DNA from: an uncultured Gammaproteobacteria bacterium | Lineage (GTDB): Bacteria; Patescibacteriota; Patescibacteriia; 2-12-FULL-57-11 | Assembly (NCBI GenBank): GCA_964648865.1 | Contig: CAZYLV010000004.1 | Location: forward strand, 2,740 to 66,739 | Reading direction: 5' to 3' | DNA length: 64,000 nt | Part shown: positions 1 through 64,000 of the stretch, piece after piece | How positions within the stretch are numbered: position 1 is the first letter of the stretch | How the letters are laid out: each line of letters opens with the position of its first letter | Made by a program: the position numbers and the translations under genes | Notes under the pieces: model-generated | What the model was told of the DNA's origin: nothing | Databases searched by the model: none | What the model saw: the letters and a program-made list of their open reading frames with translations, nothing else

Positions 1-403
1 CGGCACCCACGGCCAGGCGGATGCCGAGTGCGGCCACCGCGGCCTGCACGAAGTTGGAGAGCGGTCCGGCTCCGGCCACGAGCGAAGGGCCCCATTTGCG
101 GACCTTGAGGTTGTAGGGGTTGAACGGCACCGGCCGCGCCCAGCCGAAGCCGGCGACCACGGCCAGGAGCATGCCCAGGGGATCCACATGGACCGCCGGA
201 TTGAGCGACAGGCGGCCGGCGAGACGCGCCGTGTCGTCGCCGAGCATGGTGGCCGTGAAGGCATGGAAGAACTCGTGGATGGAGAGGGCCAGGACGATGG
301 ACGCCAGCCACAGCACCACGATCAGCGGCCGGCTGAAATCCAGGTAGTACGGGACGGGCAGGACGATGGTCTCCATGAGGGCTTGCCAGGGTATCGCGGG
401 CAT
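1..403 (-). CDS. M50-family zinc metallopeptidase (site-2-protease-like), partial; C-terminus lies beyond the window start
   Basis: Reverse-strand translation from the ATG at 401-403 gives MPAIPWQALMETIVLP...SIHEFFHAF...LSLNP. It has the HExxH motif (HEFFH) in a membrane context typical of peptidase M50. Confidence 0.6.
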   Translation of the reverse strand, partial: MPAIPWQALMETIVLPVPYYLDFSRPLIVVLWLASIVLALSIHEFFHAFTATMLGDDTARLAGRLSLNPAVHVDPLGMLLAVVAGFGWARPVPFNPYNLKVRKWGPSLVAGAGPLSNFVQAAVAALGIRLAVGA

Positions 404-435
404 GATAGCATACCGCGGCATTTGAATTCCCTCGT

Positions 436-618
436 ATGGCCCGCATCTGCGACACGTGTGGCCGCGGCCCCATCGTCAGCGCCACGCGCAGCCACTCCAA
501 CATCAAGACCAAGCACCGCCGGTTCGTGAACCTGCAGGTGAAGCGTTTCGCCGGGCGGACGCTCAAGGTCTGCACCCGCTGCCTCAAGACGCAGGCCAAG
601 GCCATGCGCGCGGCCTGA
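436..618 (+). CDS. rpmB: 50S ribosomal protein L28
   Basis: 60-aa ORF MARICDTCGRGPIVSATRSHSNIKTKHRRFVNLQVKRF... matches the L28 family pattern (C-x2-C, SHSN.KTKRR). Confidence 0.85.
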   Translation: MARICDTCGRGPIVSATRSHSNIKTKHRRFVNLQVKRFAGRTLKVCTRCLKTQAKAMRAA

Positions 619-669
619 GCAGGCGGACCGCAAACACCCCGTCTACCGACGGGGTGTTTCGTTCCTGCG

Positions 670-1119
670 CTACTCGGTCGCGGCCACGATGGTGAACCAA
701 CCCAGCGGGACGCGCCAGGAACCGACAGCCAAGGTGATGCGGCCCAACAGCGCACCGTCCGGCCGCGTCACGATCTGGTCCTCGATGGGACGGATCCAGA
801 AGGGGTTGGGGTCGCGGCCGTAGCGCAGCACGACGCGGCCGTCCGCCCGCTCCCAGCGGAACGGCCATGCTTCGCCGGCGCCGACGCGGTTCGCTCCGGT
901 CCCGTCGGCACGGAAGACCTTGCCGTGCCAGGAACCGGACCAAGGCGGCGCGAGGAAGGTGCCGTCGTACGTGCCCAGGAGCTCCGGCGGTTCGCTCCCC
1001 GAGCGGAAGTCACGGGCATACTGCCAGGCCGCCGGATGGACGTTGAGGAAGACGTAGACCAGCAGCAGGAGGAACAGGACCGCCGCCAGGACGTTCAGGA
1101 GGATGCGCAGGACGTGCAT
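670..1119 (-). CDS. hypothetical membrane-anchored protein
   Basis: 149-aa ORF with an N-terminal hydrophobic helix (LLNVLAAVLFLLLLVYVFL) and coding-like codon usage. Confidence 0.5.
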   Translation of the reverse strand: MHVLRILLNVLAAVLFLLLLVYVFLNVHPAAWQYARDFRSGSEPPELLGTYDGTFLAPPWSGSWHGKVFRADGTGANRVGAGEAWPFRWERADGRVVLRYGRDPNPFWIRPIEDQIVTRPDGALLGRITLAVGSWRVPLGWFTIVAATE

Positions 1120-1175
1120 GACCCGGGGGATTTACGGATAGCGACGCGTCCATTATACTCCCATCGCATTCGTTG

Positions 1176-1252
1176 CGGGCTATAGCGCAGTTGGCGAGCG
1201 CGCTTGCATGGGGTGCAAGAGGTCGCGGGTTCAAGTCCCGCTAGCCCGACCA
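1176..1252 (+). tRNA. tRNA-Pro (anticodon GGG)
   Basis: Cloverleaf folded by hand. Acceptor stem cgggcta/tagcccg with the C1:G72 pair typical of bacterial tRNA-Pro. D-arm gcgc/gcgc with GG in the loop. Anticodon stem cttgc/gcaag with loop atGGGgt. T-arm gcggg-ttcaagt-cccgc. Discriminator A and an encoded CCA. Confidence 0.85.
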
Positions 1253-1284
1253 AAAGCCCCTCCCATCCGGGAGGGGCTTTTCGC
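1253..1284. terminator. intrinsic terminator hairpin between tRNA-Pro and the convergent gene; it has flanking A- and T-runs, so it may be bidirectional
   Basis: aaaa-gcccctccc-atcc-gggaggggc-tttt. Confidence 0.6.
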
Positions 1285-1294
1285 GTCTGGACCG

Positions 1295-1960
1295 TCAGCC
1301 TTTGAGCTGCCGATAGACGTCGGCCGTGGCCAGCCAGGTGAAGGGCACGGTCACGAGCAGCCCGATACCCAGCGCCAGGACGCCCAGCAGGTTGACGCCG
1401 AAGGTGGCCAAGGCGAACAGGAAGAGCCGTCCGCGGTTCCCGGCCGTCAGGTTCCACGTGCGCTGCAACGCCTCCACCGGTCCGGTCTTCTGGTCCAGGA
1501 CGACATAGACCAACGGGGCGAAGGCCAACCCCAGATAGATGCCCGGGATGATGAGCAGCAGGAAGCCGATGCCCACGAGGATGCCGCCGAGCAGCGTCGC
1601 CAACAGGGCGTTGAGGAACGTCTTCGGGTCGACGACGAGCGACTTCAACTCATACTTCCTGCCGAAGACGGCCTCGAGGCTGAGCTGCGCCACGCCGACG
1701 GCCAGGTATTGCTGGGCCACCCAGCTCAGGAGGCCGAACAGCAGCCCGAACCACAGGCCGAAGAGGCTGGCGACGACCAAGGCCGCTTCCCCCTCCTCGA
1801 TGCGGTCCGGCGTCAGCAGGTCCACGACGATGGACGGGGCCTGCAGCGCGACGCCGACGCAGAAGATCAGCACCAGCACGCCGACGAAGAAGCCCGGACG
1901 CTTGGCGAAGGCGTCCCAGCCGCGCGAGAAGGCCGTGCCGACGGAAAGACGATGGGTCAT
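1295..1960 (-). CDS. polytopic membrane protein of unknown function
   Basis: 221-aa ORF with several predicted TM helices. No recognisable catalytic motif. Confidence 0.55.
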   Translation of the reverse strand: MTHRLSVGTAFSRGWDAFAKRPGFFVGVLVLIFCVGVALQAPSIVVDLLTPDRIEEGEAALVVASLFGLWFGLLFGLLSWVAQQYLAVGVAQLSLEAVFGRKYELKSLVVDPKTFLNALLATLLGGILVGIGFLLLIIPGIYLGLAFAPLVYVVLDQKTGPVEALQRTWNLTAGNRGRLFLFALATFGVNLLGVLALGIGLLVTVPFTWLATADVYRQLKG

Positions 1961-1969
1961 AGGCGATGG

Positions 1970-3454
<1,485 letters not shown>

Positions 3455-3850
3455 GGAAAACGATTACAAGCGATGTGAGAAGCCGGGAGGGCTTCGGAAA
3501 AACACGAATGCCCCACGGCTCGGTCTGAATATTGGTTTCGGCGAAGTGCCAAGTGGGTGCCCGCATCCGGCGTCCGGAGACGGCGGACATGGAGGCGCGG
3601 TAGCTCCCCGTGGTGCGGGGACCGCATCCCTTGCGCGTGTCAGCCCGGCCGGACCGTGGCCTGGTCGGAGGGACCGCGGGAAGGGACTCCCAAGAAGTAG
3701 GGTTGTCCCGAAACCAATGCCAGAGAGCGCATGAGGCTGCTCCCAGCATACCGGTCCGGGACGCCCAGCGTCCAGGAAGGACAAGGCGCGACCCTATCCC
3801 AAAACCGGCACGCTGTCAACCCGGCCGAAAGGAAAAAGCGCCGACCGAGG

Positions 3851-4684
3851 TCAGCGCGATGCGGGAGCGACGTACTTGTTGTCCGGCGGGACCCGCTGGA
3901 GGAAGTCGTCCATCTGATCGACCAATCGGCACAGCATCCGATCGAGGTCGAAGAGCATGGCCGGGATGCGCGTATCCTCGTACACGTAGGCGTCGCCGTC
4001 GAGAGGCAGGGACGCAGGGATGTCCCTGAACCGCTCAACCCAGGCTGCGCACGCGGCCAGGTAGCGCTCCGTGGACTCGCGACGCGCCTGCAGGAAGCGC
4101 TCACGCCCGCTTTCCGTGGCCAGCGCCACGCTCCAACACTCTGCCTCAGGCATCGGATAGGGCGCCGCACGCCGCGGATTGCGGAGTCCGTCGACCACGG
4201 TCAGGGCCAGGCCGTCGGCATGGGGCGTATACATGAGATCGAATCCCCCGCGCACGACCACCAGGCTCGGACGCTGCCTCCACCCACGCGCGATGCGGAT
4301 CGCAGTGCCCTCGACCGCAGGCCGGACCTCCCAGCGGAACTCCTCCTGGGGCACCTCGACGGTCAGCTTGTTGCCGGGTCGACGGTAGCGCCAGAGCACG
4401 TCACGGTCCTCCGCGCACCGCCGGCCCAACAAGCAAAGCCAGCCCGGAACCGGCGTGAACCGAAGCGCGTGGATCGTGCGGAAGGAACCCCAACGGGCCA
4501 CGTCCTCTCCCGAGAGGACACACACCGCGTACGTGAGACCCGGGTGCTCCTGGACCCGATATTCGAGGCCCGGTCCTCCACGATCCCAGATCTCCAGATG
4601 GCCGCGGAGCAGATGGTCATTGTCGATGACGCGGACGATCCGCTCCGTGATGAGCTTCAAGGTACTCGTCTCCACTCTTCTCAC
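3851..4684 (-). CDS. hypothetical protein, probably co-transcribed downstream of the CHASE2 cyclase
   Basis: 277-aa ORF starting 21-30 nt after the cyclase stop. The start is uncertain: GTG at 4684, or GTG at 4675 with a GAGGAG SD. No recognised domain. Confidence 0.5.
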   Translation of the reverse strand: MRRVETSTLKLITERIVRVIDNDHLLRGHLEIWDRGGPGLEYRVQEHPGLTYAVCVLSGEDVARWGSFRTIHALRFTPVPGWLCLLGRRCAEDRDVLWRYRRPGNKLTVEVPQEEFRWEVRPAVEGTAIRIARGWRQRPSLVVVRGGFDLMYTPHADGLALTVVDGLRNPRRAAPYPMPEAECWSVALATESGRERFLQARRESTERYLAACAAWVERFRDIPASLPLDGDAYVYEDTRIPAMLFDLDRMLCRLVDQMDDFLQRVPPDNKYVAPASR

Positions 4685-4705
4685 CTCCTCGTCGCGACCG
4701 TATCC

Positions 4706-6700
4706 TCACTTCGTCTTTTTGACAAGCGTCCCGTCCCAATCGGCCGGCGGCGGCTCTTGGAGGAACTGCTCGCAGCGGGCGATGTAATTCTGGAGCGACA
4801 CGTCCTCGGGCCGGGCGTGGGCCATCATATGGAAGGCGTCGCGGGCTTCCGTGAACTTCCGCGCCAGATAGAGCTCGCGCGCCTCGGTGAAGTGGGCGAC
4901 GGACATCTTCTGCTCTTCGGTCGCTTCCTCCGTACGGCAGACCACGGCGAAGATGTCGATGGGCTCCTTCTTGCCCTTCACGGCGACACGATCGAGCGGA
5001 CGCAGCAGGAAGCGCTCCCCCAGGAGTATCCGGGTGTGGTCGGAGACGATGATGTCCGTGCCGTAATCCTTGTTGAGCCCCTCGAGCCGCGCGCCGAGGT
5101 TCACGGCGTCGCCGAGCACGGTGTAGTCGAAGCGGGCGGTCGATCCCATGTTGCCGACGACCATCGGTCCCGAGTTGATGCCCACCCCGATGGCCAAGGC
5201 GACGCCCTCCGGGAAGGTGCCGTCGCCGTTCATCGCGGCGAGCGTCTCGCGCATGGCCAGCGCCGTCTCCACGGCATGGACGGCATGCTGCGCGTCGTCG
5301 AGCGGCGCGCCCCAGAAGGCCATGATGGCGTCGCCCATGTACTTGTCGAGCACGCCGTCGCGGGCGAAGACGAGCTTCGTCATGCCGTCGAGGTAGGCGT
5401 TGAGCACGGCGACGAGCTCTTCCGGCGCGAGCTTCTCCGAAATGGAGGTGAAGCCGCGCAGGTCGGAGAACAGCACGGTCATCTCGCGGCGCTCGCCGCC
5501 CAGGACGAGCTTCTCCGGATGCGCCATGAGGTCGCGCACCACGGCACCGGAGACGTAGCGCTCGAGCACGGTGCGGGTCCGCAGGCGTTCGTCCCGCTCG
5601 CGCAGCGAGCGCTCGACCGTGGTGGCGAAGGCCACGAGGACGACGGCGAGCGGCGGGTAGAAGATGTCCATGACGATGCCGCCGTCGAACAGCACGAAGG
5701 CCGTCGCGACGTATGCCAGCAGGAGCACGGCCACGAGCGGCCAGCCGATGCGCTGGCGGAACCGCAGCAGGGCCGCCGCGGCGGCCGCGGCCAGGAGCAC
5801 GATGAGCGCGTCGCGCAGCCACCCGGGCGGCTCCCGGAGCTGACGCCCGGCGCGCTCCGTCGCGATGGCGTTGGCGTGCACCTCGACCCCGGACATCTGT
5901 TCGCGCTTGGCGGTCGGCGTCGTCAGGACATCGTGGAAGTCCGGAGCCGTGGCGCCGACCAGCACGATGGCGCCCTTGAAGAGCGCGGGGTCCGCGCGCC
6001 CGGCCACCACGTCCGCCGCCGGGACCGTGGGGAAGCTGCCCTTCGGCCCGACGAAGTTGATGCGATAATTCCCCTCCTCCTGGGAGAAGACGTGCTCCGG
6101 GAACGCCGTCTCGAGGACGGCGCGGAAGAACGGCCGGTTGCGCTCGACGGTCACCCCGCGGACGGCGAGCGGCACGCGGCGGAAGACGCCGTCCTGGTCC
6201 GGAGGCGTGTTGACGAAGCCGACCGTCGCGGCCTCGGTGAGCTCCGGGATGGGCACGACGGGCCGCACGGCGACCGGCGCGTCATCGCCTGCGGCGCGGA
6301 CGAAGACGGCCTCGAGCGGCAGCACGACGTCGCCGGCCGCGCGCACCGCGTCGGCGAAGCGGGCGTCGTCACCGCACTCCTCGCGGCGCGGGTCGGGTAC
6401 GGCGCAGGTCGGCTCGGGGAAGTTCACGTCATACCCGATGGCCGCGGCCCCGGCGTCGGCGAGCGTCCGGACGATGTCGGCGTGCACGGACCGGCGCCAC
6501 GGCCACCGGCCGACCTCGCGCAGCGACGCGTCATCGATGGCCACGATGACGATGCCCTGCGGGGCCGGGTAACCGACGAAGAGCGCGTCGCCGAGCAGGC
6601 CCCGTGCGGAGGCGAACAACCCGAGCCGCGACGCCACGACCAAGACCGCCGCGATGGCGGCGGTCAAGAGGAGGGCGCGGCTGGCGCGGGGCGACGGCAT
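4706..6700 (-). CDS. CHASE2 sensor-domain adenylate/guanylate cyclase (class III) with a TPR-like C-terminus
   Basis: 664 aa. N-terminal TM, CHASE2-like extracytoplasmic region and a TM bundle, then a class III cyclase core (VTVLFSDLRGFT...YMGDAIMAFWGAP...NLGARLE). Confidence 0.85.
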   Translation of the reverse strand: MPSPRASRALLLTAAIAAVLVVASRLGLFASARGLLGDALFVGYPAPQGIVIVAIDDASLREVGRWPWRRSVHADIVRTLADAGAAAIGYDVNFPEPTCAVPDPRREECGDDARFADAVRAAGDVVLPLEAVFVRAAGDDAPVAVRPVVPIPELTEAATVGFVNTPPDQDGVFRRVPLAVRGVTVERNRPFFRAVLETAFPEHVFSQEEGNYRINFVGPKGSFPTVPAADVVAGRADPALFKGAIVLVGATAPDFHDVLTTPTAKREQMSGVEVHANAIATERAGRQLREPPGWLRDALIVLLAAAAAAALLRFRQRIGWPLVAVLLLAYVATAFVLFDGGIVMDIFYPPLAVVLVAFATTVERSLRERDERLRTRTVLERYVSGAVVRDLMAHPEKLVLGGERREMTVLFSDLRGFTSISEKLAPEELVAVLNAYLDGMTKLVFARDGVLDKYMGDAIMAFWGAPLDDAQHAVHAVETALAMRETLAAMNGDGTFPEGVALAIGVGINSGPMVVGNMGSTARFDYTVLGDAVNLGARLEGLNKDYGTDIIVSDHTRILLGERFLLRPLDRVAVKGKKEPIDIFAVVCRTEEATEEQKMSVAHFTEARELYLARKFTEARDAFHMMAHARPEDVSLQNYIARCEQFLQEPPPADWDGTLVKKTK

Positions 6701-6701
6701 G

Positions 6702-8609
6702 CTACGGGACGACCGTGACCGTGGCCGTGCCGGTGAAGGTCACGCCGTCGGTGAAACGCGCGGAGACGGTGACGGCGCCGCCGGAGGTGACTTGGGACGC
6801 GGTGAAGACGTTGGCCGCCAACGAACCCACCGGATCGCCGGTCATGCTCCAGACGGCGTCCGCGGTGACATCCCGCGCGCTGCCGTCGCTGTAGTGGGCC
6901 GTGGCCGTGAAGGCCTGGCCCATGCCGCCTTTGACCGTGGCCATGGCGGGCGCGACGCTGACGCGTTGCAGCGTCACCTGGACCTGCTGCGGCGGGAGGA
7001 CACGCACGGCAAAGGAACCGGCGAGACCGGCATAGGCGGCCTGCACCGTGGCGTCCCCGGCGGCCGAGGTCACGAGATCGCCGCGGGTGAGCGTGCCCAC
7101 CGGATCGCCGGCGAGCGCCCAGGCGGCCTCGACGGTGACGTCGCGCGTGGAGCCGTCTTCGTACGTGAGGATGGCGCGGAACTGCTGCGAGTCCGGCGTG
7201 TTCATGATGGTCCGGGTGCCGGTGACCGCCAGCGACGTGGGCGTGGATGCCGCGGGTTGGTTGGTGTTGGCGTTCGTCGGCGGTTGGTTGGTGTTCGTGG
7301 CCGTCGGCACGCTGACCTCGGCGTCCTGGTCCGCGGGCGGCTCCTCCGGCGTGGTGGTGGCCGTCGGCACCTCGTCACGCGTCGGACTCGGGAGGGGCAA
7401 GGCGGCGCGCGTGGGCATCTCCTGCCAGCCCATGGCGTCGGGGAACGCCGCGGCCATGGCCGTCATCAGCGCCTCGACGTCGGACCGCTCGCCCATCACC
7501 CGATCGCGCACCGCCTCCGGCACGGGGACGTCGGCGCCGTCGATCGCCGCGATGAGCAGGCGATGCTCCATGACGCGGCCGACCATGCGACGGACGCGAC
7601 GGCGCGCCGTCTCCGGGGACAGCTGCTGGAGCTCACGTTGCATCGCGCGCAGCCCGTCGACATAGGCCGCGAGCGTACGCTGCGCGCGGTCGCCCTTGCC
7701 GGCGCGCGCCAGGAGCACGGCCTCGGCGAAACGCCGCCCCTCGTAGGAGAGGCGCAGCTCCTGGCGGGCCTCCGGGTCGGTGGTCAACGCCAGCCGCAGG
7801 CGCTCGCCGAAACGGCGCAGCGGGTAGCGGACGTCGCCGGGCAGGACGTCGCCGAGCGCGGAGAGCCGCTGCTCGCGCCGGCGGCGGACGATCTCCAGGA
7901 ACCGCTCGTCCGCGGACATGTTCTTGCGGTACCAGGCGGAGCTGCGGAAGCGCTCGGCCATGGCGCGGCGCTGCATGGCGCCGGCCGCGCGGCCGTCCTT
8001 CTTGGGCATCCAGGCCTCCTCGCCGGAGCGCATCTCCTCCCATGAGGCCGCGGCCGAGAGCGGTGCGCCGCCCTCCGGCGCCTTGGCCACGCCGACCAGC
8101 CCGTCGACGACCTGCACGAAGTCGCCCGCCGGATCCGAGACGTCGGTCACGAAGGCCGTGCCGCGCACCGTGGCCACGACCGTCGAGGACTGCACGCTGA
8201 AGGCGGCATCCTGGTCGAGCAGCTTGGCGATGCGCGCCCAGACGCGGCCGGCGGTGACCCCGAGCGAGACGCGGGTCAGCGCGTGGTTCTCGGCATCGAC
8301 GGCCAGCTCCTGGACGACGACCTCGGCGCGCTCGTCGAGCCGCGCCGTGGCGCCGTCGTAGAAGTTGAGCGTGGCCTGGCTCTTGGCGTTGGTCTTGATC
8401 TGGTCGCCGACCGCGACCTCGGCGTCGGCCGCGACCGGCTGCCAGGATCCCCCGCCGCGACGCAGGAAGGCCTCCCCTTCGTCCACGGTGACCGTCGCCA
8501 CCGGCGCGGCGCGGTCCTCGGGAGCCGAGAGGGCCCAGGCATTGAGCCCGCCCACCACGGCCAAGATGAGCACGAGCAGCAGCGCCGCGAGGAAGGTCCG
8601 TTTCTTCAT
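6702..8609 (-). CDS. FecR-domain protein with a signal peptide, a central helical region and C-terminal Ig-like (Big_2-type) repeats
   Basis: 635 aa. N-terminal signal/TM, a FecR-like beta region (ATVTVDEGEAFL...VAVGDQIKT...ATLNFYDGATARLDE), a Pro/Thr linker and two repeated T-G-D-P-V-G-[ST]-L modules. Its stop lies 1 nt from the cyclase start. Confidence 0.75.
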   Translation of the reverse strand: MKKRTFLAALLLVLILAVVGGLNAWALSAPEDRAAPVATVTVDEGEAFLRRGGGSWQPVAADAEVAVGDQIKTNAKSQATLNFYDGATARLDERAEVVVQELAVDAENHALTRVSLGVTAGRVWARIAKLLDQDAAFSVQSSTVVATVRGTAFVTDVSDPAGDFVQVVDGLVGVAKAPEGGAPLSAAASWEEMRSGEEAWMPKKDGRAAGAMQRRAMAERFRSSAWYRKNMSADERFLEIVRRRREQRLSALGDVLPGDVRYPLRRFGERLRLALTTDPEARQELRLSYEGRRFAEAVLLARAGKGDRAQRTLAAYVDGLRAMQRELQQLSPETARRRVRRMVGRVMEHRLLIAAIDGADVPVPEAVRDRVMGERSDVEALMTAMAAAFPDAMGWQEMPTRAALPLPSPTRDEVPTATTTPEEPPADQDAEVSVPTATNTNQPPTNANTNQPAASTPTSLAVTGTRTIMNTPDSQQFRAILTYEDGSTRDVTVEAAWALAGDPVGTLTRGDLVTSAAGDATVQAAYAGLAGSFAVRVLPPQQVQVTLQRVSVAPAMATVKGGMGQAFTATAHYSDGSARDVTADAVWSMTGDPVGSLAANVFTASQVTSGGAVTVSARFTDGVTFTGTATVTVVP

Positions 8610-8685
8610 ACGCGGGACATGCTAGCAGAAACGGACCGAAGAAAAAAGCGGTCCGGGGTCCCCGTGGCGGGACCGACGGACCGCG

Positions 8686-10074
8686 TCAGCGGCTGCGCCG
8701 CTCCTCGGACCACTCGATCCCGAAGATGGCCTTCGGGAAGAGCAGCTCGGCGAGCGGCGGCACGTGCCGCTTCTTGTAGTGGCGGTGGTTGATCGGGGAG
8801 CGCTCCAGCACGCTGCGCAGGTAGTTGCGCAAGGTGTCGTACTGCCCCTCGATGTCCCAGCCGTACAGCTTGTGGTTGACTCCGACGACGTCGTAGTCCT
8901 CCGCGCTGTAGGCGTTGGCCATCCGCCGCCGTCGTCCTCCGAGCAGCGGGAAGACGGCCGTGGCCGCGCGGATGCCCGCGGCGCGTTCGGTGGCGTCGCG
9001 GAAGGTCAGGCGGAAGCGCACCAGGTCCGGCAGTTCGGTCGGATCGAGACGGTTCTTGAGCAGCAGCTTCCAGAGGATGGAGCCGAGCTGCTTCTGTCCG
9101 GGATCGAAGGCCACCGGCAGCACCGCGCCGTCCAGCGTCCGGAAGAGCCGGTAGCCGAAGGGCACCTCGCGCAGGCGCTCGCCGTCGCGCGGACGTTCGC
9201 CCGCGTCGAGCAGCCGCAGCGGCCGACACTCCTTCTCGGAGACGCCCACGTGCAGCACGCAGCCCACCACCGTGTCGCGCACGAAGAACATCTCTTCGAG
9301 CCGCAAGGTCAGCAGGTGCGTGATGAGCGCCAGCGGATCCTCCACCGCCAGCCGGCGCAGCTCCTCCTCCCGCATCGTCGGCAGCAGCCCGGCGGCCACA
9401 TCGCGCTTGCTGCGCGCGGCGACGATCCAGGAGAGCACGTGCTCCCCGAGTTGGCGGATGCGCATCTCGATCTCGAAGATCCGCAACGCCAGCACCAGGT
9501 CGCGCCGCAGGGTGAAGGCCACGATGCGCGGGAGCAGGTCGCCCTGTCCGCCGCCGTTGCGCATCACCGGCATCCGACCGAGCTCCACGAGCACCGCGGC
9601 GGGGTCCGCCTCGGCCTCGAGCTTGCCCACCGAGGAGAGCAGGAAACTGCTGGCCTCGGGGATGTGCGCGTCGCGGAAGCGACGGACCTCCTCGCGCGCC
9701 TTGCGGAAGCAGGCGCGCAACTGGACGTAGACCTCCTCGTCGCTGAACCGTCCGTCGATGCCGTAGCTGTCGCGGGCGATCCGCGCGAGGACCGCCGCGC
9801 GTTCGCCGGGGTCGGCCGCGCGCATCCGGTCGGCGAGCATGCGCACGCGCAGCACCTCGTGCTGGAAGTGCTGCGAGAGCCCCAGGCCGCGGCCGCGGCG
9901 GTCCTGGCGCAACGCGCCCATCCCCCGCCGGCTCACCGGCAGGATGGGGGTCAGCAGCACGTCTTCCGGCTCGTCGTCCGCAGGGAGCGCCGGCCGCGTG
10001 CGCGGCGCGACCAGCGGACCGGGTTGATCGAACCGCGGATGGACGGGATCGGCTCGGGTTTCCTCGGTTTCCAA
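8686..10074 (-). CDS. hypothetical protein
   Basis: ORF runs to 10095 (GTG). TTG at 10074 is preferred because it is preceded by AAGGAGG. No recognised domain; codon usage is coding-like. Confidence 0.5.
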   Translation of the reverse strand: METEETRADPVHPRFDQPGPLVAPRTRPALPADDEPEDVLLTPILPVSRRGMGALRQDRRGRGLGLSQHFQHEVLRVRMLADRMRAADPGERAAVLARIARDSYGIDGRFSDEEVYVQLRACFRKAREEVRRFRDAHIPEASSFLLSSVGKLEAEADPAAVLVELGRMPVMRNGGGQGDLLPRIVAFTLRRDLVLALRIFEIEMRIRQLGEHVLSWIVAARSKRDVAAGLLPTMREEELRRLAVEDPLALITHLLTLRLEEMFFVRDTVVGCVLHVGVSEKECRPLRLLDAGERPRDGERLREVPFGYRLFRTLDGAVLPVAFDPGQKQLGSILWKLLLKNRLDPTELPDLVRFRLTFRDATERAAGIRAATAVFPLLGGRRRRMANAYSAEDYDVVGVNHKLYGWDIEGQYDTLRNYLRSVLERSPINHRHYKKRHVPPLAELLFPKAIFGIEWSEERRSR

Positions 10075-10155
10075 GAGCGTCCTCCTTTCCCGCACCGTGC
10101 GGGAGCGTCATTCCTACCATCCATGAAAAAGGCCGGCAAGGCGCGGCCTGCCGGC

Positions 10156-10722
10156 TCAGCCGCGCGCGATGCGGGCGGGCTGGATGCGGGATACCCCGCT
10201 GACGTAGAGGCGGGCGTCCTCGTTGCGGCCGACCACCAGGCAATCGAGCCACAGGTCGCCCGTGGCATACGGCGCGAGCTTGCGGCCGAACGCGAGGGCG
10301 AGCAGCATCAGCTGCTGATGCAGCTTGCCGTACAGCTCGGTGCGCCGCAGCACGCGTTCCTCGCCGTCGCGGCCGAAGTCGTAGGCCTCGACCGAGCGCG
10401 GCCGACGGTCGCGCCCGACCAGCACGCGCACCTGCGGGTTGTAGTCCGCGGGGATGCGCTCCTGGAAGTAGGCGCCGTCGGGGTACCGCGTCACGTCGAG
10501 GAACCCGCTGACCGGCGTGGCCGCGACGCCCGAGTCGAAGCACGGCTGCTTCTGGAGCCACTCGCCCTTGGCGAGACGGATCCGGTTGAACTCGATGTCC
10601 AGGCCGTGCTTGGGCGCCGCGACGCCTTTGGGGAGGTGCGGCGAATCCTGGAACAGCATCTGGAAGTCGCGCCGCCTCGCCACGGGGTCGAAGTCCCCTT
10701 CTTCACGGATCGCTTCGTTCAC
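10156..10722 (-). CDS. hypothetical protein
   Basis: 188 aa with a GTG start preceded by GGAGAAGGAGGAGAGAG. No recognised domain. Confidence 0.5.
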   Translation of the reverse strand: MNEAIREEGDFDPVARRRDFQMLFQDSPHLPKGVAAPKHGLDIEFNRIRLAKGEWLQKQPCFDSGVAATPVSGFLDVTRYPDGAYFQERIPADYNPQVRVLVGRDRRPRSVEAYDFGRDGEERVLRRTELYGKLHQQLMLLALAFGRKLAPYATGDLWLDCLVVGRNEDARLYVSGVSRIQPARIARG

Positions 10723-10740
10723 GCTCTCTCCTCCTTCTCC

Positions 10741-10776
10741 GGAAACGAATCGGACCCCGTCCTGCGACGGGGTCCG
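10741..10776 (-). promoter_or_regulatory. stable leader hairpin followed by a U-rich run; attenuator-like element in the 5' leader of the 10722 gene
   Basis: cggaccccgtc-ctgc-gacggggtccg forms an 11-bp GC stem. On the mRNA it is followed by AUUCGUUUCC, and it ends about 20 nt upstream of the SD. Confidence 0.35.
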
Positions 10777-10883
10777 CCGTTTCCGATGTGTTGGCCGTCA
10801 GCCACGCACGGAACCGCGGACCCCGATGCAGGGGACCTTCTTCGTGAGGAAGATGCGGTGCGTGCGCTGCATAACGTGCTTCC

Positions 10884-10912
10884 ACTATACGAAAAAGGGA
10901 CGCGCCCGTCAA
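10884..10912 (-). promoter_or_regulatory. sigma70-type promoter (TTGACG, 17 nt spacer, TATAGT) embedded in the ndk terminator and reading into the 10722/8686 gene pair
   Basis: Minus-strand read: ttgacg ggcgcgtccctttttcg tatagt. Confidence 0.45.
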
Positions 10913-10922
10913 GGGCGCGTGC
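10892..10922 (-). terminator. intrinsic terminator of ndk
   Basis: Minus strand: gacgcgccc-ttgac-gggcgcgtc followed by ccttttt. Confidence 0.5.
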
Positions 10923-10925
10923 GCT

Positions 10926-11384
10926 TCAGCCGTAGATGAACTCGTAGTCGACCTTCTCGTATCGGAACAGCTCCCCCTCCCTGAAGAACCGCGCGATCTC
11001 TGCTTCCGCGTTCTCCGGCGAATCCGAGGCGTGGACCAGGTTCATGGTCCCCATGGACATGTCGCCGCGGATGGAGCCGGCATCCGCCTCGTTGCCGCGC
11101 GTCTTGCCGACGATGATGCGGACCGCGTCCACGCAGGCCGCGCCCTCGAGCGCCATGACCACGACGGGCGCGGACATCATGAACCTCTTGAGCTCCCCGA
11201 AGAACGGCTTGTCCTTGTGGTGGGCGTAGTGCTCGTCGAGATGCAGGTCCGAGAGGGCCATCATCTTCATGCCGATGATCTTGAGCCCCTTGAGCTCGAA
11301 GCGGCGGACGATCTCGCCCACCAGGTTCCGCTGCAGGGCGTCGGGCTTCATGATGACCAGCGTGCGTTCGATGGGGTTTGCCAT
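10926..11384 (-). CDS. ndk: nucleoside diphosphate kinase
   Basis: 152 aa; ERTLVIMKPDALQR...NLVHASDS matches the NDK signature. Confidence 0.9.
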   Translation of the reverse strand: MANPIERTLVIMKPDALQRNLVGEIVRRFELKGLKIIGMKMMALSDLHLDEHYAHHKDKPFFGELKRFMMSAPVVVMALEGAACVDAVRIIVGKTRGNEADAGSIRGDMSMGTMNLVHASDSPENAEAEIARFFREGELFRYEKVDYEFIYG

Positions 11385-11387
11385 ACG

Positions 11388-12548
11388 TCAAGTGGTTGTG
11401 TTGCGCAAAGGATACGGCTTCGCCGCGCGCCTGGCAAGGGCCCACAGCGCCACGTACCAGAAGGCCGCGAGCCATCCTGGGAAGCCGCCGCCCGCGAGCA
11501 GGCTGCCCGGCGCCCGTGCGAACAGTCCCAACAGGAAGAGCAGCAGCGCCGTGGGCGCGGCCAGCGCGGTGCCGAGGGCGAGGCCGGCCGCGTCCCACAA
11601 CCAGGACGCGGCGATGAGCGCGCCGCCGCCGATGGTCAGGAGCGGCACGAACGGCGCGGCCACGACGTTGGCCGGCAGGGCGACCACGGAGAACTCGCCG
11701 AAGGTGCCCACGGTGATCGGCAGGGTGGCGAGCGTCGCGCCGATGCCGTCGGCCGCGGCGGAGCGCGCCGTCTCCGGCATCCGCGCCGGCAACGCCTGGG
11801 CGACGTGCGGGGAGAGCCACAGCAGCCCGCCGGTCGCCGTCATCGACAGGGCGAAGCTGATGCTCCCGATGAGCCGCGGTTCCGCGGCGAGCATCGCCGC
11901 CGCGGCCGCGAGGAGCACGTTGGCGCGGTCGGGCGTGCGGCCGGCCTCACGCGCCGCGAGCACCAGGAGCGCCATGCAGGCGGCGCGCACGACCGGCGGC
12001 TCGGCGCCGGTGAACCCGGCGAACGCGGCGACGCCGACGGCGGTCGCCGCGGCCACGGCGCGCCGTCCCAAGCCGAGGAAGGACAGCAGCGGCATGAGCG
12101 CACCCGCGGCGATGGTCAGGTTGGCGCCGGAGACGGCGACGAGATGCGACGTGCCGGTGGCGCGGAAACGGCGGACGGTCTCGCGCGCCATGCCCGCCTT
12201 CTCGCCCACCGTGATGCCGAGGATGAGCTGGCCTTCCGGCCCGGGCATGGCCCGACGGACGAGATGCGCCGTCCGCGCCCGGGCGCGGGAGAACGCCTCG
12301 ACGGGCATGGGGAGCGGGAGCGGTCGGACGTGCGGACGCGCGGCGCCAAGCACAAGAAGCGCCAGCGCGATGGCCAGCACGCGTCGCGCACCGGACGCGC
12401 GTGCGGCCAGCGCCAGGACCGTCGCACACATCGATGCGAGCAGGAGCGGCTGACCGGCGCAGGCCAAACCCAGCAGGAACGCCACGGTGCACAACCGGAA
12501 CCGCCGCGACGGCGACGGGGCGATTTCCTCCAAAAACGGCAGCGGCAT
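11388..12548 (-). CDS. comEC: ComEC/Rec2-family competence-domain membrane protein (no metallo-beta-lactamase domain)
   Basis: 386 aa polytopic membrane protein with the THLVAVSGANLTI competence-domain motif. It ends 3 nt before ndk. Confidence 0.7.
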   Translation of the reverse strand: MPLPFLEEIAPSPSRRFRLCTVAFLLGLACAGQPLLLASMCATVLALAARASGARRVLAIALALLVLGAARPHVRPLPLPMPVEAFSRARARTAHLVRRAMPGPEGQLILGITVGEKAGMARETVRRFRATGTSHLVAVSGANLTIAAGALMPLLSFLGLGRRAVAAATAVGVAAFAGFTGAEPPVVRAACMALLVLAAREAGRTPDRANVLLAAAAAMLAAEPRLIGSISFALSMTATGGLLWLSPHVAQALPARMPETARSAAADGIGATLATLPITVGTFGEFSVVALPANVVAAPFVPLLTIGGGALIAASWLWDAAGLALGTALAAPTALLLFLLGLFARAPGSLLAGGGFPGWLAAFWYVALWALARRAAKPYPLRNTTT

Positions 12549-12586
12549 ACCTCTTCAGTATGCCGCGTCAGGAGTTCGCTCGATTG

Positions 12587-12883
12587 TCAAGAGGTTGCAG
12601 ACTCAGTCTTATTCAGGATCACCCGTGTGAGCCGATGGCCGTCGGCGTGGGCGCACAGACCCAGATACGAACTGATGTTCCCCGAGGTCACTCGACGCAA
12701 CATCCGTCGCGCCGTTTTCGTCCGTAGCACGGTCGCGTGCGGGAGAAGGACGTATCCGAGGAAGTCGATTCCTTGCTTCCAGGTCCGGATGACGACCTTC
12801 CGAGGATGCAGCGCCAACGCCAACCGCGACGCACGCTCCGACGACCGTCGGTCGGCGGATTCTGGCGCCTTCTGCGGAGACAA
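12587..12883 (-). pseudogene. C-terminal remnant of a reverse transcriptase (DGR/retron/group-II type); no catalytic domains present
   Basis: 98-codon ORF (TTG start) ...HPRKVVIRTWKQGIDFLGYVLLPHATVLRTKTARRMLRRV...SSYLGLCAHADGHRL. This matches the hpeKTkI...GxdFLGy...(S)YlGhlkH pattern of an RT C-terminus. The frame is closed by a TGA about 55 nt upstream, and a terminator lies immediately upstream. Confidence 0.5.
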
Positions 12884-12968
12884 GGGATTTCGGCGACCGC
12901 CATCCCCGCCTACCGGCAGGCAGGCGTGAACGACGGTTCACGAGCCTACTTTCCAAAACCAAGTGTAG

Positions 12969-13022
12969 AAAAAAATGAGGGGCTTGGGAACCAAGGTCCG
13001 AAGACCAAGATTCCCAAGCCCC
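12969..13022 (-). terminator. intrinsic terminator of the 13046 gene
   Basis: Minus strand: ggggcttggg-(nested ggtc/gacc)-cccaagcccc followed by UUUUUUU. Confidence 0.6.
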
Positions 13023-13045
13023 AAGGGTCCAAGACCCGAGTTCCG

Positions 13046-13909
13046 TTACTCCCGGAGGGAAGGCACCGAGTCGCACGAGCGGCCGTAGCCGTGCCAGTCG
13101 GCGTTCAACCCCACCTGCCCGCTGTCGCAGTAGAAGTAGACGTAGGGCACGCTCTGCCACTCGACCTCGTCCCTCTCGGGGACGTTGAGCTCGTAGCCGG
13201 CGGCGAAGAGACCGGGGATCTCGTCGTAGTCGATTGCCCGGATGAGCTCCGGGAACATCCAGGTGACGACGAGCATCTCGTCGGCGAGCGACTTCTTGGG
13301 GTCGCGCACCGCCTCGATGCTCCGGCGCTGCCGGTGCGTGTCGAGGTCGATCGCGACCCACTCGACGACCGGCTTGTGCGTCTCGTTGCCGGAGAGGAGG
13401 CGCAGGCGCTCGATTGGCTTGTCGCCGAAGCGCCTCTTGAGCTCCTTCGTGTCGCCCGAGTACGGACTCGGAGCGGAGCGCAGATGCTCCCAGCGCCAGT
13501 ACTTCTCGGCGCCGAAGACGCGCCGGATCTCGCTGGCGTGGGCCTCGAAGGTCTGCGCGACCCCCGTGTCTCCCTCGCCGAAGCGGATCCGGAGCGACCG
13601 GACGCAGAGCTTGCCCTCGGGCCACTCGGGTGCCGAGGCCGCGAGCTTGGCGAAGACCTCCTCGCCGAAGCCCCAGCCCTGCGCCTCGTTCGCCGCCTTG
13701 AAGCGCGCGAGTTGCGCCTCGACCGAGAGGACGAAGCTGAGGGGCTTCGCCGCCTCCTCGAGCTTGGCGAGGATGGCCTCGCGCATCGCGACCGCGAGGT
13801 CAGGGGTCTTGATGATCTGGAGCACGACGTCGCCGTCGAACCCCGCCCTGGCCAGGACGCGCTTGAACTCGATGTCCTGGCCCACCGTGATCTCGTGCAG
13901 GCTTGCCAT
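13046..13909 (-). CDS. hypothetical protein (287 aa from ATG 13909; the ORF-track GTG is at 13918)
   Basis: Coding-like frame with no recognised domain. It has its own promoter, a roughly 140-nt leader and its own terminator. ATG 13909 is preceded by GGAGGG at 8 nt. Confidence 0.55.
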   Translation of the reverse strand: MASLHEITVGQDIEFKRVLARAGFDGDVVLQIIKTPDLAVAMREAILAKLEEAAKPLSFVLSVEAQLARFKAANEAQGWGFGEEVFAKLAASAPEWPEGKLCVRSLRIRFGEGDTGVAQTFEAHASEIRRVFGAEKYWRWEHLRSAPSPYSGDTKELKRRFGDKPIERLRLLSGNETHKPVVEWVAIDLDTHRQRRSIEAVRDPKKSLADEMLVVTWMFPELIRAIDYDEIPGLFAAGYELNVPERDEVEWQSVPYVYFYCDSGQVGLNADWHGYGRSCDSVPSLRE

Positions 13910-14056
13910 GTGGCTCACCCTCCTTCACCGCTGTGGCTCACCTCCTCCGGGAACCGCCCCGGATTCGGCTGACCTGTCAAAAGCGGCGTCCTTTCGTTCT
14001 GGATCCCCGTTTCCACGGGGATGACAACGGCAAAACGCCACTTTCAACAACGGCCC

Positions 14057-14085
14057 AATATAGCAGGAAAAGTCCGTTTTGTCAA
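14057..14085 (-). promoter_or_regulatory. sigma70-type promoter (TTGACA, 17 nt spacer, TATATT) for the 13909 gene
   Basis: Minus strand: ttgaca aaacggacttttcctgc tatatt. The -35 hexamer directly abuts the glmS stop codon. Confidence 0.5.
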
Positions 14086-14088
14086 GGG

Positions 14089-15912
14089 TCATTCGACGGT
14101 AACCGATTTCGCCAAGTTCCTAGGTTTATCGACATCGAGCCCTTTGGCGACCGCGGCGCCGTAGGCCAAGAGCTGCAGCGGCACGACCATGAGGAGCGGG
14201 AGCAGCATCTCGTGGACCGCCGGAATGGGAAAGAAGACATCGGAGAGTTTGGGGACCTCGATGTCCCCTTCCGTGCCGATGGCGATGACCTTGCCTTGGC
14301 GCGCCCGCACCTCCTGCAGGTTGCCGAGCGTCTTTTCGTAGACGCTGTCCTTGGGCGCGAGGACGATGGAGGGGAATGTCGACGTGATGAGGGCGATGGG
14401 TCCGTGCTTCATCTCGCCTGCAGGATAGGCCTCGGCGTGGACGTAGGCGATCTCCTTGAGCTTGAGGGCGCCTTCCAGCGCCGCGGGGAACCCCATCTTG
14501 CGGCCGAGGTAAAAGGCCGACGGCGCCGCGGCGAGCATGGTCACGGCCGGCTCGAGCTCCGCGCGCCGCGCCAGGATGCCCTCGATGGCCGCGGGGATCC
14601 GCCCGAGTCCGGTGAGGATCTCGCGGCCTTCGGCGATGGAGATGCCGCGCATCCGCCCGAGCAGGAGCGCCAAGAGGGTCAGCACCGTGACCTGCCCGAG
14701 GAAGGCCTTGGTCGAGGCCACGCCGATCTCAGGTCCGGCGTCGATGTGGATGCCGCCGTCGGTCTCGCGCACCAAGGAGGAACCTGCGGCGTTGTTGATG
14801 CCGTAGACCTTGAGCCCTTTGCGCTTGAGCTCGCGCACCGCGGCGAGCGTGTCGGCCGTCTCGCCGGACTGGCTGACGGCGATGATGAGCGCGTCGTCCT
14901 CGACGTGGATCCTCTTGTAGCGGAACTCGCTGGCGACGACCGCGTCGGTGGGGATGCCGGAGAACTCCTCGAAGAGGTACTTGCCGATCATGCCGGCGTA
15001 GTGCGCGCTGCCGCAGCCGATGAGCACCACCCGACGCTTGGCGCGCAGCTCGGAAAGGGTCAGGTTGAGCCCGCCGAAGCGCGCCATGCCGTCGTCGAAG
15101 AGCACGCGGCCGGCGGCGGCGCGACGCACGACCTCCGGCTGCTCGTGGATCTCCTTGAGCATGAAGTGCGGCCACGTCCCCTTGTCGTAGCGCTCGACGT
15201 CCTGGGCGACGCGCTCCGCCGGCCGGTCCAACCAGATGTTGTCGAGCGTCATCACCTGGTAGTCCTCGCGGGAGACGCGCACCATCTCCCCGTCGTTGAG
15301 ATAGACGATGTCCTTGGTGAACGGCAGGATGGCGCCGACGTCCGAGGCCACGAGATGGCCGTCGTCGCCCACCCCCACCACGAGCGGGCTGCCCCGCCGC
15401 GCGGCGACGATCAGGTTGGGCTGGTCGGCGGCGACCACGGCGAGCGCGTAGCTGCCGCGCAACTCGCGGATGGCGAGCCGCACGGCCTCGCCCAGGTTCT
15501 CGCGGTAGTGCTTCTCCACGAGGTGCGCCACCACTTCCGTGTCCGTCTCCGAGACGAAGCGATGCCCCTCCTCCTCGAGGCGGCGCTTGAGGTGCGTGAA
15601 GTTCTCGACGATGCCGTTGTGCACCACGGCGATGCGTCCGTGGCAGTCACGGTGCGGATGGGCGTTCACCTCGTTGGGAGCGCCGTGGGTGGCCCAGCGC
15701 GTGTGGGCGACGCCGAGCGTCTCCGCGGCGCCGGTCGGCACGCGCGCCGCGAGCTCGGCCACCTTGCCGACGGCCTTGGTCACGGAGAGCGCGCCGTCAC
15801 CGACGAGCGCGATGCCCGCGGAGTCGTAGCCGCGATACTCCAGCCGCCGCAGCCCTTCGAGGAGCACGGGGGCCGCCGGGCGCGTGCCGATGGAGCCGAC
15901 GATGCCGCACAT
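14089..15912 (-). CDS. glmS: glutamine--fructose-6-phosphate aminotransferase (isomerising)
   Basis: 607 aa beginning MCGIVG. It has an N-terminal class II glutamine amidotransferase domain and two SIS domains. Confidence 0.92.
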   Translation of the reverse strand: MCGIVGSIGTRPAAPVLLEGLRRLEYRGYDSAGIALVGDGALSVTKAVGKVAELAARVPTGAAETLGVAHTRWATHGAPNEVNAHPHRDCHGRIAVVHNGIVENFTHLKRRLEEEGHRFVSETDTEVVAHLVEKHYRENLGEAVRLAIRELRGSYALAVVAADQPNLIVAARRGSPLVVGVGDDGHLVASDVGAILPFTKDIVYLNDGEMVRVSREDYQVMTLDNIWLDRPAERVAQDVERYDKGTWPHFMLKEIHEQPEVVRRAAAGRVLFDDGMARFGGLNLTLSELRAKRRVVLIGCGSAHYAGMIGKYLFEEFSGIPTDAVVASEFRYKRIHVEDDALIIAVSQSGETADTLAAVRELKRKGLKVYGINNAAGSSLVRETDGGIHIDAGPEIGVASTKAFLGQVTVLTLLALLLGRMRGISIAEGREILTGLGRIPAAIEGILARRAELEPAVTMLAAAPSAFYLGRKMGFPAALEGALKLKEIAYVHAEAYPAGEMKHGPIALITSTFPSIVLAPKDSVYEKTLGNLQEVRARQGKVIAIGTEGDIEVPKLSDVFFPIPAVHEMLLPLLMVVPLQLLAYGAAVAKGLDVDKPRNLAKSVTVE

Positions 15913-15922
15913 ACCCGCCTAT

Positions 15923-16744
15923 CTACTCACGCCCGACAAAGGCGCGCAACCGCTTGAGGAACGTCTCCGTGCCGTGGTCCTCGCCCATGCGCACCCGCGG
16001 CAGGGCCAGCGGATCGCTCGAGGTGGTGACCGCACCCTCGCGGATGGTGAAGGCATAGCGGATGCCGGCATCCTCGAGCATGGCCCGGACGGCATCGTTC
16101 TCCTCGCCGTTGGGGTAGGCGAAATACGGTTCGCGCACGGCCACCTCGCGTCCCAGGAAATCCACGGACGAGACGATCTCCTCGCGCGCCAGCTCCGGCC
16201 GGACCCGCGTCAGGATCTCATGCCAACGGGTGTGCGGAGCCAGCGTCCAGCCGGCATCGCGCATCTCGACGAGCAACTCCGGCGGCAGGTAGGACGCTGC
16301 GCGGTTGCCGGACGGTCCGGTCATCACGAAGACGGTGGCCGGATAACCGAACTCCCGAAGGATCGGGAAGGCTGCGGTGTAGGTGTCGCGGTTGCCGTCG
16401 TCGAAGGAGATGACCACGCTGCGCTCCGGCAGGACACGCGCCCCCTCGATCGCCTTGGCGAGGGCGGGCAGCGTGACGACCGTCCAGCCGTCATCCCGGA
16501 GCGCCTGCATCTGGCTGCGGAAGGTCGAGGTCGAGACGAAAAGGCCGTATGGATCGCGCGCGGGCAGCGCGCCGACGCGGTGGTACATGAGCACGGGGAC
16601 GCGAAGCTCGGGCACTCCCTCCGTCTCCATCTTTTCAAGAGGGAGCGGGACTCGGGTATCCCTCTCTTGCGAAGAGGAGGACGGAGGAGTCGCGCACCCG
16701 GCACCGATGAGCAGCAGGGCGACGATGAGCGAGGCAGCGCGCAT
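15923..16744 (-). CDS. polysaccharide deacetylase (NodB-homology) family lipoprotein
   Basis: 273 aa with a signal peptide and lipobox (LLIGAGC) and NodB motifs (VISFDDG, HT..H). Confidence 0.8.
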   Translation of the reverse strand: MRAASLIVALLLIGAGCATPPSSSSQERDTRVPLPLEKMETEGVPELRVPVLMYHRVGALPARDPYGLFVSTSTFRSQMQALRDDGWTVVTLPALAKAIEGARVLPERSVVISFDDGNRDTYTAAFPILREFGYPATVFVMTGPSGNRAASYLPPELLVEMRDAGWTLAPHTRWHEILTRVRPELAREEIVSSVDFLGREVAVREPYFAYPNGEENDAVRAMLEDAGIRYAFTIREGAVTTSSDPLALPRVRMGEDHGTETFLKRLRAFVGRE

Positions 16745-16759
16745 ACGACAAAGGCCGCG

Positions 16760-19171
16760 CTAGGCGGCCTCCGCGACGACGATGCTCACCAGACGCTTGG
16801 GCACGACGACCACCTTCCGGATCGGCCGTCCATGGATCCAGGGCCGGACCTTCTCCGAGGCGATGGCCCGCGCCTTCAGCGTCTCCTCGTCGATGTCCGC
16901 GGGCACGACGAGCGAATCGCGGTGCTTGCCGTTGACCTGCACGACGACGGTCACCTCGTCCTCGACGAGCAGAGACGCATCCGTGGTCGGCCAGGGCTCC
17001 TGGATGAGGAACGTCCCGTAGCCCAAGCGGCTCCACAGCTCGTCGGCAAGATGCGGCGCGAAGGGCGAGAGCATCTTCAGGAACAGCTCCCAATCCTCCT
17101 GCGGCACGCGCCCGGCCTTGGCGAAGGCGTTGGCCAGGATCATCAGGGCCGAGACGGCGGTGTTGAAGCGGAAGCCCTCGATGTCGGCGCCGACCTTGGC
17201 CAGCGTCTTGTGGGCCAGGCGATGCAGGACCGCATCCTGCTCGACCGCGACCAGCTCGGAGAGCCCGTGGACCTTCTCCAGGAAGCGGCGCACGCCGACG
17301 ATGCCCGAGGTGCTCCAGGGCTTGGCGTCCTCGAACGGCCCCATGAACATCTCGTAGATGCGCAGCGTGTCCGCGCCGTATGCGGCGATGACCTCGTCCG
17401 GGTTGACGACGTTGCCGCGGGACTTGGACATCTTCTGTCCGTCCTCGCCGAGGATGAGCCCCTGGTTCATCAGCCGCGCGAAGGGCTCCTCGAAGGGCAC
17501 GAGCCCCGCGTCATGGAGCACGGCCGTGATGAACCGGGCGTACAGCAGGTGGAGCACGGCGTGTTCGGCCCCACCCACGTAAAGGTCCACCGGGCACCAG
17601 GCGGCCACGGCCTCCGGATCGAAGGCCCGCCCGGCGTCGGTCGGCGAGCAGTAGCGCAAGAAATACCATGAGGAGTCGACGAACGTGTCCATGGTGTCGG
17701 ACTCGCGGCGTGCCGGGTTGCCGCAGCGCGGACAGGAGACGTCATGGAAGCTCTTGGAGCGCGCCAGCGGCGACTCGCCGGTAGGGCGGAAGTCGACGTC
17801 GTCCGGGAGCGTGACCGGGAGGTCCTTTTCCGGGACAGGGACCTCACCGCAGTCGTCGCACAGGATGATGGGGATGGGCGCGCCCCAGTAGCGTTGGCGG
17901 GAGACCAACCAGTCGCGCAGATGCCAGTGCACCGCGCGCTGCCCGGCGCCGGCGGCGATGAGCGCGTCGGTGATGGCCGCAGCGGCCTGGGCGTTGGTGA
18001 TGCCGTCATACTCCCCCGAGCGGACCATGATCCCCGCGCCGGTGTAGGCGCCCTCGCCGTGCGGGATGCCCGCAGGCGGTGCGATGACGAACAACGGATC
18101 GAAGCCGTAGGTCTGGGCGAAGCTCCAGTCGCGCTCGTCGTGCGCCGGAACGACCATGACCGCGCCGGTCCCGTATTGCGGCAGCACGTAGTCGGCGACC
18201 CAGAGCGGGATGGTCGCATCCGTCAGCGGATGCCGGACGGAGACCCCGAGCGCCACGCCGCGCTTCTCCGCGGCCTCGGTACGCTCGCGGTCGGCCTTGG
18301 CCGTGGTTTCCGCCACGAAGGCCTCGACCGCGGCACGGCGCTCCGCAGGCACGAGCGCGGGGACGAGCGGGTGTTCGGGGGCCAGCACCACGGCGACGAC
18401 GCCGAAGAGCGTGTCCGGCCGCGTGGTGAACACCGGCACGGCGAACTCCTCGCCCGCCTCGCTCACCCCACGGAAGACGACCTCCGCGCCCTCGCTCTTG
18501 CCGAGCCAGTTGCGCTGCATGGCCGTGATGCGGTCCGGCCAATCGATGCCGTCGAGCCCGGCAAGCAGCCGCTCGGCATACTGCGTGATGCGGAAGAACC
18601 ACTGCGAGAGCTCCTTCTGTTCCACCGGCGTGCCGCACCGCTCGCAGCAACCGTCGACGACCTGCTCGTTGGCCAGCACCGTCTGATCCTTGGGACACCA
18701 GTTGACCGGTGCCGTGGCCTTATATGCCAAGCCACGCTCGTGGAGCTTGAGGAACAGCCACTGCGTCCACGTATAGTAGGAAGGGTCCGACGTATCCACC
18801 TCGCGGTCCCAATCGTAGGCGAAACCGAGCGAGCGGATCTGCCGGCGGAAATTGGCGATGTTGGCTGCGGCGATCTCCTTGGGATTCTTCCGGACCTTGA
18901 TGGCGTAGTTCTCGGTCGGCAGGCCGAAGGCGTCCCAACCCATCGGGTGGAGCACATGCTGCCCTTCCATGCGGCGCTTGCGCACGAGGATGTCCGTGGC
19001 GGTGTAGCCCTCGGGGTGGCCGACGTGCAGCCCCTGCGCCGAGGGGTACGGGAACATGTCCAGGACATAGGCCTTGCGCCCGGGCGCGGGACGCTCCGGC
19101 GCGCGGAAGACGCCCGCCGCGAGCCAGCGGTCCTGCCAGTGCCTCTCGATGCCGGCATGGTCGTATCGCAT
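16760..19171 (-). CDS. leuS: leucine--tRNA ligase
   Basis: The ORF track extends to 19708, but a conserved MRYDHAGIERHWQ start places the ATG at 19171. It has the HVGHPEGY (HIGH) and KMSKS motifs. Confidence 0.9.
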   Translation of the reverse strand: MRYDHAGIERHWQDRWLAAGVFRAPERPAPGRKAYVLDMFPYPSAQGLHVGHPEGYTATDILVRKRRMEGQHVLHPMGWDAFGLPTENYAIKVRKNPKEIAAANIANFRRQIRSLGFAYDWDREVDTSDPSYYTWTQWLFLKLHERGLAYKATAPVNWCPKDQTVLANEQVVDGCCERCGTPVEQKELSQWFFRITQYAERLLAGLDGIDWPDRITAMQRNWLGKSEGAEVVFRGVSEAGEEFAVPVFTTRPDTLFGVVAVVLAPEHPLVPALVPAERRAAVEAFVAETTAKADRERTEAAEKRGVALGVSVRHPLTDATIPLWVADYVLPQYGTGAVMVVPAHDERDWSFAQTYGFDPLFVIAPPAGIPHGEGAYTGAGIMVRSGEYDGITNAQAAAAITDALIAAGAGQRAVHWHLRDWLVSRQRYWGAPIPIILCDDCGEVPVPEKDLPVTLPDDVDFRPTGESPLARSKSFHDVSCPRCGNPARRESDTMDTFVDSSWYFLRYCSPTDAGRAFDPEAVAAWCPVDLYVGGAEHAVLHLLYARFITAVLHDAGLVPFEEPFARLMNQGLILGEDGQKMSKSRGNVVNPDEVIAAYGADTLRIYEMFMGPFEDAKPWSTSGIVGVRRFLEKVHGLSELVAVEQDAVLHRLAHKTLAKVGADIEGFRFNTAVSALMILANAFAKAGRVPQEDWELFLKMLSPFAPHLADELWSRLGYGTFLIQEPWPTTDASLLVEDEVTVVVQVNGKHRDSLVVPADIDEETLKARAIASEKVRPWIHGRPIRKVVVVPKRLVSIVVAEAA

Positions 19172-19212
19172 ACCGGACGAGTGTAGCGGCCGCACCCCGC
19201 TCTGGCAACGCC

Positions 19213-19455
19213 CTAGCGCGGTCCCAGCAGCTCCCGTTCGAAGGCTGCGGCGCGCGCCTCGAAGCGTCCGAGGCGGGCCGTCATGTCGCGCATCTCGGCA
19301 CGGGTCAGGCGCGCCTGCTCGCTCAGCGCCACGAACCAGACCATGGACACGCCGAGGGCGAGCAGGAGCGTGAAGGCACGCGCGCCGTCGGAGAAGCGGT
19401 GCCGATGCCAGGGGACGTGCGAAGACGGATGGAGGACGCGCGGCATAGTCGGCAT
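19213..19455 (-). CDS. small bitopic membrane/coiled-coil protein (FtsB/DivIC-like septum-formation-initiator candidate)
   Basis: 80-aa ORF with one TM helix (FTLLLALGVSMVWFVAL) followed by a heptad-like charged region. It sits immediately upstream of leuS. Confidence 0.4.
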   Translation of the reverse strand: MPTMPRVLHPSSHVPWHRHRFSDGARAFTLLLALGVSMVWFVALSEQARLTRAEMRDMTARLGRFEARAAAFERELLGPR

Positions 19456-19673
19456 CAGTATAACAAAAAATCCCTCCGCGGGACTTTTTGCCTTTTTGCT
19501 GTTTGTGTTGTGAAGGTGCGGGAGGCTCCTCCCTCCGACCGGCGTGTCCCCCGCCTCGACGGTGCGAGGCGGTTTGGGGACGGACCCGTCGAGGAACCTG
19601 AGTCCCTCGCCGGGGACTCGCCGCGGGCTCGGAGTACGGGCGCGCGGCGAGGACCCGCAAGCGACTCCGCGGC

Positions 19674-20042
19674 TTACTGACGCAGGCCCTGCCAGCGCGT
19701 GCTGTCACGCCCGAAGGCCATGACCATGGCGTGCACGGCGCGACGGTTCTCCTCCTGGACGACCGAGACGCGGCCGCCGATCTCCCGGGAGATGCCCTGG
19801 GCGATCTCCGGCAGCACCGAGACGTTGCGGTCGAGACGGGCGATCATCCGCTCATAGCCGCGGCCGATGCCGTCCGCCGTACCGAGGATCGTCTTCGCCC
19901 CGTCCGCGAACGTGTCCGCCGGCGTCGTCGCCAAGGCGAACGAGAAGACGAAGAGGAAGAGGGCGAAGAGCAGCGATTCGAAGGTGTTCCGGTCCTTGCC
20001 GAACCACAGCGAATCAAGCGCCGTTTGGTTTTTGTTTTCCAT
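19674..20042 (-). CDS. hypothetical membrane protein
   Basis: 122 aa, ATG preceded by GAAGGGAGGTGA, with a TM helix (LLFALFLFVFSFAL). Confidence 0.5.
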   Translation of the reverse strand: MENKNQTALDSLWFGKDRNTFESLLFALFLFVFSFALATTPADTFADGAKTILGTADGIGRGYERMIARLDRNVSVLPEIAQGISREIGGRVSVVQEENRRAVHAMVMAFGRDSTRWQGLRQ

Positions 20043-20112
20043 ACGTCACCTCCCTTCAGGTTGTTTTTGTTTTGCCCCGCGAAGCGGGGCGGCCTCCTGC
20101 ATCGATGGACAT

Positions 20113-20141
20113 ACTATAGCATAAAAAGAGCCGCTTGTCAA
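20113..20141 (-). promoter_or_regulatory. sigma70-type promoter (TTGACA, 17 nt spacer, TATAGT) for the 20042 gene; the -35 lies in the loop of the upstream terminator
   Basis: Minus strand: ttgaca agcggctctttttatgc tatagt. Confidence 0.5.
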
Positions 20142-21208
20142 AAGCGGACCCGCTCCCCCAACTCCTGCAGCAGATGCCTGGCCAGCTCCCAGAACGCTTC
20201 CCGATGGCCGATGCGATGGACCTCGGCGGCGGGCGCCCGGTCCGCAAGCGGGACGTCCACGAGCAGGGACCCCACGCAGCGCTCCAAGAGCATCAGCCGA
20301 TACCGCGCGTCGAAGGCCTGATCGGCGGCGATCTGCGGGACCGCGGCGGCCGCCTCACGCCATTCCTGCGCGATCTGCAGGAACGCCTTGGGCGAGGGTG
20401 CGCGTTCCGTGCCCGCGGCCATCAGGTCGACCCAGACGTTGAACGCCCAGTCATACCACTGCGGTCGCCAGCTCCAATAGGCGTTGCTGAACAGCACGTA
20501 GCGGTCGATGCCCACGACGCAGACGTCCCTGGGGCCGAGGTGGCCGTGGGTGAAGACCATCGGCAGACCTTGTCCGAAGCGGGCGATGGCCGCGCGATAC
20601 CCCGTGACGAGACGCGCCAGCCGCTCGGGGTCGAGACGCCGGTCCGCCCGCGCCGACTGGTGCATCGTGAGCCAGCCCTCGAGCCGTCGCTCCATGAAGC
20701 GCGGGGCGGTCATGCCCCCCTTGCTCAGGAAGAAGGGTTGCCTGACGGCGCGGCGGAACTCCGCATAGAACTCGGCGTAGCGCCGGCGCTCCCGAGGCGA
20801 CGTGCTGGGCAACGAGTAGATCCGCAGCCCGCTGACCCGCTCCATGACCATGAGGCCGTAACCGCGCGCCGCCTGGAAGCGCTCGTGCAGCCTGACCTCT
20901 GGGACGCGGATCTTCTCCGTACCCCCGCCCTCCTGGCGGGCCAGGTCGTTGAGCAGGGTGAACTGCCGCATCAGGTCGGCCTCCTCGATCTCCAGCTTGA
21001 TGCCCTGGAGCTTGAGGATCGCCGGTGCATCCCGATACGCGCCGACGACGATCGCCGTGCCCGCTTTGGACGCCTCGTAGAGGACGCCGCGGGCGATCTC
21101 GCGCTCCGGCGAAAAGCCGATGCGCGCCGAGACCTCCTCGACGATCGCGGGGATGCGCTCGCCGAAGGATCCGTCCGTCTCCAGGTACTTCTCCGAAACC
21201 CGGTTCAT
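20138..21208 (-). CDS. phosphotransferase-family protein (APH/protein-kinase-like fold)
   Basis: 356 aa with a VFTHGHLGPRDV catalytic-loop-like motif and a D..W region typical of aminoglycoside-phosphotransferase-like kinases. Confidence 0.65.
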   Translation of the reverse strand: MNRVSEKYLETDGSFGERIPAIVEEVSARIGFSPEREIARGVLYEASKAGTAIVVGAYRDAPAILKLQGIKLEIEEADLMRQFTLLNDLARQEGGGTEKIRVPEVRLHERFQAARGYGLMVMERVSGLRIYSLPSTSPRERRRYAEFYAEFRRAVRQPFFLSKGGMTAPRFMERRLEGWLTMHQSARADRRLDPERLARLVTGYRAAIARFGQGLPMVFTHGHLGPRDVCVVGIDRYVLFSNAYWSWRPQWYDWAFNVWVDLMAAGTERAPSPKAFLQIAQEWREAAAAVPQIAADQAFDARYRLMLLERCVGSLLVDVPLADRAPAAEVHRIGHREAFWELARHLLQELGERVRF

Positions 21209-21248
21209 GTGCCCTCCGCGGCGACCGTAGCCGCAAGCGGGGAAAAGG

Positions 21249-22172
21249 TCAATGCGCCGCCTCCAGGAACGTCGAGGCGTCGATGGCCGCCATGCAGCCG
21301 GTGCCCGCGGCGGTCACTGCCTGGCGGTAGCGGGCATCGGCGACGTCGCCGCCGGCGAAGACGCCGGGCACCGAGGTGGCGCTCGAGCCGGGCCTCACCA
21401 CGATGTAGCCCTTGGCGTCCGTCTCCAGCTGGCCGCCGAGGAAGGCGGTGTTGGGCTCATGCCCGATGGCCGCGAAGACGCCGTCGACCTTCATCTCGGA
21501 GGTCTCCCCCGTCACGGTGTCCTTGAGCCGCACGCCGGTGACGCGCCCGACGTCGACGCCGAGGATCTCCTCGACCACGGCGTTCCAGAGGAAGGCGATC
21601 TTGGGGTTGGCCTTGGCGCGCTCCTGCATGATCCTGGAAGCCCGCAGCGCGTCGCGCCGCACCACGACCGTGACCTTGTTGGCGAAACGCGTCAGGAAGG
21701 TGGCCTCCTCCATGGCCGAGTCGCCCCCGCCGACGACGATGACCTCCTTGCCCTTGAAGAAGAACCCGTCGCAGGTGGCACAGGCGGAGACGCCCTTGCC
21801 GTACAGCTTCTTTTCGCTCTCGAGCCCGAGGCGCTTGGCCGAGGCGCCGGTAGCGATGATGAGCGTCTGTGCCTCGTACGTCCCGGACGCCGCGGTCACG
21901 CTGAAGGGACGCACCGAGAGGTCGACCGCCGTGACGGCCTCATCCTTGATGCGGGCGCCGAAACGCTCGGCCTGCTCGCGCATGGCGACGACGAGCTCCG
22001 GTCCCAAGATGCCTTTGGGGAAACCGGGGTAGTTCTCGACGTCCGTGGTGGTGGTCAGCTGGCCGCCGGGCTCGAGGCCGGAGAAGACGAGCGGCGCCAA
22101 GTCGGCGCGGGCGGCGTAGACGGCGGCCGTGTATCCGGCCGGACCGGAACCGATGATGATGACGCGTTCCAT
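21249..22172 (-). CDS. trxB: thioredoxin-disulfide reductase
   Basis: 307 aa with GSGPAG (FAD), CATC redox-active cysteines and GGGDSA (NADPH). Confidence 0.9.
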
Positions 22173-22221
22173 AGACGGAAACGGACGGGGCGAGGCCCCG
22201 CCCGAATGAGCTGCTGGGAAG

Positions 22222-22542
22222 TTAGGAAAGCGACGCGAGCTTCTCGCGGAGCGCCTGTTCTGTCTGGAGCCCGACCATCTGCTCGACCACCTGGCCGCCG
22301 CGGTACAGGATGATGGTCGGGATGGACATGACGCCGTACTTCTGCGCGTTCGCCGGGTTCGCGTCGACGTCGAGCTTGCCGATCTTGACCTTGCCGGCGA
22401 ACTCTTCCGAGAGTTTCTCCACGATCGGCCCCTGGATGCGGCACGGACCGCACCAGGCCGCCCAGAAATCCACCAGCACGGGCTCCGCGGCCTTGAGCAC
22501 TTCGGCGTCGAACGTGGCGTCTGTCAGGGTCACTGCGGGCAT
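22222..22542 (-). CDS. trxA: thioredoxin
   Basis: 106 aa from the ATG at 22542; the ORF track extends upstream through an Arg-rich artefact. It has the WCGPC active site, and its start is 1 nt from the infB stop. Confidence 0.85.
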
Positions 22543-22543
22543 A

Positions 22544-24550
22544 TCATTTGGCGGGCTTATCGAAGACGATCTTGCGGGTCTTCTTTTCCTCTTTATGGAA
22601 GAGCAGCGTATCACCTTCCGCGAGCGGTGCCGAGGTCTTGACCTTGAGGCCGCCCTCGGAACCCATGCGCAGCTCGGGCACCTCCTGTTTGCCGCTCTGG
22701 ACGGTCCGGACCTCGCCTTTGGCGACGTCCTCACCGGCGCGGCGGGCCTCGAAGGACAACCCCTTAACGATGCGCCCGTCCTCCACGCGGCCGCCGACGA
22801 TCTGCTCGTCGCGCTCGGTGCGGAAGATGGCCAGCACCTGCATGCGGCCGAAGTCGGTACGCACGACCTCCGGGGTGAGCATGCCCTCGAGCTGGGCGGT
22901 GAGGTCGTTGAAGAGGTCGTAGATGATCCTGTACGTCTTGAGGGCGACGCCCTTCTCGCGGGCCAGCTCGGCGACCTGCGGCGGCACGGCCACGTTGAAG
23001 CCCACGATCTGCGCCTGCGAGGCCTCGGCGCGCAGCACGTCGGCCTCGGTGACGTTGCCGAGCCCCTTGGAGACGACGTTGAGCCCCACCTCAGGATGGC
23101 TGAACTTCTCGAAGGACACCAGGATGGCCTCGAGCGAGCCGAGCACGTCGGCCTTGACGATGAGCGGCACGAGCTTCATCTCCTCGGTCGTCTCCGGCGC
23201 CGGCTTCTCCACCGTGGCGATCTTCTCGCCGGTGGCGCGGACCTGCCGGACGCGCGCGAGCTTCTTGCCCTCCTCCGGCACCTCGACCACGTCGCCGACC
23301 TGCGGGGCGACCTTGAAGCCGAGGATGCGCACCGGCATGCCCGGCGGGGCCTCGTCGAGGTTCTCGCCGCGGAAATCCTTCATGGCGCGCACGCGGCCGT
23401 AGAGCTCCGCGCCCACGGCCAGCTCGTCGTTGCGGCGGAGCGTGCCGTTCTGGACGAGCAGCGTGGCCACGACGCCCTCGCCCGGCGAGACGTGGCTCTC
23501 GATGACCGTGCCCTGGGCGCGGCGGTCGGGGTTGGCGCGGGTCTCGTCGCGCTTGAGGTCGGCCACGAGCAGGATGAGCTCCAGGAGCTTGTCGATGTTG
23601 AGCCCCGTCTTGGCCGAGATGGGCTGCATCGGCACGGGACCTCCCCAGTCCTCGGGGATGATGTTGAGCTCGGCGAGCTCGCGCTTGACCCGCTCCGGAT
23701 CGGCCTCGGGCTTGTCGACCTTGTTGATGGCCACGACGAACGGCAGCTTGGCGGCCTGGATGATCTTGACCGCCTCCTTGGTCTGCGGCTGCACGCCGTC
23801 GTCGGCCGCGACCACCAGGATGGCGATGTCGGCGATCTTGGCGCCGCGGGAGCGCATGGCCGTGAAGGCCTCGTGACCCGGCGTGTCGATGAAGGTGATG
23901 GTGCGCCCGTCCTTCTGCGTCTGGTAGGCGCCGATGTGCTGAGTGATGCCGCCCGCCTCCCCGGCCGCGACGTCGGCCGAACGGATGGTGTCCAGCAGCT
24001 TGGTCTTGCCGTGGTCGACGTGGCCCATGACGACGATGACCGGCGGGCGCACGACGAGCGACGCGGCGGCCTCGGCGCCGACGGCCTGCTTGATGACGTC
24101 GCCGGTGGCGACCGGCTCGGCTTCCCCCTCCTCGGCCTCGGCCGCGCGCACCTCGAAGCCGAGGTCCGAGGCCACCACCGCGGCCGTATCGTAGTCGACG
24201 CGCTCGTTGAGCGAGGCCAGGATGCCGTTCTTCATGAATTCCTGGATGACGCGGGTCACCGGGAGCCCCAGCTTGGCGGCGAAGTCGCGCACCGTGATGA
24301 CCTGCGGCAGTGCCACCGGCCCGCGCTCGGCGGCAAGCTTCTGCAGCTCGGCCACGGCCGCCTCCTTGGCGGCGACGCGCTTCTTCTCGAGCATCTGCAC
24401 GATGCGCGGCCAGGACTCGATGATCTTCTTGGCCGTGCGGTCGTCCACCTTGATGGCGCGTCGGCCGATGTCGAAACCGGCATCGGGGAGGATGCCGCGC
24501 AGGTCGTCCGGCGGGACGCGCAGTTTCCGGGCCAGCTCGGTGATGTTCAT
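22544..24550 (-). CDS. infB: translation initiation factor IF-2
   Basis: 668 aa with GHVDHGKT, DTPGH and NKVD G-domain motifs and IF-2 C-terminal domains. Confidence 0.92.
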   Translation of the reverse strand: MNITELARKLRVPPDDLRGILPDAGFDIGRRAIKVDDRTAKKIIESWPRIVQMLEKKRVAAKEAAVAELQKLAAERGPVALPQVITVRDFAAKLGLPVTRVIQEFMKNGILASLNERVDYDTAAVVASDLGFEVRAAEAEEGEAEPVATGDVIKQAVGAEAAASLVVRPPVIVVMGHVDHGKTKLLDTIRSADVAAGEAGGITQHIGAYQTQKDGRTITFIDTPGHEAFTAMRSRGAKIADIAILVVAADDGVQPQTKEAVKIIQAAKLPFVVAINKVDKPEADPERVKRELAELNIIPEDWGGPVPMQPISAKTGLNIDKLLELILLVADLKRDETRANPDRRAQGTVIESHVSPGEGVVATLLVQNGTLRRNDELAVGAELYGRVRAMKDFRGENLDEAPPGMPVRILGFKVAPQVGDVVEVPEEGKKLARVRQVRATGEKIATVEKPAPETTEEMKLVPLIVKADVLGSLEAILVSFEKFSHPEVGLNVVSKGLGNVTEADVLRAEASQAQIVGFNVAVPPQVAELAREKGVALKTYRIIYDLFNDLTAQLEGMLTPEVVRTDFGRMQVLAIFRTERDEQIVGGRVEDGRIVKGLSFEARRAGEDVAKGEVRTVQSGKQEVPELRMGSEGGLKVKTSAPLAEGDTLLFHKEEKKTRKIVFDKPAK

Positions 24551-24610
24551 GCGTGGCGCACTCTACCCGCGCGGGACACCCACGTCAACCGGTGCTATCA
24601 TGCTCCGCCT

Positions 24611-25360
24611 ATGCCGGACGCCCCCTCGGGGTTCCTCGCCATCGACAAGCCCGCGGGCTGGACCAGCCACGACGTCGTGGCCAAGCTCCGGCACATCACC
24701 GGGGTCAAGACCATCGGCCACGCCGGGACCCTCGACCCCTTCGCCACGGGACTGCTCATCGTCGGCATCGGCCGCGCGGCCACCAAGCGGCTGGCCGCAT
24801 TCCAGAAACAGGACAAGGAATACCTGGCGAGGGCGCGTTTCGATGGCACGAGCGACACGGATGACGTCACGGGGACGATCACTCACCCCCCAGCCGCGTC
24901 CGTGGGTGATGCGAAGCCAGGGCTCCCGACGGCGCGCAGCGCAGCGAGCACCGGCGGGATGGCGCAGCAGCAGGACCTACGGACGCGGATACAAGCCGCC
25001 TTCGCCGCCGAGGTCGGCACCCGCCCGCAGGCGCCGCCGGCCTACGCCGCCAAGAAGGTCGGCGGCAAGAAGATGTACGAGCTGGCCCGCGCCGGGAAAG
25101 CCGTCGACGCCAAGCCCGTCCCCATCACGATCGCCGCCATCGACGTCACGCGCATCGCCTGGCCGGAGGTCGACTTCACCATCACCTGCTCGACCGGCAC
25201 CTACGTCCGCGCCGTGGCCCGCGACGTCGGCGAGCGGCTCGGGACCGGCGGCTATCTCACGGCGCTCCGCCGCACGCGCAGCGGCGACATCGGCATCGAA
25301 AAAGCGCTCTCCCTGGAGCGCCTCACCGCGGACACCTGGACCTCCTTCTTATGGACATAA
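24611..25360 (+). CDS. truB: tRNA pseudouridine(55) synthase
   Basis: 250 aa from the ATG at 24611 (in frame within the long artefactual ORF). The catalytic GTLDPFATGLL motif is present. Confidence 0.85.
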   Translation: MPDAPSGFLAIDKPAGWTSHDVVAKLRHITGVKTIGHAGTLDPFATGLLIVGIGRAATKRLAAFQKQDKEYLARARFDGTSDTDDVTGTITHPPAASVGDAKPGLPTARSAASTGGMAQQQDLRTRIQAAFAAEVGTRPQAPPAYAAKKVGGKKMYELARAGKAVDAKPVPITIAAIDVTRIAWPEVDFTITCSTGTYVRAVARDVGERLGTGGYLTALRRTRSGDIGIEKALSLERLTADTWTSFLWT

Positions 25361-25444
25361 GCATCGCCTGGATCGTCTTCGGGCTCTTCGTGGCGGCCGG
25401 CATCTGGGTCTGGTTCGTCATCGAGTAGGACGCTCGACGTGGGT

Positions 25445-26401
25445 CTAGGACTCGGCGAGGCCCTGCTCGACCGCCGCGACGATCTCCTCGAGCGAGAGGG
25501 CCGTCGGCTCGATATGCTGCGGGTTGATGCCGCCGTTCTGCAGCGTGTTGGCCATGACGTCGTAGAACCACATCGGCAGCGCCTCCACCCGCCCCGGTGC
25601 GCCGAGCGCCTCCGCCGGCACGTCGAGGTTGCGCCGCACGGCCTCGGCGTCGCGGATGCGCGTCATGATCGGCCGCAGGTCCACGTTGCGCTTCTGGTTG
25701 CTGATGAGGTTGATGTGGCCCGTGCCCAGCCGCTGCACGACCAGGTCCACGTGGAAGTAGGCGCGCAGGAACCCGGGCAGGGCGATGTTGTCGCTCTCGA
25801 GCACGGCCACCTTCCAGGCGCCGCGCTTCCCTTTGACGGAGAACTCCCGCCCTTTCCCCGTGGCCTTGAGTTCCTTCCACTCCTTGGGGTTCTCCTCAAG
25901 CCGCTGACGTTGCTCGCGGACGTGGGCGCGGAAGAGCCGGAGCACCATCTCGAGCAGCGAGCCGGGGTCGTCGCGGTGGACGCGGTTGTAGGTGGACATG
26001 AGCCCGGACAGCCCGAAGGCCCGATCGAGCGGGTCGGCGGAGAGCGTCCCCTTCCCTTCCAGGTCGTCGCGCTTGGCGTAGGCCAGGAGCTTTTGGAGCG
26101 CCGGGTCCTTGTCGACGCCGAGCGTCTTCGCCACGAGCGTCGCCGCGCTGTCCTTGGTGGCGCGGCCGGCCGCCGAGTGATGGTCGAACATGCCGCCGCC
26201 CAAGTCGATGGGCAGCGTGCCCTTGGCCTCGAGCTCCGCCGCGGTCGTGCCGTCCGGCAGCGCCGTCCAAAAGACGACCTCGGCCTTGGCGATGCCGGGG
26301 AAGCGCTTCTCCCCGTAGTCCTGGAGCAGGAGCACCGCGGCGACGGTGTCCGGCTGGACCTTGGGGAAGATGGCGATGGTGTGCACCGGGCGCGGCTCCA
26401 T
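25445..26401 (-). CDS. hypothetical protein (weak DHH-phosphoesterase-like motif GGGMFDHH)
   Basis: 318 aa from the ATG at 26401; the ORF track extends upstream through an Arg-rich artefact. No confident family assignment. Confidence 0.45.
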   Translation of the reverse strand: MEPRPVHTIAIFPKVQPDTVAAVLLLQDYGEKRFPGIAKAEVVFWTALPDGTTAAELEAKGTLPIDLGGGMFDHHSAAGRATKDSAATLVAKTLGVDKDPALQKLLAYAKRDDLEGKGTLSADPLDRAFGLSGLMSTYNRVHRDDPGSLLEMVLRLFRAHVREQRQRLEENPKEWKELKATGKGREFSVKGKRGAWKVAVLESDNIALPGFLRAYFHVDLVVQRLGTGHINLISNQKRNVDLRPIMTRIRDAEAVRRNLDVPAEALGAPGRVEALPMWFYDVMANTLQNGGINPQHIEPTALSLEEIVAAVEQGLAES

Positions 26402-26525
26402 ACCCGGACATTCTACTATAGATAAAAGAAACCGGCGGAGAAGGAGGGCATCCCGTGAGGGACGCGCCGTACCTTCTCCGCCGTGTGTCCCGCCGAGGCG
26501 GAATCGCGCCCGGAGGCGCGGTGCG

Positions 26526-27923
26526 CTACTTCCGCGAGACCTCCAGCGCCACCGCCTCGAGCTCCGCGACGATCTCCCCGAGGGGGATCTTCGTGGGCGG
26601 GGTGTCACCGTAGGAGTGGCCGCCGTTGAGGATGCAGCCGAACTTGGGATCGTGGAACCACAGGCGCGGCTCCCGCTTGAGGAGCTCGCGCGCGATCCGC
26701 TCGATGGGAACGGTCCGGTCCGTGAGCACCGAGACGTTGCCCTTGTCGTTGACCACCACGATGATCCGCACGGGGTAGCGTCGGAACGCCGCCCGCGGGA
26801 ACCGCGTGTTGCGCGCGACGGCCGGATCGACGTGGCTGATCACCACCCCGAACCCACCGCCGAACCTGGTGACGACCACCCCGTCGAGGAGGTCGTCGGC
26901 CTTGTCGTTCTGGATGGACGACTGGGCCACGATGTTGACGAGGACGTTGTCCCCCTCGTCCCAGACCTCCTGCTCGCTCTTGCCGAGCGCCACCAGGTTG
27001 CGCAGGTGGCTGGCGAGGGTGAAGTGCCGGAAGTCGGTGCCGGCCTGCGTCTCCTCGCGGAAGAGCGCGCCGTAGACCTTGTTGGCCTCCAGCGACTCCG
27101 TCGTCGGGAGGTCCAGCGTGCCCTCGGCCAGGCCGACCCGGACCTTGAAGTCCGCCTCGATGACCGCGAGCGTCCAGTCGACGACCATGTCCATGGTCCA
27201 GTCGACCGGCTTCATGGCCTCGCGCTCCTCCGGCGTCCAGGTGGCGGGCTTGCACAGCTCGCGCATCAGGTACACCACGGAGTTGTTCGCGTGCTTGAGC
27301 AGCCCGGTCCCGTTGTTGCGCCCCGCGAGGAGCACGTAGTGGAGCGCGATGCGCTCCCGCACGTCGGTCACGGTCCGCTCGACCACGTCGTGAGCGTTGA
27401 CCTCGCGGCCGCGGTACCAGACCGTGCCGGCGAAGGCGCGCTTGCGGCCGCGTTCGGTGCCGGTGATCCACTCGTGGGTGGCCACGAAGAGTCCGTCGAG
27501 GCCCCACTTCTGGATCAACCCGAGGTCCAACGCCACGCACTCGCATGCGCTCGCCGTCCCGCGGGTCTGGTACTTGTTCCGACCGAGATCGATCGGATAG
27601 GTGAGCCCCTGGCGCCAGCGGCGCTCGAGGGCCTCGGTCGGCCGGTTGCCGCCCGAGAGGATGCCCCGCGGGTTCTTGTAGACCCGGTCGCCGCCCCAGA
27701 ACGAGGCGTTGACCTCGCTCCACGACTTCCTGAGCCCGAAGGTCAGGAAGAGGAAGAGCGCGAGGACCTTCTCGAACGGGGGGTTCTGCGGGAGGATGAC
27801 GCCGTCGACCTCGTCGATCGGCATCCCCTGGATCATCCGGCTCTCGACCTTCGGCGCCGGCTGCGCCTTGCGGGTGCCGCCGAACTTCTTGTTGAAGGCC
27901 GTAATCGGGTTCTTGTTCGCCAT
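26526..27923 (-). CDS. hypothetical protein (465 aa)
   Basis: ATG at 27923 preceded by GGAGAG. No recognised domain. Expressed from its own canonical promoter with a roughly 215-nt leader. Confidence 0.55.
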   Translation of the reverse strand: MANKNPITAFNKKFGGTRKAQPAPKVESRMIQGMPIDEVDGVILPQNPPFEKVLALFLFLTFGLRKSWSEVNASFWGGDRVYKNPRGILSGGNRPTEALERRWRQGLTYPIDLGRNKYQTRGTASACECVALDLGLIQKWGLDGLFVATHEWITGTERGRKRAFAGTVWYRGREVNAHDVVERTVTDVRERIALHYVLLAGRNNGTGLLKHANNSVVYLMRELCKPATWTPEEREAMKPVDWTMDMVVDWTLAVIEADFKVRVGLAEGTLDLPTTESLEANKVYGALFREETQAGTDFRHFTLASHLRNLVALGKSEQEVWDEGDNVLVNIVAQSSIQNDKADDLLDGVVVTRFGGGFGVVISHVDPAVARNTRFPRAAFRRYPVRIIVVVNDKGNVSVLTDRTVPIERIARELLKREPRLWFHDPKFGCILNGGHSYGDTPPTKIPLGEIVAELEAVALEVSRK

Positions 27924-28145
27924 CGCACTCTCCTCGTGGGCCCCGGGATTGGGGCGGGCGTCCCGCCTTGGCGGGACATTTTTGACCGTCCCCACCATGG
28001 GGCCGGCCGCCTAACCCTCAGGACCGAAAATCCGATCCGAACGGTTCGACGGCCAGCCAGGCCTCGGGAAAGCGCGTTCTAAGCCTGTGTTGTCAATGTC
28101 CGGCGCGTCATCGCCGGGCACGATTTGCCCATTCAATGACGGGCT

Positions 28146-28174
28146 TTTATACCATATCCTCCAGGTTTTGTCAA
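28146..28174 (-). promoter_or_regulatory. sigma70-type promoter (TTGACA, 17 nt spacer, TATAAA) for the 465-aa gene
   Basis: Minus strand: ttgaca aaacctggaggatatgg tataaa. Confidence 0.5.
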
Positions 28175-28264
28175 GAGTGCCTGTACAGCCAATTTGGCTC
28201 AACACAAAGAAAACGCCGCCCAGCGAGAGCTGGACGGCTGCGGAATCGCTTGGGTTTTCGGCAA

Positions 28265-29473
28265 TCAGGCGAATTCCAGGGCCTGGATGAACCGCGTCTC
28301 GAGCTCGGCAGCCCCGAAGGGCAGGTCCCCGAGGTACGGATCGCCCTCGTGACGGTTGGCCACGCAGGCGCCGTGCTGGTCGAGGTAGATCGGGCTCCAG
28401 TCGACGAACCCGGGCGCCGAGGCCTGGGCCGCGCGCTGCTCGCTCAGACGCTGGCCGTGGAAGGCCAGGCGCAGGCGACCGGCGGCCACGATCAGCCGCT
28501 CGCGGACCGCGCCCTTGTTGCCGATCACCTGGGCGAAGAACCCGCCGTCCTCGACGCGGACCGCCACGTCCGCGCCCTGGACGTGCTCGCGGATCCAGGC
28601 TGCGGCCAGCGGGCTCGGGCTCCGGCAGACGGCCAAGGCCAGCGGACCGAGCGTGCCGGAAGCGTCCGGCAGGCCCACCGTGACGAGCCGACCGCTCGCC
28701 GACCAGTCGGCCTCGGCCTGGCGGAGCCAGGCACGGGTGGCGAGCGCCGCGCGCATCGCCGTCTTGCCGAAGGTCCACGGCCGGCGCTGCAGCCGCATCC
28801 AGGCGCTGAGCGCCGGGATATTGGCCGTCTCCGGCTTGTTGAGGCCCCCGGAGACCATGCGGTCGAAGAGCAGCCCGGCCAGCACGCGGCTGCCCTCCTC
28901 GGCCTCGGCCCTGGACGTCTTGCCGCGGTCGGCGAGCAGCCACAGCACGCGGACGACCATCTCCGGGGTGGGAGCCACCCCGGGGTACCACGGCTCGCAG
29001 GCCTTGGGGTCGCCGCGCACCCAGTCGCCCGGCTCGGAGAACCCGGCGGCCATGTGCATGCAGACCCGCTCGAGGACCTGCTCCGGGCCGCGGCCCTCGA
29101 AGACCCCAGCGCCGTCGCCCACCCCGAGCAGCAGGTATCCCTCCCGCTCGAAACGCCGGCTGAGCGGCTCCCCCGGCTCCTCCGCATCGGGCGGGGGCTC
29201 GAGGTCGCGCATCCAGTGCGGCCCCATGGCGGCGCGGACGATCCGCGCTCCAGGCTCGACCGAACCCTTCCAGTACGGATGGCGGGTCAACGCCGCCGCC
29301 GCCACCCAGCCCGCCACGCCCGTGCGCGGGATGACGATGGTATGCCGGAGCGGCACGCCCCTCTCCTGCGGCTCCTCAGTGGGAGCGTCGCTGGAGGAGG
29401 CGGGCCCCCAGGCCTGCGCTTGCCCCTGCCGGGCTTCCTGCCGCCGGTCGCGGCGCTTTCCCCTCCGTCCCAT
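28265..29473 (-). CDS. hypothetical protein (402 aa)
   Basis: ATG preceded by GAGAGGAGGAACGGA. No recognised domain. Divergent from rny. Confidence 0.5.
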   Translation of the reverse strand: MGRRGKRRDRRQEARQGQAQAWGPASSSDAPTEEPQERGVPLRHTIVIPRTGVAGWVAAAALTRHPYWKGSVEPGARIVRAAMGPHWMRDLEPPPDAEEPGEPLSRRFEREGYLLLGVGDGAGVFEGRGPEQVLERVCMHMAAGFSEPGDWVRGDPKACEPWYPGVAPTPEMVVRVLWLLADRGKTSRAEAEEGSRVLAGLLFDRMVSGGLNKPETANIPALSAWMRLQRRPWTFGKTAMRAALATRAWLRQAEADWSASGRLVTVGLPDASGTLGPLALAVCRSPSPLAAAWIREHVQGADVAVRVEDGGFFAQVIGNKGAVRERLIVAAGRLRLAFHGQRLSEQRAAQASAPGFVDWSPIYLDQHGACVANRHEGDPYLGDLPFGAAELETRFIQALEFA

Positions 29474-29771
29474 TCCGTTCCTCCTCTCGTTTCCCTCGTC
29501 CTCCGGACCATCCGGAAAGACCGGTCAATCTAGCACAATTCTTGCTCCCGGTCAACCCCCGTGCTAGAGTCGCCGAAGAGTCTTGAATCGTACCTGCGGC
29601 ACTCCACGCACCGGTCGTACCTGTCGCCGATAGGGAAACTGCCATGAGGAACGCACTCGCATCGTCTCTCGCTCCGTCCGGACGGCCGACCGCGCTCGGC
29701 CGGCCTTTGCGTTGACTCCCGACACGTTTCCACGGTGAGAGGTGCCGGCGCCGGAAGGCCGCCTGACACCT

Positions 29772-31298
29772 ATGTCCCCCGTTTTCCTCATCCTCACTGC
29801 CCTCCTCGGCGCCGCCGCGGGAGGCGCGGTCGGTTTTGCGCTCCGCCAGAAGCTGGCGGCCGGCAAGATCGGCTCCGCCGAGGCCAAGGCCCAGCAGATC
29901 CTCAGCGACGCCAAAGCCCAGGCCCAAAAGGCCGCGCTGGACGCCAGCGACAAGGGGCTCAAGCTCGTCGAAGACGCCAAGCGCGAGGCCGCGGCCCTGC
30001 GCAACGAGCTCAACGAAGAGAAGAAGCGCGTCGAGAAGCGCGAGGCGCTCTTCGACCAGAAGCTCCTGGAATTCCAGGACAAGGTCACCAAGCTCGCGGA
30101 GAAAGCCGCGGCCGTCGAAGCCGACCGGGCCGCCACGGCGGCACTCAAGGACGAGCAGATCGAGAAGCTCCAGGCCATCGCCGGTCTGACGCGCGACGAG
30201 GCCGCCGAGCGGCTCATGGCCCTCGTCGAGGAGGCGCAGAAGGAGGAGATCGTCTCGCGCATCCGCAAGATGGAGCAGGTCACCGCCGAGGACCTCGAGG
30301 TCAAGGCCAAGAACGTCCTGGCCACGACCATCCAGCGGCTGGCGTCCTCGCACGCCGTCGACACCACGACGACCGCCGTACAGCTGCCCTCCGACGACAT
30401 GAAGGGCCGCGTCATCGGCAAGGAGGGACGCAACATCAAGGCCATCGAGAACCTCACCGGCTGCGAGCTCATCGTCGACGACACGCCCGGCATCATCACC
30501 ATCTCGGGTTTCTCGCCCGTCCGCCGGCAGATCGCCAAGCGCGCGCTCGACAAGCTGCTCGCCGACGGCCGCATCCACCCCGGCCGGATCGAGGAAGCCG
30601 TCGAGGAGGCCAAGAAGGAGCTCAACCAGGACATGAAGAAAGCCGGTGAGGACGCGCTCTACGAGCTCGGCATCACCGGCGTCGACCCCAAGCTGATACA
30701 GATCCTCGGGCGGCTCAAGTTCCGCACGAGCTACGGCCAGAACGCGCTCCAGCACTCCATGGAGGTCGCCCAGCTCGCCACCCTCATGGCCGAGGAGCTC
30801 GGCGCCGACATCACCGTCTGCAAGAAGGGCGGCCTGTTCCACGACATCGGCAAGGCCGTGGACCATGACATCCAGGGCTCGCACCCGGAGATCGGCTACA
30901 ACATCATGAAGAAGTTCGGCTTCCCGGAGGAGCTCTGCTACCAGTCCATCGGCCACCACGAGGACAAACCGAGGACGCTCGAGGCGATCATCGTGAAGGC
31001 CGCCGACGCCATCTCCGGCGCCCGGCCCGGCGCGCGCAAGGACACGCTCGCCGAGTACGTCCGCCGGCTCGAGGAGCTCGAGAACGTGGCCACGTCCTTC
31101 CCCGGGGTCGAGAAGGCCTACGCCATCCAGGCCGGCCGCGACCTGCGCGTCTTCGTCTCGCCCAAGGCCGTGGACGACTTCGCCGCCTACCGGTTGGCCA
31201 AGGACATCGCCAGCCGCATCGAGAGCGAGCTCAAGTACCCCGGCGAGATCCGCGTCACCGTCATCCGCGAGACGCGCGTGATGGAGGTCGCCCGGTGA
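29772..31298 (+). CDS. rny: ribonuclease Y
   Basis: N-terminal TM helix, coiled coil, KH domain (GRVIGKEGRNIK) and HD domain (HSMEVA...GLFHDIGK). An alternative GTG start lies at 29742. Confidence 0.9.
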   Translation: MSPVFLILTALLGAAAGGAVGFALRQKLAAGKIGSAEAKAQQILSDAKAQAQKAALDASDKGLKLVEDAKREAAALRNELNEEKKRVEKREALFDQKLLEFQDKVTKLAEKAAAVEADRAATAALKDEQIEKLQAIAGLTRDEAAERLMALVEEAQKEEIVSRIRKMEQVTAEDLEVKAKNVLATTIQRLASSHAVDTTTTAVQLPSDDMKGRVIGKEGRNIKAIENLTGCELIVDDTPGIITISGFSPVRRQIAKRALDKLLADGRIHPGRIEEAVEEAKKELNQDMKKAGEDALYELGITGVDPKLIQILGRLKFRTSYGQNALQHSMEVAQLATLMAEELGADITVCKKGGLFHDIGKAVDHDIQGSHPEIGYNIMKKFGFPEELCYQSIGHHEDKPRTLEAIIVKAADAISGARPGARKDTLAEYVRRLEELENVATSFPGVEKAYAIQAGRDLRVFVSPKAVDDFAAYRLAKDIASRIESELKYPGEIRVTVIRETRVMEVAR

Positions 31299-31300
31299 GC

Positions 31301-32104
31301 ATGGAGATCCTCGTCTTCGGCGACGTCATGGGCCGCATCGGCCGCAAGGCGCTCGCCGCCACGCTCCCCGCCTGGAAGGAGCGCGTCCGTCCGGACCTGA
31401 TCGTCGCCAACGGCGAGAACCTGGCGCACGGCAAGGGGGTCACCGAGGGCACGGCGCAGGAGCTCTTCGACGCCGGCGTCGACGTGCTGACCGGCGGCAA
31501 CCACGTCTTCGAGGCCCATGGCGAGCTCATGCTCGCCTCCCCGCACTGGCGCGAGCGGCTGTTGCGGCCGGCCAACTACCCGGACACCCGGCCCGGCCAA
31601 GGCGCGATCCTCCTCGACGTCGGCGGGGTCCCGACCCTTGTGGTAAACTTGCTTTGCCAGGTGTTCATGAAGCAGGGCGACGAGGTGGAGAACCCCTTCA
31701 CGTCCTTCGACCGCATCCTGGCGCGGTACCCGGAGGCGAAGGTGGTGCTCGTGGACCTGCACGGCGAGGTCACCTCGGAGCGCGTCGGCTTCGGCCTGCA
31801 CGCCGCGGGGCGTGCCGCCGCCGTCTGGGGCACGCACACCCACGTGCCCACCGCCGACACGCGCATCCTTCCCGAGGGCACGGCCTACCAGACGGACGTC
31901 GGCATGACCGGCTACGCCGACGGCGTCATCGGCATCGACGCCGCCGCGCCGCTCGCGGCCTTCCGCGCCGGGACGCCGCTCAAGGGCGCGGAGCTCCCCG
32001 AGACGGGGCACGCGGTGGCCAACGCCCTGCACGTCAGCGTGGATCCGGAGAGCGGTCGGGCCTCCCACGTCGAACGGCTCCAAGAGTACGTCACTGTCAG
32101 CTGA
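31301..32104 (+). CDS. ymdB: TIGR00282/YmdB-family metallophosphoesterase
   Basis: MEILVFGDVMGRIGR...ANGENLAHGKG...GNHVF motifs. It follows rny directly, as in Firmicutes. Confidence 0.85.
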   Translation: MEILVFGDVMGRIGRKALAATLPAWKERVRPDLIVANGENLAHGKGVTEGTAQELFDAGVDVLTGGNHVFEAHGELMLASPHWRERLLRPANYPDTRPGQGAILLDVGGVPTLVVNLLCQVFMKQGDEVENPFTSFDRILARYPEAKVVLVDLHGEVTSERVGFGLHAAGRAAAVWGTHTHVPTADTRILPEGTAYQTDVGMTGYADGVIGIDAAAPLAAFRAGTPLKGAELPETGHAVANALHVSVDPESGRASHVERLQEYVTVS

Positions 32105-32105
32105 T

Positions 32106-32387
32106 ATGAACAAAGCCGAGCTCGCCGCAGCGCTTGCGGAAAAACTCCAGCTCCCCAAGGCCCAGACGGAGCGCATGATCGAGGCCTTCACGGAGGTCGT
32201 CACCGGGACGCTCAAGTCCGGGGGCGAGGTGAACATCGCCGGCTTCGGCGCCTTCCAGGCGCGGACCCGCAAGGGCCGCACCGGGGTCAATCCCAGGAAC
32301 CCCGCCGAGAAGATCCAGATCGCCGACGTGGTGGTGCCCAAGTTCAAGGCCGGCAGCAACCTCAAGAAGGCGCTCAAAGGCGAATAA
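32106..32387 (+). CDS. hup: HU-family DNA-binding protein
   Basis: 93 aa: MNKAELAAALAEK...GFGAFQARTRKGRTGVNPRNPAEKIQI. Confidence 0.9.
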   Translation: MNKAELAAALAEKLQLPKAQTERMIEAFTEVVTGTLKSGGEVNIAGFGAFQARTRKGRTGVNPRNPAEKIQIADVVVPKFKAGSNLKKALKGE

Positions 32388-32388
32388 G

Positions 32389-32417
32389 AAAACCGCCCGG
32401 TCGACCGGGCGGTTTTC
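32389..32417. terminator. bidirectional intrinsic terminator between hup and the convergent proS
   Basis: aaaaccgcccgg-tcga-ccgggcggtttt. Confidence 0.65.
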
Positions 32418-32424
32418 TTGTCGA

Positions 32425-33693
32425 TCACTTCTTCATGCCCGTCCAGGCGCGGACGGCGGCGAGCAGGTCTGCGCGCGGGAGGAGATCGGCCTTCTCGGCA
32501 CCCCGTTCTTTCCACTCCACGGCATCCTTGGCGAGCGTCTTCTCGGAGACCACGAGCCGGAGCGGGATGCCGATGAGGTCGGCGTCGGCGAACTTCTCGC
32601 CCGGCGCGGCGTCCTCGCGGTCGTCCCAGAGCACCTCGAGACCTGCCGCCTCCACGTCGGCGACGAGCGTCTCCGCGGATGCGGCGACCTCTTCCGGCTT
32701 CTTGCCGCCGATGGACACCAGGTGCACGTCGAACGGCGCCACGCTGCGCGGCCAGACGATGCCCTTGTCGTCGTGATGCACCTCGACGATCGTCCCCATG
32801 ACGCGCGACGGCCCGATGCCGTAGCAGCCCATCAGCACCTCGCGTTTCTTGCCGTCGGCGTCGTCGACCGTGAAGCCGAACGCGTCCGTGAACCGGGACT
32901 TCAACGGGAAGATGTTGCCGACTTCGATGGCCTTGTCGACCTTGATCGTCCCTTCTTTGCAGCTGGGGCAGGCGTCGCCCTCTTTCACCTCGGCGATCTC
33001 CTTGTTCTGGGCGAAGCCGCACTTCCCGCAATGGAAGATGAGGTCCTCACCCGAGTCCGTGAGGACCTGAAACTCGTGGCTGTACTTGGAGAAGACGCCG
33101 CCTGATGCCTCGACGACGAGCGCCTCCAGCCCGCAGCGCCGGTAGACGGCGAGGTAGGCGTCCTTGGCCCGCTCGTAGAACCGCTCGAAGTCCTCTTGCG
33201 TGAGGTGGAAGCTGTAGAGGTCCTTCATCGAGAACTCGCGACCGCGGAGCAGGCCCGACTTGGCCCGCGGCTCGTTGCGGAACTTGTCCTGGATCTGGTA
33301 GACGGCCACCGGCAGGTCCTTGTACGAGCGCACGAACTGCTGCACCAGCGGCGTGACGATCTCCTCGTGCGTCGAGCCGAGCGCGTATTCCTTGCCTCCG
33401 TGGCCCTCGAGCTTGAAGAGCACGTCGATCTCGTCCCAACGGCCGGTCGTAGTCCACGGCTCCTTGGGGGTCAGCGCGGGCATCAGCACCTCCTGCGCCC
33501 CGAGCGCGTCCATTTCCTCGCGGACGATGCGCTTGACCTTATCGAGCACGCGCAAGCCGAGCGGCAGATAGGTGAAGATGCCGGCGGCGAGCTGGTTGAC
33601 GAAGCCGCCCTGCACCAAGAGGCGCGCGTTGGCGGAGTCGGCGTCGTGGGGGGCGGTCTTCCGGGTCTTGGCGAACAGCTGGGAGTAGCGCAT
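32425..33693 (-). CDS. proS: proline--tRNA ligase (short form without the bacterial editing insertion)
   Basis: 422 aa with class II aaRS motifs and a C-terminal anticodon-binding domain. Confidence 0.9.
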   Translation of the reverse strand: MRYSQLFAKTRKTAPHDADSANARLLVQGGFVNQLAAGIFTYLPLGLRVLDKVKRIVREEMDALGAQEVLMPALTPKEPWTTTGRWDEIDVLFKLEGHGGKEYALGSTHEEIVTPLVQQFVRSYKDLPVAVYQIQDKFRNEPRAKSGLLRGREFSMKDLYSFHLTQEDFERFYERAKDAYLAVYRRCGLEALVVEASGGVFSKYSHEFQVLTDSGEDLIFHCGKCGFAQNKEIAEVKEGDACPSCKEGTIKVDKAIEVGNIFPLKSRFTDAFGFTVDDADGKKREVLMGCYGIGPSRVMGTIVEVHHDDKGIVWPRSVAPFDVHLVSIGGKKPEEVAASAETLVADVEAAGLEVLWDDREDAAPGEKFADADLIGIPLRLVVSEKTLAKDAVEWKERGAEKADLLPRADLLAAVRAWTGMKK

Positions 33694-33750
33694 ATCGCGG
33701 GAAATCTACCACGCGTCCCGGAAAAGAAAAAGACGCGCCGGGGGGCGACG

Positions 33751-34464
33751 TCAGTCGAGCGTGATGACGAGCTCCTGCGCGGGACGCGGGAAGATCTCGT
33801 CGCCGCAGTCGCGCAGCATCAGGCAACGCTCGGTCACCTGCCGGAGCGGCCGGTCCGCGACCCGGACGGTCCAATAGGGATGCAGCTCGACCGGGCCGAC
33901 CAGCCGCGGGGAAGCCTCCCAGCTGCGCCATTCGAGGACGTACTCCTGGACCTCCTCCACGCAGACCTCCATCGGCACGATGCGGATCGGACGCGGCACG
34001 CCCGCGTCCGGACGGTCCGGGACGACGGGTCGCCGTGCGAGCGCCTCCAGGCCGTGGAGGGCGGCGTGCAGGCCGCCGGCGATGGCCAACGCGCCCGCCA
34101 GGGAGAGCGCCACGATGCCGACGGCGATGGCCAGACCTCGCACGAGCTGGAGCGCCGTGGCCGCAGCGGAAGCGACCCTCTCGCAGACCTCCATGGCGAT
34201 CCGCTCGGCCATGGCCCAGACCCCGAGCCGTGTCGCGCAGCGCAGCAGGTCGTTCTCGTAGGCGAGCGACGCGGCGTAGGTCCGCAGCGGCGTCTCGCTC
34301 TCACGGTAGGACTCCCGCGGCTCCGGCGCGGGTCCGCGCTCTCCGGTGAGCGCCGCGTGCCAGCGTGCGGCCGTGACGCTCCATGCGGAGAGCAATCGCA
34401 GATGGGCGATGGCGAGGCCGTGGACGTAGCCCGCCAACGCCTCGCGGAACCGGTTTTCTCGCAC
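33751..34464 (-). CDS. hypothetical membrane protein
   Basis: ORF extends to 34515 (TTG). GTG 34464 is preferred because it is preceded by AGGAGG. Several TM helices in the C-terminal half. Confidence 0.5.
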   Translation of the reverse strand: MRENRFREALAGYVHGLAIAHLRLLSAWSVTAARWHAALTGERGPAPEPRESYRESETPLRTYAASLAYENDLLRCATRLGVWAMAERIAMEVCERVASAAATALQLVRGLAIAVGIVALSLAGALAIAGGLHAALHGLEALARRPVVPDRPDAGVPRPIRIVPMEVCVEEVQEYVLEWRSWEASPRLVGPVELHPYWTVRVADRPLRQVTERCLMLRDCGDEIFPRPAQELVITLD

Positions 34465-34516
34465 GTTCACCTCCTGCCCTGCATCTTCCGAGGAAACCGC
34501 CCCGGCTGTCAACAAA

Positions 34517-34551
34517 AAAAGAGGGTCCTCAGGGACCCCCGGTCGCCGCGC
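34517..34551 (-). terminator. intrinsic terminator of the 34553 gene
   Basis: Minus strand: gggtcc-ctga-ggaccc followed by UCUUUUUUUG. Confidence 0.55.
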
Positions 34552-34552
34552 C

Positions 34553-35089
34553 TCAGATGACGTCGGGCGACGTCGGTACCGTCATCGGCGGGAACGCCGT
34601 CACGGCATCGTCGCAGTCGCGCTCGATGATTCCGAGCGCAGCGTCGAACCCGTCGTAGCACTCCGCGAGCGTGTCATGGCAGTCCCGCAACGCGTCCTGC
34701 TGACCGTCCAGCAGGCCCGCGCTGTCGTCGGCGACCTCCGCGTTCCGCTCGATGCAGGCCGCGACCAGCCGCTCGCTCTCCGCGACGAGCTGCCGCTCCC
34801 GCCGCTCGTCCGTGACGCCGCGGCGCAGCAGGATGAGCCGCCGTGCCGCCTCCAGACAGGGCTGGTCCGTGACCGCGAGGATGTCGCGGATCTCGCTCCG
34901 CAACATCCGGCGCGCGTCGTCCGGCGTCATGCCGGGGAAGCCGACCGGCTCCTCCGGCAGGACCACCAGCACCGAAGCCGACACGGTGCCGGACGACTCC
35001 TGCGGGGCATCGAGCCGTCCGCAGACGAACCCCGCTCCGCATGCGATGCCGACGACCGCGGCGAACCCCCACACTTGTCTCTCTCGCAT
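34553..35089 (-). CDS. hypothetical lipoprotein
   Basis: 178 aa with a signal peptide and lipobox (VVGIACGAG). Translationally coupled to the upstream small ORF. Confidence 0.5.
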   Translation of the reverse strand: MRERQVWGFAAVVGIACGAGFVCGRLDAPQESSGTVSASVLVVLPEEPVGFPGMTPDDARRMLRSEIRDILAVTDQPCLEAARRLILLRRGVTDERRERQLVAESERLVAACIERNAEVADDSAGLLDGQQDALRDCHDTLAECYDGFDAALGIIERDCDDAVTAFPPMTVPTSPDVI

Positions 35090-35101
35090 CTCTCCTCCTC
35101 C

Positions 35102-35239
35102 CTACGGCTCGGCGACGCTCGGCTCGTACGGGGTGCGGTTCTCGTCGCCGCACCGCTGCACGAGGCTGATCGCGCCGATCAAGAGCAGCATGATGACCAC
35201 AAGGGGCCAGTTCAGGTCCGAACCCTTGTCTCTCTTCAT
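35102..35239 (-). CDS. small single-TM protein (45 aa)
   Basis: ATG 35239 preceded by AAGGAGGTGAG. The ORF track extends to GTG 35302. Sequence MKRDKGSDLNWPLVVIMLLLIGAISLV... Confidence 0.35.
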   Translation of the reverse strand: MKRDKGSDLNWPLVVIMLLLIGAISLVQRCGDENRTPYEPSVAEP

Positions 35240-35357
35240 CTCACCTCCTTGGACCGGACGGATGGGCGAGGCGACGCGGGGAGAGTGTGCGCCGCTGCTC
35301 ACGCATCCATCGCGTCCAAGGAAGCCGCTCCTCCGGGAGCACCAGCGGGTGGTGCGC

Positions 35358-35392
35358 CCGGAGAAGAACCGGATACCGCTCCGGTGGGCGTT
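35358..35392 (-). repeat. family-A structured intergenic repeat, copy A4 (terminator-like hairpin)
   Basis: Minus sense cgcccacc-ccgga-gcggta-tccgg-ttcttctcc, directly after the stop of the 35393 gene. Confidence 0.55.
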
Positions 35393-35824
35393 TCACTCCA
35401 TGGCGAGGGACGTCGTGTCCCGACAGATGCGGGACTCCGCCTGCTCGTCGACGCGCCCGTCGCAGTCGTTGTCGACCGCGTCGGAGACCTCGCAGTAGTC
35501 CGGGTGGACGCGCGGATCGCCGTCGTCGCAGTCGCGGCCGCCGCAGGCCACCGAGGCCTCGCCGTCGTTGTCGTCGTCCGCCAACCGGTGGATGCACGTC
35601 CGGCCGCCGCCGATGCACACCTCCCACTCGCAGTCCGAGAGATGGGTGACGGTCGTACCGGGACCGTACTCGCGCACCGCGGCGGCCTCGATGGCCGCGC
35701 GGCGCTCGGCGCGGATGCGCGCGTACTCCGCGGCGCGGCGCGTGACGTACTGGTCGAGCGCGGCACAGCCGCTGCAGGCGACGATGATGGCTGACGCCTG
35801 GAGCAGCACGATGAAGCTCTTCAC
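35393..35824 (-). CDS. lipoprotein with MopE-like putative metal-binding Cys/Asp repeats
   Basis: GTG 35824 preceded by GGAGGG; the ORF runs to 35851. Lipobox IIVACSGC. Repeats of the C-x-D-x-D-x-D-G type (DNDCDGRVDE, CGGRDCDDGD). Confidence 0.6.
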   Translation of the reverse strand: MKSFIVLLQASAIIVACSGCAALDQYVTRRAAEYARIRAERRAAIEAAAVREYGPGTTVTHLSDCEWEVCIGGGRTCIHRLADDDNDGEASVACGGRDCDDGDPRVHPDYCEVSDAVDNDCDGRVDEQAESRICRDTTSLAME

Positions 35825-35911
35825 GTTGGACCCTCCTTCCCAGGCCGCCACCGCACCGCGGTGATGGGCTGGGGAAAGGGCCGGAATGTCGCTTCCGGTG
35901 GGCGATGCGAC
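35825..35911 (-). repeat. family-A structured intergenic repeat, copy A1, carrying an X-type 3' segment shared with B1
   Basis: Hairpin ccggaa-tgtcgc-ttccgg (plus strand 35881-35898), then ccctttcccc, a 10-bp palindrome caccgcggtg and the SD. Confidence 0.6.
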
Positions 35912-36709
35912 TCAGGGCCGCGCGTCGAGGTCGTCAAGCAGCGTGACGCGCGAGAGCGCGATGCGGTCGTAATCGGAGACCGACGCGACCGGCGACCCCA
36001 GCGTGTAGTTGACGAAGAAGGCGTCCTCGACGATCCGCGACCGGAAGCGCGCGCTCGGCGCGAACACCGCGTCGGCGACGGCCGGAGCGATGGGCCGCAG
36101 CACGCCGCCGACATCGACGACGTAGAGCCGGTCCGGGGCGCTTTCCAGGCCGAGGACATAGGTCCCGGGGCGGACCGTGACGTTGCTGCCGGCGAGCGGG
36201 ATGCCGCTGAGCACTTCGCCGGAGACCACCATGACGTGATTGCAGATGTGGCTGCGGACGCCATCCTCGAGCCAGTGGTGCACCGGGCCTGCGGCCGTAT
36301 CTTCGCCGAACCAGGACATCAACTCGATCTCCGAAGGGAAGACATGCCGCCGACCGTCACGTCCGATGACGTAGACCTGATAGCTGCCCTCCCAACGCAC
36401 AAGCGCGCCGGGTGCAAGGTCGCGACCGTCGGACCGCAGGCAGGTGCGGCAGTGGCATCCGCCGCCGATACCCGGGGAGGCCTGCAAGAAGCCGCACACA
36501 GGCGGGCGACCGGGTTCCGGCTCCTCACACCCCGGCGCGGGCGGTCCGGCATCGCTGCCGGCATCCCTTCCCGCGTCCGTCCCGCTGTCGACGGGAAGCG
36601 CCGCGTCCGGCACGCCGACGTCGACCAGATGCGGCTCCGGGCAGGCCGGAGCCGTCCGTGCACCGCAGCCGCTCGTGCTGAACGCGAGCGCGAGAATCAG
36701 GGAACGCAT
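35912..36709 (-). CDS. hypothetical lipoprotein (265 aa) with an Asp/Gly/Pro-rich N-terminal region
   Basis: ATG 36709 preceded by GGAGGAGG. Lipobox LAFSTSGC. Confidence 0.55.
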   Translation of the reverse strand: MRSLILALAFSTSGCGARTAPACPEPHLVDVGVPDAALPVDSGTDAGRDAGSDAGPPAPGCEEPEPGRPPVCGFLQASPGIGGGCHCRTCLRSDGRDLAPGALVRWEGSYQVYVIGRDGRRHVFPSEIELMSWFGEDTAAGPVHHWLEDGVRSHICNHVMVVSGEVLSGIPLAGSNVTVRPGTYVLGLESAPDRLYVVDVGGVLRPIAPAVADAVFAPSARFRSRIVEDAFFVNYTLGSPVASVSDYDRIALSRVTLLDDLDARP

Positions 36710-36790
36710 CGTTTCCTCCTCCCAGACCGTCTCACGTGAGGCGGTCTCGGAAAAGGGCCGGAATGTCGCTTCCGGTGGGCGCCGTGGCCG
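36710..36790 (-). repeat. family-A structured intergenic repeat, copy A2
   Basis: Hairpin ccggaa-tgtcgc-ttccgg (36758-36775) plus a 24-bp palindrome agaccgtctcacgtgaggcggtct (36724-36747) abutting the SD. Confidence 0.6.
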
Positions 36791-37048
36791 TCAGTGCACG
36801 CGGGGGCACGTCCAGGCATCGAGGATCTCCGGACACGGTCGCTCGGACTGCGGGACCGTCCGACGGTCCCATGGGTCGAGCAGGTCGCAATGGAGCTCGA
36901 CCGGCTCGTCCGGCGAGGAGCGCTCCCCCTCCCAGGCGGGCGAGGTGAACAGATGCGGCTCAAGCCACGCCTCGGATGGCCGTGCGGGCCGCGACGGCAC
37001 GCCGCACGCCGCGAGCAGCACCACGGAAAGGAACATGAAACGCTGCAC
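36791..37048 (-). CDS. small lipoprotein (about 86 aa)
   Basis: ORF track runs to 37075, but that ATG lies inside the palindrome. GTG 37048 has GGAGGAG at 6-8 nt and gives M-QRFMFLSVVLLAACG (lipobox). Confidence 0.4.
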   Translation of the reverse strand: MQRFMFLSVVLLAACGVPSRPARPSEAWLEPHLFTSPAWEGERSSPDEPVELHCDLLDPWDRRTVPQSERPCPEILDAWTCPRVH

Positions 37049-37125
37049 GTCTCTCCTCCTCCCAGACCATCTCATGTGAGCTGGTCTCGGAAAAGGGCCC
37101 GATGTCGCTCGGGTGGGCGCTGCCG
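37049..37125 (-). repeat. family-A structured intergenic repeat, copy A3
   Basis: Hairpin cccga-tgtcgc-tcggg (37098-37113) has the stem changed on both sides with the loop conserved. Palindrome agaccatctcatgtgagctggtct (37064-37087) shows a G-C to A-T covariation relative to A2. Confidence 0.6.
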
Positions 37126-37725
37126 TCAGCGGCAGAACAGATCCTCGTCGGTCATACCATCGCAGTCGTTGTCCATGCCGTCGCAGACTTCGACAGACGG
37201 ACCGACTTCACGGATACAGGCGCTCCATCGCCCTGCGGAGCAGGTCTGGACGCCGCGCGCGCACTCGCCGAGGTCCGTGCCGCACAGCTGTGTATCCCCC
37301 TCCATGCAGCTGCAGCCCTCGTCGACCACGCCGTCGCAGTCGTTGTCGAGGCCGTCACAGGTCTCGGCGCCATCCGGGACGCACCCCACGATCTCGATGG
37401 TCGCGAGCGTGGTGACATGCGGACGCGGCGTATCGAGATGCGTTTCGTACGCGGTCACCTCGCCATCCTCCCAACAGACCACCGCCAGGGCGACGGCCGA
37501 GGCGACGATGTTGAACGTCAGGATCGCCAGGGCGTAGTTCCGCCAGCGCCCCGAGGGGTCCGTGGCCCGCACCGCCGCCTTCTCCTCACGGAGGACCTCG
37601 TTGAGCCGCCGCTCCGCCTCGAGCTGGGCCGCCCAGGCATTGCGGTAGTCGTCGTGCGGCTGGGGCGAGAGACGCCGAAGCGTCCAGACCACGGACCGCA
37701 GCAGGAGCATGCGCATCGTGCGCAT
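37126..37725 (-). CDS. membrane protein with C-terminal MopE-like Cys/Asp repeats
   Basis: ATG 37725 preceded by GGAGGGAAG; the ORF runs to 37851. TM helix YALAILTFNIVASAVALAVVCW. Repeats CDGLDNDCDGVVDEG and CDGMDNDCDGMTDED. Confidence 0.55.
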   Translation of the reverse strand: MRTMRMLLLRSVVWTLRRLSPQPHDDYRNAWAAQLEAERRLNEVLREEKAAVRATDPSGRWRNYALAILTFNIVASAVALAVVCWEDGEVTAYETHLDTPRPHVTTLATIEIVGCVPDGAETCDGLDNDCDGVVDEGCSCMEGDTQLCGTDLGECARGVQTCSAGRWSACIREVGPSVEVCDGMDNDCDGMTDEDLFCR

Positions 37726-37860
37726 CTTCCCTCCACTTCTTGTGAGACGAGAGAGGCATCCTCTCCCCCAAACCGCCACCGGAGTGACGGGCTGGGAAAA
37801 GGACGGGAGGGCGTCGAGCCGGGCTCGATGTCCCTCCCTACGGACCGCCACACGTGCGCC
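37726..37860 (-). repeat. family-B structured intergenic repeat, copy B1
   Basis: Long bipartite hairpin gggaggg-cgtcgagc-cgg-gctcgatg-tccctccc (37805-37838). It shares gggctggg-aaaagg and the downstream X segment with A1. Confidence 0.55.
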
Positions 37861-39318
37861 TTACGGCCCGGCGGGCATGTCGTGGTTGTACCAGTAGAGC
37901 CAGCCGGAGGTCTCGTCGATCTCCGCCGGGTCGATCGTCGCCGGATCGGTCGGCACGACGACGTATCCGCTCGTCCAGCCCAAGTCGACCTCGCACGAGC
38001 CGCTGTAGTCGCGACGGAACACGCTGTACGACGAGCACAGCAGTCCGCCCCAGGCGAAGCGCACGGACGGGTCCGTGCCGATGTCCCGGATCGTCCACTG
38101 GCGGTCGGCGACGCCGTAGCGGCGCACGCCCGTCGCGAGGTCCACCCAGCTGACCATCGTCCCGGGACGGGCACCGACCTGCTCGACCGTCGCCGTGAGG
38201 CGCGCGGCCGCGTAGGTCTCGTCCGGGACGACCACCGCGTTGGCGCAGATGGTGTACGGATGCCATCGCGGGTCCGGCGGGAACCGGAACCAGTCGATGA
38301 ACTCGCGCATGGAGCGGAACTCGAAGATCCTCTGGGGGATTTCGAGATCCGTCCCGTAGCGGAGCGTCGGGTCGCTGACCGTGCGGAAGAGCCCGCTCGG
38401 CCGCGCATCCGGGCTGGCCGCGTACCAGGGCTCCGGCCCGCGCACCACACCCTCGCAGCGCGGGGTGCCGCCACCCGGGTCCTCGGCCAGACGCAGCAGG
38501 CCGTGCTCCGGTACGTCGATGTACCGGCCGACCTGCGGACAACCGATGAAGTTCGTGCCGCTCTCGGCGTCCGCGACGCTTCCGATGGGAAGCGCCCACT
38601 GCAGCGCGCGGCTGCGGTAGACCTCGGGATCGGCGAACGTGATGTAGATGACCACGTCCTCCGTGTACCAGGTGCTGCCGTCGGTCGGCGGTGCGACAGG
38701 GACGGCGATGCCGTCCGTGGCGAGCGCCTCGGCGGTCACGTCCTGGACGAGGACCGGCGGAAGCCGGACGTCGTCCACATGCACGCGAATCCGGAAGAGA
38801 TCGTCCGGGTCGCCGGCCCGCAGCTCGGGCCGGATGCGCAGGGTACGGACGTCCGTGGGGCCGAACAGCTCGACCCACAGGAAGTAACCGTCCTCGTTCC
38901 ACGGCTCACGCTCGCCCGTGCACCGCGTGTAGGGCATGGCCGCGTACGTGCCACCCTCCGGGACGACGCTCTCGCAGGACAGCGGCTGCTCGCAGAACGA
39001 GAGCAGGTCCTGGTAGTCCCGCGGATCACGGGGCGCCTCGACCTCACGCGTGTGGTGGCAGTCGCCGCCTTCGCAGGCGTCGACCGTCTCCGCGTCGCCG
39101 TCGTCGCAGTCGGCCACGCTCGTGCACAGGCCGGCCTCGACGGTCCGTTCGTGGTTGCAGAAGCCGGAGTCGGCCTCGCACCAGTCGAGCGTCTGGTCAT
39201 CGCGGTCGTCGCATTCGGCGTCCGCCTCGCAGCCGACCATCTCGTGGATGATCTCGATCCGCTCCGTGGAACAGGCCGAAATCAGCGCGGCGCTCACCGC
39301 ACACAGAAGCATCCGCAT
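37861..39318 (-). CDS. lipoprotein (485 aa) with N-terminal Cys/Asp-rich repeats and a large C-terminal domain of unknown function
   Basis: Start at the in-frame M44 (ATG preceded by AAGGAGGA); the ORF track extends to 39447. Lipobox LISAC. Repeats CEADAECDDRDD, CDDGDAETVDAC. Confidence 0.6.
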   Translation of the reverse strand: MRMLLCAVSAALISACSTERIEIIHEMVGCEADAECDDRDDQTLDWCEADSGFCNHERTVEAGLCTSVADCDDGDAETVDACEGGDCHHTREVEAPRDPRDYQDLLSFCEQPLSCESVVPEGGTYAAMPYTRCTGEREPWNEDGYFLWVELFGPTDVRTLRIRPELRAGDPDDLFRIRVHVDDVRLPPVLVQDVTAEALATDGIAVPVAPPTDGSTWYTEDVVIYITFADPEVYRSRALQWALPIGSVADAESGTNFIGCPQVGRYIDVPEHGLLRLAEDPGGGTPRCEGVVRGPEPWYAASPDARPSGLFRTVSDPTLRYGTDLEIPQRIFEFRSMREFIDWFRFPPDPRWHPYTICANAVVVPDETYAAARLTATVEQVGARPGTMVSWVDLATGVRRYGVADRQWTIRDIGTDPSVRFAWGGLLCSSYSVFRRDYSGSCEVDLGWTSGYVVVPTDPATIDPAEIDETSGWLYWYNHDMPAGP

Positions 39319-39450
39319 CGCTTTCCTCCTTGTTGTACAGAACTGCCGATGACTTGAGGGCGTTTCCCACCGTGGGAAGCGCTCTCGAGAAATCGGGGGA
39401 GGTCGCCGTCGAGCCGGGCTCGACGGACGCCTCCCCGAGAGGCGCACGGA
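39319..39450 (-). repeat. family-B structured intergenic repeat, copy B2
   Basis: ggggagg-tcgcc-gtcgagc-cgg-gctcgac-ggacg-cctcccc plus a second hairpin gcgtttccc-accgt-gggaagcgc and a shared cgatgacttgagg segment. About 85% identical to B3. Confidence 0.55.
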
Positions 39451-40053
39451 CTACGGGCCATCCGCGTCGAGGAGGTTGTCCACCTCGCGCAGCAGGTCCT
39501 CCGGCGCCATCGTCCCGTCGAGATCGATGACGCCCGGCAGGAAGCGCGTGGGCAGCACGTGCACGCGGTGCTGACGGTCGCTCGTCGGCGCGTAGGCCCG
39601 CACCTCCGCCTCGGTCTTCCGTCGTCCCTCGCGGATGTCTCGAGGGATGCGACGCGCGAGCCGCTCCTCGTCCGTGAGGTGGATGTAGAACTTCCGCGCG
39701 GAGAGCGGAGCCTCCACGTGCAGCGCCAGCGCCCCCTCGAGGACGACCATCGGGGCCGGGGCGATGACCTCGATGCCGCTCGGCTCCGACGTGCGCATGT
39801 CGTAGACCGGCACCTCGGCGGACGCGCCGGCCGCGAGCGTCCGGAGAGCCACGGCGCAGCACTCGAGGTCGATGGCCCGCGGGTCGATCCACTCGTAGGG
39901 CTCACCGCGCGCCTCCGCCGCCTGCTTGTGGCGCAGTCCGCGGTACCAGCGGTCCAAGGTGACGACCGTCGCACCGAACCGCTTGGCCATGAGGGCCGCG
40001 AGCGTCGTCTTGCCGCAGCCGGCGCCGCCGGCCAGGATGACGATGTCTGTCAC
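39451..40053 (-). CDS. uridine kinase / phosphoribulokinase-family P-loop kinase
   Basis: GTG 40053 preceded by AGGAAGGAGAG; the ORF track extends to 40461 through an Arg-rich artefact. ILAGGAGCGKTTLA Walker A motif; about 200 aa. Confidence 0.7.
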   Translation of the reverse strand: MTDIVILAGGAGCGKTTLAALMAKRFGATVVTLDRWYRGLRHKQAAEARGEPYEWIDPRAIDLECCAVALRTLAAGASAEVPVYDMRTSEPSGIEVIAPAPMVVLEGALALHVEAPLSARKFYIHLTDEERLARRIPRDIREGRRKTEAEVRAYAPTSDRQHRVHVLPTRFLPGVIDLDGTMAPEDLLREVDNLLDADGP

Positions 40054-40175
40054 TGTGCTCTCCTTCCTGGGAATACGTCGATGACTTGAGGACGTTTCCC
40101 TTGTGGGGAACCGCACTCGAGAAATCGGGGGAGGACGCCGGTCGAGCTGGGCTCGACAGACGCCTCCCCGCCTCC
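40054..40175 (-). repeat. family-B structured intergenic repeat, copy B3
   Basis: ggggagg...gtcgagc-tgg-gctcgac...cctcccc (40128-40169) plus the hairpin cgtttccc-ttgtg-gggaaccg. Confidence 0.55.
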
Positions 40176-40382
40176 TCACTTGCCCTTGATGGCCTTGCCC
40201 AGCGCTGCGATGGCGCGACCGAGCAGGATGAAGGGCCAGCCGAAGATCCACCGCACGATGCGCATGTAGAAGCGCATCACCGCGGTGCTCCAGGCGTCTC
40301 CGCCCAGGATGTTGGCCACCCCGGCGGACATGACCACGGTCAAGAGCAGGATACCGAGCACCGGTCCGACCAGCTGTTCCAT
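40176..40382 (-). CDS. small two-TM membrane protein (68 aa)
   Basis: ATG 40382 preceded by GGGAGG. Sequence MEQLVGPVLGILLLTVVMSAGV...WIFGWPFILLGRAIAALG. Confidence 0.4.
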   Translation of the reverse strand: MEQLVGPVLGILLLTVVMSAGVANILGGDAWSTAVMRFYMRIVRWIFGWPFILLGRAIAALGKAIKGK

Positions 40383-40593
40383 CACGTCCTCCCGTCGCCC
40401 TCCGGAAGAGAGCGGCGGCAGGAAGCGACAACGCGGCCGGCCGGTCACCTGTGCGGGCCATGGGAAAGCACGGGTGACGCGGCGCGACCGCGCGGTTCGG
40501 GCCAGACTGGGCCTGCAGCTCTCCCCAGAGACGCGGTTCCCAAAGAACGGCCCAAGATAACGGAAAAGCCGGGTCGTGTCAACCCGGCTTCCC

Positions 40594-42402
<1,809 letters not shown>

Positions 42403-42480
42403 AAGCGGAGCGCGGGGAGCATACGCGCTCCCGCCGGGAAAATCAAGAGCGGCCCCGTTGGGGGTCGCTCTTGTGCTTGG

Positions 42481-42981
42481 TTAGCGGGGGTAGACCTCGA
42501 GGGTCACGTACTTGATGCCCCAGCGCTTGGCCTCCTCGCGCGTCTCCATCCAGATGTCGGCGCGATACCGGTACCGGGCGTTCATGCGGTCCTCGACGAT
42601 GAAGATCTTGTCGCCGTAGATCTCGGGGATCTTCACGCGAGTGCCGATGGGCAGGAAGTTGGCCGCCAGCACGCCGTCGCGGACATGGGTGCCCGACGCG
42701 GTGATGAACGGCGTGTCATCGGTCTGGTCCGGGGTGGACGAGTAGGCCGTGACCGGCACGTTCTTGTAGACCTTCTTCCCGGGCGCGTCGGCCGCGGGGG
42801 CGAAGGTGTCCTGGTCCGGCTGCGCCTGAGGAAGCTCGGCGGCGAAGGCCGTCTTCACCAGGATGTCCCCGGCGGCCGTCGCCTCGGCCTTGGCGGCCGT
42901 CGCGGAGACGTCCGTCATGAGCCCGGCCAGCACGAGACAAGCCACGAGCTGCAGGCTGATTTTGCGGGAAGTCTGGATCAT
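42481..42981 (-). CDS. 3D-domain (MltA-like) secreted protein
   Basis: ATG 42981 chosen (signal-peptide-like MIQTSRKISLQLVACLVLAGL). C-terminal 3D domain ...GTRVKIPEIYGDKIFIVEDRMNARYRYRADIWMETREEAKRWG. Confidence 0.65.
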   Translation of the reverse strand: MIQTSRKISLQLVACLVLAGLMTDVSATAAKAEATAAGDILVKTAFAAELPQAQPDQDTFAPAADAPGKKVYKNVPVTAYSSTPDQTDDTPFITASGTHVRDGVLAANFLPIGTRVKIPEIYGDKIFIVEDRMNARYRYRADIWMETREEAKRWGIKYVTLEVYPR

Positions 42982-43228
42982 AGGGTCGGTTGCCGCTTCT
43001 GGCAGCAAACGCGAGACCCTATCACAAACCGCGGGTTTTGTCAACCCTGCGACCCCGCCGGGGAGATCGAATTCCTGGTAGCCGAAGACGATGCGGGCCA
43101 TAGAAAAACGGGGCCTGCTGCCCCGCGAAATCAAGCCGTTTCGCGACTCGTGGACACCTGGAATCTGCGGGCAAGAGCATACCCCGCCCCGGCGGACCTG
43201 TCGAGCCTGGTATCCACAGGCGAATTCG

Positions 43229-43780
43229 CTAAGGACGTTCTTGGTCGGTTTCCCATTCGCGTGGATTGTTTGCGATGTATGCGCGGATGGCATGGAGGTG
43301 GCGTTCGGACCGGATGATGCGTTCGTGGTAATTGCGTTGCCATATCGGTAAACCAAACGTGTCGCCGATCCTACTGATTCTGTGGGTCGTTATGGCCTTG
43401 AACGTACGTACCAATTCGCCCAGGTCCGGGGCGTCATAAATGTCGCCCCTACGACCGATGAAACGCCGTTGTCCGTAGGGGCGTGATTCATCACGCCCAG
43501 GTCCAGCCGGATCGGGAATCCACATGACGACACCATGGACATGATTGGGCATGACAACCCATGAATCGGGGATGGTCGGAAACCGATCCGACAGACGGCG
43601 CCACGTTTCATCCACGATCCGCCCGGCATCATTCAATCGCATTTCCCCGTCAACGACGTCGCCAAACAGGCATTCCCGGTGTTTGACCACGACCGTCACG
43701 AAATACGCGCCGGGAGAAGCGTAATCGAAACCGGGCAGGCGGATGGAGCGTCGCCGGTGGGTGTCCGGGTTGAAGGGCAT
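43229..43780 (-). mobile_element. REP-associated tyrosine transposase (RAYT; IS200/IS605 TnpA-like HUH Y1 transposase), apparently intact
   Basis: 183 aa with AYFVTVVV, the HUH motif MPNHVHGVV and the C-terminal WQRNYHERIIRSERHLHAIRAYIANNP (catalytic-Tyr region). Confidence 0.75.
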
Positions 43781-43885
43781 GCTTCTAGCCTACGCCCAGC
43801 AGCGATGCGCCGAAATGTCAAGGTGCCCACGCTTATTGACCTTCAAAGAAGGAACGGCTATAGTTCTCGCCGTATTCCGAAAAAC

Positions 43886-43961
43886 GCAGCGGTCGCTCAG
43901 CTGGTCGAGCCGGGGCCTCTTAAGCCCAGGGCCCTGGGTGCGATCCCCAGCCGCGGCACCA
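43886..43961 (+). tRNA. tRNA-Lys(CTT)-like gene with atypical features; possibly a pseudogene or tRNA-like element
   Basis: 76 nt with the cloverleaf foldable by hand. Acceptor stem gcagcgg/ccgcggc has one A-G mismatch. D-arm gctc/gagc with GG. Anticodon loop ctCTTaa. T-arm ctggg-tgcgatc-cccag has G55 instead of U. CCA is encoded, and a plus-strand terminator follows. Confidence 0.4.
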
Positions 43962-43995
43962 ACCGGCGCCCCCGTCAGTGGGCGCCTTTTCGATT
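43962..43995 (+). terminator. intrinsic terminator downstream of the tRNA-Lys-like gene
   Basis: ggcgccc-ccgtcagtg-ggcgcc followed by ttttcg. Confidence 0.5.
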
Positions 43996-44000
43996 CCCTT

Positions 44001-44426
44001 CTACTTCCGCAGCCTCTTCAGGAGCATCGCGTCGAGCGACCAGGCGCCCGGGCCGTGCAGGAAGACGAGCAGGGAGGCCGCGGCGAGCAGCAGCTCGAAC
44101 TCGTAGCCCATATAGCTGGAGAGCCCCTTGGCCGCCAGGATGGCCACGGCCATGTTGATGACGAACGCCGCGCCCCAGACGCGGGACAGCAGCCCGATGA
44201 CGAGGAGCGCACCGCCGACCGTCTCGACCACGCCGACGAACGGCGCGAAGAAGGCGGGCGCGGGGATGCCGATCTTCTCGAAGAAGCCGACGGTCATCGC
44301 CGTGTTCTGGAGTTTGGGCAGGCCGTGCACGAGGAAGGTGACGCCGACGGTGGCGCGCAGGGCGAGGAGCCCGAGCGCCGCGGTCCATGGTCGCCTGAGC
44401 TGCGGGGGATCGATGAGCGTCTTCAT
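44001..44426 (-). CDS. DoxX-family membrane protein
   Basis: 141 aa with four TM helices and the DoxX pattern (GLPKL...GALLVIGLL). Confidence 0.8.
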   Translation of the reverse strand: MKTLIDPPQLRRPWTAALGLLALRATVGVTFLVHGLPKLQNTAMTVGFFEKIGIPAPAFFAPFVGVVETVGGALLVIGLLSRVWGAAFVINMAVAILAAKGLSSYMGYEFELLLAAASLLVFLHGPGAWSLDAMLLKRLRK

Positions 44427-44519
44427 AAGTGATGGTGTTTCGTCCAGTGTAGCGGTTTTCCGGGAACGAAAAAAGCGGCGACTCTCCCCGGTCGCCGCCT
44501 GCCTGCCTGTCGCGGGCGC

Positions 44520-45713
44520 TCAGCGGATGGCGAGCTCCGCGCCCACGAAGGGGTCGAACGTCAACGGCGAGATGATGACGCGCCGCCGCTTGTCCTTGAA
44601 CGGCTTGTCGACGTGGCCGTGTCCGACCACCTCGATGCCGTGGCTCGTCGCGAGCCTGCGGACACGCTTGACGTCCTTCTCCGGGAGGATGAGCGCATAG
44701 CCCGCCCCCATGTTGTAGTTCGCGTACATGTCCCGCTCGGGGACCTTGCCGTGCCGCTGGATGAAGCGGAACACCGGCTGCGGCGTGGGGATCCCGTCGA
44801 CCACGTAGGTGAAGGGTTTCCGCAGACGCATCAGCTTGCGCCAGCCGTGGCCCGTGACGTTGATCCCGTAGTGGATGTCCACGCCGGCCTCGAGCAGGTC
44901 CTGGACCAGGTCCGTGTAGATCACGGTCGGCGCCAGCAGCGCCTCGCCGAAGCATGAGCCGTCGTCGAGCCGGGCCAGGTAGCCGTCGCGCGTCTTCTCG
45001 GCGATCTCGCGCGCCAGCGTCAGCCCGTTGGCATGGATGCCCGAGGATGACAGCAGTACGATGGCGTCGCCCGCCGCGACGTCGCAGCGGATGACGCGCT
45101 TCTTGTCCGCGATGCCGTAGGCGGCGCCGGAGAGCTCCACCGTGTCGGGCGCGATGATGCCTTTGAGGATGGGCGTCTCGCCGCAACCCCAGGCGGCCCG
45201 GGCCAATGTGCAGCCCTTGGCCACGCCCCGGGCGTACTCGATGCAGCGTTCCTCGTCCGCGAACCATCCGCCGCTGCCGGCCGCCAGGTGCATGCCGACG
45301 ACGAGCGGGGCGACGCCCAGGGTAGCCATGTCGTTGACGATCATGGCGACGACGTCCTGTCCGATGGCGCGCCAGTGCGCCGCGGTCCGCAGGCCGGATC
45401 GCCCGAGCGCGGACGCGACGGCAGCCTTGTCGGCCAGGGCCAACGCGCGGCCCAGTCCGTCGACGACCAGGTTCTTGGTGCCCAGGCCCTCGACGACGAA
45501 GCCGAGGTAGTGGCCGTGCCCCTTGACGAGGTGCACGCTCTCCCCGCGGCTCCAGGCCACGTCCTCGTAGCCGAAGCGTCCCAGGTTCTTGGCGTGCGCC
45601 AGCGTGCCCAAGGCCTCCTTCATGAAGAGCACCTTGGCGGGATCGACGTCGTCGTAATCGACCCCCGCCTGTGCGTACGCGTCCTTCTTCTGCGGTTCCG
45701 AATCTCCTGCCAT
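44520..45713 (-). CDS. AIR-synthase-related (PurM-like superfamily) protein
   Basis: ATG 45713 preceded by GGAGGAG; the ORF runs to TTG 45731. N-terminal ...YAQAGVDYDD... and a PurM-like N/C domain pattern. The exact enzyme is not assigned. Confidence 0.6.
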   Translation of the reverse strand: MAGDSEPQKKDAYAQAGVDYDDVDPAKVLFMKEALGTLAHAKNLGRFGYEDVAWSRGESVHLVKGHGHYLGFVVEGLGTKNLVVDGLGRALALADKAAVASALGRSGLRTAAHWRAIGQDVVAMIVNDMATLGVAPLVVGMHLAAGSGGWFADEERCIEYARGVAKGCTLARAAWGCGETPILKGIIAPDTVELSGAAYGIADKKRVIRCDVAAGDAIVLLSSSGIHANGLTLAREIAEKTRDGYLARLDDGSCFGEALLAPTVIYTDLVQDLLEAGVDIHYGINVTGHGWRKLMRLRKPFTYVVDGIPTPQPVFRFIQRHGKVPERDMYANYNMGAGYALILPEKDVKRVRRLATSHGIEVVGHGHVDKPFKDKRRRVIISPLTFDPFVGAELAIR

Positions 45714-45771
45714 GCGCTCCTCCGCGCGCAACCTTGCCAGAGCTCGAGAAAACGCACAATATGGAGCGCAT

Positions 45772-45846
45772 GCGCCCCTAGCTCAACGGATAGAGCTCCG
45801 GTCTTCGGAACCGGCGATGGGGGTTCGATTCCCTCGGGGCGCACCA
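45772..45846 (+). tRNA. tRNA-Arg (anticodon TCG)
   Basis: Acceptor gcgcccc/ggggcgc. D-arm gctc/gagc. Anticodon stem ccggt/accgg with loop ctTCGga. T-arm ggggg-ttcgatt-ccctc. Discriminator A and encoded CCA. Confidence 0.85.
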
Positions 45847-45867
45847 GCGCTCCGCAACATCTTCCCT

Positions 45868-46518
45868 ATGCCCCCAAAGAAGACCGCCAAGCTCGAGAAG
45901 GCCCTGGCCTGCAAGGTCGTCCGCCATCCGCATGAGTTCCTGCGCGAGCTCCTCAACCTGCGCAACGAGCATCCCGAGCGCGAGCCCGAGATCGACCGCA
46001 AGATCCGCGAGACCTTCGAGTGCGAGCGCGCCCCGTTCATCCTGGACATGTCCGGCTTCTCGCGGACCGTCATCAAGCACGGCATCATCCACTACCTGGC
46101 GATGATCCGCCGCATGGTCAACGTGGCCATGCCCGCCATCACGGACAACAAAGGCGAGCTGGTGAAGCAGGAAGCCGACAACATCTTCGCCGTCTTCGCG
46201 GACCCGACGGACGCCGTGCACGCCGCCCAGGACGTCATCCGCGGGCTGGACGCGCTCAACACCGTGTTGCCGGACGAGAAGGACATCTACGTCTCCATCG
46301 GCATCGGGTACGGCGACATCCTGCTCGTCCCCGGCGAGGACTACTTCGGCAACGAGCTCAACCAGGCCTCCAAGCTCGGCGAGGACATCGCCGAGAAGGG
46401 CGAAGTGCTGCTCACCGAAGCTGCGCACGCCAAGATCACGGATCCCGACCTGAAATTCGAGAAGGTCGGCGCCTCCATCTCCGGCGTCAACCTCAAGTAC
46501 TACCGGCTCAAGAAGTGA
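45868..46518 (+). CDS. stand-alone adenylate/guanylate-cyclase-like (class III nucleotide cyclase) catalytic-domain protein, 216 aa
   Basis: ATG at M53 of the track ORF, 22 nt after the tRNA. Motifs FILDMSGFS, NIFAVFADPTDAVHAAQDV and SIGIGYGDILLVPGEDYFGNELNQASKLGE resemble the cyclase core. Confidence 0.55.
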   Translation: MPPKKTAKLEKALACKVVRHPHEFLRELLNLRNEHPEREPEIDRKIRETFECERAPFILDMSGFSRTVIKHGIIHYLAMIRRMVNVAMPAITDNKGELVKQEADNIFAVFADPTDAVHAAQDVIRGLDALNTVLPDEKDIYVSIGIGYGDILLVPGEDYFGNELNQASKLGEDIAEKGEVLLTEAAHAKITDPDLKFEKVGASISGVNLKYYRLKK

Positions 46519-46560
46519 ACAAAAAACGCCCCCACTCAGCAGGGGCGTTTTTGGTTCAGC
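46519..46560. terminator. bidirectional intrinsic terminator between the cyclase-like gene and the convergent pilT
   Basis: aaaaacgcccc-cactcagc-aggggcgttttt. Confidence 0.6.
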
Positions 46561-47620
46561 CGTTGGTGCGCTCCTTTGGCCGGACGACGAGCGTCTCGGC
46601 GGCATCCTGCGTGATGAGCCCTTGGGCCACCAGCCGCTTGAGGTCCTGCGCCAGGGTGGACATGCCGTACTTGGCGTTGGTCTGGATGGTCGTGTCGATC
46701 TGGGCGGATTTGCCCTCCCGGATGAGGTTGGCGATGGCCGGGACGCTGAGCATCACCTCGCGCGCCGCGATGCGCCCGCCGCCGCGCTTGGGCAACAGCT
46801 GCTGGGTGACCACGGCCCGCAGCACCGAGGCCAGCTGCACGCGGATCTGGTCCTGCTGATAGGGCGGGAAGACGTCGATGACGCGCTCGATGGTCGTGGC
46901 CGCGCTGTAGGTGTGCAGCGTCGCGAAGACGAGGTGCCCGGTCTCGGCGAGGGTCAGCGTGGTGGCGATGGTCTCGAGGTCGCGCATCTCGCCGACCATG
47001 ATGACGTCCGGGTCCTGACGCAGCAGGTGCTTGAGCCCCTCGGCGAAGCTGCGCATGTCGTCGCCCAACTGGCGCTGGCGGATGAGGGACTTCCCGGGAG
47101 GGAACAGGAACTCGATGGGATCCTCGAGGGTGATGATGTTGGCCGCGGTGCGGTCGTTGATGAGGTTGATGAGCGTGGCCAGCGTCGTCGATTTTCCGGA
47201 GCCGGTAGGTCCGGTGACGAGGATCAGCCCATGCGGGAGCTTGGTCAGGTCGGCCACGGCCTGCGGCAGGGAGAGCTCGGCGACGCTCGGGATCTTGACC
47301 GGCACGAGGCGCGCGGCCAGGCCGTATGCCCCTTTCTCCTTGTGGACGTTGACGCGGAAGCGCGCGCCCGCCGTGGTGTAGGCGGTGTCGAGCTCGAGGT
47401 CGGCCTCGAAGCGCGCCAACTGCTCTTTGGTGAGCATGGCCTCCACCAGCTGGCGGATGGCGACGGCGGACAGCGGCTTGGCGCCCTTGGCCGGAGCGAG
47501 CACGCCGTCGACGCGCAGCGTGGGCGGCTGGTCCGCGACGAGGTGCAGGTCGGAGGCCTTGGCGGCGACGGCCGTGGCGAACAGCGCGTCGGCGGCGGCC
47601 TTGGCGCGGGGGGCGGGCAT
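46556..47620 (-). CDS. pilT: type IV pilus retraction ATPase PilT
   Basis: 354 aa with Walker A GPTGSGKST, Asp box, Walker B and the PilT-specific region. Confidence 0.9.
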   Translation of the reverse strand: MPAPRAKAAADALFATAVAAKASDLHLVADQPPTLRVDGVLAPAKGAKPLSAVAIRQLVEAMLTKEQLARFEADLELDTAYTTAGARFRVNVHKEKGAYGLAARLVPVKIPSVAELSLPQAVADLTKLPHGLILVTGPTGSGKSTTLATLINLINDRTAANIITLEDPIEFLFPPGKSLIRQRQLGDDMRSFAEGLKHLLRQDPDVIMVGEMRDLETIATTLTLAETGHLVFATLHTYSAATTIERVIDVFPPYQQDQIRVQLASVLRAVVTQQLLPKRGGGRIAAREVMLSVPAIANLIREGKSAQIDTTIQTNAKYGMSTLAQDLKRLVAQGLITQDAAETLVVRPKERTNG

Positions 47621-47632
47621 AGCTCGCCTATT

Positions 47633-48322
47633 CTACCATCCTTTGACGGCGATGGCCTGCTCGGCCGCGGCCACTTGGGCCTCCTGCTTGCTCGTGCCCT
47701 CGCCTTTGGCGACGAGCTGGTCGCCGAGGAACACGCCTACCACGAAGCGCTTGGCGTGGTCCGGGCCGGTCTCCTCGAGCACGCGATAGCTCGGCGTCAC
47801 GCCGAGACGCTCCTGGGCCGCCTCCTGGAAGCGGCTCTTGGGATCGACATACAGCTGATGTTCCAGGATGTAGGGCAGGCGCGAGAGCAGCGTCCGACCG
47901 ATGAAGTCGCGGCAGGACTCCATCCCCTGGTCGAGATACAGCGCGCCGACGACGGCCTCGTAGGCGTTGGCCAGGATCTGCAGGCGCGCCTTGGAGCCGG
48001 TGTCCTTGGCTTCGCCGCGGGAGAGGTACAGATGCCGTTCGACGTCGAGCGCGCGGGTCACCTCCCCGAGCATCGTGGCGTTGACCAGCGCGGAGCGCCA
48101 GGTCGTGAGTTCGCCTTCGGGGTTGGGATAGTTCCGGTAGAGGTGTTCGGTGACGACGAGCTCGAGCACCGCATCGCCCAGGAACTCCAGCCGCTCGTTG
48201 TGGTCGAGCGGGAAGTCGGGGTGCTCGTTGAGGTAGGAACGGTGGACGAGGGCCTGACGGAGCAGCTCCGCGTCGCGGAAGGTCGCGCCGAGGGACTGCT
48301 GGAGGACGTCGAGATCGGTCAT
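47633..48322 (-). CDS. rnc: ribonuclease III
   Basis: 229 aa with the [12 protein letters not shown] signature and a C-terminal dsRBD. Confidence 0.92.
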
Positions 48323-48813
48323 GCGGCAGGTGGTTTGGGCTTCTCTTCCTTCTTGTCGTTCTTGGGCGGCTCGAGGTCGACCTTCTTGAGCTCGCCGGCC
48401 TCGACACGGTCACGGTAGATGGCGCCGAGCACGCCGTTGACGAAGCGCCCGGACGACTCCCCGCCGAAGGTCTTGGCCAGCTCGATGGCCTCGTTGATGG
48501 CCACCTTGGAGGGTACCGTCTCCGACCAGATGAGCTCGGAGATGCCGAGGCGCAGGATGTTCTTGTCGACGAGCGTGATGGCCTCGAGCGGCCACTCCGG
48601 GGCGTACTTCACGATGGTCGCGTCGATGTCCTGTTGGTGAGCGAGCACGCCGTCGAGCAGCTCCTGGATGAAGCCGTGGTCGTCGAACTCCGGCGCGAAC
48701 TCACGGAGCTGGTACGTCAAGGTCCCGGGGACGCTGCCGGGCTTCTGCCCGTTGAAGTCCCATTGGTAGAGGACCTGCATGGCGATCGTCCGCGCGAGAT
48801 GCCGGTTGCTCAT
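48319..48813 (-). CDS. nusB: transcription antitermination factor NusB
   Basis: ATG 48813 (AGGAGG upstream); the ORF runs to GTG 48867. Overlaps rnc by 4 nt. NusB fold pattern. Confidence 0.8.
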
Positions 48814-48863
48814 ATCGTCGTGCCTCCTAAGGAGCGAAAGGGCGAAAGAACGAAAGACGAGGA

Positions 48864-49169
48864 TCACTCGTCTTTCTTGGCGTCCTCCTCGTGCGCGTGG
48901 TCGTGGCTGGCGTGGTCGTGTGCGGCCCCGCTCAGCGTGGGTGCCGCGGCCTTGGCCTTCTCGGCCCGCTTGAGGGCCTTGCCCGCGGCCGCCTTGGCGG
49001 CAGGCAGCACCTGGCGCCCGGCGTAGTGGCCGCAGAATCGGCAGGCCATATGCGGGAGCACCGGCTTCTTGCAGCGCGGGCAGGTGCCGATCTGCATGCG
49101 CTTCAACGCGAAATGCGAGGCGCGGCGGCGCTTGTGGCTCGAGGTGCGGCGATGTCCAGGCAAACCCAT
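48864..49169 (-). CDS. rpmF: 50S ribosomal protein L32 with a C-terminal Ala/Lys- and His-rich extension
   Basis: [19 protein letters not shown]...[20 protein letters not shown] matches the L32 zinc-ribbon core. A roughly 45-aa tail ends ...[18 protein letters not shown]. Confidence 0.8.
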
Positions 49170-49192
49170 AGCGGGAGGTTCAGTTCGTCGGC

Positions 49193-49221
49193 ACTATAGC
49201 GCCCGCGCCGGAACTTGGCAA
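49193..49221 (-). promoter_or_regulatory. sigma70-type promoter (TTGCCA, 17 nt spacer, TATAGT) for rpmF-nusB-rnc
   Basis: Minus strand: ttgcca agttccggcgcgggcgc tatagt. Confidence 0.5.
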
Positions 49222-49245
49222 GACCCCCGGGTCGACCGGATGCCG

Positions 49246-49277
49246 AAGCGCCGCCCCCGAGGGAGCGGCGCTTTTTT
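49246..49277 (+). terminator. plus-strand-oriented terminator-like hairpin with no annotated plus-strand gene upstream
   Basis: gcgccgc-ccccgaggga-gcggcgc followed by tttttt, just before the convergent gyrA stop. A-run on the minus-sense side. Confidence 0.35.
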
Positions 49278-49282
49278 CCTTC

Positions 49283-51766
<2,484 letters not shown>

Positions 51767-51772
51767 ACGGGA

Positions 51773-52315
51773 TCAGCGGGGGTTCGGGACGGTGGACGTC
51801 GCGGCGAGACGTTCGCTCATGGCATCGATCGCGCCCTGCAGCGAGGCGGCCGCGGCGGCGTTGGTCGCGGCGGTGCTCGTGGGGGCGAGCGCGCCGAGCC
51901 GGGCGCTGATGCGGCCGAACTGCTCGGCGACGCGCGCCCGCACCTCGCTCACGCTCTCCCCGGCAGGGGTGCCGGGACCGGCGAGCACGGCCGCGCGCAG
52001 CGCGACGAGCCAACCGATGGCCAACGCCACGGTGAAGATGCCGGCGCCGATGAAGACGCCGCGCCGGCGGCGGTCGTGGCTGGCGGCGTCGAGCGCATAG
52101 CCCTCGTGCCGCGGCAGCCCGCGGTAGACGGCGCGCTCGAAGGCCTCGACCTCGGGGCGGAAGCGCGGATCCTCCTCCGGCACGCTGCCGACGGGGCCGG
52201 GCATCTGTTCCTCAAAACCAAGCGGCTCCTGCTCGTGGACGGCGCGCTCCTCGCCCGTGGCACGCTCCCGGACGTACTCGCGCAGGTCCTGGTCGCTGCG
52301 GCGCTCGGTGGGCAT
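51773..52315 (-). CDS. hypothetical membrane protein
   Basis: 180 aa with an acidic N-terminus, one TM helix (VFIGAGIFTVALAIGWLVAL) and an Ala-rich tail. Confidence 0.5.
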   Translation of the reverse strand: MPTERRSDQDLREYVRERATGEERAVHEQEPLGFEEQMPGPVGSVPEEDPRFRPEVEAFERAVYRGLPRHEGYALDAASHDRRRRGVFIGAGIFTVALAIGWLVALRAAVLAGPGTPAGESVSEVRARVAEQFGRISARLGALAPTSTAATNAAAAASLQGAIDAMSERLAATSTVPNPR

Positions 52316-52316
52316 A

Positions 52317-52979
52317 TCAGCTGCGGCTGAAGAGGTAGAACGCGGTGGACTCCTGCGGCAGGTCCTTGCGCGCGAGCTTGAGCTTCTCGACCTTCTCCGG
52401 CGTGCCGCCGATCTCGCGGAAGAACTTCTCCGGCGCGTCGAGCTTCATGGCGATGTCCTTGTCCGCGAAATGCATGGGGATGACCACGCGCGGCTCGAGC
52501 CGGTTGACGATCTCCACGGCCTCGGCGGCGCCGATGGTCGAACCCTGCCCGCCGACCGGCACGAAGAGCACGTCGATGTCCTCGAGCCGCGAGAGTTCGG
52601 TGTCGGTCAACGGATGGCCGATGTCGCCCAGATGCGCCAGGGAAAGGTCGCCGATCTCGAAGCGGAAGAGGGTATTGGGCCCTTCCTTCTTGCCTTTGGG
52701 CGCGCCGTGCCGCGAGGGGATGCCGTAGACGAAGATCTCCTTCACCTCGTACTCGCCCGGACCGCGGATGATGAACGGCTCCCCGCCGACGAGCTCGGCC
52801 GCGCTATGGGCGAGGTGCTCGTGGGAGAGCGTCACGAGGTCCCCGGCAAGTCCACGCGGCAGCTTGACCCCCATGTCGTGCGGGAAGGGATCGGTGACGA
52901 TGGCCACCTCGTCCGTCTCGGTCTTCGCCAGGATACGGAAGCAGGAAAGCCCGTGCCAGGTGATCGTCAGGGAGGCCAT
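52317..52979 (-). CDS. MBL-fold metallo-hydrolase
   Basis: 220 aa with the HxHxDH-type motif (SHEHLAH) and downstream His/Asp ligands. Confidence 0.8.
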   Translation of the reverse strand: MASLTITWHGLSCFRILAKTETDEVAIVTDPFPHDMGVKLPRGLAGDLVTLSHEHLAHSAAELVGGEPFIIRGPGEYEVKEIFVYGIPSRHGAPKGKKEGPNTLFRFEIGDLSLAHLGDIGHPLTDTELSRLEDIDVLFVPVGGQGSTIGAAEAVEIVNRLEPRVVIPMHFADKDIAMKLDAPEKFFREIGGTPEKVEKLKLARKDLPQESTAFYLFSRS

Positions 52980-53038
52980 ACAAAAAAAGGCGATCGGAAC
53001 GCCCGTACTGTACCAGCCGAGGTGCCGGAAATCAATGG

Positions 53039-53725
53039 CTATTCGAAGAGCTCGATGACGCCCTGGTAATACTCGATCTCGCCCAAAACGTCCTCCCGCG
53101 TCACGTCATGCTCGACCCCGGACCAGCCCTCCTCGAAGGCCTTGATCTTGCCGCGGATCTCCGGCCCCCACTTCTCGGAGCGCTCGGCCATGGCGGCCAG
53201 GACGGCGATCTTGCTTTCGATCTCCTTCTGCTCGGCCTTGTAGCGTTCGATGTGCAGGTCGCACTCCCCGCTCTTCTCGCCCAGGCACATCTCCTGGATC
53301 TCGCGGGAGACGCGGTCGTGCACGGCGAGCTTGGCCTCGACCACCGCGGCGCGCTCGTCCGGCGAGAAGAAGACCTCGAAGAGCGCCCCGCCCTGGCGGA
53401 CGTCTTCGACGCGGCCGCCCTTGGCCAGGAAGTTGAGGTACTTCTCCTTGAGCCCGCGACGCGCAAGCTCCTCCTGGAGATAGCGGTCCTCGCGCACCCG
53501 ACCTTCGGCGTCGTGGATACGCGCGAAGGCGCGACGGAACGGCCAGATCTCCTTGCCGAAGGCGACGATGTGCCGTTCGATCTCGGCCACGGGGGTCGCG
53601 TCGTCCGCGGCGAGCCGCTCCACTTCGGCGAGCATCGCGGCGCGCCGCGCCGCATCGAAGAACGCCGGGGCCTTTTCGACGGAGAAGCGCAGCAGGTCCA
53701 GGGTGTGTTGGAAGGGGTGCGGCAT
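53039..53725 (-). CDS. hypothetical protein
   Basis: ATG 53725 (MPHPFQHTLDLLRF...); the ORF track extends to 54007 through an Arg-rich artefact. No recognised domain. Confidence 0.5.
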   Translation of the reverse strand: MPHPFQHTLDLLRFSVEKAPAFFDAARRAAMLAEVERLAADDATPVAEIERHIVAFGKEIWPFRRAFARIHDAEGRVREDRYLQEELARRGLKEKYLNFLAKGGRVEDVRQGGALFEVFFSPDERAAVVEAKLAVHDRVSREIQEMCLGEKSGECDLHIERYKAEQKEIESKIAVLAAMAERSEKWGPEIRGKIKAFEEGWSGVEHDVTREDVLGEIEYYQGVIELFE

Positions 53726-53726
53726 A

Positions 53727-54302
53727 TCAGTCCTCGCCGAACATGTCGACGGCCTCCGGCTGCGGGCGTTCCGGCGCCGCGGCGGGCGCGGACGGCCCGC
53801 GTTCCACGCGGTCCGCGCCGGAGAACCCGCCGAGGGCGCCGCCGCCTGGGCGCGACGCCTCGCGCGCCGCCTGGCCGATGGCGCGCCCGCCGACCGCCGG
53901 GGCCTGGGCGCGGTGCGCGGACGGCTCCTCCTTTTTGGCGGCGGGACCGCGCGCGAGCGCCTTGGTGATCTCGGCCTTCTTCTTCTCTTCCTCGACCATC
54001 CGCTCACGCATGGTGAGCATCTTGCGGGCGGCCACGACCTTCGGGTCCGGCCCCTTGGCGGCCGATGCCTCCTTGATCTGCCGATCGAACCCGGCGGCCG
54101 TGGTGTGGCGCGACGAGGCCTTGAAGAGGCCCTCGTCCTTCATCTTCTTGAGGAACTTCTGCGCCTGGTAGCCTTTGACGCTGCCGCTGTGGGCCGGATT
54201 GATGCCAGCCTTGCGCATCAGGGAATCGACCATGCCGCGCTTGGCGCTGGTCAGGTTCTTCTGCACCACGGTCTTGAGCGCCTTGCGGGAGACGTCGGAC
54301 AT
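53727..54302 (-). CDS. hypothetical basic protein
   Basis: 191 aa, Lys/Ala-rich. TATATAAT lies 8 nt upstream of the ATG, suggesting a leaderless or short-leader mRNA. Confidence 0.5.
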   Translation of the reverse strand: MSDVSRKALKTVVQKNLTSAKRGMVDSLMRKAGINPAHSGSVKGYQAQKFLKKMKDEGLFKASSRHTTAAGFDRQIKEASAAKGPDPKVVAARKMLTMRERMVEEEKKKAEITKALARGPAAKKEEPSAHRAQAPAVGGRAIGQAAREASRPGGGALGGFSGADRVERGPSAPAAAPERPQPEAVDMFGED

Positions 54303-54344
54303 ACGTACCTATTATATACGTCCGCGCCCGCGGCCTGTAGGGGC

Positions 54345-54373
54345 TTGCCAATATCGGGCCGTTCGGCTACATT
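54345..54373 (+). promoter_or_regulatory. sigma70-type promoter (TTGCCA, 17 nt spacer, TACATT) for rpsA
   Basis: ttgcca atatcgggccgttcggc tacatt; about 70 nt before the rpsA ATG. Confidence 0.45.
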
Positions 54374-54443
54374 CCCGGCACCTCATATCCACCCCTCCGG
54401 GGGACTTGGTGGCGGAAAAGCCCCAGGTTAAGAGACGTTTCCC

Positions 54444-55583
54444 ATGTCAGACGCAACGCAGACCAAAGCCCCGATGACCGAATTCGAGCGCCTCCTCGAG
54501 GAGAGCGGCATGACCGCCATCCCCAAGGTCGGCGACGTGGTCACGGGCACGGTCATTTCCTTCGCCAAGAACGAGGTCCGCATCGACATCCCCAGCTTCA
54601 AGACCGGCGTCGTGCGCGGCCGCGAGATCTTCTCCGAATCCGCCGAGGTCGCCGCGCTCAAGCCCGGCGATGAGGTCGAGGCCACGGTGCTGGCGCTCGA
54701 GAACGAGCACGGCAACCTGGAGCTGTCCTTCCGCTCGGCCGGCCACCGCAAGGCCTGGGACGCCATCCTCACCGCCCACAAGGCCGGTGCGGCGCTCGAG
54801 GTGACCATCGTCGAGGCCAACAAGGGCGGCCTCATGGTCCGGGTCAACCACATGATGGGCTTCCTGCCGGTCTCGCAGCTGGCGCCGGAGCACTACCCGC
54901 GCGTCACCGGCGGCGACAAGTCCAAGATCCTCGAGAAGCTCAAGTCCTTCGTCGGCCAGAGCCTCAAGGTGAAGGTGCTCGACGCCAACGAGGCCAACGA
55001 GAAGCTGATCGTCTCGGAGAAGGCCGTCTGGGAAGACGAGCAGGCCGCGGTCATCGCCAAGTACAAGATCGGCGACACCGTCACCGGCACGGTCACCGCG
55101 CTCACGGACTTCGGTGCCTTCGTGAAGTTCGACACGCTCGAGGGCCTGGTCCACATCTCGGAGATCGCCTGGCAGCGCATCGACCACCCGCGCGACGTCC
55201 TCCAGGTCGGCCAGGAGGTCACGTGCCAGGTCATCGGCATCCAGGGCTCCAAGATCTTCCTCTCCATGAAGAAGCTCGTCGACGACCCCTGGAAGAACGT
55301 CGGCGACAAGTACCACGTCGGCCAGATCGTGCGCGGCAAGATCATCAAGGCCAATCCCTTCGGCTTCTTCGTGGAGCTGGACCCGGACATCCACGGGCTG
55401 GCCCACGTCAGCGAACTCTCGCACAAGCCGGTCAAGGATCCGCTCGAGGTCGCCAAGGTCGGCGAGGAGAAGACCTTCAAGATCGTCTCCATCGAGCCGG
55501 AGAGCCATCGGCTCGGCCTCTCCCTGAAGGCGCTCGAGGAAGCGCCCAAGGCCGAAGAGAAGACCGAGGCCGCCGCGGCCTGA
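54444..55583 (+). CDS. rpsA: 30S ribosomal protein S1 (short, four S1 domains)
   Basis: 379 aa with repeated S1 motifs (GDVVTGTV..., GDTVTGTV..., GQIVRGKI...). Confidence 0.9.
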
Positions 55584-55632
55584 GTCCCAAACCGCTCCCG
55601 CATCCGCGGGGGCGGTTTTGCGTCTCGGGCGG

Positions 55633-55662
55633 TTGCCCGCGCGGCCCGGAACCCTCTATACT
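55633..55662 (+). promoter_or_regulatory. sigma70-type promoter (TTGCCC, 18 nt spacer, TATACT) for ftsH
   Basis: ttgccc gcgcggcccggaaccctc tatact; 14 nt before the ATG. Confidence 0.4.
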
Positions 55663-55676
55663 TCCAGAGGAAACCT

Positions 55677-57584
55677 ATGAAAATCTCCCGACAGCTCATC
55701 ATCTTCCTGGTCCTGCTCGCCGTCTTCGTCGGGCTCCTCTCGACCATGTCGCTCGACCTCACCGGTGTGGCCAAGGTGGACCTGCCGACCGTCGCCCGCC
55801 ACATCGAGGAAGGCAAGGTCCGGAAGATCGAGATCGACGGCGACGCGGTGCTCATCGAGCTCACCGACGGCCGCAAGGAACGCAGCATCAAGGAGGCGCA
55901 GGACAGCTTCGCCGCGCAGATGGCCTCCTTCGGCATCTCGGCCGAGGAGCTCTCGAGCGTGGCCGTTGAAGTGAAGGAGATCTCCCCGGTGACGCTGTGG
56001 GTCGGGACGCTCTTGCCCATCATCCTGCCGCTCCTCATCATCGCCGGCTTCATCATGTTCATGATGCGGCAGGTGCAGGGCGCCAACACGCGGGCCATGA
56101 CCTTCGGCCAGAGCGGCGCACGCGAGATCCCCAAGGACACCAAGGACCGCATCACCTTCAAGGACGTGGCCGGCGTCAAGGAAGCCAAGGAGGAGCTCAC
56201 CGAGATCGTCGAGTTCCTCAAGTCGCCCAAGAAGTTCGCCGTGCTCGGCGCCAAGATCCCCAAAGGCGTGCTGCTCATGGGCTCGCCCGGCACCGGCAAG
56301 ACGTTGCTCGCCCGCGCCGTGGCCGGCGAGGCCAACGTGCCTTTCTTCCACATCTCCGGCTCGGAGTTCGTGGAGATGTTCGTCGGCGTCGGCGCGGCCC
56401 GCGTGCGCGACCTCTTCACCCGGGCCAAGAAGCACGCGCCGTGCATCGTCTTCATCGACGAGATCGACGCCGTCGGCCGCCAGCGCGGCGCGGGCCTCGG
56501 CGGTTCCCACGACGAGCGCGAGCAGACCCTGAACCAGATCCTGGTGGAGATGGACGGCTTCGAGCCCAACCAGGGCGTCATCGTGATGGCCGCCACCAAC
56601 CGCCCGGACGTCCTCGACCCGGCGCTGCTGCGCCCCGGCCGCTTCGACCGCCGGGTGACGCTCGATCCCCCGGACATCCAGGCCCGCGAAGCCATCCTCA
56701 AGATCCACGCCCGGGGCAAGCCGCTCGCCGATGACGTCGACCTGCGCAAGATCGCCGAGCGCACGCCCGGCTTCACCGGCGCCGACCTCCAGAACCTGCT
56801 CAACGAGGCCGCCATCCTGGCGGCGCGGCAGAACAAGCGCATCGTCGGCATGGGCGAGATCCTGCCGTCGATCGAGAAGGTCCTGCTCGGTCCGGAGCGC
56901 AAGAGCCACATCCTCACGGAGCGCGAACGGCTCGTGACGGCATACCATGAGGGCGGACACGCGCTCGTGGCCCACGAGCTCAGCCATACCGATCCGGTGC
57001 GCAAGATCTCCATCGTCTCCCGCGGCATGGCCGCCGGCTACACCCTCAAGCTCCCCACCGAGGACCGCCAGATGCGCACCCGCGCGGAGTTCCTCGACGA
57101 CATCGCGGTGGCGCTCGGCGGGTACGTGGCCGAGCGGCAGGTCTTCGGCGACCTCACGACCGGTTCCTCCAACGATATCAAGAACGCCAACCGCATGGCA
57201 CGCGCGCTCGTCACCCGCTACGGCATGAGCGACGCGCTCGGTCCGCGGACCTTCGGCGAACAGGAGGAGATGATCTTCCTCGGCAAGCAGATCAGCGAGG
57301 TGCGCGACTACTCCGACAAGACCGCGCAGCTCGTGGACGAGGAGATCGCCCGCATCGTCACCGAGGCCATGAAGGTCGCCGAGGGCATCCTCAAGAAGAA
57401 ACGCGCCAAGCTCGACGAGATCGCCGACCTGCTGCTCGAGAAGGAGACCATCGAGCAGGAGGAGTTCGAGGCGCTCTTCGAGGAACATCCCCACCTCACC
57501 AGGCCCACGGTCGAGATCCCGTCGGCGGCGCGCCCCGCCAAAGGCCCGGGCCCGGCGCTCAAGCCCAAAGAAGCCGCAGCGTAA
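55677..57584 (+). CDS. ftsH: ATP-dependent zinc metalloprotease FtsH
   Basis: 635 aa with two TM helices, AAA+ domain ([12 protein letters not shown]) and an HEGGH zinc motif. Confidence 0.95.
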
Positions 57585-57600
57585 CCCATAACCAGGAGGT

Positions 57601-58608
57601 ATGCCCAAGAACGAACAGACGCTGTATCGCCACGTGCTCGCCGACGCCTGGAAGCTCGCCTGGCGACGGCGCGGCCTCTGGCCCTTCGCCTTCTTCGCCT
57701 CGCTGGCGGCGACCGGCGGCATCGTCGACGTGATCCTGCGCAGCGGCGACGACATCTTCCGGGCCGAGGTGGCCCGCCTGGCGGGGGCGCCCGCCGCATC
57801 CGTGGCGCAGATGCTGCGGCTGGTCGGCCCCACGGTGCTCTCCGCGCCCCCCGGCTGGCTCGTGCTCTCCGCCGTCCTCGGGATGCTGGTGGTGGCCGCC
57901 CTCGTCTGGGTGGCGCTGGTCTGCCAAGGCGCGCTCATCGCCGGCATCTCCGCCGACGAGCTGAAGACCGACTCGCGCAAGGCGCTCGGCCGCGGCATCG
58001 CCGCCTTCTGGCCGCTCTTCGGCATCAACGTCATCTACCGCGTGCTCATCGCGGCGACGGTCTTCGCCACGGCCGTGCCCTTCGCCGCCGCGCTCGAGCG
58101 CAGCGCGCCGGGGACCATGCTGCTGTACCTGCTGACCTACGTGGCATTCGTGCTCGTGGGCACCATGCTCGCCATCATCGCCGTCTTCACGGCCGTCGAC
58201 GTCACGGCCTCCGGTTCGTCGCTCTGGCACGCCGCCAAGAACGCGGCGCGCACCTTCGGCCGCCACTGGGTGATCTCGCTCGAGGCGGCGCTGGTGGTCT
58301 TCGGCATCGACGTCCTGGCAGGCGTGGCGCTCCTCATCGGCGCGACGCTGCTCTCCGTGCCGCTCGTGCTCTTCCTGCTCGTCATGCGGGCCATCGGCAC
58401 GGCCGCCGGCATGTGGGTCTTCCTCACGGTCTTCCTGGCGCTGCTCTCCGGCTGGATCATCCTCTTGGCCTCCTTCGCCACGACGCTGCGCTACGCCGTC
58501 TGGACGCTGCTCTATGAGCGGCTGCAGTCCCGCTCCGTGACCGCCAAGATCGTCCGCGTCCTGCGCGCCATCCCGACCGTGTTCCGGGAGGCCGGCGCAC
58601 GCCGTTGA
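57601..58608 (+). CDS. polytopic membrane protein of unknown function
   Basis: 335 aa with at least 6 TM helices. Confidence 0.5.
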   Translation: MPKNEQTLYRHVLADAWKLAWRRRGLWPFAFFASLAATGGIVDVILRSGDDIFRAEVARLAGAPAASVAQMLRLVGPTVLSAPPGWLVLSAVLGMLVVAALVWVALVCQGALIAGISADELKTDSRKALGRGIAAFWPLFGINVIYRVLIAATVFATAVPFAAALERSAPGTMLLYLLTYVAFVLVGTMLAIIAVFTAVDVTASGSSLWHAAKNAARTFGRHWVISLEAALVVFGIDVLAGVALLIGATLLSVPLVLFLLVMRAIGTAAGMWVFLTVFLALLSGWIILLASFATTLRYAVWTLLYERLQSRSVTAKIVRVLRAIPTVFREAGARR

Positions 58609-58619
58609 TCCCCCGCCCC

Positions 58620-60323
58620 ATGGCCGACCAGACCCCCGCCCCGCACCTCCCAAAGATCGCCGAATCGGCCACCGCCGAGCGACTCGGCGAGAAGATGCAG
58701 GCCATCGAGCTGCGGGCCAAGGAACAGGAGGTCGCGGTCAAGGCGGCCTCGATGGGCGTCCCCTACATCGACCTGGTCGGGTTCGCCATCAGCCCGGAGG
58801 CGCTCTCGCTGGTGCCGCGCGAGCAGGCCGAGGCGCTCCAGGCCATCTGCTTCCTCTCGACCGGCGACGAGGTGCGCGTCGGCGCCGTGGACCCGGCGAC
58901 GCCCGAGGTCCAGGAGCTGCTCCACCAGGTGCGCGAGCGCGCCAACTCCAACGGCGCCGTCTACATGGTCTCGCCGCACAGCTTCAAGACGGCCGTGAAG
59001 CTCTACGACGCGCTCCCCAGGATCCGCAAGATCGTCAAGGGCGTGGAGATCTCCGAGGCCGACCTGGGACGCTTCGCCGGCGCCGGCGGCGACTTCACCA
59101 CGCTCCAGGCCGAGCTCAAGAAGGCCACGGTCACCGACGTCGTCACCATCATCATCGCCGCGGCCCTGAACGCCAACGCCTCGGACGTCCACGTCGAGGC
59201 CGAGGAGGGGGGCATCGCCGTGCGCTTCCGCCTCGACGGCATCCTCCACGATGTGGCCACGCTCGGGCGCGACCTCTGGCCCAAGGTGGCCAGCCGCATC
59301 AAGCTGCTCGCCGGGCTCAAGATCAACGTCACAGACCGCCCGCAGGACGGCCGCTTCACCATCTTCCTCACCAAGGACAAGATCGACGTCCGCGTCTCCA
59401 TGCTGCCGACCACCTGGGGCGAGTCCGTGGTGATGCGCCTCCTGCGCGCCTCGGGCGCCGGCAAGTCCGCGGACTTCCTGAACCTCGGCATCCGCGGCCG
59501 GGCCTTCGAGGAGCTCAAGAAGCAGGTCGAGCGGCCGAACGGCATGATCGTCACCACCGGCCCTACCGGCTCCGGCAAGACGACCACGCTCTACTCGGTG
59601 CTCAAGCACCTCAACTCGCCGGAGATGAAGATCATCACCCTCGAGGACCCGGTCGAGTACAAGCTCGAGGGCATCAACCAGTCGCAGATCGACCACAGCA
59701 AGGACTACACCTTCGCCAAGGGGCTGCGCTCCATCCTCCGCCAGGACCCGGACGTGGTCATGGTCGGCGAGATCCGCGACCTCGAGACCGCCGAGATCGC
59801 CATCCAGGCGGCGCTCACCGGCCACCTCGTGGTCTCGACCATCCACACCAACTCGGCCTCCGGCGCCATCCCCCGCTTCCTCTCGATGGGCGTGAAGCCC
59901 TTCCTGCTCGCGCCCGCGCTCAACGCCGTCATCGGCCAGCGGCTGGTGCGCCGCATCTGCCAGGAGTGTCTCGAAGAAGACCGGCTCGACGACGCCACCG
60001 TGGCGAGGGTCAAGAAGATCCTCGGCGCCATCCCCGAGGCATCCGGCGAGAAGGTCGACCTGGCGAAGCTGGCGTTCTGGAAGGGCGGCGGCTGCACGGC
60101 CTGCATGGGGCTCGGCTACAAGGGCCGCATCGGCATCTACGAGATCATGATCATGGACAAGGACATCGAGAAGGTCATCCTCTCGGAGAAGGTCTCGGAG
60201 TATGAGATGCAGGAGATCGCCGTCTCCAAGGGCATGGTCACCATGGTCCAGGACGGGCTCTTGAAGGCGCTCGACAAGATCACCTCGGTCGAGGAAGTCT
60301 TCCGCACGGCGAGCGAGGGTTAA
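58620..60323 (+). CDS. pilB: type II/IV secretion ATPase (PilB/GspE family)
   Basis: ATG 58620 (a TTG at 58605 is in frame). Walker A GPTGSGKTTT, Asp/His boxes and the tetracysteine motif (CQEC...CTAC). Confidence 0.85.
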   Translation: MADQTPAPHLPKIAESATAERLGEKMQAIELRAKEQEVAVKAASMGVPYIDLVGFAISPEALSLVPREQAEALQAICFLSTGDEVRVGAVDPATPEVQELLHQVRERANSNGAVYMVSPHSFKTAVKLYDALPRIRKIVKGVEISEADLGRFAGAGGDFTTLQAELKKATVTDVVTIIIAAALNANASDVHVEAEEGGIAVRFRLDGILHDVATLGRDLWPKVASRIKLLAGLKINVTDRPQDGRFTIFLTKDKIDVRVSMLPTTWGESVVMRLLRASGAGKSADFLNLGIRGRAFEELKKQVERPNGMIVTTGPTGSGKTTTLYSVLKHLNSPEMKIITLEDPVEYKLEGINQSQIDHSKDYTFAKGLRSILRQDPDVVMVGEIRDLETAEIAIQAALTGHLVVSTIHTNSASGAIPRFLSMGVKPFLLAPALNAVIGQRLVRRICQECLEEDRLDDATVARVKKILGAIPEASGEKVDLAKLAFWKGGGCTACMGLGYKGRIGIYEIMIMDKDIEKVILSEKVSEYEMQEIAVSKGMVTMVQDGLLKALDKITSVEEVFRTASEG

Positions 60324-60742
60324 ACCGCACGGACCGATCGCATCTTGCCGCGATGGCTGAACTCCAGCCATCGCGTGCGCTTTTCCGGGAGGAGATGCGC
60401 GACCTTCTCCGCCCACTCCACGACGACCACGGCGTTCTCGAGGACGAAGTAATCCGCGACCCCGAGTCCCAGGAACTCGGCGTCGGATTTCAGGCGATAG
60501 GCGTCGAGATGCACGAGCTGATGGATCCGCGGATGCGGCGCGGCGTGCACGTGCATGAGCGTGAAGGTGGGACTCGTGATCTTCTCGGCCACGCCCAGGT
60601 GCGCCGCGAGCCGCTGCACGAAGGCCGTCTTTCCTGCGCCGAGCGGCCCGGTGAGCGCGAGCGTCTCGCCGCCGCGCAGGTCGTGTGCCGCCTGCTGGGC
60701 GAAGGCATCGAGCTTGGCGAGCGTGGAGATGTCGAATCGCAT
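60320..60742 (-). CDS. tsaE: tRNA threonylcarbamoyladenosine biosynthesis protein TsaE
   Basis: ATG 60742 (MRFDISTL...); the ORF track extends to 60883. P-loop GPLGAGKT and SPTF motif. Confidence 0.8.
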   Translation of the reverse strand: MRFDISTLAKLDAFAQQAAHDLRGGETLALTGPLGAGKTAFVQRLAAHLGVAEKITSPTFTLMHVHAAPHPRIHQLVHLDAYRLKSDAEFLGLGVADYFVLENAVVVVEWAEKVAHLLPEKRTRWLEFSHRGKMRSVRAV

Positions 60743-60800
60743 GTTCGTAGGGGCGTGATTCATCACGCCCGTCCGAGTTCCCAGCCGGAATCCGGCGCCA
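60743..60800. repeat. roughly 55 bp copy of an internal segment of the RAYT gene (hairpin ggggcgtga-ttca-tcacgcccc preceded by GTAG), spanning the tsaD stop and tsaE start
   Basis: 27 of 28 nt identical to 43471-43499 (gt[c/t]cgtaggggcgtgattcatcacgccc), then cagccgga and atcc/gg similarity with indels. Confidence 0.55.
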
Positions 60801-61794
60801 GCGTCAGCGGGTCGGCGAAACGCTTTTGCTTCAACGCGAAGTATCCGGCCGCGGCGATCATCGCGGCGTTGTCTGAGGTCCACGGCAGATCGGGCTCGGC
60901 ATAGCGCGCCCGCGGCAGGCGCTCGGCCACGGCCGCGGCAAGCAGCGTGCGCAGCCGCGTGTTGGCCGCGACGCCGCCGCCCAAGAGCACCGTCTTAGCA
61001 CGTGCTCTCTTGGCTGCGGCAATGGTCTTCGTCACGAGCACCTCGCAGACGGCTTCTTCGAACGACGCACAGAGGTCGGCGGGCTTGGGTTTCTTCCCCC
61101 GTGCTTCCAGGATGCCGCGCACCGCGGTCTTGAGCCCCGAGAAACTGAAATCGAAATCCCTAGAAGCGATCATCGGCCGCGGCAGCTTCACCGTGCGCGG
61201 ATCGCCTTTCCTCGCGAGTGCCGCGACGGCCGGTCCGCCCGGATACCCGAGCCCCAAGAGCTGCGCCACCTTGTCGAAGGCCTCGCCGGCGGCATCGTCG
61301 CGCGTCGCGCCGAGCAGCTCATACTGCCCGAGCCTCTTCACGCGCAACAGCTCGGTGTGTCCGCCGGAGACGATGAGCGCCACGGCGGGGAAAGCGATGC
61401 GCGGGTTGGTGAGCCAATTAGCGGCGATATGGCCCTCGATGTGGTTGACGGCCAGGAGGGGCACGGCGCGCCGTGCCCCTACAGACCAGAGCCAGGCCAA
61501 CGTACGGCCGACATCGACGCCGACACGAAGCGACGTGATGAGCCCGGGTCCGGCCGTCACGGCGATGGCGTCGGCCTTGGGGCGGCGCACGTCGCCGAGG
61601 AGCTTCTTCAGCACCGGGAAGATGGTCTCGGCGTGTTCCCGCGCCGCGACCTCCGGCACCACGCCGCCGTACTTCTTGTGGATCAGCACCTGGGAAGCGG
61701 TCAGCACCTTCTCCACACGGAACTTCCCACGCTCCGCCGTGAGGAGCGCGAGCGAGGTCTCGTCGCAGGAGGTTTCGATGCCCAGGATGCGCAT
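60763..61794 (-). CDS. tsaD: tRNA N6-adenosine threonylcarbamoyltransferase TsaD
   Basis: ATG 61794 (MRILGIETSCDETS...); the ORF track extends to 61941. Kae1/TsaD metal-binding HxEGH and GGVAAN motifs. Confidence 0.9.
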   Translation of the reverse strand: MRILGIETSCDETSLALLTAERGKFRVEKVLTASQVLIHKKYGGVVPEVAAREHAETIFPVLKKLLGDVRRPKADAIAVTAGPGLITSLRVGVDVGRTLAWLWSVGARRAVPLLAVNHIEGHIAANWLTNPRIAFPAVALIVSGGHTELLRVKRLGQYELLGATRDDAAGEAFDKVAQLLGLGYPGGPAVAALARKGDPRTVKLPRPMIASRDFDFSFSGLKTAVRGILEARGKKPKPADLCASFEEAVCEVLVTKTIAAAKRARAKTVLLGGGVAANTRLRTLLAAAVAERLPRARYAEPDLPWTSDNAAMIAAAGYFALKQKRFADPLTLAPDSGWELGRA

Positions 61795-61801
61795 GCAGGC
61801 G

Positions 61802-61830
61802 ATTGTACGGGCGAAACGGGGGCGAGACAA
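61802..61830 (-). promoter_or_regulatory. sigma70-type promoter (TTGTCT, 17 nt spacer, TACAAT) 7 nt upstream of the tsaD ATG; implies a leaderless mRNA
   Basis: Minus strand: ttgtct cgcccccgtttcgcccg tacaat cgcctgc ATG. Confidence 0.45.
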
Positions 61831-61934
61831 TACGCTTTTGTAGTCCCCGCACCCACACCAAAGAAAAGTGAGTGCGAGAGATTCGCCTTTGTTTAGAGCA
61901 AACTTTAACGCTTGTAGACAATGTAACTTAGTGA

Positions 61935-61963
61935 TTGACATTAGTTATGAGTGCATGTAAACT
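61935..61963 (+). promoter_or_regulatory. textbook sigma70 promoter (TTGACA, 17 nt spacer, TAAACT) in the low-GC island
   Basis: ttgaca ttagttatgagtgcatg taaact; about 20 nt upstream of the 61986 ATG. Confidence 0.5.
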
Positions 61964-61985
61964 GCTACTTGCTAATGTCTAAGCT

Positions 61986-63461
61986 ATGGCACTAATCGAT
62001 CGAGAGGAGGTTCTGAAGGTGCTTCGCGGATTCAATCCTTGGTGGGCCACTGGGAAAATTCCCGACTCCTTTCTCAAAAAACTGAAGAGAACACCATACT
62101 TTGAGGTGGAAAAGATACTCGACGTCGCTGGACTAAAGAGAGCGATTGTTTTGTCCGGTCCCAGACGAGTTGGGAAGACGACGATTTTGTATCAAATCGC
62201 CAACTCGGCGATTTACGAAAGACGGATTCATCCGTCGCAGGTGCTCTATCTAACCCTTGAACATCCGGTGCTGAAGCTGATGCCTATCGACGAGATCCTC
62301 AACATTTACGACCAAGAGATTGCTCCGTCCGGCAAAGAAAAGTGGGTGCTCCTAGACGAGCTCCAATACATTGATGAGCCGACTAAATGGCTGAAGATTC
62401 TGGTCGACCAGCACCCCGACTGGAAAATTATCGTCACCGGATCGGCAAGCATAGTTTTTCGATCGAAGGACAAGGAGTCTGGAGTCGGACGGTGGGTTAC
62501 TGTTCTGGTACCACCGTTGTCCTTCTACGAGTACATCGCCCTGAGACATGAAGAGCATAAAAATAATGTTACACCTCCAGAGATTCCTGAGGATGTAAAC
62601 CCTCTAAACCTTGGCGCTCTCAATTCGCGCGACCGACAACAGCTACTAAGCCAACTCAAACCGCTAAAAAGAGAGTTCAATACCTATCTACTTCAGGGCG
62701 GCTTCCCCGACACGGCACTTCAAGAAGACCTTTCACTCGCACAACGGCTGCTCAGAGAAGACATCGTCGACAAGGTTCTAAAGAGAGACATGGCAGCGTT
62801 TTATGGTGTGAGGAAACTACAAGAACTGGAGCGCCTCTTCGTTTACCTTTGCATCCACAATGGCGAGGTCGTAAACGAGCAAACAATCAGCAATGAGCTT
62901 AACATCAGTCGTCCGACAGTATCGTCACTTCTGAGAAACCTTGAAGGGGCACACCTTATAAGGCCATTGAGCGGACTATCCCTAACAGGGAAGAAGGCGT
63001 TGAAGGGGCGTGTCAAATGGTACCTAACTGACCCATCAATCAGAAACGCGGTTCTCCTTAGGGGAACAGAAATGTTGAATGATCCACGGGATTTGGGGAT
63101 GGTCGTAGAATCAGTGGTAATTAACCAGTTGGCCACATACTCGTACCCCACCAGGCCTAGGCTTGGTTATTGGAAAGACAGGAAGGGTCGTGAGGTGGAC
63201 CTAATCATTGATGCACCGACAAAAAAACGTGTTGCGGTTGAGGTTAAGTATCGAGAGGATCCGAGAATCAGCTCTGACGATGGAATGACTAGATACCTTG
63301 AGGGCAATCCGGATGCCCAAGGCATTGTTGTTACTAAAGACGCTGAAGACTTTGAGACCCAGGCAGCAAATAACGGACAATGGTCTGTAACCTTAATCCC
63401 AGCATACGTCTTTCTCTATATCTTGGGGCATTTTGAACGCCGTAGACATAAGAAGGTTTGA
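61986..63461 (+). CDS. AAA+ ATPase of the AAA_14/DUF4143 (COG1373) family
   Basis: 491 aa with Walker A GPRRVGKTT, Walker B WVLLDELQ and a C-terminal DUF4143-like region. Local GC is about 48% against about 70% in the flanks. Confidence 0.8.
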   Translation: MALIDREEVLKVLRGFNPWWATGKIPDSFLKKLKRTPYFEVEKILDVAGLKRAIVLSGPRRVGKTTILYQIANSAIYERRIHPSQVLYLTLEHPVLKLMPIDEILNIYDQEIAPSGKEKWVLLDELQYIDEPTKWLKILVDQHPDWKIIVTGSASIVFRSKDKESGVGRWVTVLVPPLSFYEYIALRHEEHKNNVTPPEIPEDVNPLNLGALNSRDRQQLLSQLKPLKREFNTYLLQGGFPDTALQEDLSLAQRLLREDIVDKVLKRDMAAFYGVRKLQELERLFVYLCIHNGEVVNEQTISNELNISRPTVSSLLRNLEGAHLIRPLSGLSLTGKKALKGRVKWYLTDPSIRNAVLLRGTEMLNDPRDLGMVVESVVINQLATYSYPTRPRLGYWKDRKGREVDLIIDAPTKKRVAVEVKYREDPRISSDDGMTRYLEGNPDAQGIVVTKDAEDFETQAANNGQWSVTLIPAYVFLYILGHFERRRHKKV

Positions 63462-63531
63462 AACCCTGGACAGAATCCGAGACTCCGAGTAAGTCAGGGG
63501 GCAGGTCTTCACAACAGAAAGGACCGAGGCG

Positions 63532-64000
63532 ATGGAACGGTTGGTCATCGAGAAAACGCTCGGCATCCCGGCCGAGGAGGTGCTCGCCAAACAGCACAAC
63601 CTCTGGATGGGCATCAGCAACAGCGGATGGTTCGAGGAACATCTCGAACAGATCGTGCTCTGGGCACTCGCCCACACCAAGGAGAAGCTCCTGGTCGTCG
63701 TGCCCGGTCGGCTGTGGGCGGTCAACCTCCACCACGTCGACAAAAAGAGCCGCGCCCGCGCGCTCCGTCTCGCCTTCGCCAAGGAGGCGCAGTACTATAA
63801 GCGGATCCACGACGCGCTGCCGGCGGACGCCGAGGGCCGCGTGCGCATCGTCGGCTACGACGAAATCCTGACGGCCGGATACGTCCACTGGCGCGAGCTG
63901 TTCTACCGCGCCTTCAGTGAGGAAGGGCCGTTCTACGACCGCGTCATGGACATCGCGCGGGACTACCTCGCCAGCCGAGGCCGCACGATCAACAAGGACC
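63532..64000 (+). CDS. cyclodipeptide synthase (CDPS)-like protein, partial (C-terminus beyond the window end)
   Basis: N-terminal 156 aa align by eye to AlbC-type CDPS: HNLWMGISNSGWFEE (compare HALIGISAGNSYFSQ), ...IVLWALAH..LLVVV (compare VMLLQWAGQRF..VVYVD), and later RVRIVGYDEIL...YRAFSEEGPFYDRVMDIARDY. Confidence 0.45.
   Translation, partial: MERLVIEKTLGIPAEEVLAKQHNLWMGISNSGWFEEHLEQIVLWALAHTKEKLLVVVPGRLWAVNLHHVDKKSRARALRLAFAKEAQYYKRIHDALPADAEGRVRIVGYDEILTAGYVHWRELFYRAFSEEGPFYDRVMDIARDYLASRGRTINKD

Follow-up and report, generated by a model that had tools for sequence, protein, structure and literature searches.

A predicted subclass 2.4-type RAYT gene with in-frame REP hairpins beside a tRNA-Lys(CUU) gene in a Patescibacteria genome

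The locus described here lies in a 64,000-nt stretch of DNA (64 kb, hereafter the window) from a genome of the Patescibacteria (CPR), probably of groundwater type and related to Ca. Uhrbacteria. It raises the question of whether an ORF with HUH motifs is an intact RAYT (TnpA_REP), which repeats such an enzyme would act on, and whether the oddly built tRNA gene next to it has anything to do with it. A sequence-only reading had proposed a RAYT, in keeping with abundant hairpin repeats in the window and placed beside an atypical tRNA-Lys-like gene as a potential insertion target. Five independent Logan assemblies (L001–L005) of the same strain, originating from five runs, as well as the JGI metagenome contig L090 were used for comparison. 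Our preferred reading, to which we assign a probability of roughly 80%, is a real, intact subclass 2.4-type RAYT that carries its own REP hairpins in frame, occupies a cassette slot, and stands beside the lineage's normal tRNA-Lys(CUU), whose aberrant bases are confined to this record. Overall, the locus is ordinary, save for one unexplained substitution cluster. Coordinates are collected in Table 1.

Table 1. Features of the RAYT/tRNA-Lys locus and related REPs, in window coordinates
Feature	Position	Strand	Remarks
RAYT/TnpA_REP gene, 183 aa, intact ORF (features fit subclass 2.4/Group 4 type)	43229..43780	-	
HUH motif codons H80-V81-H82	43535..43543	-	align to H59-M60-H61 of E. coli TnpA_REP
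W147-Q148-R149-N150-Y151, counterpart of TnpA_REP W94/Q95 (implicated in GTAG recognition)	43328..43342	-	from alignment; PMC6006769
Y168-IANNP, catalytic tyrosine helix	43262..43279	-	Y168 = Y115, N172 = N119 of 4ER8
In-frame REP dimer, encoding about residues 92-120 between HuH strand and helix C	43421..43506	-	86-nt long hairpin
REP unit 1, GTAGGGGCGTGATTCATCACGCCC, GTAG foot and 9-bp stem opening with three G-C pairs	43475..43498	+	
REP unit 2, GTAGGGGCGACATTTATGACGCCC, in opposite orientation to unit 1	43429..43452	-	
Extragenic copy of REP unit 1 at the tsaD/tsaE junction, supplies the tsaD stop codon	60747..60770	+	identity extends over 25 nt when the preceding C is counted
REP variant GTAGGGGCACGGCGCGCCGTGCCC, in frame within tsaD, encodes VGARRAVP	61459..61482	-	
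Promoter-like site for the tRNA: TTGACC, 17-nt spacer, TATAGT	43836..43864	+	10/12 matches
tRNA-Lys(CUU) gene, 76 nt	43886..43961	+	private A/T to G/C changes at seven tRNA positions (9, 21, 26, 44, 47, 55, 70)
Terminator hairpin separating the tRNA-Lys gene from the convergent DoxX gene	43965..43986	+	private changes at 43963, 43964, 43972

The ORF, its motifs and its REP hairpins

The ORF carries MPNHVHGVV, WQRNYHERIIR, and YIANNP, as had been described, and the RAYT call was borne out by a search for the family, by its motifs, by alignment with E. coli TnpA_REP, and by fold prediction. Judged from sequence and model, the ORF encodes an intact RAYT/TnpA_REP-type Y1 HUH nuclease. The family search returned more than 7,900 homologues, several of them labelled RayT by JGI, with the best non-self homologue at 53% identity, and HUH, W-Q-R, and Y-x-x-x-N-P were invariant across the family alignment. 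H80-V-H82 on strand beta3 forms the His-hydrophobic-His motif of Y1 HUH nucleases, and the profile match to 4ER8 pairs the single catalytic tyrosine, Y168, with Y115, and the downstream asparagine N172 (metal ligand) with N119. The earlier interpretation of the motifs was thus right regarding the RAYT type, with one point to amend: WQRNY corresponds to W94/Q95, implicated in the recognition of GTAG, and the catalytic tyrosine lies in YIANNP.

An HMM search of the ORF, which had been suggested as a check, returned NCBIfam REP_Tyr_transpos (NF047646) with 59.1 bits (E = 4e-16), i.e., the proposed family at a score below its curated cut-off of 80, and the match to Pfam PF01797 (17.7 bits) missed the respective cut-off of 23. 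Both cut-offs were missed because the REP-encoded insert divides the profile match in two, and at an E-value of 4e-16 the homology inferred from sequence is not in doubt. The AlphaFold model (pLDDT 78.6, pTM 0.74) adopts an RRM-like HUH fold, with a pLDDT of 50–61 over residues 91–120, i.e., the REP-encoded insert. The best 30 PDB matches of the model in Foldseek were all Y1 HUH transposases or TnpA_REP, including 4ER8, IS608, and ISDra2, and the lowest rmsd among the matches was that of 4ER8 (3.3 Å). Upstream of the gene, about 45 nt are conserved, and a scan for sigma-70 promoters gave no call in this region, the spacing from TTGACA to TAnnnT being 20–23 nt.

The GTAG feet of the two REP units within the ORF face each other across a 22-nt spacer, and each foot is followed by a GGG...CCC stem, i.e., by three basal G-C pairs as in the long canonical REP. 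The DNA fold of the dimer has a free energy of -27.4 kcal/mol (z = -3.2); an Rfam match to mir-3179 at 43421–43506 (36.7 bits, gathering score 90) was dismissed as a spurious by-product of this hairpin. REPs inserted in frame between HuH and Y have been described as unique to TnpA_Y1 subclass 2.4, for which a median of 88 aa from HuH to Tyr was published (Quentin et al. 2018, BMC Genomics, PMC6006769); the subclass is the same as RAYT Group 4 (Bertels et al. 2017, PMC5581495). Because H80 and Y168 are likewise separated by 88 aa and the REP dimer lies in frame between the two motifs, the window RAYT fits subclass 2.4/Group 4 by its sequence features. Such a layout was published for the subclass in 2018 (PMC6006769), and the ORF-internal REPs were hence dropped as a novelty.

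Among 74 loci of the family, the variable segment contained a GT[AG]G-footed hairpin in 59, compared to 4 for a control segment, and 97 of the 107 footed hairpins in these segments started with GTAGGGGC. At 32 of the 74 loci, 14-mers of the variable segment recurred nearby outside the ORF, compared to 4 in the ORF control and 5 in the cross-locus control. Double-foot REPs, the other REP form characteristic of subclass 2.4, were present in the related genomes L086, L087, and L089. The inward-facing '-+' arrangement of the window RAYT was found at 1 of the 74 loci, compared to 29 with the usual feet-outward arrangement.

Across the window, the abundant hairpin repeats that had been taken for REPs did not stand up as such: 21 GT[AG]G-footed hairpins were observed vs. 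19.3 expected from shuffles, and matches to the 9-mer GTAGGGGCG with one mismatch allowed were at chance level. General REP abundance was therefore rejected. The one genuine family consists of hairpins with the exact GTAGGGGC foot, of which there are four in 64 kb, two of them within the RAYT ORF. The proposed link between RAYT and REPs was consequently correct in kind but not in the sequences meant, as the cognate REPs are the two units in the ORF, the copy at 60747–60770, and the variant at 61459–61482, the last of which coincides with a 6-aa insertion relative to TsaD of T. maritima (6NAK). The RAYT is thus associated with recurring GT[AG]G-footed REPs at low copy number. The two REPs outside of the ORF are singlets, no REPs flank the RAYT gene in the window, and a REPIN population (many inverted REP doublets) was not seen, the one doublet in 64 kb being that inside the RAYT.

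By analogy with E. coli TnpA_REP, the RAYT would bind GTAG-footed REP hairpins on ssDNA through its W-Q...R region, and Y168 together with a metal held by H80 and H82 would cut and rejoin REPs, thereby spreading or rearranging them. As usual in subclass 2.4, the gene has its own REP dimer in frame, in a predicted surface loop leading from the HuH strand to helix C, and the same hairpin also occurs outside of the gene. That the RAYT is instead an inactive relic, and the internal dimer a disruptive insertion merely tolerated, is improbable: the reading frame is intact with all family-invariant catalytic and recognition residues present, the ORF is identical across the five same-strain assemblies, the model core is confident and the insert a peripheral low-confidence loop, and in-frame REPs are usual in subclass 2.4 (59/74 loci), even if the low REP density in the window, the two missed curated cut-offs, and the '-+' orientation, unique among the 74 loci, agree with a relic.

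The RAYT slot in related genomes

The RAYT slot lies beside tRNA-Lys(CUU), upstream of genes for a 3D-domain protein and TypA. L086 and L089 have a RAYT at the same position, and L087 has retained the upstream region and 12 codons only, i.e., a deletion scar. Identities were 44–51% for RAYT vs. 82–92% for TypA, nucleotide identity to L086 was 84–93% in the flanks vs. 29–73% inside the RAYT gene, and RAYT GC lay 7–14 points under that of the host. In related genomes, the slot thus holds very different RAYT alleles or a scar, which, on sequence comparison, points to replacement in the manner of a cassette and not to plain vertical descent.

The low GC content of the RAYT ORF (57.6% vs. 67.8% for the window) would also suit the transposase of an autonomous IS200/IS605-type IS recently inserted beside the tRNA, as would a 79%-identical relative of the L086 allele, which the L016/L087 genome carries elsewhere in its chromosome as a bare unit of ~590 nt, and the patchy, IS-like taxonomic distribution of subclass 2.4 (PMC6006769). 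We nevertheless hold this origin to be unlikely, as neither subterminal left- or right-end hairpins nor tnpB accompany the gene, only one copy is present in 64 kb, the slot is common to three genomes with a scar in the fourth, and in its HuH-to-Tyr spacing, W-Q-R motif, and GTAG REPs the gene conforms to RAYTs and not to IS200. Moreover, ARAGORN found a tRNA within 500 nt of the RAYT ORF at 0 of the 74 family loci, and tRNA adjacency was therefore rejected as a trait of the family. The tRNA as an insertion target, as had been proposed, is plausible at this particular locus, which is rearranged among relatives and where, in L089, an integrase abuts the tRNA 3' end, but it is no property of RAYTs. 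A small promoter-terminator unit downstream of the RAYT was likewise considered as part of a mobile RAYT module and rejected, the L016 RAYT copy being devoid of it.

The tRNA-Lys(CUU) gene and its substitution cluster

The tRNA gene lies 105 nt from the RAYT start codon in divergent orientation, and its A3.G70 acceptor mismatch, its T-loop UGCGAUC (G55), the encoded CCA, and the terminator-like hairpin are all present in the window sequence, as previously noted. In place of the conserved A21, U55, and fully paired acceptor stem it has C21, G55, and A3.G70, so that the A21/U55 tertiary positions and the 3-70 pair are lost; the remaining private bases are C9, C26, G44, and C47. Its Rfam tRNA score is 45.4 bits (gathering score 29) vs. 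69–70 bits for relatives, and the suggested check with ARAGORN failed at default settings and returned tRNA-Lys(ctt) at the 95% threshold. A promoter scan of the tRNA region yielded 3 sites vs. 0.3 expected.

As a biological feature, the atypical tRNA-like gene did not survive comparison with other genomes. A canonical, syntenic tRNA-Lys(ctt) is located beside the 3D-domain and TypA genes in L086, L087, L089, and L090, and the canonical sequence is present in all five assemblies of the same strain. By sequence and synteny, the gene is accordingly the lineage's conserved tRNA-Lys(CUU) rather than a tRNA-like element in its own right, and functionally it is unconnected with the RAYT. Apart from the G27.A43 mismatch, which is common to canonical relatives, the atypical features are absent from L001–L005 and L090; A21, U55, and the paired acceptor stem are all present in the same-strain assemblies, and ARAGORN calls the tRNA-Lys of L001–L003 at default settings.

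Over about 2.8–2.9 kb, L001–L005 differed from the window at 10 sites, all of which lie within 43894–43972 (79 nt) and are A/T in these assemblies and G/C in the window (W-to-S). The ten substitutions account for the G55, C21, C9, and A3.G70 features and for the weakened terminator, which in the other assemblies is perfect and bidirectional (A4-stem-T4). The probability of all 10 changes falling on W positions is 1.4e-5, and that of their clustering about 8e-14. A pattern scan of JGI metagenomes returned the canonical allele only, in L090. GC drift was rejected as the source of the oddities, the G28-C42 pair being the only true lineage feature of such kind among nine differences from relatives. 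The tRNA-Arg of the window genome, by comparison, has ~8 AT to GC changes relative to relatives, those in stems being compensated, and these are present in L001, too. DGR mutagenesis acts on A only, and a process of this type was ruled out, as 3 of the 10 changed sites are T on the same strand; a donor for gene conversion was not found within the window.

We read the cluster as a fault of the record or its assembly, or else as a rare allele produced by hypermutation or conversion. Short-read assemblers normally output only k-mers found in reads, and the variant haplotype may therefore exist in real DNA, which counts against a pure assembly error. A real tRNA-Lys(CUU) allele, shaped by localized W-to-S hypermutation or a short gene-conversion tract, heading to a pseudogene or tRNA-like RNA, and perhaps promoted by the adjacent HUH nuclease, is in our view a tentative explanation. 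Ten linked substitutions are not invented by De Bruijn assemblers, the changes are strongly non-random in both type and position (see above), both GTAG tetranucleotides of the D-arm have become GTCG, and the locus is prone to rearrangement, with the tRNA orientation flipped among relatives and the integrase in L089; yet the canonical allele was recovered in five assemblies from five runs as well as in L090, no further differences occur over 2.8 kb, the window holds no donor paralogue, and the tRNA-Arg, 1.8 kb away, is identical in the window and L001. The changes at the universally conserved A21 and U55, the broken 3-70 pair, and the damaged bidirectional terminator furthermore suggest that no selection acted, and we know of no natural process that produces mixed A and T to G/C changes limited to 79 nt. 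Very little credence is given to the specific case in which the ten changes arose recently in real DNA, through a mutational event confined to the tRNA-Lys gene and its terminator, close to the gene of an active ssDNA nuclease. GC-biased repair synthesis starting from a nick, or a short tract of conversion, would be a possible route. If true, this form of targeted W-to-S hypermutation would be new in kind and could disable a tRNA gene in a CPR genome of minimal size.

Significance and comparison with known systems

The practical value of these results is mostly corrective. In subclass 2.4 RAYTs, the embedded REPs push scores under the Pfam and NCBIfam cut-offs, and automated annotation can miss such genes; the RAYT gene of L089 was left uncalled by the gene caller. 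An oddity of a tRNA in a single MAG vanished against independent assemblies of the same strain, which calls for caution with tRNA-like elements claimed from metagenome bins. Of modest biological interest are the GTAG REPs and the RAYT in a Patescibacteria lineage of the ~1-Mb class, with in-frame REPs in both RAYT and tsaD, and the fixed chromosomal slot beside tRNA-Lys, where divergent RAYT alleles take each other's place.

The tRNA gene resembles the canonical bacterial tRNA-Lys(CUU) in anticodon, cloverleaf, encoded CCA, promoter, terminator, and synteny, and the window allele is identical to the canonical allele of the same strain at 69 of 76 positions. The RAYT resembles subclass 2.4/Group 4 in its HUH and Tyr motifs at a distance of 88 aa, the GTAG-footed REPs with three basal G-C pairs, a hypervariable beta3-alphaC segment made of in-frame REPs, the absence of a C-terminal extension, and the patchy occurrence across phyla. 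It differs in its host, a member of the Patescibacteria (CPR), of which no mention was found in the literature searched, in the inward GTAG feet of its REP dimer, and in the lack of flanking REPs in the window.

Compared to E. coli TnpA_REP (YafM, 4ER8; Messing et al. 2012, PMC3479197), the predicted fold is the same (rmsd 3.3 Å, 22% identity), the HUH, W-Q...R, Y, and N residues are equivalent, and recognition of a cognate GTAG-footed hairpin on ssDNA is presumably shared. HuH and Tyr are 56 aa apart in the E. coli protein and 88 aa in the window RAYT, the C-terminal extension with E161 is absent from the latter, H123 is replaced by W176, and the REPs are found inside the gene instead of flanking it. 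TnpA of IS200/IS605 elements (IS608, ISDra2), among the top Foldseek matches, shares the Y1 HUH fold and catalytic chemistry; unlike these elements, the window RAYT has no IS ends or tnpB, possesses a RAYT-type N-terminal motif and W-Q-R region, and occurs once in the window, in a slot conserved by synteny. Intragenic GTAG REPs and the RPEs of Rickettsia are in-frame palindromic repeats that add 8–30 residues in loops (Di Nocera et al. 2013, PMC3733652), and the in-frame repeats in the window RAYT and tsaD are alike in this respect. The difference is that, in the case of the RAYT, the gene bearing the repeat encodes the very enzyme presumed to act on it.

The RAYT gene and its REP hairpins

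The 183-aa ORF in which the sequence-only reading had seen a HUH motif and the C-terminus of a REP-associated tyrosine transposase (RAYT) contains all three motifs concerned (table below). In HMM searches it was matched by both family models, though under the curated cut-offs (Pfam Y1_Tnp, 17.7 bits, cut-off 23; NCBIfam REP_Tyr_transpos, 59 bits, E = 4e-16, cut-off 80), and the assignment as a RAYT was upheld. More than 7,900 relatives were found in the protein database, the nearest non-self sequence being 53% identical, and several of them bear the JGI name "REP element-mobilizing transposase RayT". The HUH histidines, W147-Q148-R149, R157, Y168, N172, and P173 were invariant in a 26-sequence alignment, and the sole PDB sequence matched by the profile of this alignment was E. 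coli TnpA_REP (4ER8), where Y168 corresponds to the catalytic Y115, N172 to the metal ligand N119, and W147/Q148 to W94/Q95. The catalytic tyrosine is therefore that of YIANNP and not that of WQRNY. An AlphaFold model (pLDDT 78.6, pTM 0.74) had a confident core, with low confidence for residues 91-120; its best 30 PDB matches were all Y1 HUH transposases (30/30), of which 4ER8 had the lowest rmsd (3.3 Å). The gene is intact, with none of the conserved catalytic or recognition residues missing. The RAYT/tRNA region is compositionally distinct (GC 54-61% vs 65-72% in the flanks).

Features of the RAYT/tRNA-Lys locus and of related repeats in the window
Feature	Position	Strand	Characteristics
RAYT ORF	43229..43780	minus	183 aa; contains MPNHVHGVV, WQRNYHERIIR, YIANNP
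Promoter-like site and terminator-like hairpin	43108-43204	minus	TCGACA, 17-nt spacer, TATGCT
DNA hairpin within RAYT	43421..43506		86 nt; -27.4 kcal/mol, z = -3.2
REP unit 1	43475-43498	plus	GTAGGGGCGTGATTCATCACGCCC; GTAG foot
REP unit 2	43429-43452	minus	GTAGGGGCGACATTTATGACGCCC; GTAG foot
Promoter-like site	43836..43864		TTGACC, 17-nt spacer, TATAGT; ahead of tRNA-Lys
tRNA-shaped gene	43886..43961	plus	76 nt; anticodon CUU; encoded CCA
Terminator-like hairpin	43965..43986		after tRNA-Lys
tRNA-Arg TCG	45772-45846		
REP unit 1 copy	60746-60770		tsaD/tsaE junction
REP variant	61459-61482	minus	GTAGGGGCACGGCGCGCCGTGCCC; GTAG-footed; in frame within tsaD (60763-61941, minus)
49-nt repeat, three copies	36714-36762, 37054-37102, 37760-37808		e.g. 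GACCGTCTCACGTGAGGCGGTC

The 86-nt hairpin within RAYT falls after the HUH strand and before the helix that follows it, and is made up of two inverted GTAG-footed units, both translated in frame (...GRDESRPY...RRGDIYDAP...). RAYT thus contains a REP dimer of its own, in a loop placed by the structural model outside the confident core. An Rfam match to mir-3179 in RAYT was produced by the same hairpin and was rejected as spurious. Family loci were fetched from GTDB genomes (80, of which 74 were usable for REP tests). The variable segment contained one or more GT[AG]G-footed hairpins in 59/74 loci vs 4/74 for an equal-length N-terminal control, and 97 of the 107 GT[AG]G-footed hairpins in variable segments start with GTAGGGGC. 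In 32/74 loci, variable-segment 14-mers were found again beyond the ORF but no more than 20 kb away (controls: ORF, 4/74; cross-locus, 5/74). Given this hairpin enrichment and 14-mer recurrence, the gene-internal hairpins are therefore each genome's own REPs.

The abundant hairpin repeats elsewhere in the window, which had been thought to fit this RAYT, could not be sustained as its REPs: 21 GT[AG]G-footed hairpins were counted vs 19.3 in shuffles, and with a count at about shuffle level and few family members, the abundant hairpins are not this RAYT's REPs. The family is represented in the window by the two units in RAYT, the copy at the tsaD/tsaE junction, and one further member, the REP variant. 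The junction copy (25 nt identical to REP unit 1) fills the gap ahead of tsaE; the tsaD stop codon (GGGCGTGA) comes from its stem, with the tsaE start codon 18 nt further on. The variant encodes VGARRAVP and falls where the protein has an insertion of 6 residues compared with T. maritima TsaD (6NAK). Separately, the hairpin-bearing 49-nt repeats, without a GTAG foot, sit among clustered paralogous genes; they are probably a shared regulatory or terminator sequence and may be part of the abundant hairpin repeats originally remarked on.

The adjacent tRNA-Lys gene

A tRNA-Lys(CTT)-like gene with CCA and terminator was found as previously described, 105 nt from RAYT and on the opposite strand. 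It was uncalled by ARAGORN at default, called as tRNA-Lys(ctt) at a 95% threshold, and scored 45.4 bits with the Rfam tRNA model (gathering score 29). No tRNA lay within 500 nt of the RAYT ORF in any of the family loci (0/74), and the adjacency is thus local history and not a RAYT property.

Among the three relatives compared, tRNA-Lys varies at position 59 alone. The window gene departs from theirs at nine positions, in each case from AT to GC, and two of these changes form a compensatory pair (A28G and U42C); the G27.A43 mismatch is common to the window and these relatives. A Logan contig from the same strain (L001, covering window 43064-45963) is identical to the window apart from ten positions, all within 43894-43972, at each of which an A or T in Logan is a C or G in the window. 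Of these, seven are inside the tRNA (positions 9, 21, 26, 44, 47, 55, and 70) and three in the 3' flank and terminator (43963, 43964, and 43972). Ten random sites of the tract would all be W with a probability of 1.4e-5, and the probability of such clustering in 2.9 kb is about 8e-14. The Logan tRNA-Lys is canonical (A3-U70, A21, U55) and is called by ARAGORN at default, and in Logan the convergent tRNA and DoxX genes share a bidirectional terminator, a perfect A4-stem-T4 hairpin. A second contig of the strain (L002) has 15 mixed-direction differences from window 44350-44516, a stretch spanning the 5' end of DoxX and the region upstream of it, in contrast to the W-to-S-only cluster in tRNA-Lys; ordinary variation between strains, or a contig end that is chimeric, seems the likely source.

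The atypical character attributed to the tRNA thus holds for the window record, where the acceptor-stem mismatch and G55 are present, but not for the strain at large: five Logan contigs, from five sequencing runs, carry the canonical allele, so the atypical features are private to the window record. A degenerate pattern fitting either allele retrieved one JGI metagenome contig (L090), with the canonical allele, and no conversion donor was found in the window. The variant is either an error of the record or its assembly or else a real but rare allele; since short-read assemblers normally do not invent linked variants, the real allele keeps a probability of roughly one in three. The tRNA-Arg TCG gene, 1.8 kb away, is identical in the window and L001 and has about 8 AT to GC changes relative to the three relatives, the extra GC in its stems being compensated (pairs 7-66, 28-42, and 51-63); on sequence comparison, the tRNAs of this lineage (68% GC) are thus under a genuine GC drive. 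Whether error or allele, the organism's prevailing tRNA-Lys(CUU) is ordinary.

History of the locus among relatives

TypA relatives place the genome in Patescibacteria near Ca. Uhrbacteria. The syntenic locus of L086 (GCA_004297205.1; TypA 84% to window) comprises PurM, DoxX, tRNA-Lys(ctt), a terminator, RAYT, the 3D-domain gene, and TypA; that of L089 (GCA_041643055.1; 82%) an integrase, an opposite-strand tRNA-Lys(ctt), a REP doublet, RAYT (6640-7173; intact, overlooked by the gene caller), the 3D-domain gene, and TypA; that of L087 (Hainich H41 MAG; 84%) tRNA-Arg, tRNA-Lys, an unrelated ORF, and a RAYT remnant; and that of L090 (75%) tRNA-Lys, the 3D-domain gene, and TypA, without RAYT. The remnant in L087 (9060-9135) consists of the conserved RAYT upstream region and 12 codons (MPFNPDTHRRRS, same as the window N-terminus) fused directly to sequence found after the RAYT stop in L086 and the window, and is a deletion scar. 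The intact RAYT of that genome lies elsewhere (in L016), between homologues of window ~55650 and ~55545. This copy (4020-4600; 79% identical to the L086 allele) is a bare insert of ~590 nt (upstream region and ORF) without flanking REPs, and the corresponding window site (55545-55650) is empty.

Pairwise identity is 44-51% among the RAYTs of the shared slot vs 82-92% for TypA. At the nucleotide level, the window is 84-93% identical to L086 in the flanks and over the first ~65 nt of RAYT vs 29-73% inside the gene, and RAYT GC is 7-14 points under that of each host. From these sequence comparisons, we infer that the RAYT cassette has been repeatedly replaced within a fixed slot. The orientation of tRNA-Lys relative to TypA in the window, L089, and L090 differs from that in L086 and L087, so the locus is prone to rearrangement.

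Several further observations were made at the locus. In the interval that separates the RAYT stop from the 3D-domain gene (43108-43204), a promoter-like site is followed after ~50 nt by a terminator-like hairpin (GCGGGGCAGCAGGCCCCGT then TTTTT). L086 and L087 have this unit conserved, L089 has it in part, and it is missing from both L090 and the L016 RAYT copy; it had no match in Rfam, and may represent a small RNA, or else an attenuator located upstream of the 3D-domain gene. In L089 (5210-6450 and 6500-6600), the integrase gene, of phage type, adjoins (as called, overlaps) the tRNA-Lys(ctt) 3' end, and the REP doublet lies between this tRNA and the intact RAYT. "Double-foot" REPs (GTAG...CTAC) occupy the 3D-domain/TypA gap in L086 (9929-9955), L087 (9930-9955), and L089 (7903-7929), and an unrelated plain hairpin the same gap in the window (42403-42480); REP occupancy is therefore polymorphic in the clade.

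Proposed mechanism and comparison with known RAYTs

By analogy with E. coli TnpA_REP (PMC3479197) and the description of its subclass (PMC6006769), RAYT would bind GTAG-footed hairpins on single-stranded DNA, and would cleave and rejoin REPs via a 5'-phosphotyrosine on Y168 and a HUH-bound metal. REPs may thereby be spread at low frequency, into tolerant loops of coding genes too, such as its own gene and tsaD. Precedent for REPs within genes is provided by the intragenic GTAG REPs known in other genes (Di Nocera et al. 2013, PMC3733652).

TnpA_Y1 subclass 2.4 (Quentin et al. 2018, PMC6006769), equivalent to the Group 4 RAYTs in Bertels et al. 2017, is characterized by a hypervariable insert that separates beta3 from alphaC, by REPs inserted in frame between HuH and Tyr (described as unique to this subclass), by a HuH-to-Tyr distance with a median of 88 aa, and by REPs that are either long with three basal G-C pairs or "double-foot" (PMC6006769). 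In the window protein the H80-to-Y168 distance is likewise exactly 88 aa, the REPs are of the same type, and there is no C-terminal extension. In a small departure from the published layout, the GTAG feet of the window dimer point inward, an arrangement seen in 1/74 loci (feet outward in 29/74). A RAYT with in-gene REPs is thus of an already published kind, here in a CPR host.

Follow-up and report, generated by a model that had tools for sequence, protein, structure and literature searches.

A low-GC, single-gene segment encoding a candidate PDC-S01 ATPase–nuclease: an acquired but not very recent insertion in a high-GC Patescibacterium

Between the tsaD gene and a cyclodipeptide synthase (CDPS) gene of a high-GC Patescibacterium (genome GC 68%) lies a short stretch of DNA that departs abruptly in composition from its surroundings. 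The locus raises the question of whether this segment was acquired horizontally, how long ago, and what its only gene may do for the cell. We analysed it within a window of 64,000 nucleotides, the whole stretch of DNA under study. The reading that we consider probable is that of a single-gene cassette, acquired and then inherited vertically, that encodes an ATPase–nuclease of the PADLOC candidate family PDC-S01 with a putative DNA-cutting mechanism and its own promoter–operator. The segment and its immediate flanks are as follows.

61825–63556, no strand: low-GC segment, the acquired cassette (change-point fit, GC profiles, tetranucleotide z).
60763–61794, minus strand: tsaD, native left flank, 343 aa (Pfam TsaD, 1.5e-81; GC3 0.80).
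61802–61830, minus strand: tsaD promoter-like site TTGTCT-17-TACAAT, with the −10 hexamer kept in the related contig L085.
63532–64000, plus strand: CDPS gene, native right flank (PF16715, 2.2e-10; GC3 0.88).

The original prediction had placed a low-GC island at 61850–63480, with an abrupt fall to about 48% GC followed by a return to high GC. Both statements hold: a two-change-point fit gave the bounds 61825 and 63556, within about 80 nt of the predicted limits, with a GC content of 0.480 inside and 0.664 outside, and sliding windows showed the drop from 0.68 to 0.48. In 200-nt windows the GC content is 0.63–0.77 until about 61700, 0.42–0.52 at 61800–63500 and 0.63–0.69 by 63600–63900, while 300-nt windows outside the island have a mean of 0.683 (SD 0.038, minimum 0.557) against an island minimum of 0.433. 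This is the sole dip of its kind in the window, the other 1-kb blocks all having a GC content of at least 0.597. In tetranucleotide usage the island is 14.2 SD further from the rest of the window than 1.5-kb chunks of host sequence are. The predicted foreign codon usage is equally apparent: GC3 of the ATPase gene is 0.52 compared with 0.79–0.97 in about 50 host ORFs, its CAI-like index, with host codon usage as the reference, is 0.195 and that of host ORFs 0.721 ± 0.087 (z = −6), and AGA makes up 35% in this gene and 1% in the host. The AT-rich non-coding region upstream shows the same anomaly as the gene. The contrast of some 20 points between the segment (0.48) and its surroundings (0.66–0.68) thus delimits exactly what was transferred, a promoter and one gene in about 1.7 kb, with no mobility genes.

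So abrupt a switch, together with several short-read contigs that stop near the left junction, might also arise from an assembly or binning chimera in which a low-GC fragment was joined to a high-GC contig. The chance of this appears negligible. One assembled contig, L001, crosses both junctions and agrees with the window without a mismatch across 2730 nt, the right junction is also spanned by three further Logan assemblies, and the junction sequences do not differ among four independent Logan assemblies. In addition, L085, which represents a diverged sister lineage from another sample, reproduces both of them.

The insertion left the tsaD promoter-like site intact. No integrase, transposase, other mobility genes, terminal repeats or target duplications were found at the island, there is no tRNA within 16 kb of it (the nearest is at 45772), and an Rfam search of the island gave no RNA family. 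The best candidate for a flanking direct repeat, CCCACACCAAAGAAAAG at 61852 and CCCACACCAAGGAGAAG at 63671 (15 of 17 positions), was rejected because its right copy falls within the CDPS gene, about 140 nt into the coding sequence, and because L085 does not keep the pair. The absence of an integrase and of flanking direct repeats, noted in the original prediction, is therefore borne out. With classical genomic islands the segment shares atypical composition, sharp boundaries and absence from relatives, but it is only 1.7 kb long, carries one gene and lacks the integrase, the tRNA linkage and the direct repeats of such islands. None of the features that define a classical integrative island (an integrase or recombinase, a tRNA or att site, direct repeats) was found.

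The genes of the locus run gyrA, S1, ftsH, pilB, tsaE, tsaD, CDPS, GNAT and PNP; the CDPS gene continues past the window end and encodes 234 aa in L001. A comparison of the tsaD locus, which the original prediction had proposed, bears directly on the age of the insertion. The nearest genome relatives, L005 and L006, keep the pilB–tsaE–tsaD synteny and lack the ATPase gene, whereas L085 carries the insertion at the identical site, with a gene GC of 0.49 against 0.68 in its flanks. An exact look-up of the TsaD sequence of the window, aimed at contigs with an empty site, gave no entry. Between the window and L085 the synonymous divergence (dS) is 0.43 for the ATPase gene, 0.36 for CDPS and 0.37 for GNAT. 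Since the insertion is shared and the dS of the ATPase gene is no lower than that of its native flanks, the gene diverged together with these flanks and its insertion predates the split of the two lineages. The ratio dN/dS of the ATPase gene in the same comparison is 0.083. The sequence comparison thus indicates that the gene has been kept since insertion by strong purifying selection, and the ortholog in L085 makes the locus a case of a gene held under such selection after transfer.

The claim that the acquisition was recent did not withstand this comparison. A very recent, strain-level acquisition after separation from the closest relatives would agree with a GC3 that is still about 0.4 below the host value, with very little amelioration, and with the Logan contigs of three samples that end at the left edge of the island. 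The same contig breaks, however, are seen in L085, and they fall within conserved N-terminal codons of tsaD; a k-mer common to co-occurring relatives is the more likely cause. Taken with the shared site and the dS values, this makes a very recent event highly unlikely. An amelioration model had no more than 12 W/S differences to draw on at native four-fold sites and is too imprecise for dating.

Horizontal acquisition itself is well supported by the foreign composition, by the absence of the gene from L005 and L006, and by its homologues. The closest non-orthologous homologues, of 49–59% identity, are solitary genes in other Patescibacteria-like contigs. In the eight distinct non-orthologous loci examined (L086, L088 and L100–L105) the neighbours of the ATPase gene differ in each case and include S16/trmD, S20, EF-P, S6–SSB–S18 and a PEP-utilising enzyme; this is the single-gene layout of PDC-S01, with no obligatory partner. 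The GC content of the gene is below that of its flanks in 12 of 13 measured loci, and in seven of the eight distinct loci of the 49–59% clade. The host of L088, a Patescibacterium by TsaD similarity, shares 54% identity with the window in the ATPase and only 47% in TsaD.

It could be argued that the gene is native and that its low GC is maintained by selection or function, since the homologues all have a GC content of 0.46–0.55 in hosts of 0.52–0.68, which can be read as a composition intrinsic to the family. We find this very hard to sustain, for it is chiefly synonymous third positions and codon choice that differ, the non-coding upstream region is as anomalous as the gene, the gene is missing from syntenic relatives, and between distant hosts the ATPase is more similar than TsaD. 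The preferred reading is instead that the AT-rich promoter region and its gene would have been inserted between tsaD and the CDPS operon in the common ancestor of two or more high-GC Patescibacteria lineages, and that vertical inheritance under strong purifying selection followed, leaving a composition still far from that of the host. The likely source would be a Patescibacterium of lower GC (43–50%). The nearest homologues lie in other, lower-GC Patescibacteria-like contigs, and this assignment of the donor depends on a handful of metagenomic contigs. The locus is also an example of a gene passing between Patescibacteria lineages that differ greatly in base composition.

The gene in question and the parts of its product are the following.

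61986–63461, plus strand: 491-aa gene with AAA_14 ATPase, winged helix and DUF4143 nuclease (PADLOC PDC-S01), from ORF, Pfam and PADLOC.
62157–62183, plus strand: Walker A, GPRRVGKTT, residues 58–66 (conservation in 41 homologues).
62355–62360, plus strand: Walker B, D124–E125 (invariant in 41 homologues).
62817–63026, plus strand: winged helix-turn-helix, residues about 278–347 (three helices and a two-strand wing in the model).
63084–63401, plus strand: PD-(D/E)XK nuclease domain, residues about 367–472 (E375, D405, E419, K421).

The start ATG is confirmed by the N-terminus MALIDREEVLKVL, which is kept in homologues. The identification of the product as an AAA_14/DUF4143 protein resembling COG1373 was correct: Pfam AAA_14 (8.6e-29, 100.6 bits, cut-off 27, residues 51–183) is followed by DUF4143 (1.4e-32, 113.1 bits, cut-off 28.1, residues 266–423), both above their gathering thresholds and in the domain order of COG1373. 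The assignment can be sharpened to the PADLOC candidate PDC-S01, that is, an ATPase with a winged helix and a PD-(D/E)XK nuclease. Seven PDC-S01 HMMs match in all, the best being PDLC04787 (3.3e-55, protein residues 41–458, profile positions 17–393 of 412); a search of NCBIfam with the protein gave no meaningful match.

Both the Walker A pattern GxxxxGK[ST] and the Walker B pattern hhhhDE are present, the latter as VLLDE at residues 121–125. Among the 41 homologues G58, R60, R61, V62, G63 and K64 of Walker A never vary, and T65 and T66 hardly do. Residues 286–344 show matches to the Crp, MarR and TrmB HTH domains of Pfam, all sub-threshold. In the C-terminal model (pLDDT 87) the chain forms an alpha-beta-beta-beta-alpha-beta core of topology H-E-E-E-H-E, the core fold of the PD-(D/E)XK superfamily, and the expected motif, with an acidic residue on the helix, D on beta-2 and (D/E)xK on beta-3, is present. 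E375, E403, D405 and K421 are invariant in the 41 homologues and E419 is at least 90% conserved, with the nuclease residues on H367–383, E403–409 and E416–420 of the model. All predicted catalytic residues are intact in the sequence. DUF4143/COG1373 has been placed in the PD-(D/E)XK superfamily as family no. 100 (PMC3424549). Matches of the nuclease domain in the PDB were McrC, DdmD, SfsA, NucS/EndoMS, Card1 and VRR-NUC, with E-values of only 3e-3 to 0.8; the closest solved fold is McrC (E 3e-3 to 6e-3, TM 0.49–0.57). The full-length model (pLDDT 89.9) retrieved Apaf-1, CED-4, ORC4, Cdc6/Orc1, NRC3, RuvB and a clamp loader in Foldseek with probability 1.0 and TM of only 0.22–0.38. These structural matches are remote. 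The models and the invariant residues together show a protein of three predicted parts: a P-loop ATPase that resembles ORC and Apaf-1, then a winged helix, and at the C-terminus a PD-(D/E)XK nuclease.

PDC-S01 owes its status as a defence candidate to 'guilt by embedding', having been found within BREX, DISARM and type I RM loci (bioRxiv 10.1101/2024.01.29.577857), and an anti-phage role of the present gene is accordingly a candidate function, its label stemming from embedding statistics. Our literature search found no paper testing PDC-S01; DUF4143 appeared in only three papers, and hits to AAA_14, PF13173 and PF13635 were mostly noise. The family is extremely abundant, and few 'defence' calls in prokaryotic genomes are as frequent. 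The protein of the window has the single-gene layout and the ATPase plus PD-(D/E)XK architecture of PADLOC PDC-S01 (Payne et al. 2024 preprint), and nothing sets it apart from that family; what is specific to this case is the high-GC Patescibacterium host, the clear footprint of transfer and a clade-specific promoter with TTAGTAA half-sites. The gene is thus a fairly ordinary member of a very common family, and its acquisition is genuine but not very recent. Alone it adds little on the function of PDC-S01, while it offers an unusually clean natural example of transfer.

Comparison with known systems may help to frame a mechanism. As in McrBC, an NTP-driven motor of AAA+ type is combined with a PD-(D/E)XK nuclease. 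McrBC, however, consists of two subunits, the AAA+ GTPase McrB and McrC, whereas the window protein is one polypeptide; its ATPase resembles ORC/Cdc6, Apaf-1 and clamp-loader folds rather than McrB, and in place of an McrB-type N-terminal reader of modified DNA, which was not identified in it, there is a winged helix. A PDB sequence search with the protein gave no match to McrB or McrC, and we do not class it as McrBC-type. The order of nucleotide-binding domain, helical lid and winged helix that is predicted for the protein is that of the STAND/ORC-Cdc6-type immunity NTPases (Apaf-1, CED-4, plant NLRs and bacterial Avs). Like some Avs proteins, it would carry its effector nuclease on one polypeptide with the NTPase. 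A sensor domain of the repeat type (TPR, WD40 or LRR) is missing from it, and the TM values are only 0.2–0.4.

On the reading that we prefer, the winged helix and the ATPase module, whose fold would be an ORC/Cdc6- and Apaf-1-like P-loop with a helical lid, may bind nucleic acid; ATP binding or hydrolysis would then drive a conformational or oligomeric switch, and this switch would license the nuclease to cut DNA. In this way the protein might do with one polypeptide what an NTP-dependent restriction enzyme such as McrBC does, with phage or plasmid DNA as its target.

Two other roles have to be weighed against this. The protein might be a cellular DNA-transaction or regulatory factor, for instance one that regulates transcription in an ATP-dependent manner or that serves as a nuclease in repair, and the defence label would then be misleading. 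The ORC/Cdc6-like architecture with its winged helix and the abundance of the family would suit such a factor, as would one plasmid homologue annotated as an ArsR-family regulator and the position of the gene head-to-tail with the CDPS–GNAT genes, with no terminator in between. We set aside a functional coupling of the ATPase to the CDPS–GNAT genes, as none of the eight non-orthologous loci has CDPS beside the ATPase gene and the composition of CDPS and GNAT is native; read-through transcription into them may nevertheless occur. The invariant catalytic residues of the nuclease, the patchy, transfer-prone, single-copy distribution with absence from close relatives, and the embedding in RM and BREX loci that underlies the PDC call all speak against a cellular factor, which seems decidedly improbable.

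Somewhat less improbable, but still unlikely, is a selfish or mobile-element-associated module, that is, a self-spreading nuclease or an addiction-type gene rather than host defence. The gene is always solitary, its context differs from genome to genome, its GC is usually lower than that of the host, it carries its own conserved promoter, the wider family occurs on 287 plasmid records, and the defence role of PDC-S01 is itself a candidate label. Against this stand the missing terminal repeats, target duplications and mobility genes, a syntenic position that has been stable through a dS of 0.43 at an omega of 0.08, the lack of a second copy of the ATPase gene in the 64-kb window, and a search of the IMG/VR viral contigs in which no close relative was found; a scan of JGI metagenomes yielded relatives at 39–43% only.

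The promoter and the putative operator of the cassette lie just upstream of the gene.

61928–61934, plus strand: upstream half-site TTAGTGA (consensus TTAGTAA), putative operator half abutting the −35 hexamer.
61935–61963, plus strand: sigma-70-type promoter TTGACA-17-TAAACT of the ATPase gene (single occurrence in the window; 0 of 100 shuffles).
61969–61975, plus strand: downstream half-site TTGCTAA (consensus TTACTAA), 6 nt past the −10 hexamer and over the expected transcription start.

The original prediction described a perfect promoter at the beginning of the island. The promoter is indeed present and unique in the window, but it is good rather than perfect, with 4 of 6 positions of TAAACT agreeing with TATAAT and 10 of 12 overall, and it is found not at the edge of the low-GC segment but about 110 nt further in. 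L085 has both hexamers unchanged despite four substitutions in the spacer, and TTGACA occupies the equal relative position in nine of ten loci of the ATPase clade. The promoter travels with the ATPase gene.

The core promoter is bracketed by TTAGTAA/TTACTAA half-sites, of which eight were observed against 0.44 expected. The window's own copies carry one mismatch each, and the downstream one is a perfect TTACTAA in L085. Among 102 fetched loci the 12-mer TAGTRATTGACA occurs upstream of this ATPase clade only; the promoter pattern of the cassette was written as TTAGTAATTGACA-N17-TAnAnT, and the half-site and promoter motif was confirmed in three loci fetched afterwards. Abutting the −35 hexamer and covering the predicted start site, the half-sites probably form an operator that would keep the nuclease tightly controlled. 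It is possible, if speculative, that the protein exerts this control itself through its winged helix. In the clade the half-site is conserved but the recognition helix is variable, which does not favour autoregulation of this kind; the comparison of recognition helices across subclades as such neither supports nor refutes it.

A bolder extension, which we regard as doubtful, would make each PDC-S01 gene of this clade a mobile immune cassette, complete in itself and under its own regulation. Its winged helix would read the conserved TTAGTAA-TTGACA...TTACTAA promoter–operator, and promoter and gene would spread among Patescibacteria as a portable unit without a mobility gene. The route might be natural transformation followed by illegitimate or microhomology-mediated insertion, or an insertion aided by the encoded nuclease. 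If true, such a unit could work at once in hosts of 43% to 68% GC. The promoter and candidate half-sites are conserved across hosts whose proteins are only 50–59% identical, and the conserved promoter offers a concrete, testable regulatory element for the characterisation of PDC-S01.

It counts against the defence reading that no known defence genes adjoin the ATPase gene; the only related feature in its neighbourhood lies about 3 kb downstream of it, a second candidate gene of low GC.

The low-GC segment between tsaD and the cyclodipeptide synthase (CDPS) gene is sharply bounded. In 200-nt windows the GC content is 0.63–0.77 up to ~61700, 0.42–0.52 over 61800–63500 and 0.63–0.69 at 63600–63900, and the island is the sole 1-kb dip of the 64 kb, all other 1-kb blocks having at least 0.597 GC. 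In 300-nt windows the DNA outside it has a mean GC of 0.683 (SD 0.038, minimum 0.557) and the island reaches a minimum of 0.433; a two-change-point likelihood fit sets the bounds at 61825–63556, with 0.480 GC inside vs 0.664 outside, and in tetranucleotide distance from the window average the island lies 14 SD beyond 1.5-kb host chunks. The drop from about 70% to about 48% GC described in the original prediction is thus real and sharp, and GC does not become uniform on recalculation. Both junctions are spanned by a 6567-nt Logan contig (L001), which has 2730 nt in common with the window without a single difference; the right junction is also spanned by three further assemblies from other runs, and both recur in the diverged orthologous locus of a sister lineage (L085). 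The island is not an artefact. Only one further GC dip occurs in the window, at 43201–43600 (minimum 0.557), and it adjoins a tRNA at 43886–43958 (+ strand, 45.4 bits by Rfam) that was unreported by ARAGORN.

Features of the island and its right flank (identities are window vs L085)
61816–61882: spacer beside the tsaD promoter, 59% identity
61883–61985: ATPase promoter and 5′ UTR, 85% identity
61928–61934: upstream half-site TTAGTGA, one mismatch in the window, perfect in L085
61935–61963, + strand: TTGACA–17 nt–TAAACT promoter, unique in the window, 0 of 100 shuffles
61969–61975: downstream half-site TTGCTAA, one mismatch in the window, perfect in L085
61986–63461, + strand: ATPase gene, 491 aa, the single long ORF of the island; coding sequence 89% identity
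63532–64000, + strand: CDPS gene (PF16715, 2.2e-10), continuing in L001:2262–3409 with GNAT

The codon usage of the ATPase gene is foreign, as had been claimed: its GC at codon positions 1/2/3 is 0.57/0.36/0.52 vs a host GC3 of 0.79–0.97 (~50 host ORFs), its CAI-like index on host codon usage is 0.195 vs 0.721 ± 0.087 (z = −6), and AGA makes up 35% of its arginine codons vs 1% in the host. The best matches of the TsaD protein are in Patescibacteria MAGs (82% in L005, FW602_bin.41; 73% in L006; next 55–59%), which makes the host a Patescibacterium of unusually high GC (~68%, GC3 up to 0.97); Patescibacteria (CPR) bacteria are usually far less GC-rich than 68%. Both MAGs retain the order membrane protein, pilB, tsaE, tsaD and, beyond tsaD, a p84 homologue, while PNP and p137 homologues occur in L005 only. 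By tblastn the ATPase, CDPS and GNAT genes are absent from the fetched stretches of L005 and L006. The slot beside tsaD in L005 is occupied by a DUF1361 membrane-protein gene (L005:9297–9983), and these differences indicate that the tsaD-adjacent space is variable among relatives.

The closest homologue of the ATPase (P0001, 92–93% identity) is encoded by L085, from a different sequencing run, in the same arrangement as in the window (tsaD start, AT-rich spacer, ATPase, CDPS, GNAT) and with a GC of 0.49 vs 0.68 in the flanks.

Nei–Gojobori divergence, window vs L085
ATPase: dS 0.43, dN 0.036, omega 0.083
CDPS (native): dS 0.36, dN 0.095, omega 0.26
GNAT (native, partial): dS 0.37, dN 0.14, omega 0.39

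Since the ATPase is at least as diverged as its native neighbours, the insertion was already present in the common ancestor with L085, and the gene has since then been under stronger conservation than the adjoining native genes. The earlier reading of a recent horizontal acquisition therefore holds for the acquisition, in view of the foreign composition and the missing gene in L005 and L006; it is not supported as to recency, the same-site insertion in L085 having a dS of 0.43 vs 0.36–0.37. The gene is acquired, yet not recent on the strain scale. At four-fold sites the ATPase has a GC of 0.489 and 18.6% W/S differences, and the native genes 0.936 and 8.6%. A two-state model of the host process predicts 22–29% W/S differences, with GC4 at ~0.3–0.4 in the ancestor. 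This is consistent with slow amelioration that still continues; since the native genes supply only 12 W/S differences, it gives no date for the transfer.

The gene order around the island is gyrA, S1-domain protein, ftsH, membrane protein, pilB-type ATPase, tsaE, tsaD, [island], CDPS, GNAT, PNP. No integrase or transposase is found among the neighbouring genes, the closest tRNA is 16 kb off, and the sequence bears no sign of a recombinase responsible for the insertion. The sole flanking direct repeat (15/17 match) was rejected because L085 does not preserve it and one of its copies, the right one, falls within the CDS downstream. The expected lack of an integrase and of flanking repeats was thus borne out, and by its features the cassette is not a classical integrative island. 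The GNAT acetyltransferase gene starts 2 nt after the CDPS gene, and both are native in composition (GC3 0.88 and 0.95). The stretch from the ATPase stop to the CDPS start has no terminator-like site, so CDPS–GNAT may be transcribed by read-through from the acquired promoter.

On the other side, a promoter-like −10 hexamer of tsaD (TACAAT, 61802–61807, − strand), conserved in L085, stands ~8 nt from the ATG (61794), and the tsaD transcript may have little or no leader. Short-read contigs of four runs (L002–L004, L085) terminate in the first tsaD codons (MRILGIETS, ~61766–61769), likely owing to a k-mer common to co-occurring relatives; population heterogeneity at the junction may also play a part. 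A second solitary low-GC gene lies ~2.4 kb past the 3′ end of the window (L001:4689–5552, + strand; 287 aa, GC 0.43, GC3 0.48, CAI-like 0.20), with weak PADLOC matches to the candidates PDC-S18 (3.8e-7) and PDC-S11, a D...ExQ/K-like motif (GRLDLLL...YEVEIQLGK) and no Pfam match. It is placed between native PNP and p137, so the tsaD-to-p84 interval contains two separate foreign single-gene insertions. The corresponding position in L005 is taken by a different gene, for a TMEM260-like glycosyltransferase (L005:5693–7438).

The promoter of the ATPase gene, previously called perfect, is present and unique; of its 12 positions, 10 agree with the sigma-70 consensus, and in the −10 hexamer only 4 of 6. 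L085 keeps both hexamers unchanged, with four substitutions in the 17-nt spacer, and from the identities listed the predicted promoter is part of the cassette. In the clade of 49–59%-identity homologues, TTAGTAA stands immediately 5′ of TTGACA, and a second half-site (TTAGTAA or its reverse complement TTACTAA) a few nt 3′ of the −10 hexamer. The 12-mer TAGTRATTGACA is found in 11 of 102 loci, always just upstream of an ATPase-clade gene, and nowhere else in ~1.3 Mb of mostly Patescibacteria DNA. Eight exact half-sites were observed within 120 nt upstream in six independent loci vs 0.44 expected (0 of 2000 shuffles reached 8), and the motif was at the expected places in all three loci fetched after its definition (L103, L104, L105). 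The downstream site overlaps the expected transcription start, so that the arrangement looks like a putative operator with one half-site on either side of the core promoter. A more distant subclade (39–41% identity) has its own conserved upstream palindrome, CCAAGTACACTTGG (L094:4546–4745, L095:1186–1385, L098:5021–5220), and a different recognition helix (SNTTTVGNHL). Within the TTAGTAA clade, however, the recognition helix is variable, so that the ATPase's own winged helix may, but need not, read the putative TTAGTAA site.

The ORF and Pfam confirm the predicted COG1373-like protein, with AAA_14 at residues 51–183 (8.6e-29) and DUF4143 at 266–423 (1.4e-32), both exceeding curated cut-offs; weak HTH matches (Crp, MarR, TrmB) fall at 286–344. 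Seven PADLOC PDC-S01 models match (best 3.3e-55, 91% of the profile covered). In an alignment with 40 homologues (41–93% identity) the Walker A (G58, R60–K64) and Walker B (D124, E125) residues and the motifs TGS (151–153) and ESGVGR (164–169) are invariant, as are the C-terminal E375, E403, D405, K421 and Y422, with E419 at least 90% conserved; the latter set reads as a textbook E...D...ExK signature. The AlphaFold2 model of the whole protein (pLDDT 89.9, pTM 0.90) matches Apaf-1, CED-4, ORC4, Cdc6/Orc1, RuvB, clamp-loader subunits and a plant NLR in the PDB with probability 1.0 and TM-scores of only 0.22–0.38, which indicates an arrangement of nucleotide-binding domain, lid and winged helix. 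The C-terminal 134 residues modelled alone (pLDDT 87.1) form an alpha-beta-beta-beta-alpha-beta core with McrC as best match (E 3e-3 to 6e-3, TM 0.49–0.57), followed by the DdmD nuclease, SfsA, NucS/EndoMS, Card1, a Cas4-like protein and VRR-NUC, all PD-(D/E)XK nucleases. No solved structure in the PDB is related to the protein by sequence. All tested sequence and fold features place it in AAA_14 + DUF4143, PDC-S01 and the PD-(D/E)XK superfamily, where DUF4143/COG1373 was family 100, of unknown function, in a published survey (PMC3424549). PDC-S01 belongs to a set of 145 candidates that were drawn from genes lying within BREX, DISARM and type I RM loci (bioRxiv 10.1101/2024.01.29.577857). It is described as a PD-(D/E)XK domain fused to an ATPase, and reportedly ranks fourth among defence calls by frequency across prokaryotes.

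The predicted ATPase and nuclease catalytic residues are intact and invariant, and the gene is under strong purifying selection and has a private promoter. The winged helix, which sits between the ATPase and nuclease domains, would bind DNA together with the ATPase; ATP would govern a switch in conformation or oligomeric state, of the kind known from ORC/Cdc6 and STAND proteins, and this switch would license the PD-(D/E)XK domain for DNA cutting. The protein would then act, as a single chain, in the manner of NTP-dependent restriction enzymes like McrBC; to McrBC itself it does not belong by membership criteria, even though McrC is the best fold match of its C-terminal domain. Restriction of phage or plasmid DNA is its most likely role, at slightly less than even odds; a selfish or mobile-element role, or one in cellular DNA transactions, may apply instead. 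The family is known, very abundant and experimentally uncharacterised, and for a gene of this kind to be acquired horizontally is nothing unusual; modestly new are the exact limits of the transferred unit, the evidence of an insertion older than the lineage split and under strong constraint, and the clade-specific promoter with its putative operator motif.

Below P0001 there are about a dozen proteins at 49–59% identity and then a large 41–47% set, whose named members come chiefly from Bacillota and in a few cases from elsewhere. The former group is represented by eight distinct loci with DNA (L086, L088, L100–L105) and a ninth without, in hosts of 0.43–0.62 GC. The homologue is solitary in all fetched loci of this group, with housekeeping neighbours that vary (S16/KH/trmD, S20, EF-P, S6-SSB-S18, a split PEP-utilising enzyme, uvrD); in a measured set of 13 loci, 12 have the gene at a lower GC than its flanks, and AT content is very high in the 200 nt preceding it (GC 0.24–0.55, mostly 0.29–0.43). 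L088 encodes TsaE and a TsaD whose nearest matches are Patescibacteria sequences; this TsaD is only 47% identical to that of the window, the ATPase 54%. That the accessory, faster-evolving gene is more alike than the universal enzyme is in keeping with transfer between Patescibacteria. Members of the wider family are present on 287 plasmid records (identity at most ~30%) and 11 unannotated metagenomic 'Bacteriophage sp.' records, and no relatives were found in IMG/VR. In L100 a bAvd-like and a reverse-transcriptase gene (7159–8576), a diversity-generating-retroelement-like pair, lie 2–3 kb downstream of the PDC-S01 homologue, and in L088 and L102 the toxin–antitoxin pairs RelB/YafQ and BrnT/CopG are found at ~3 kb from the homologue.
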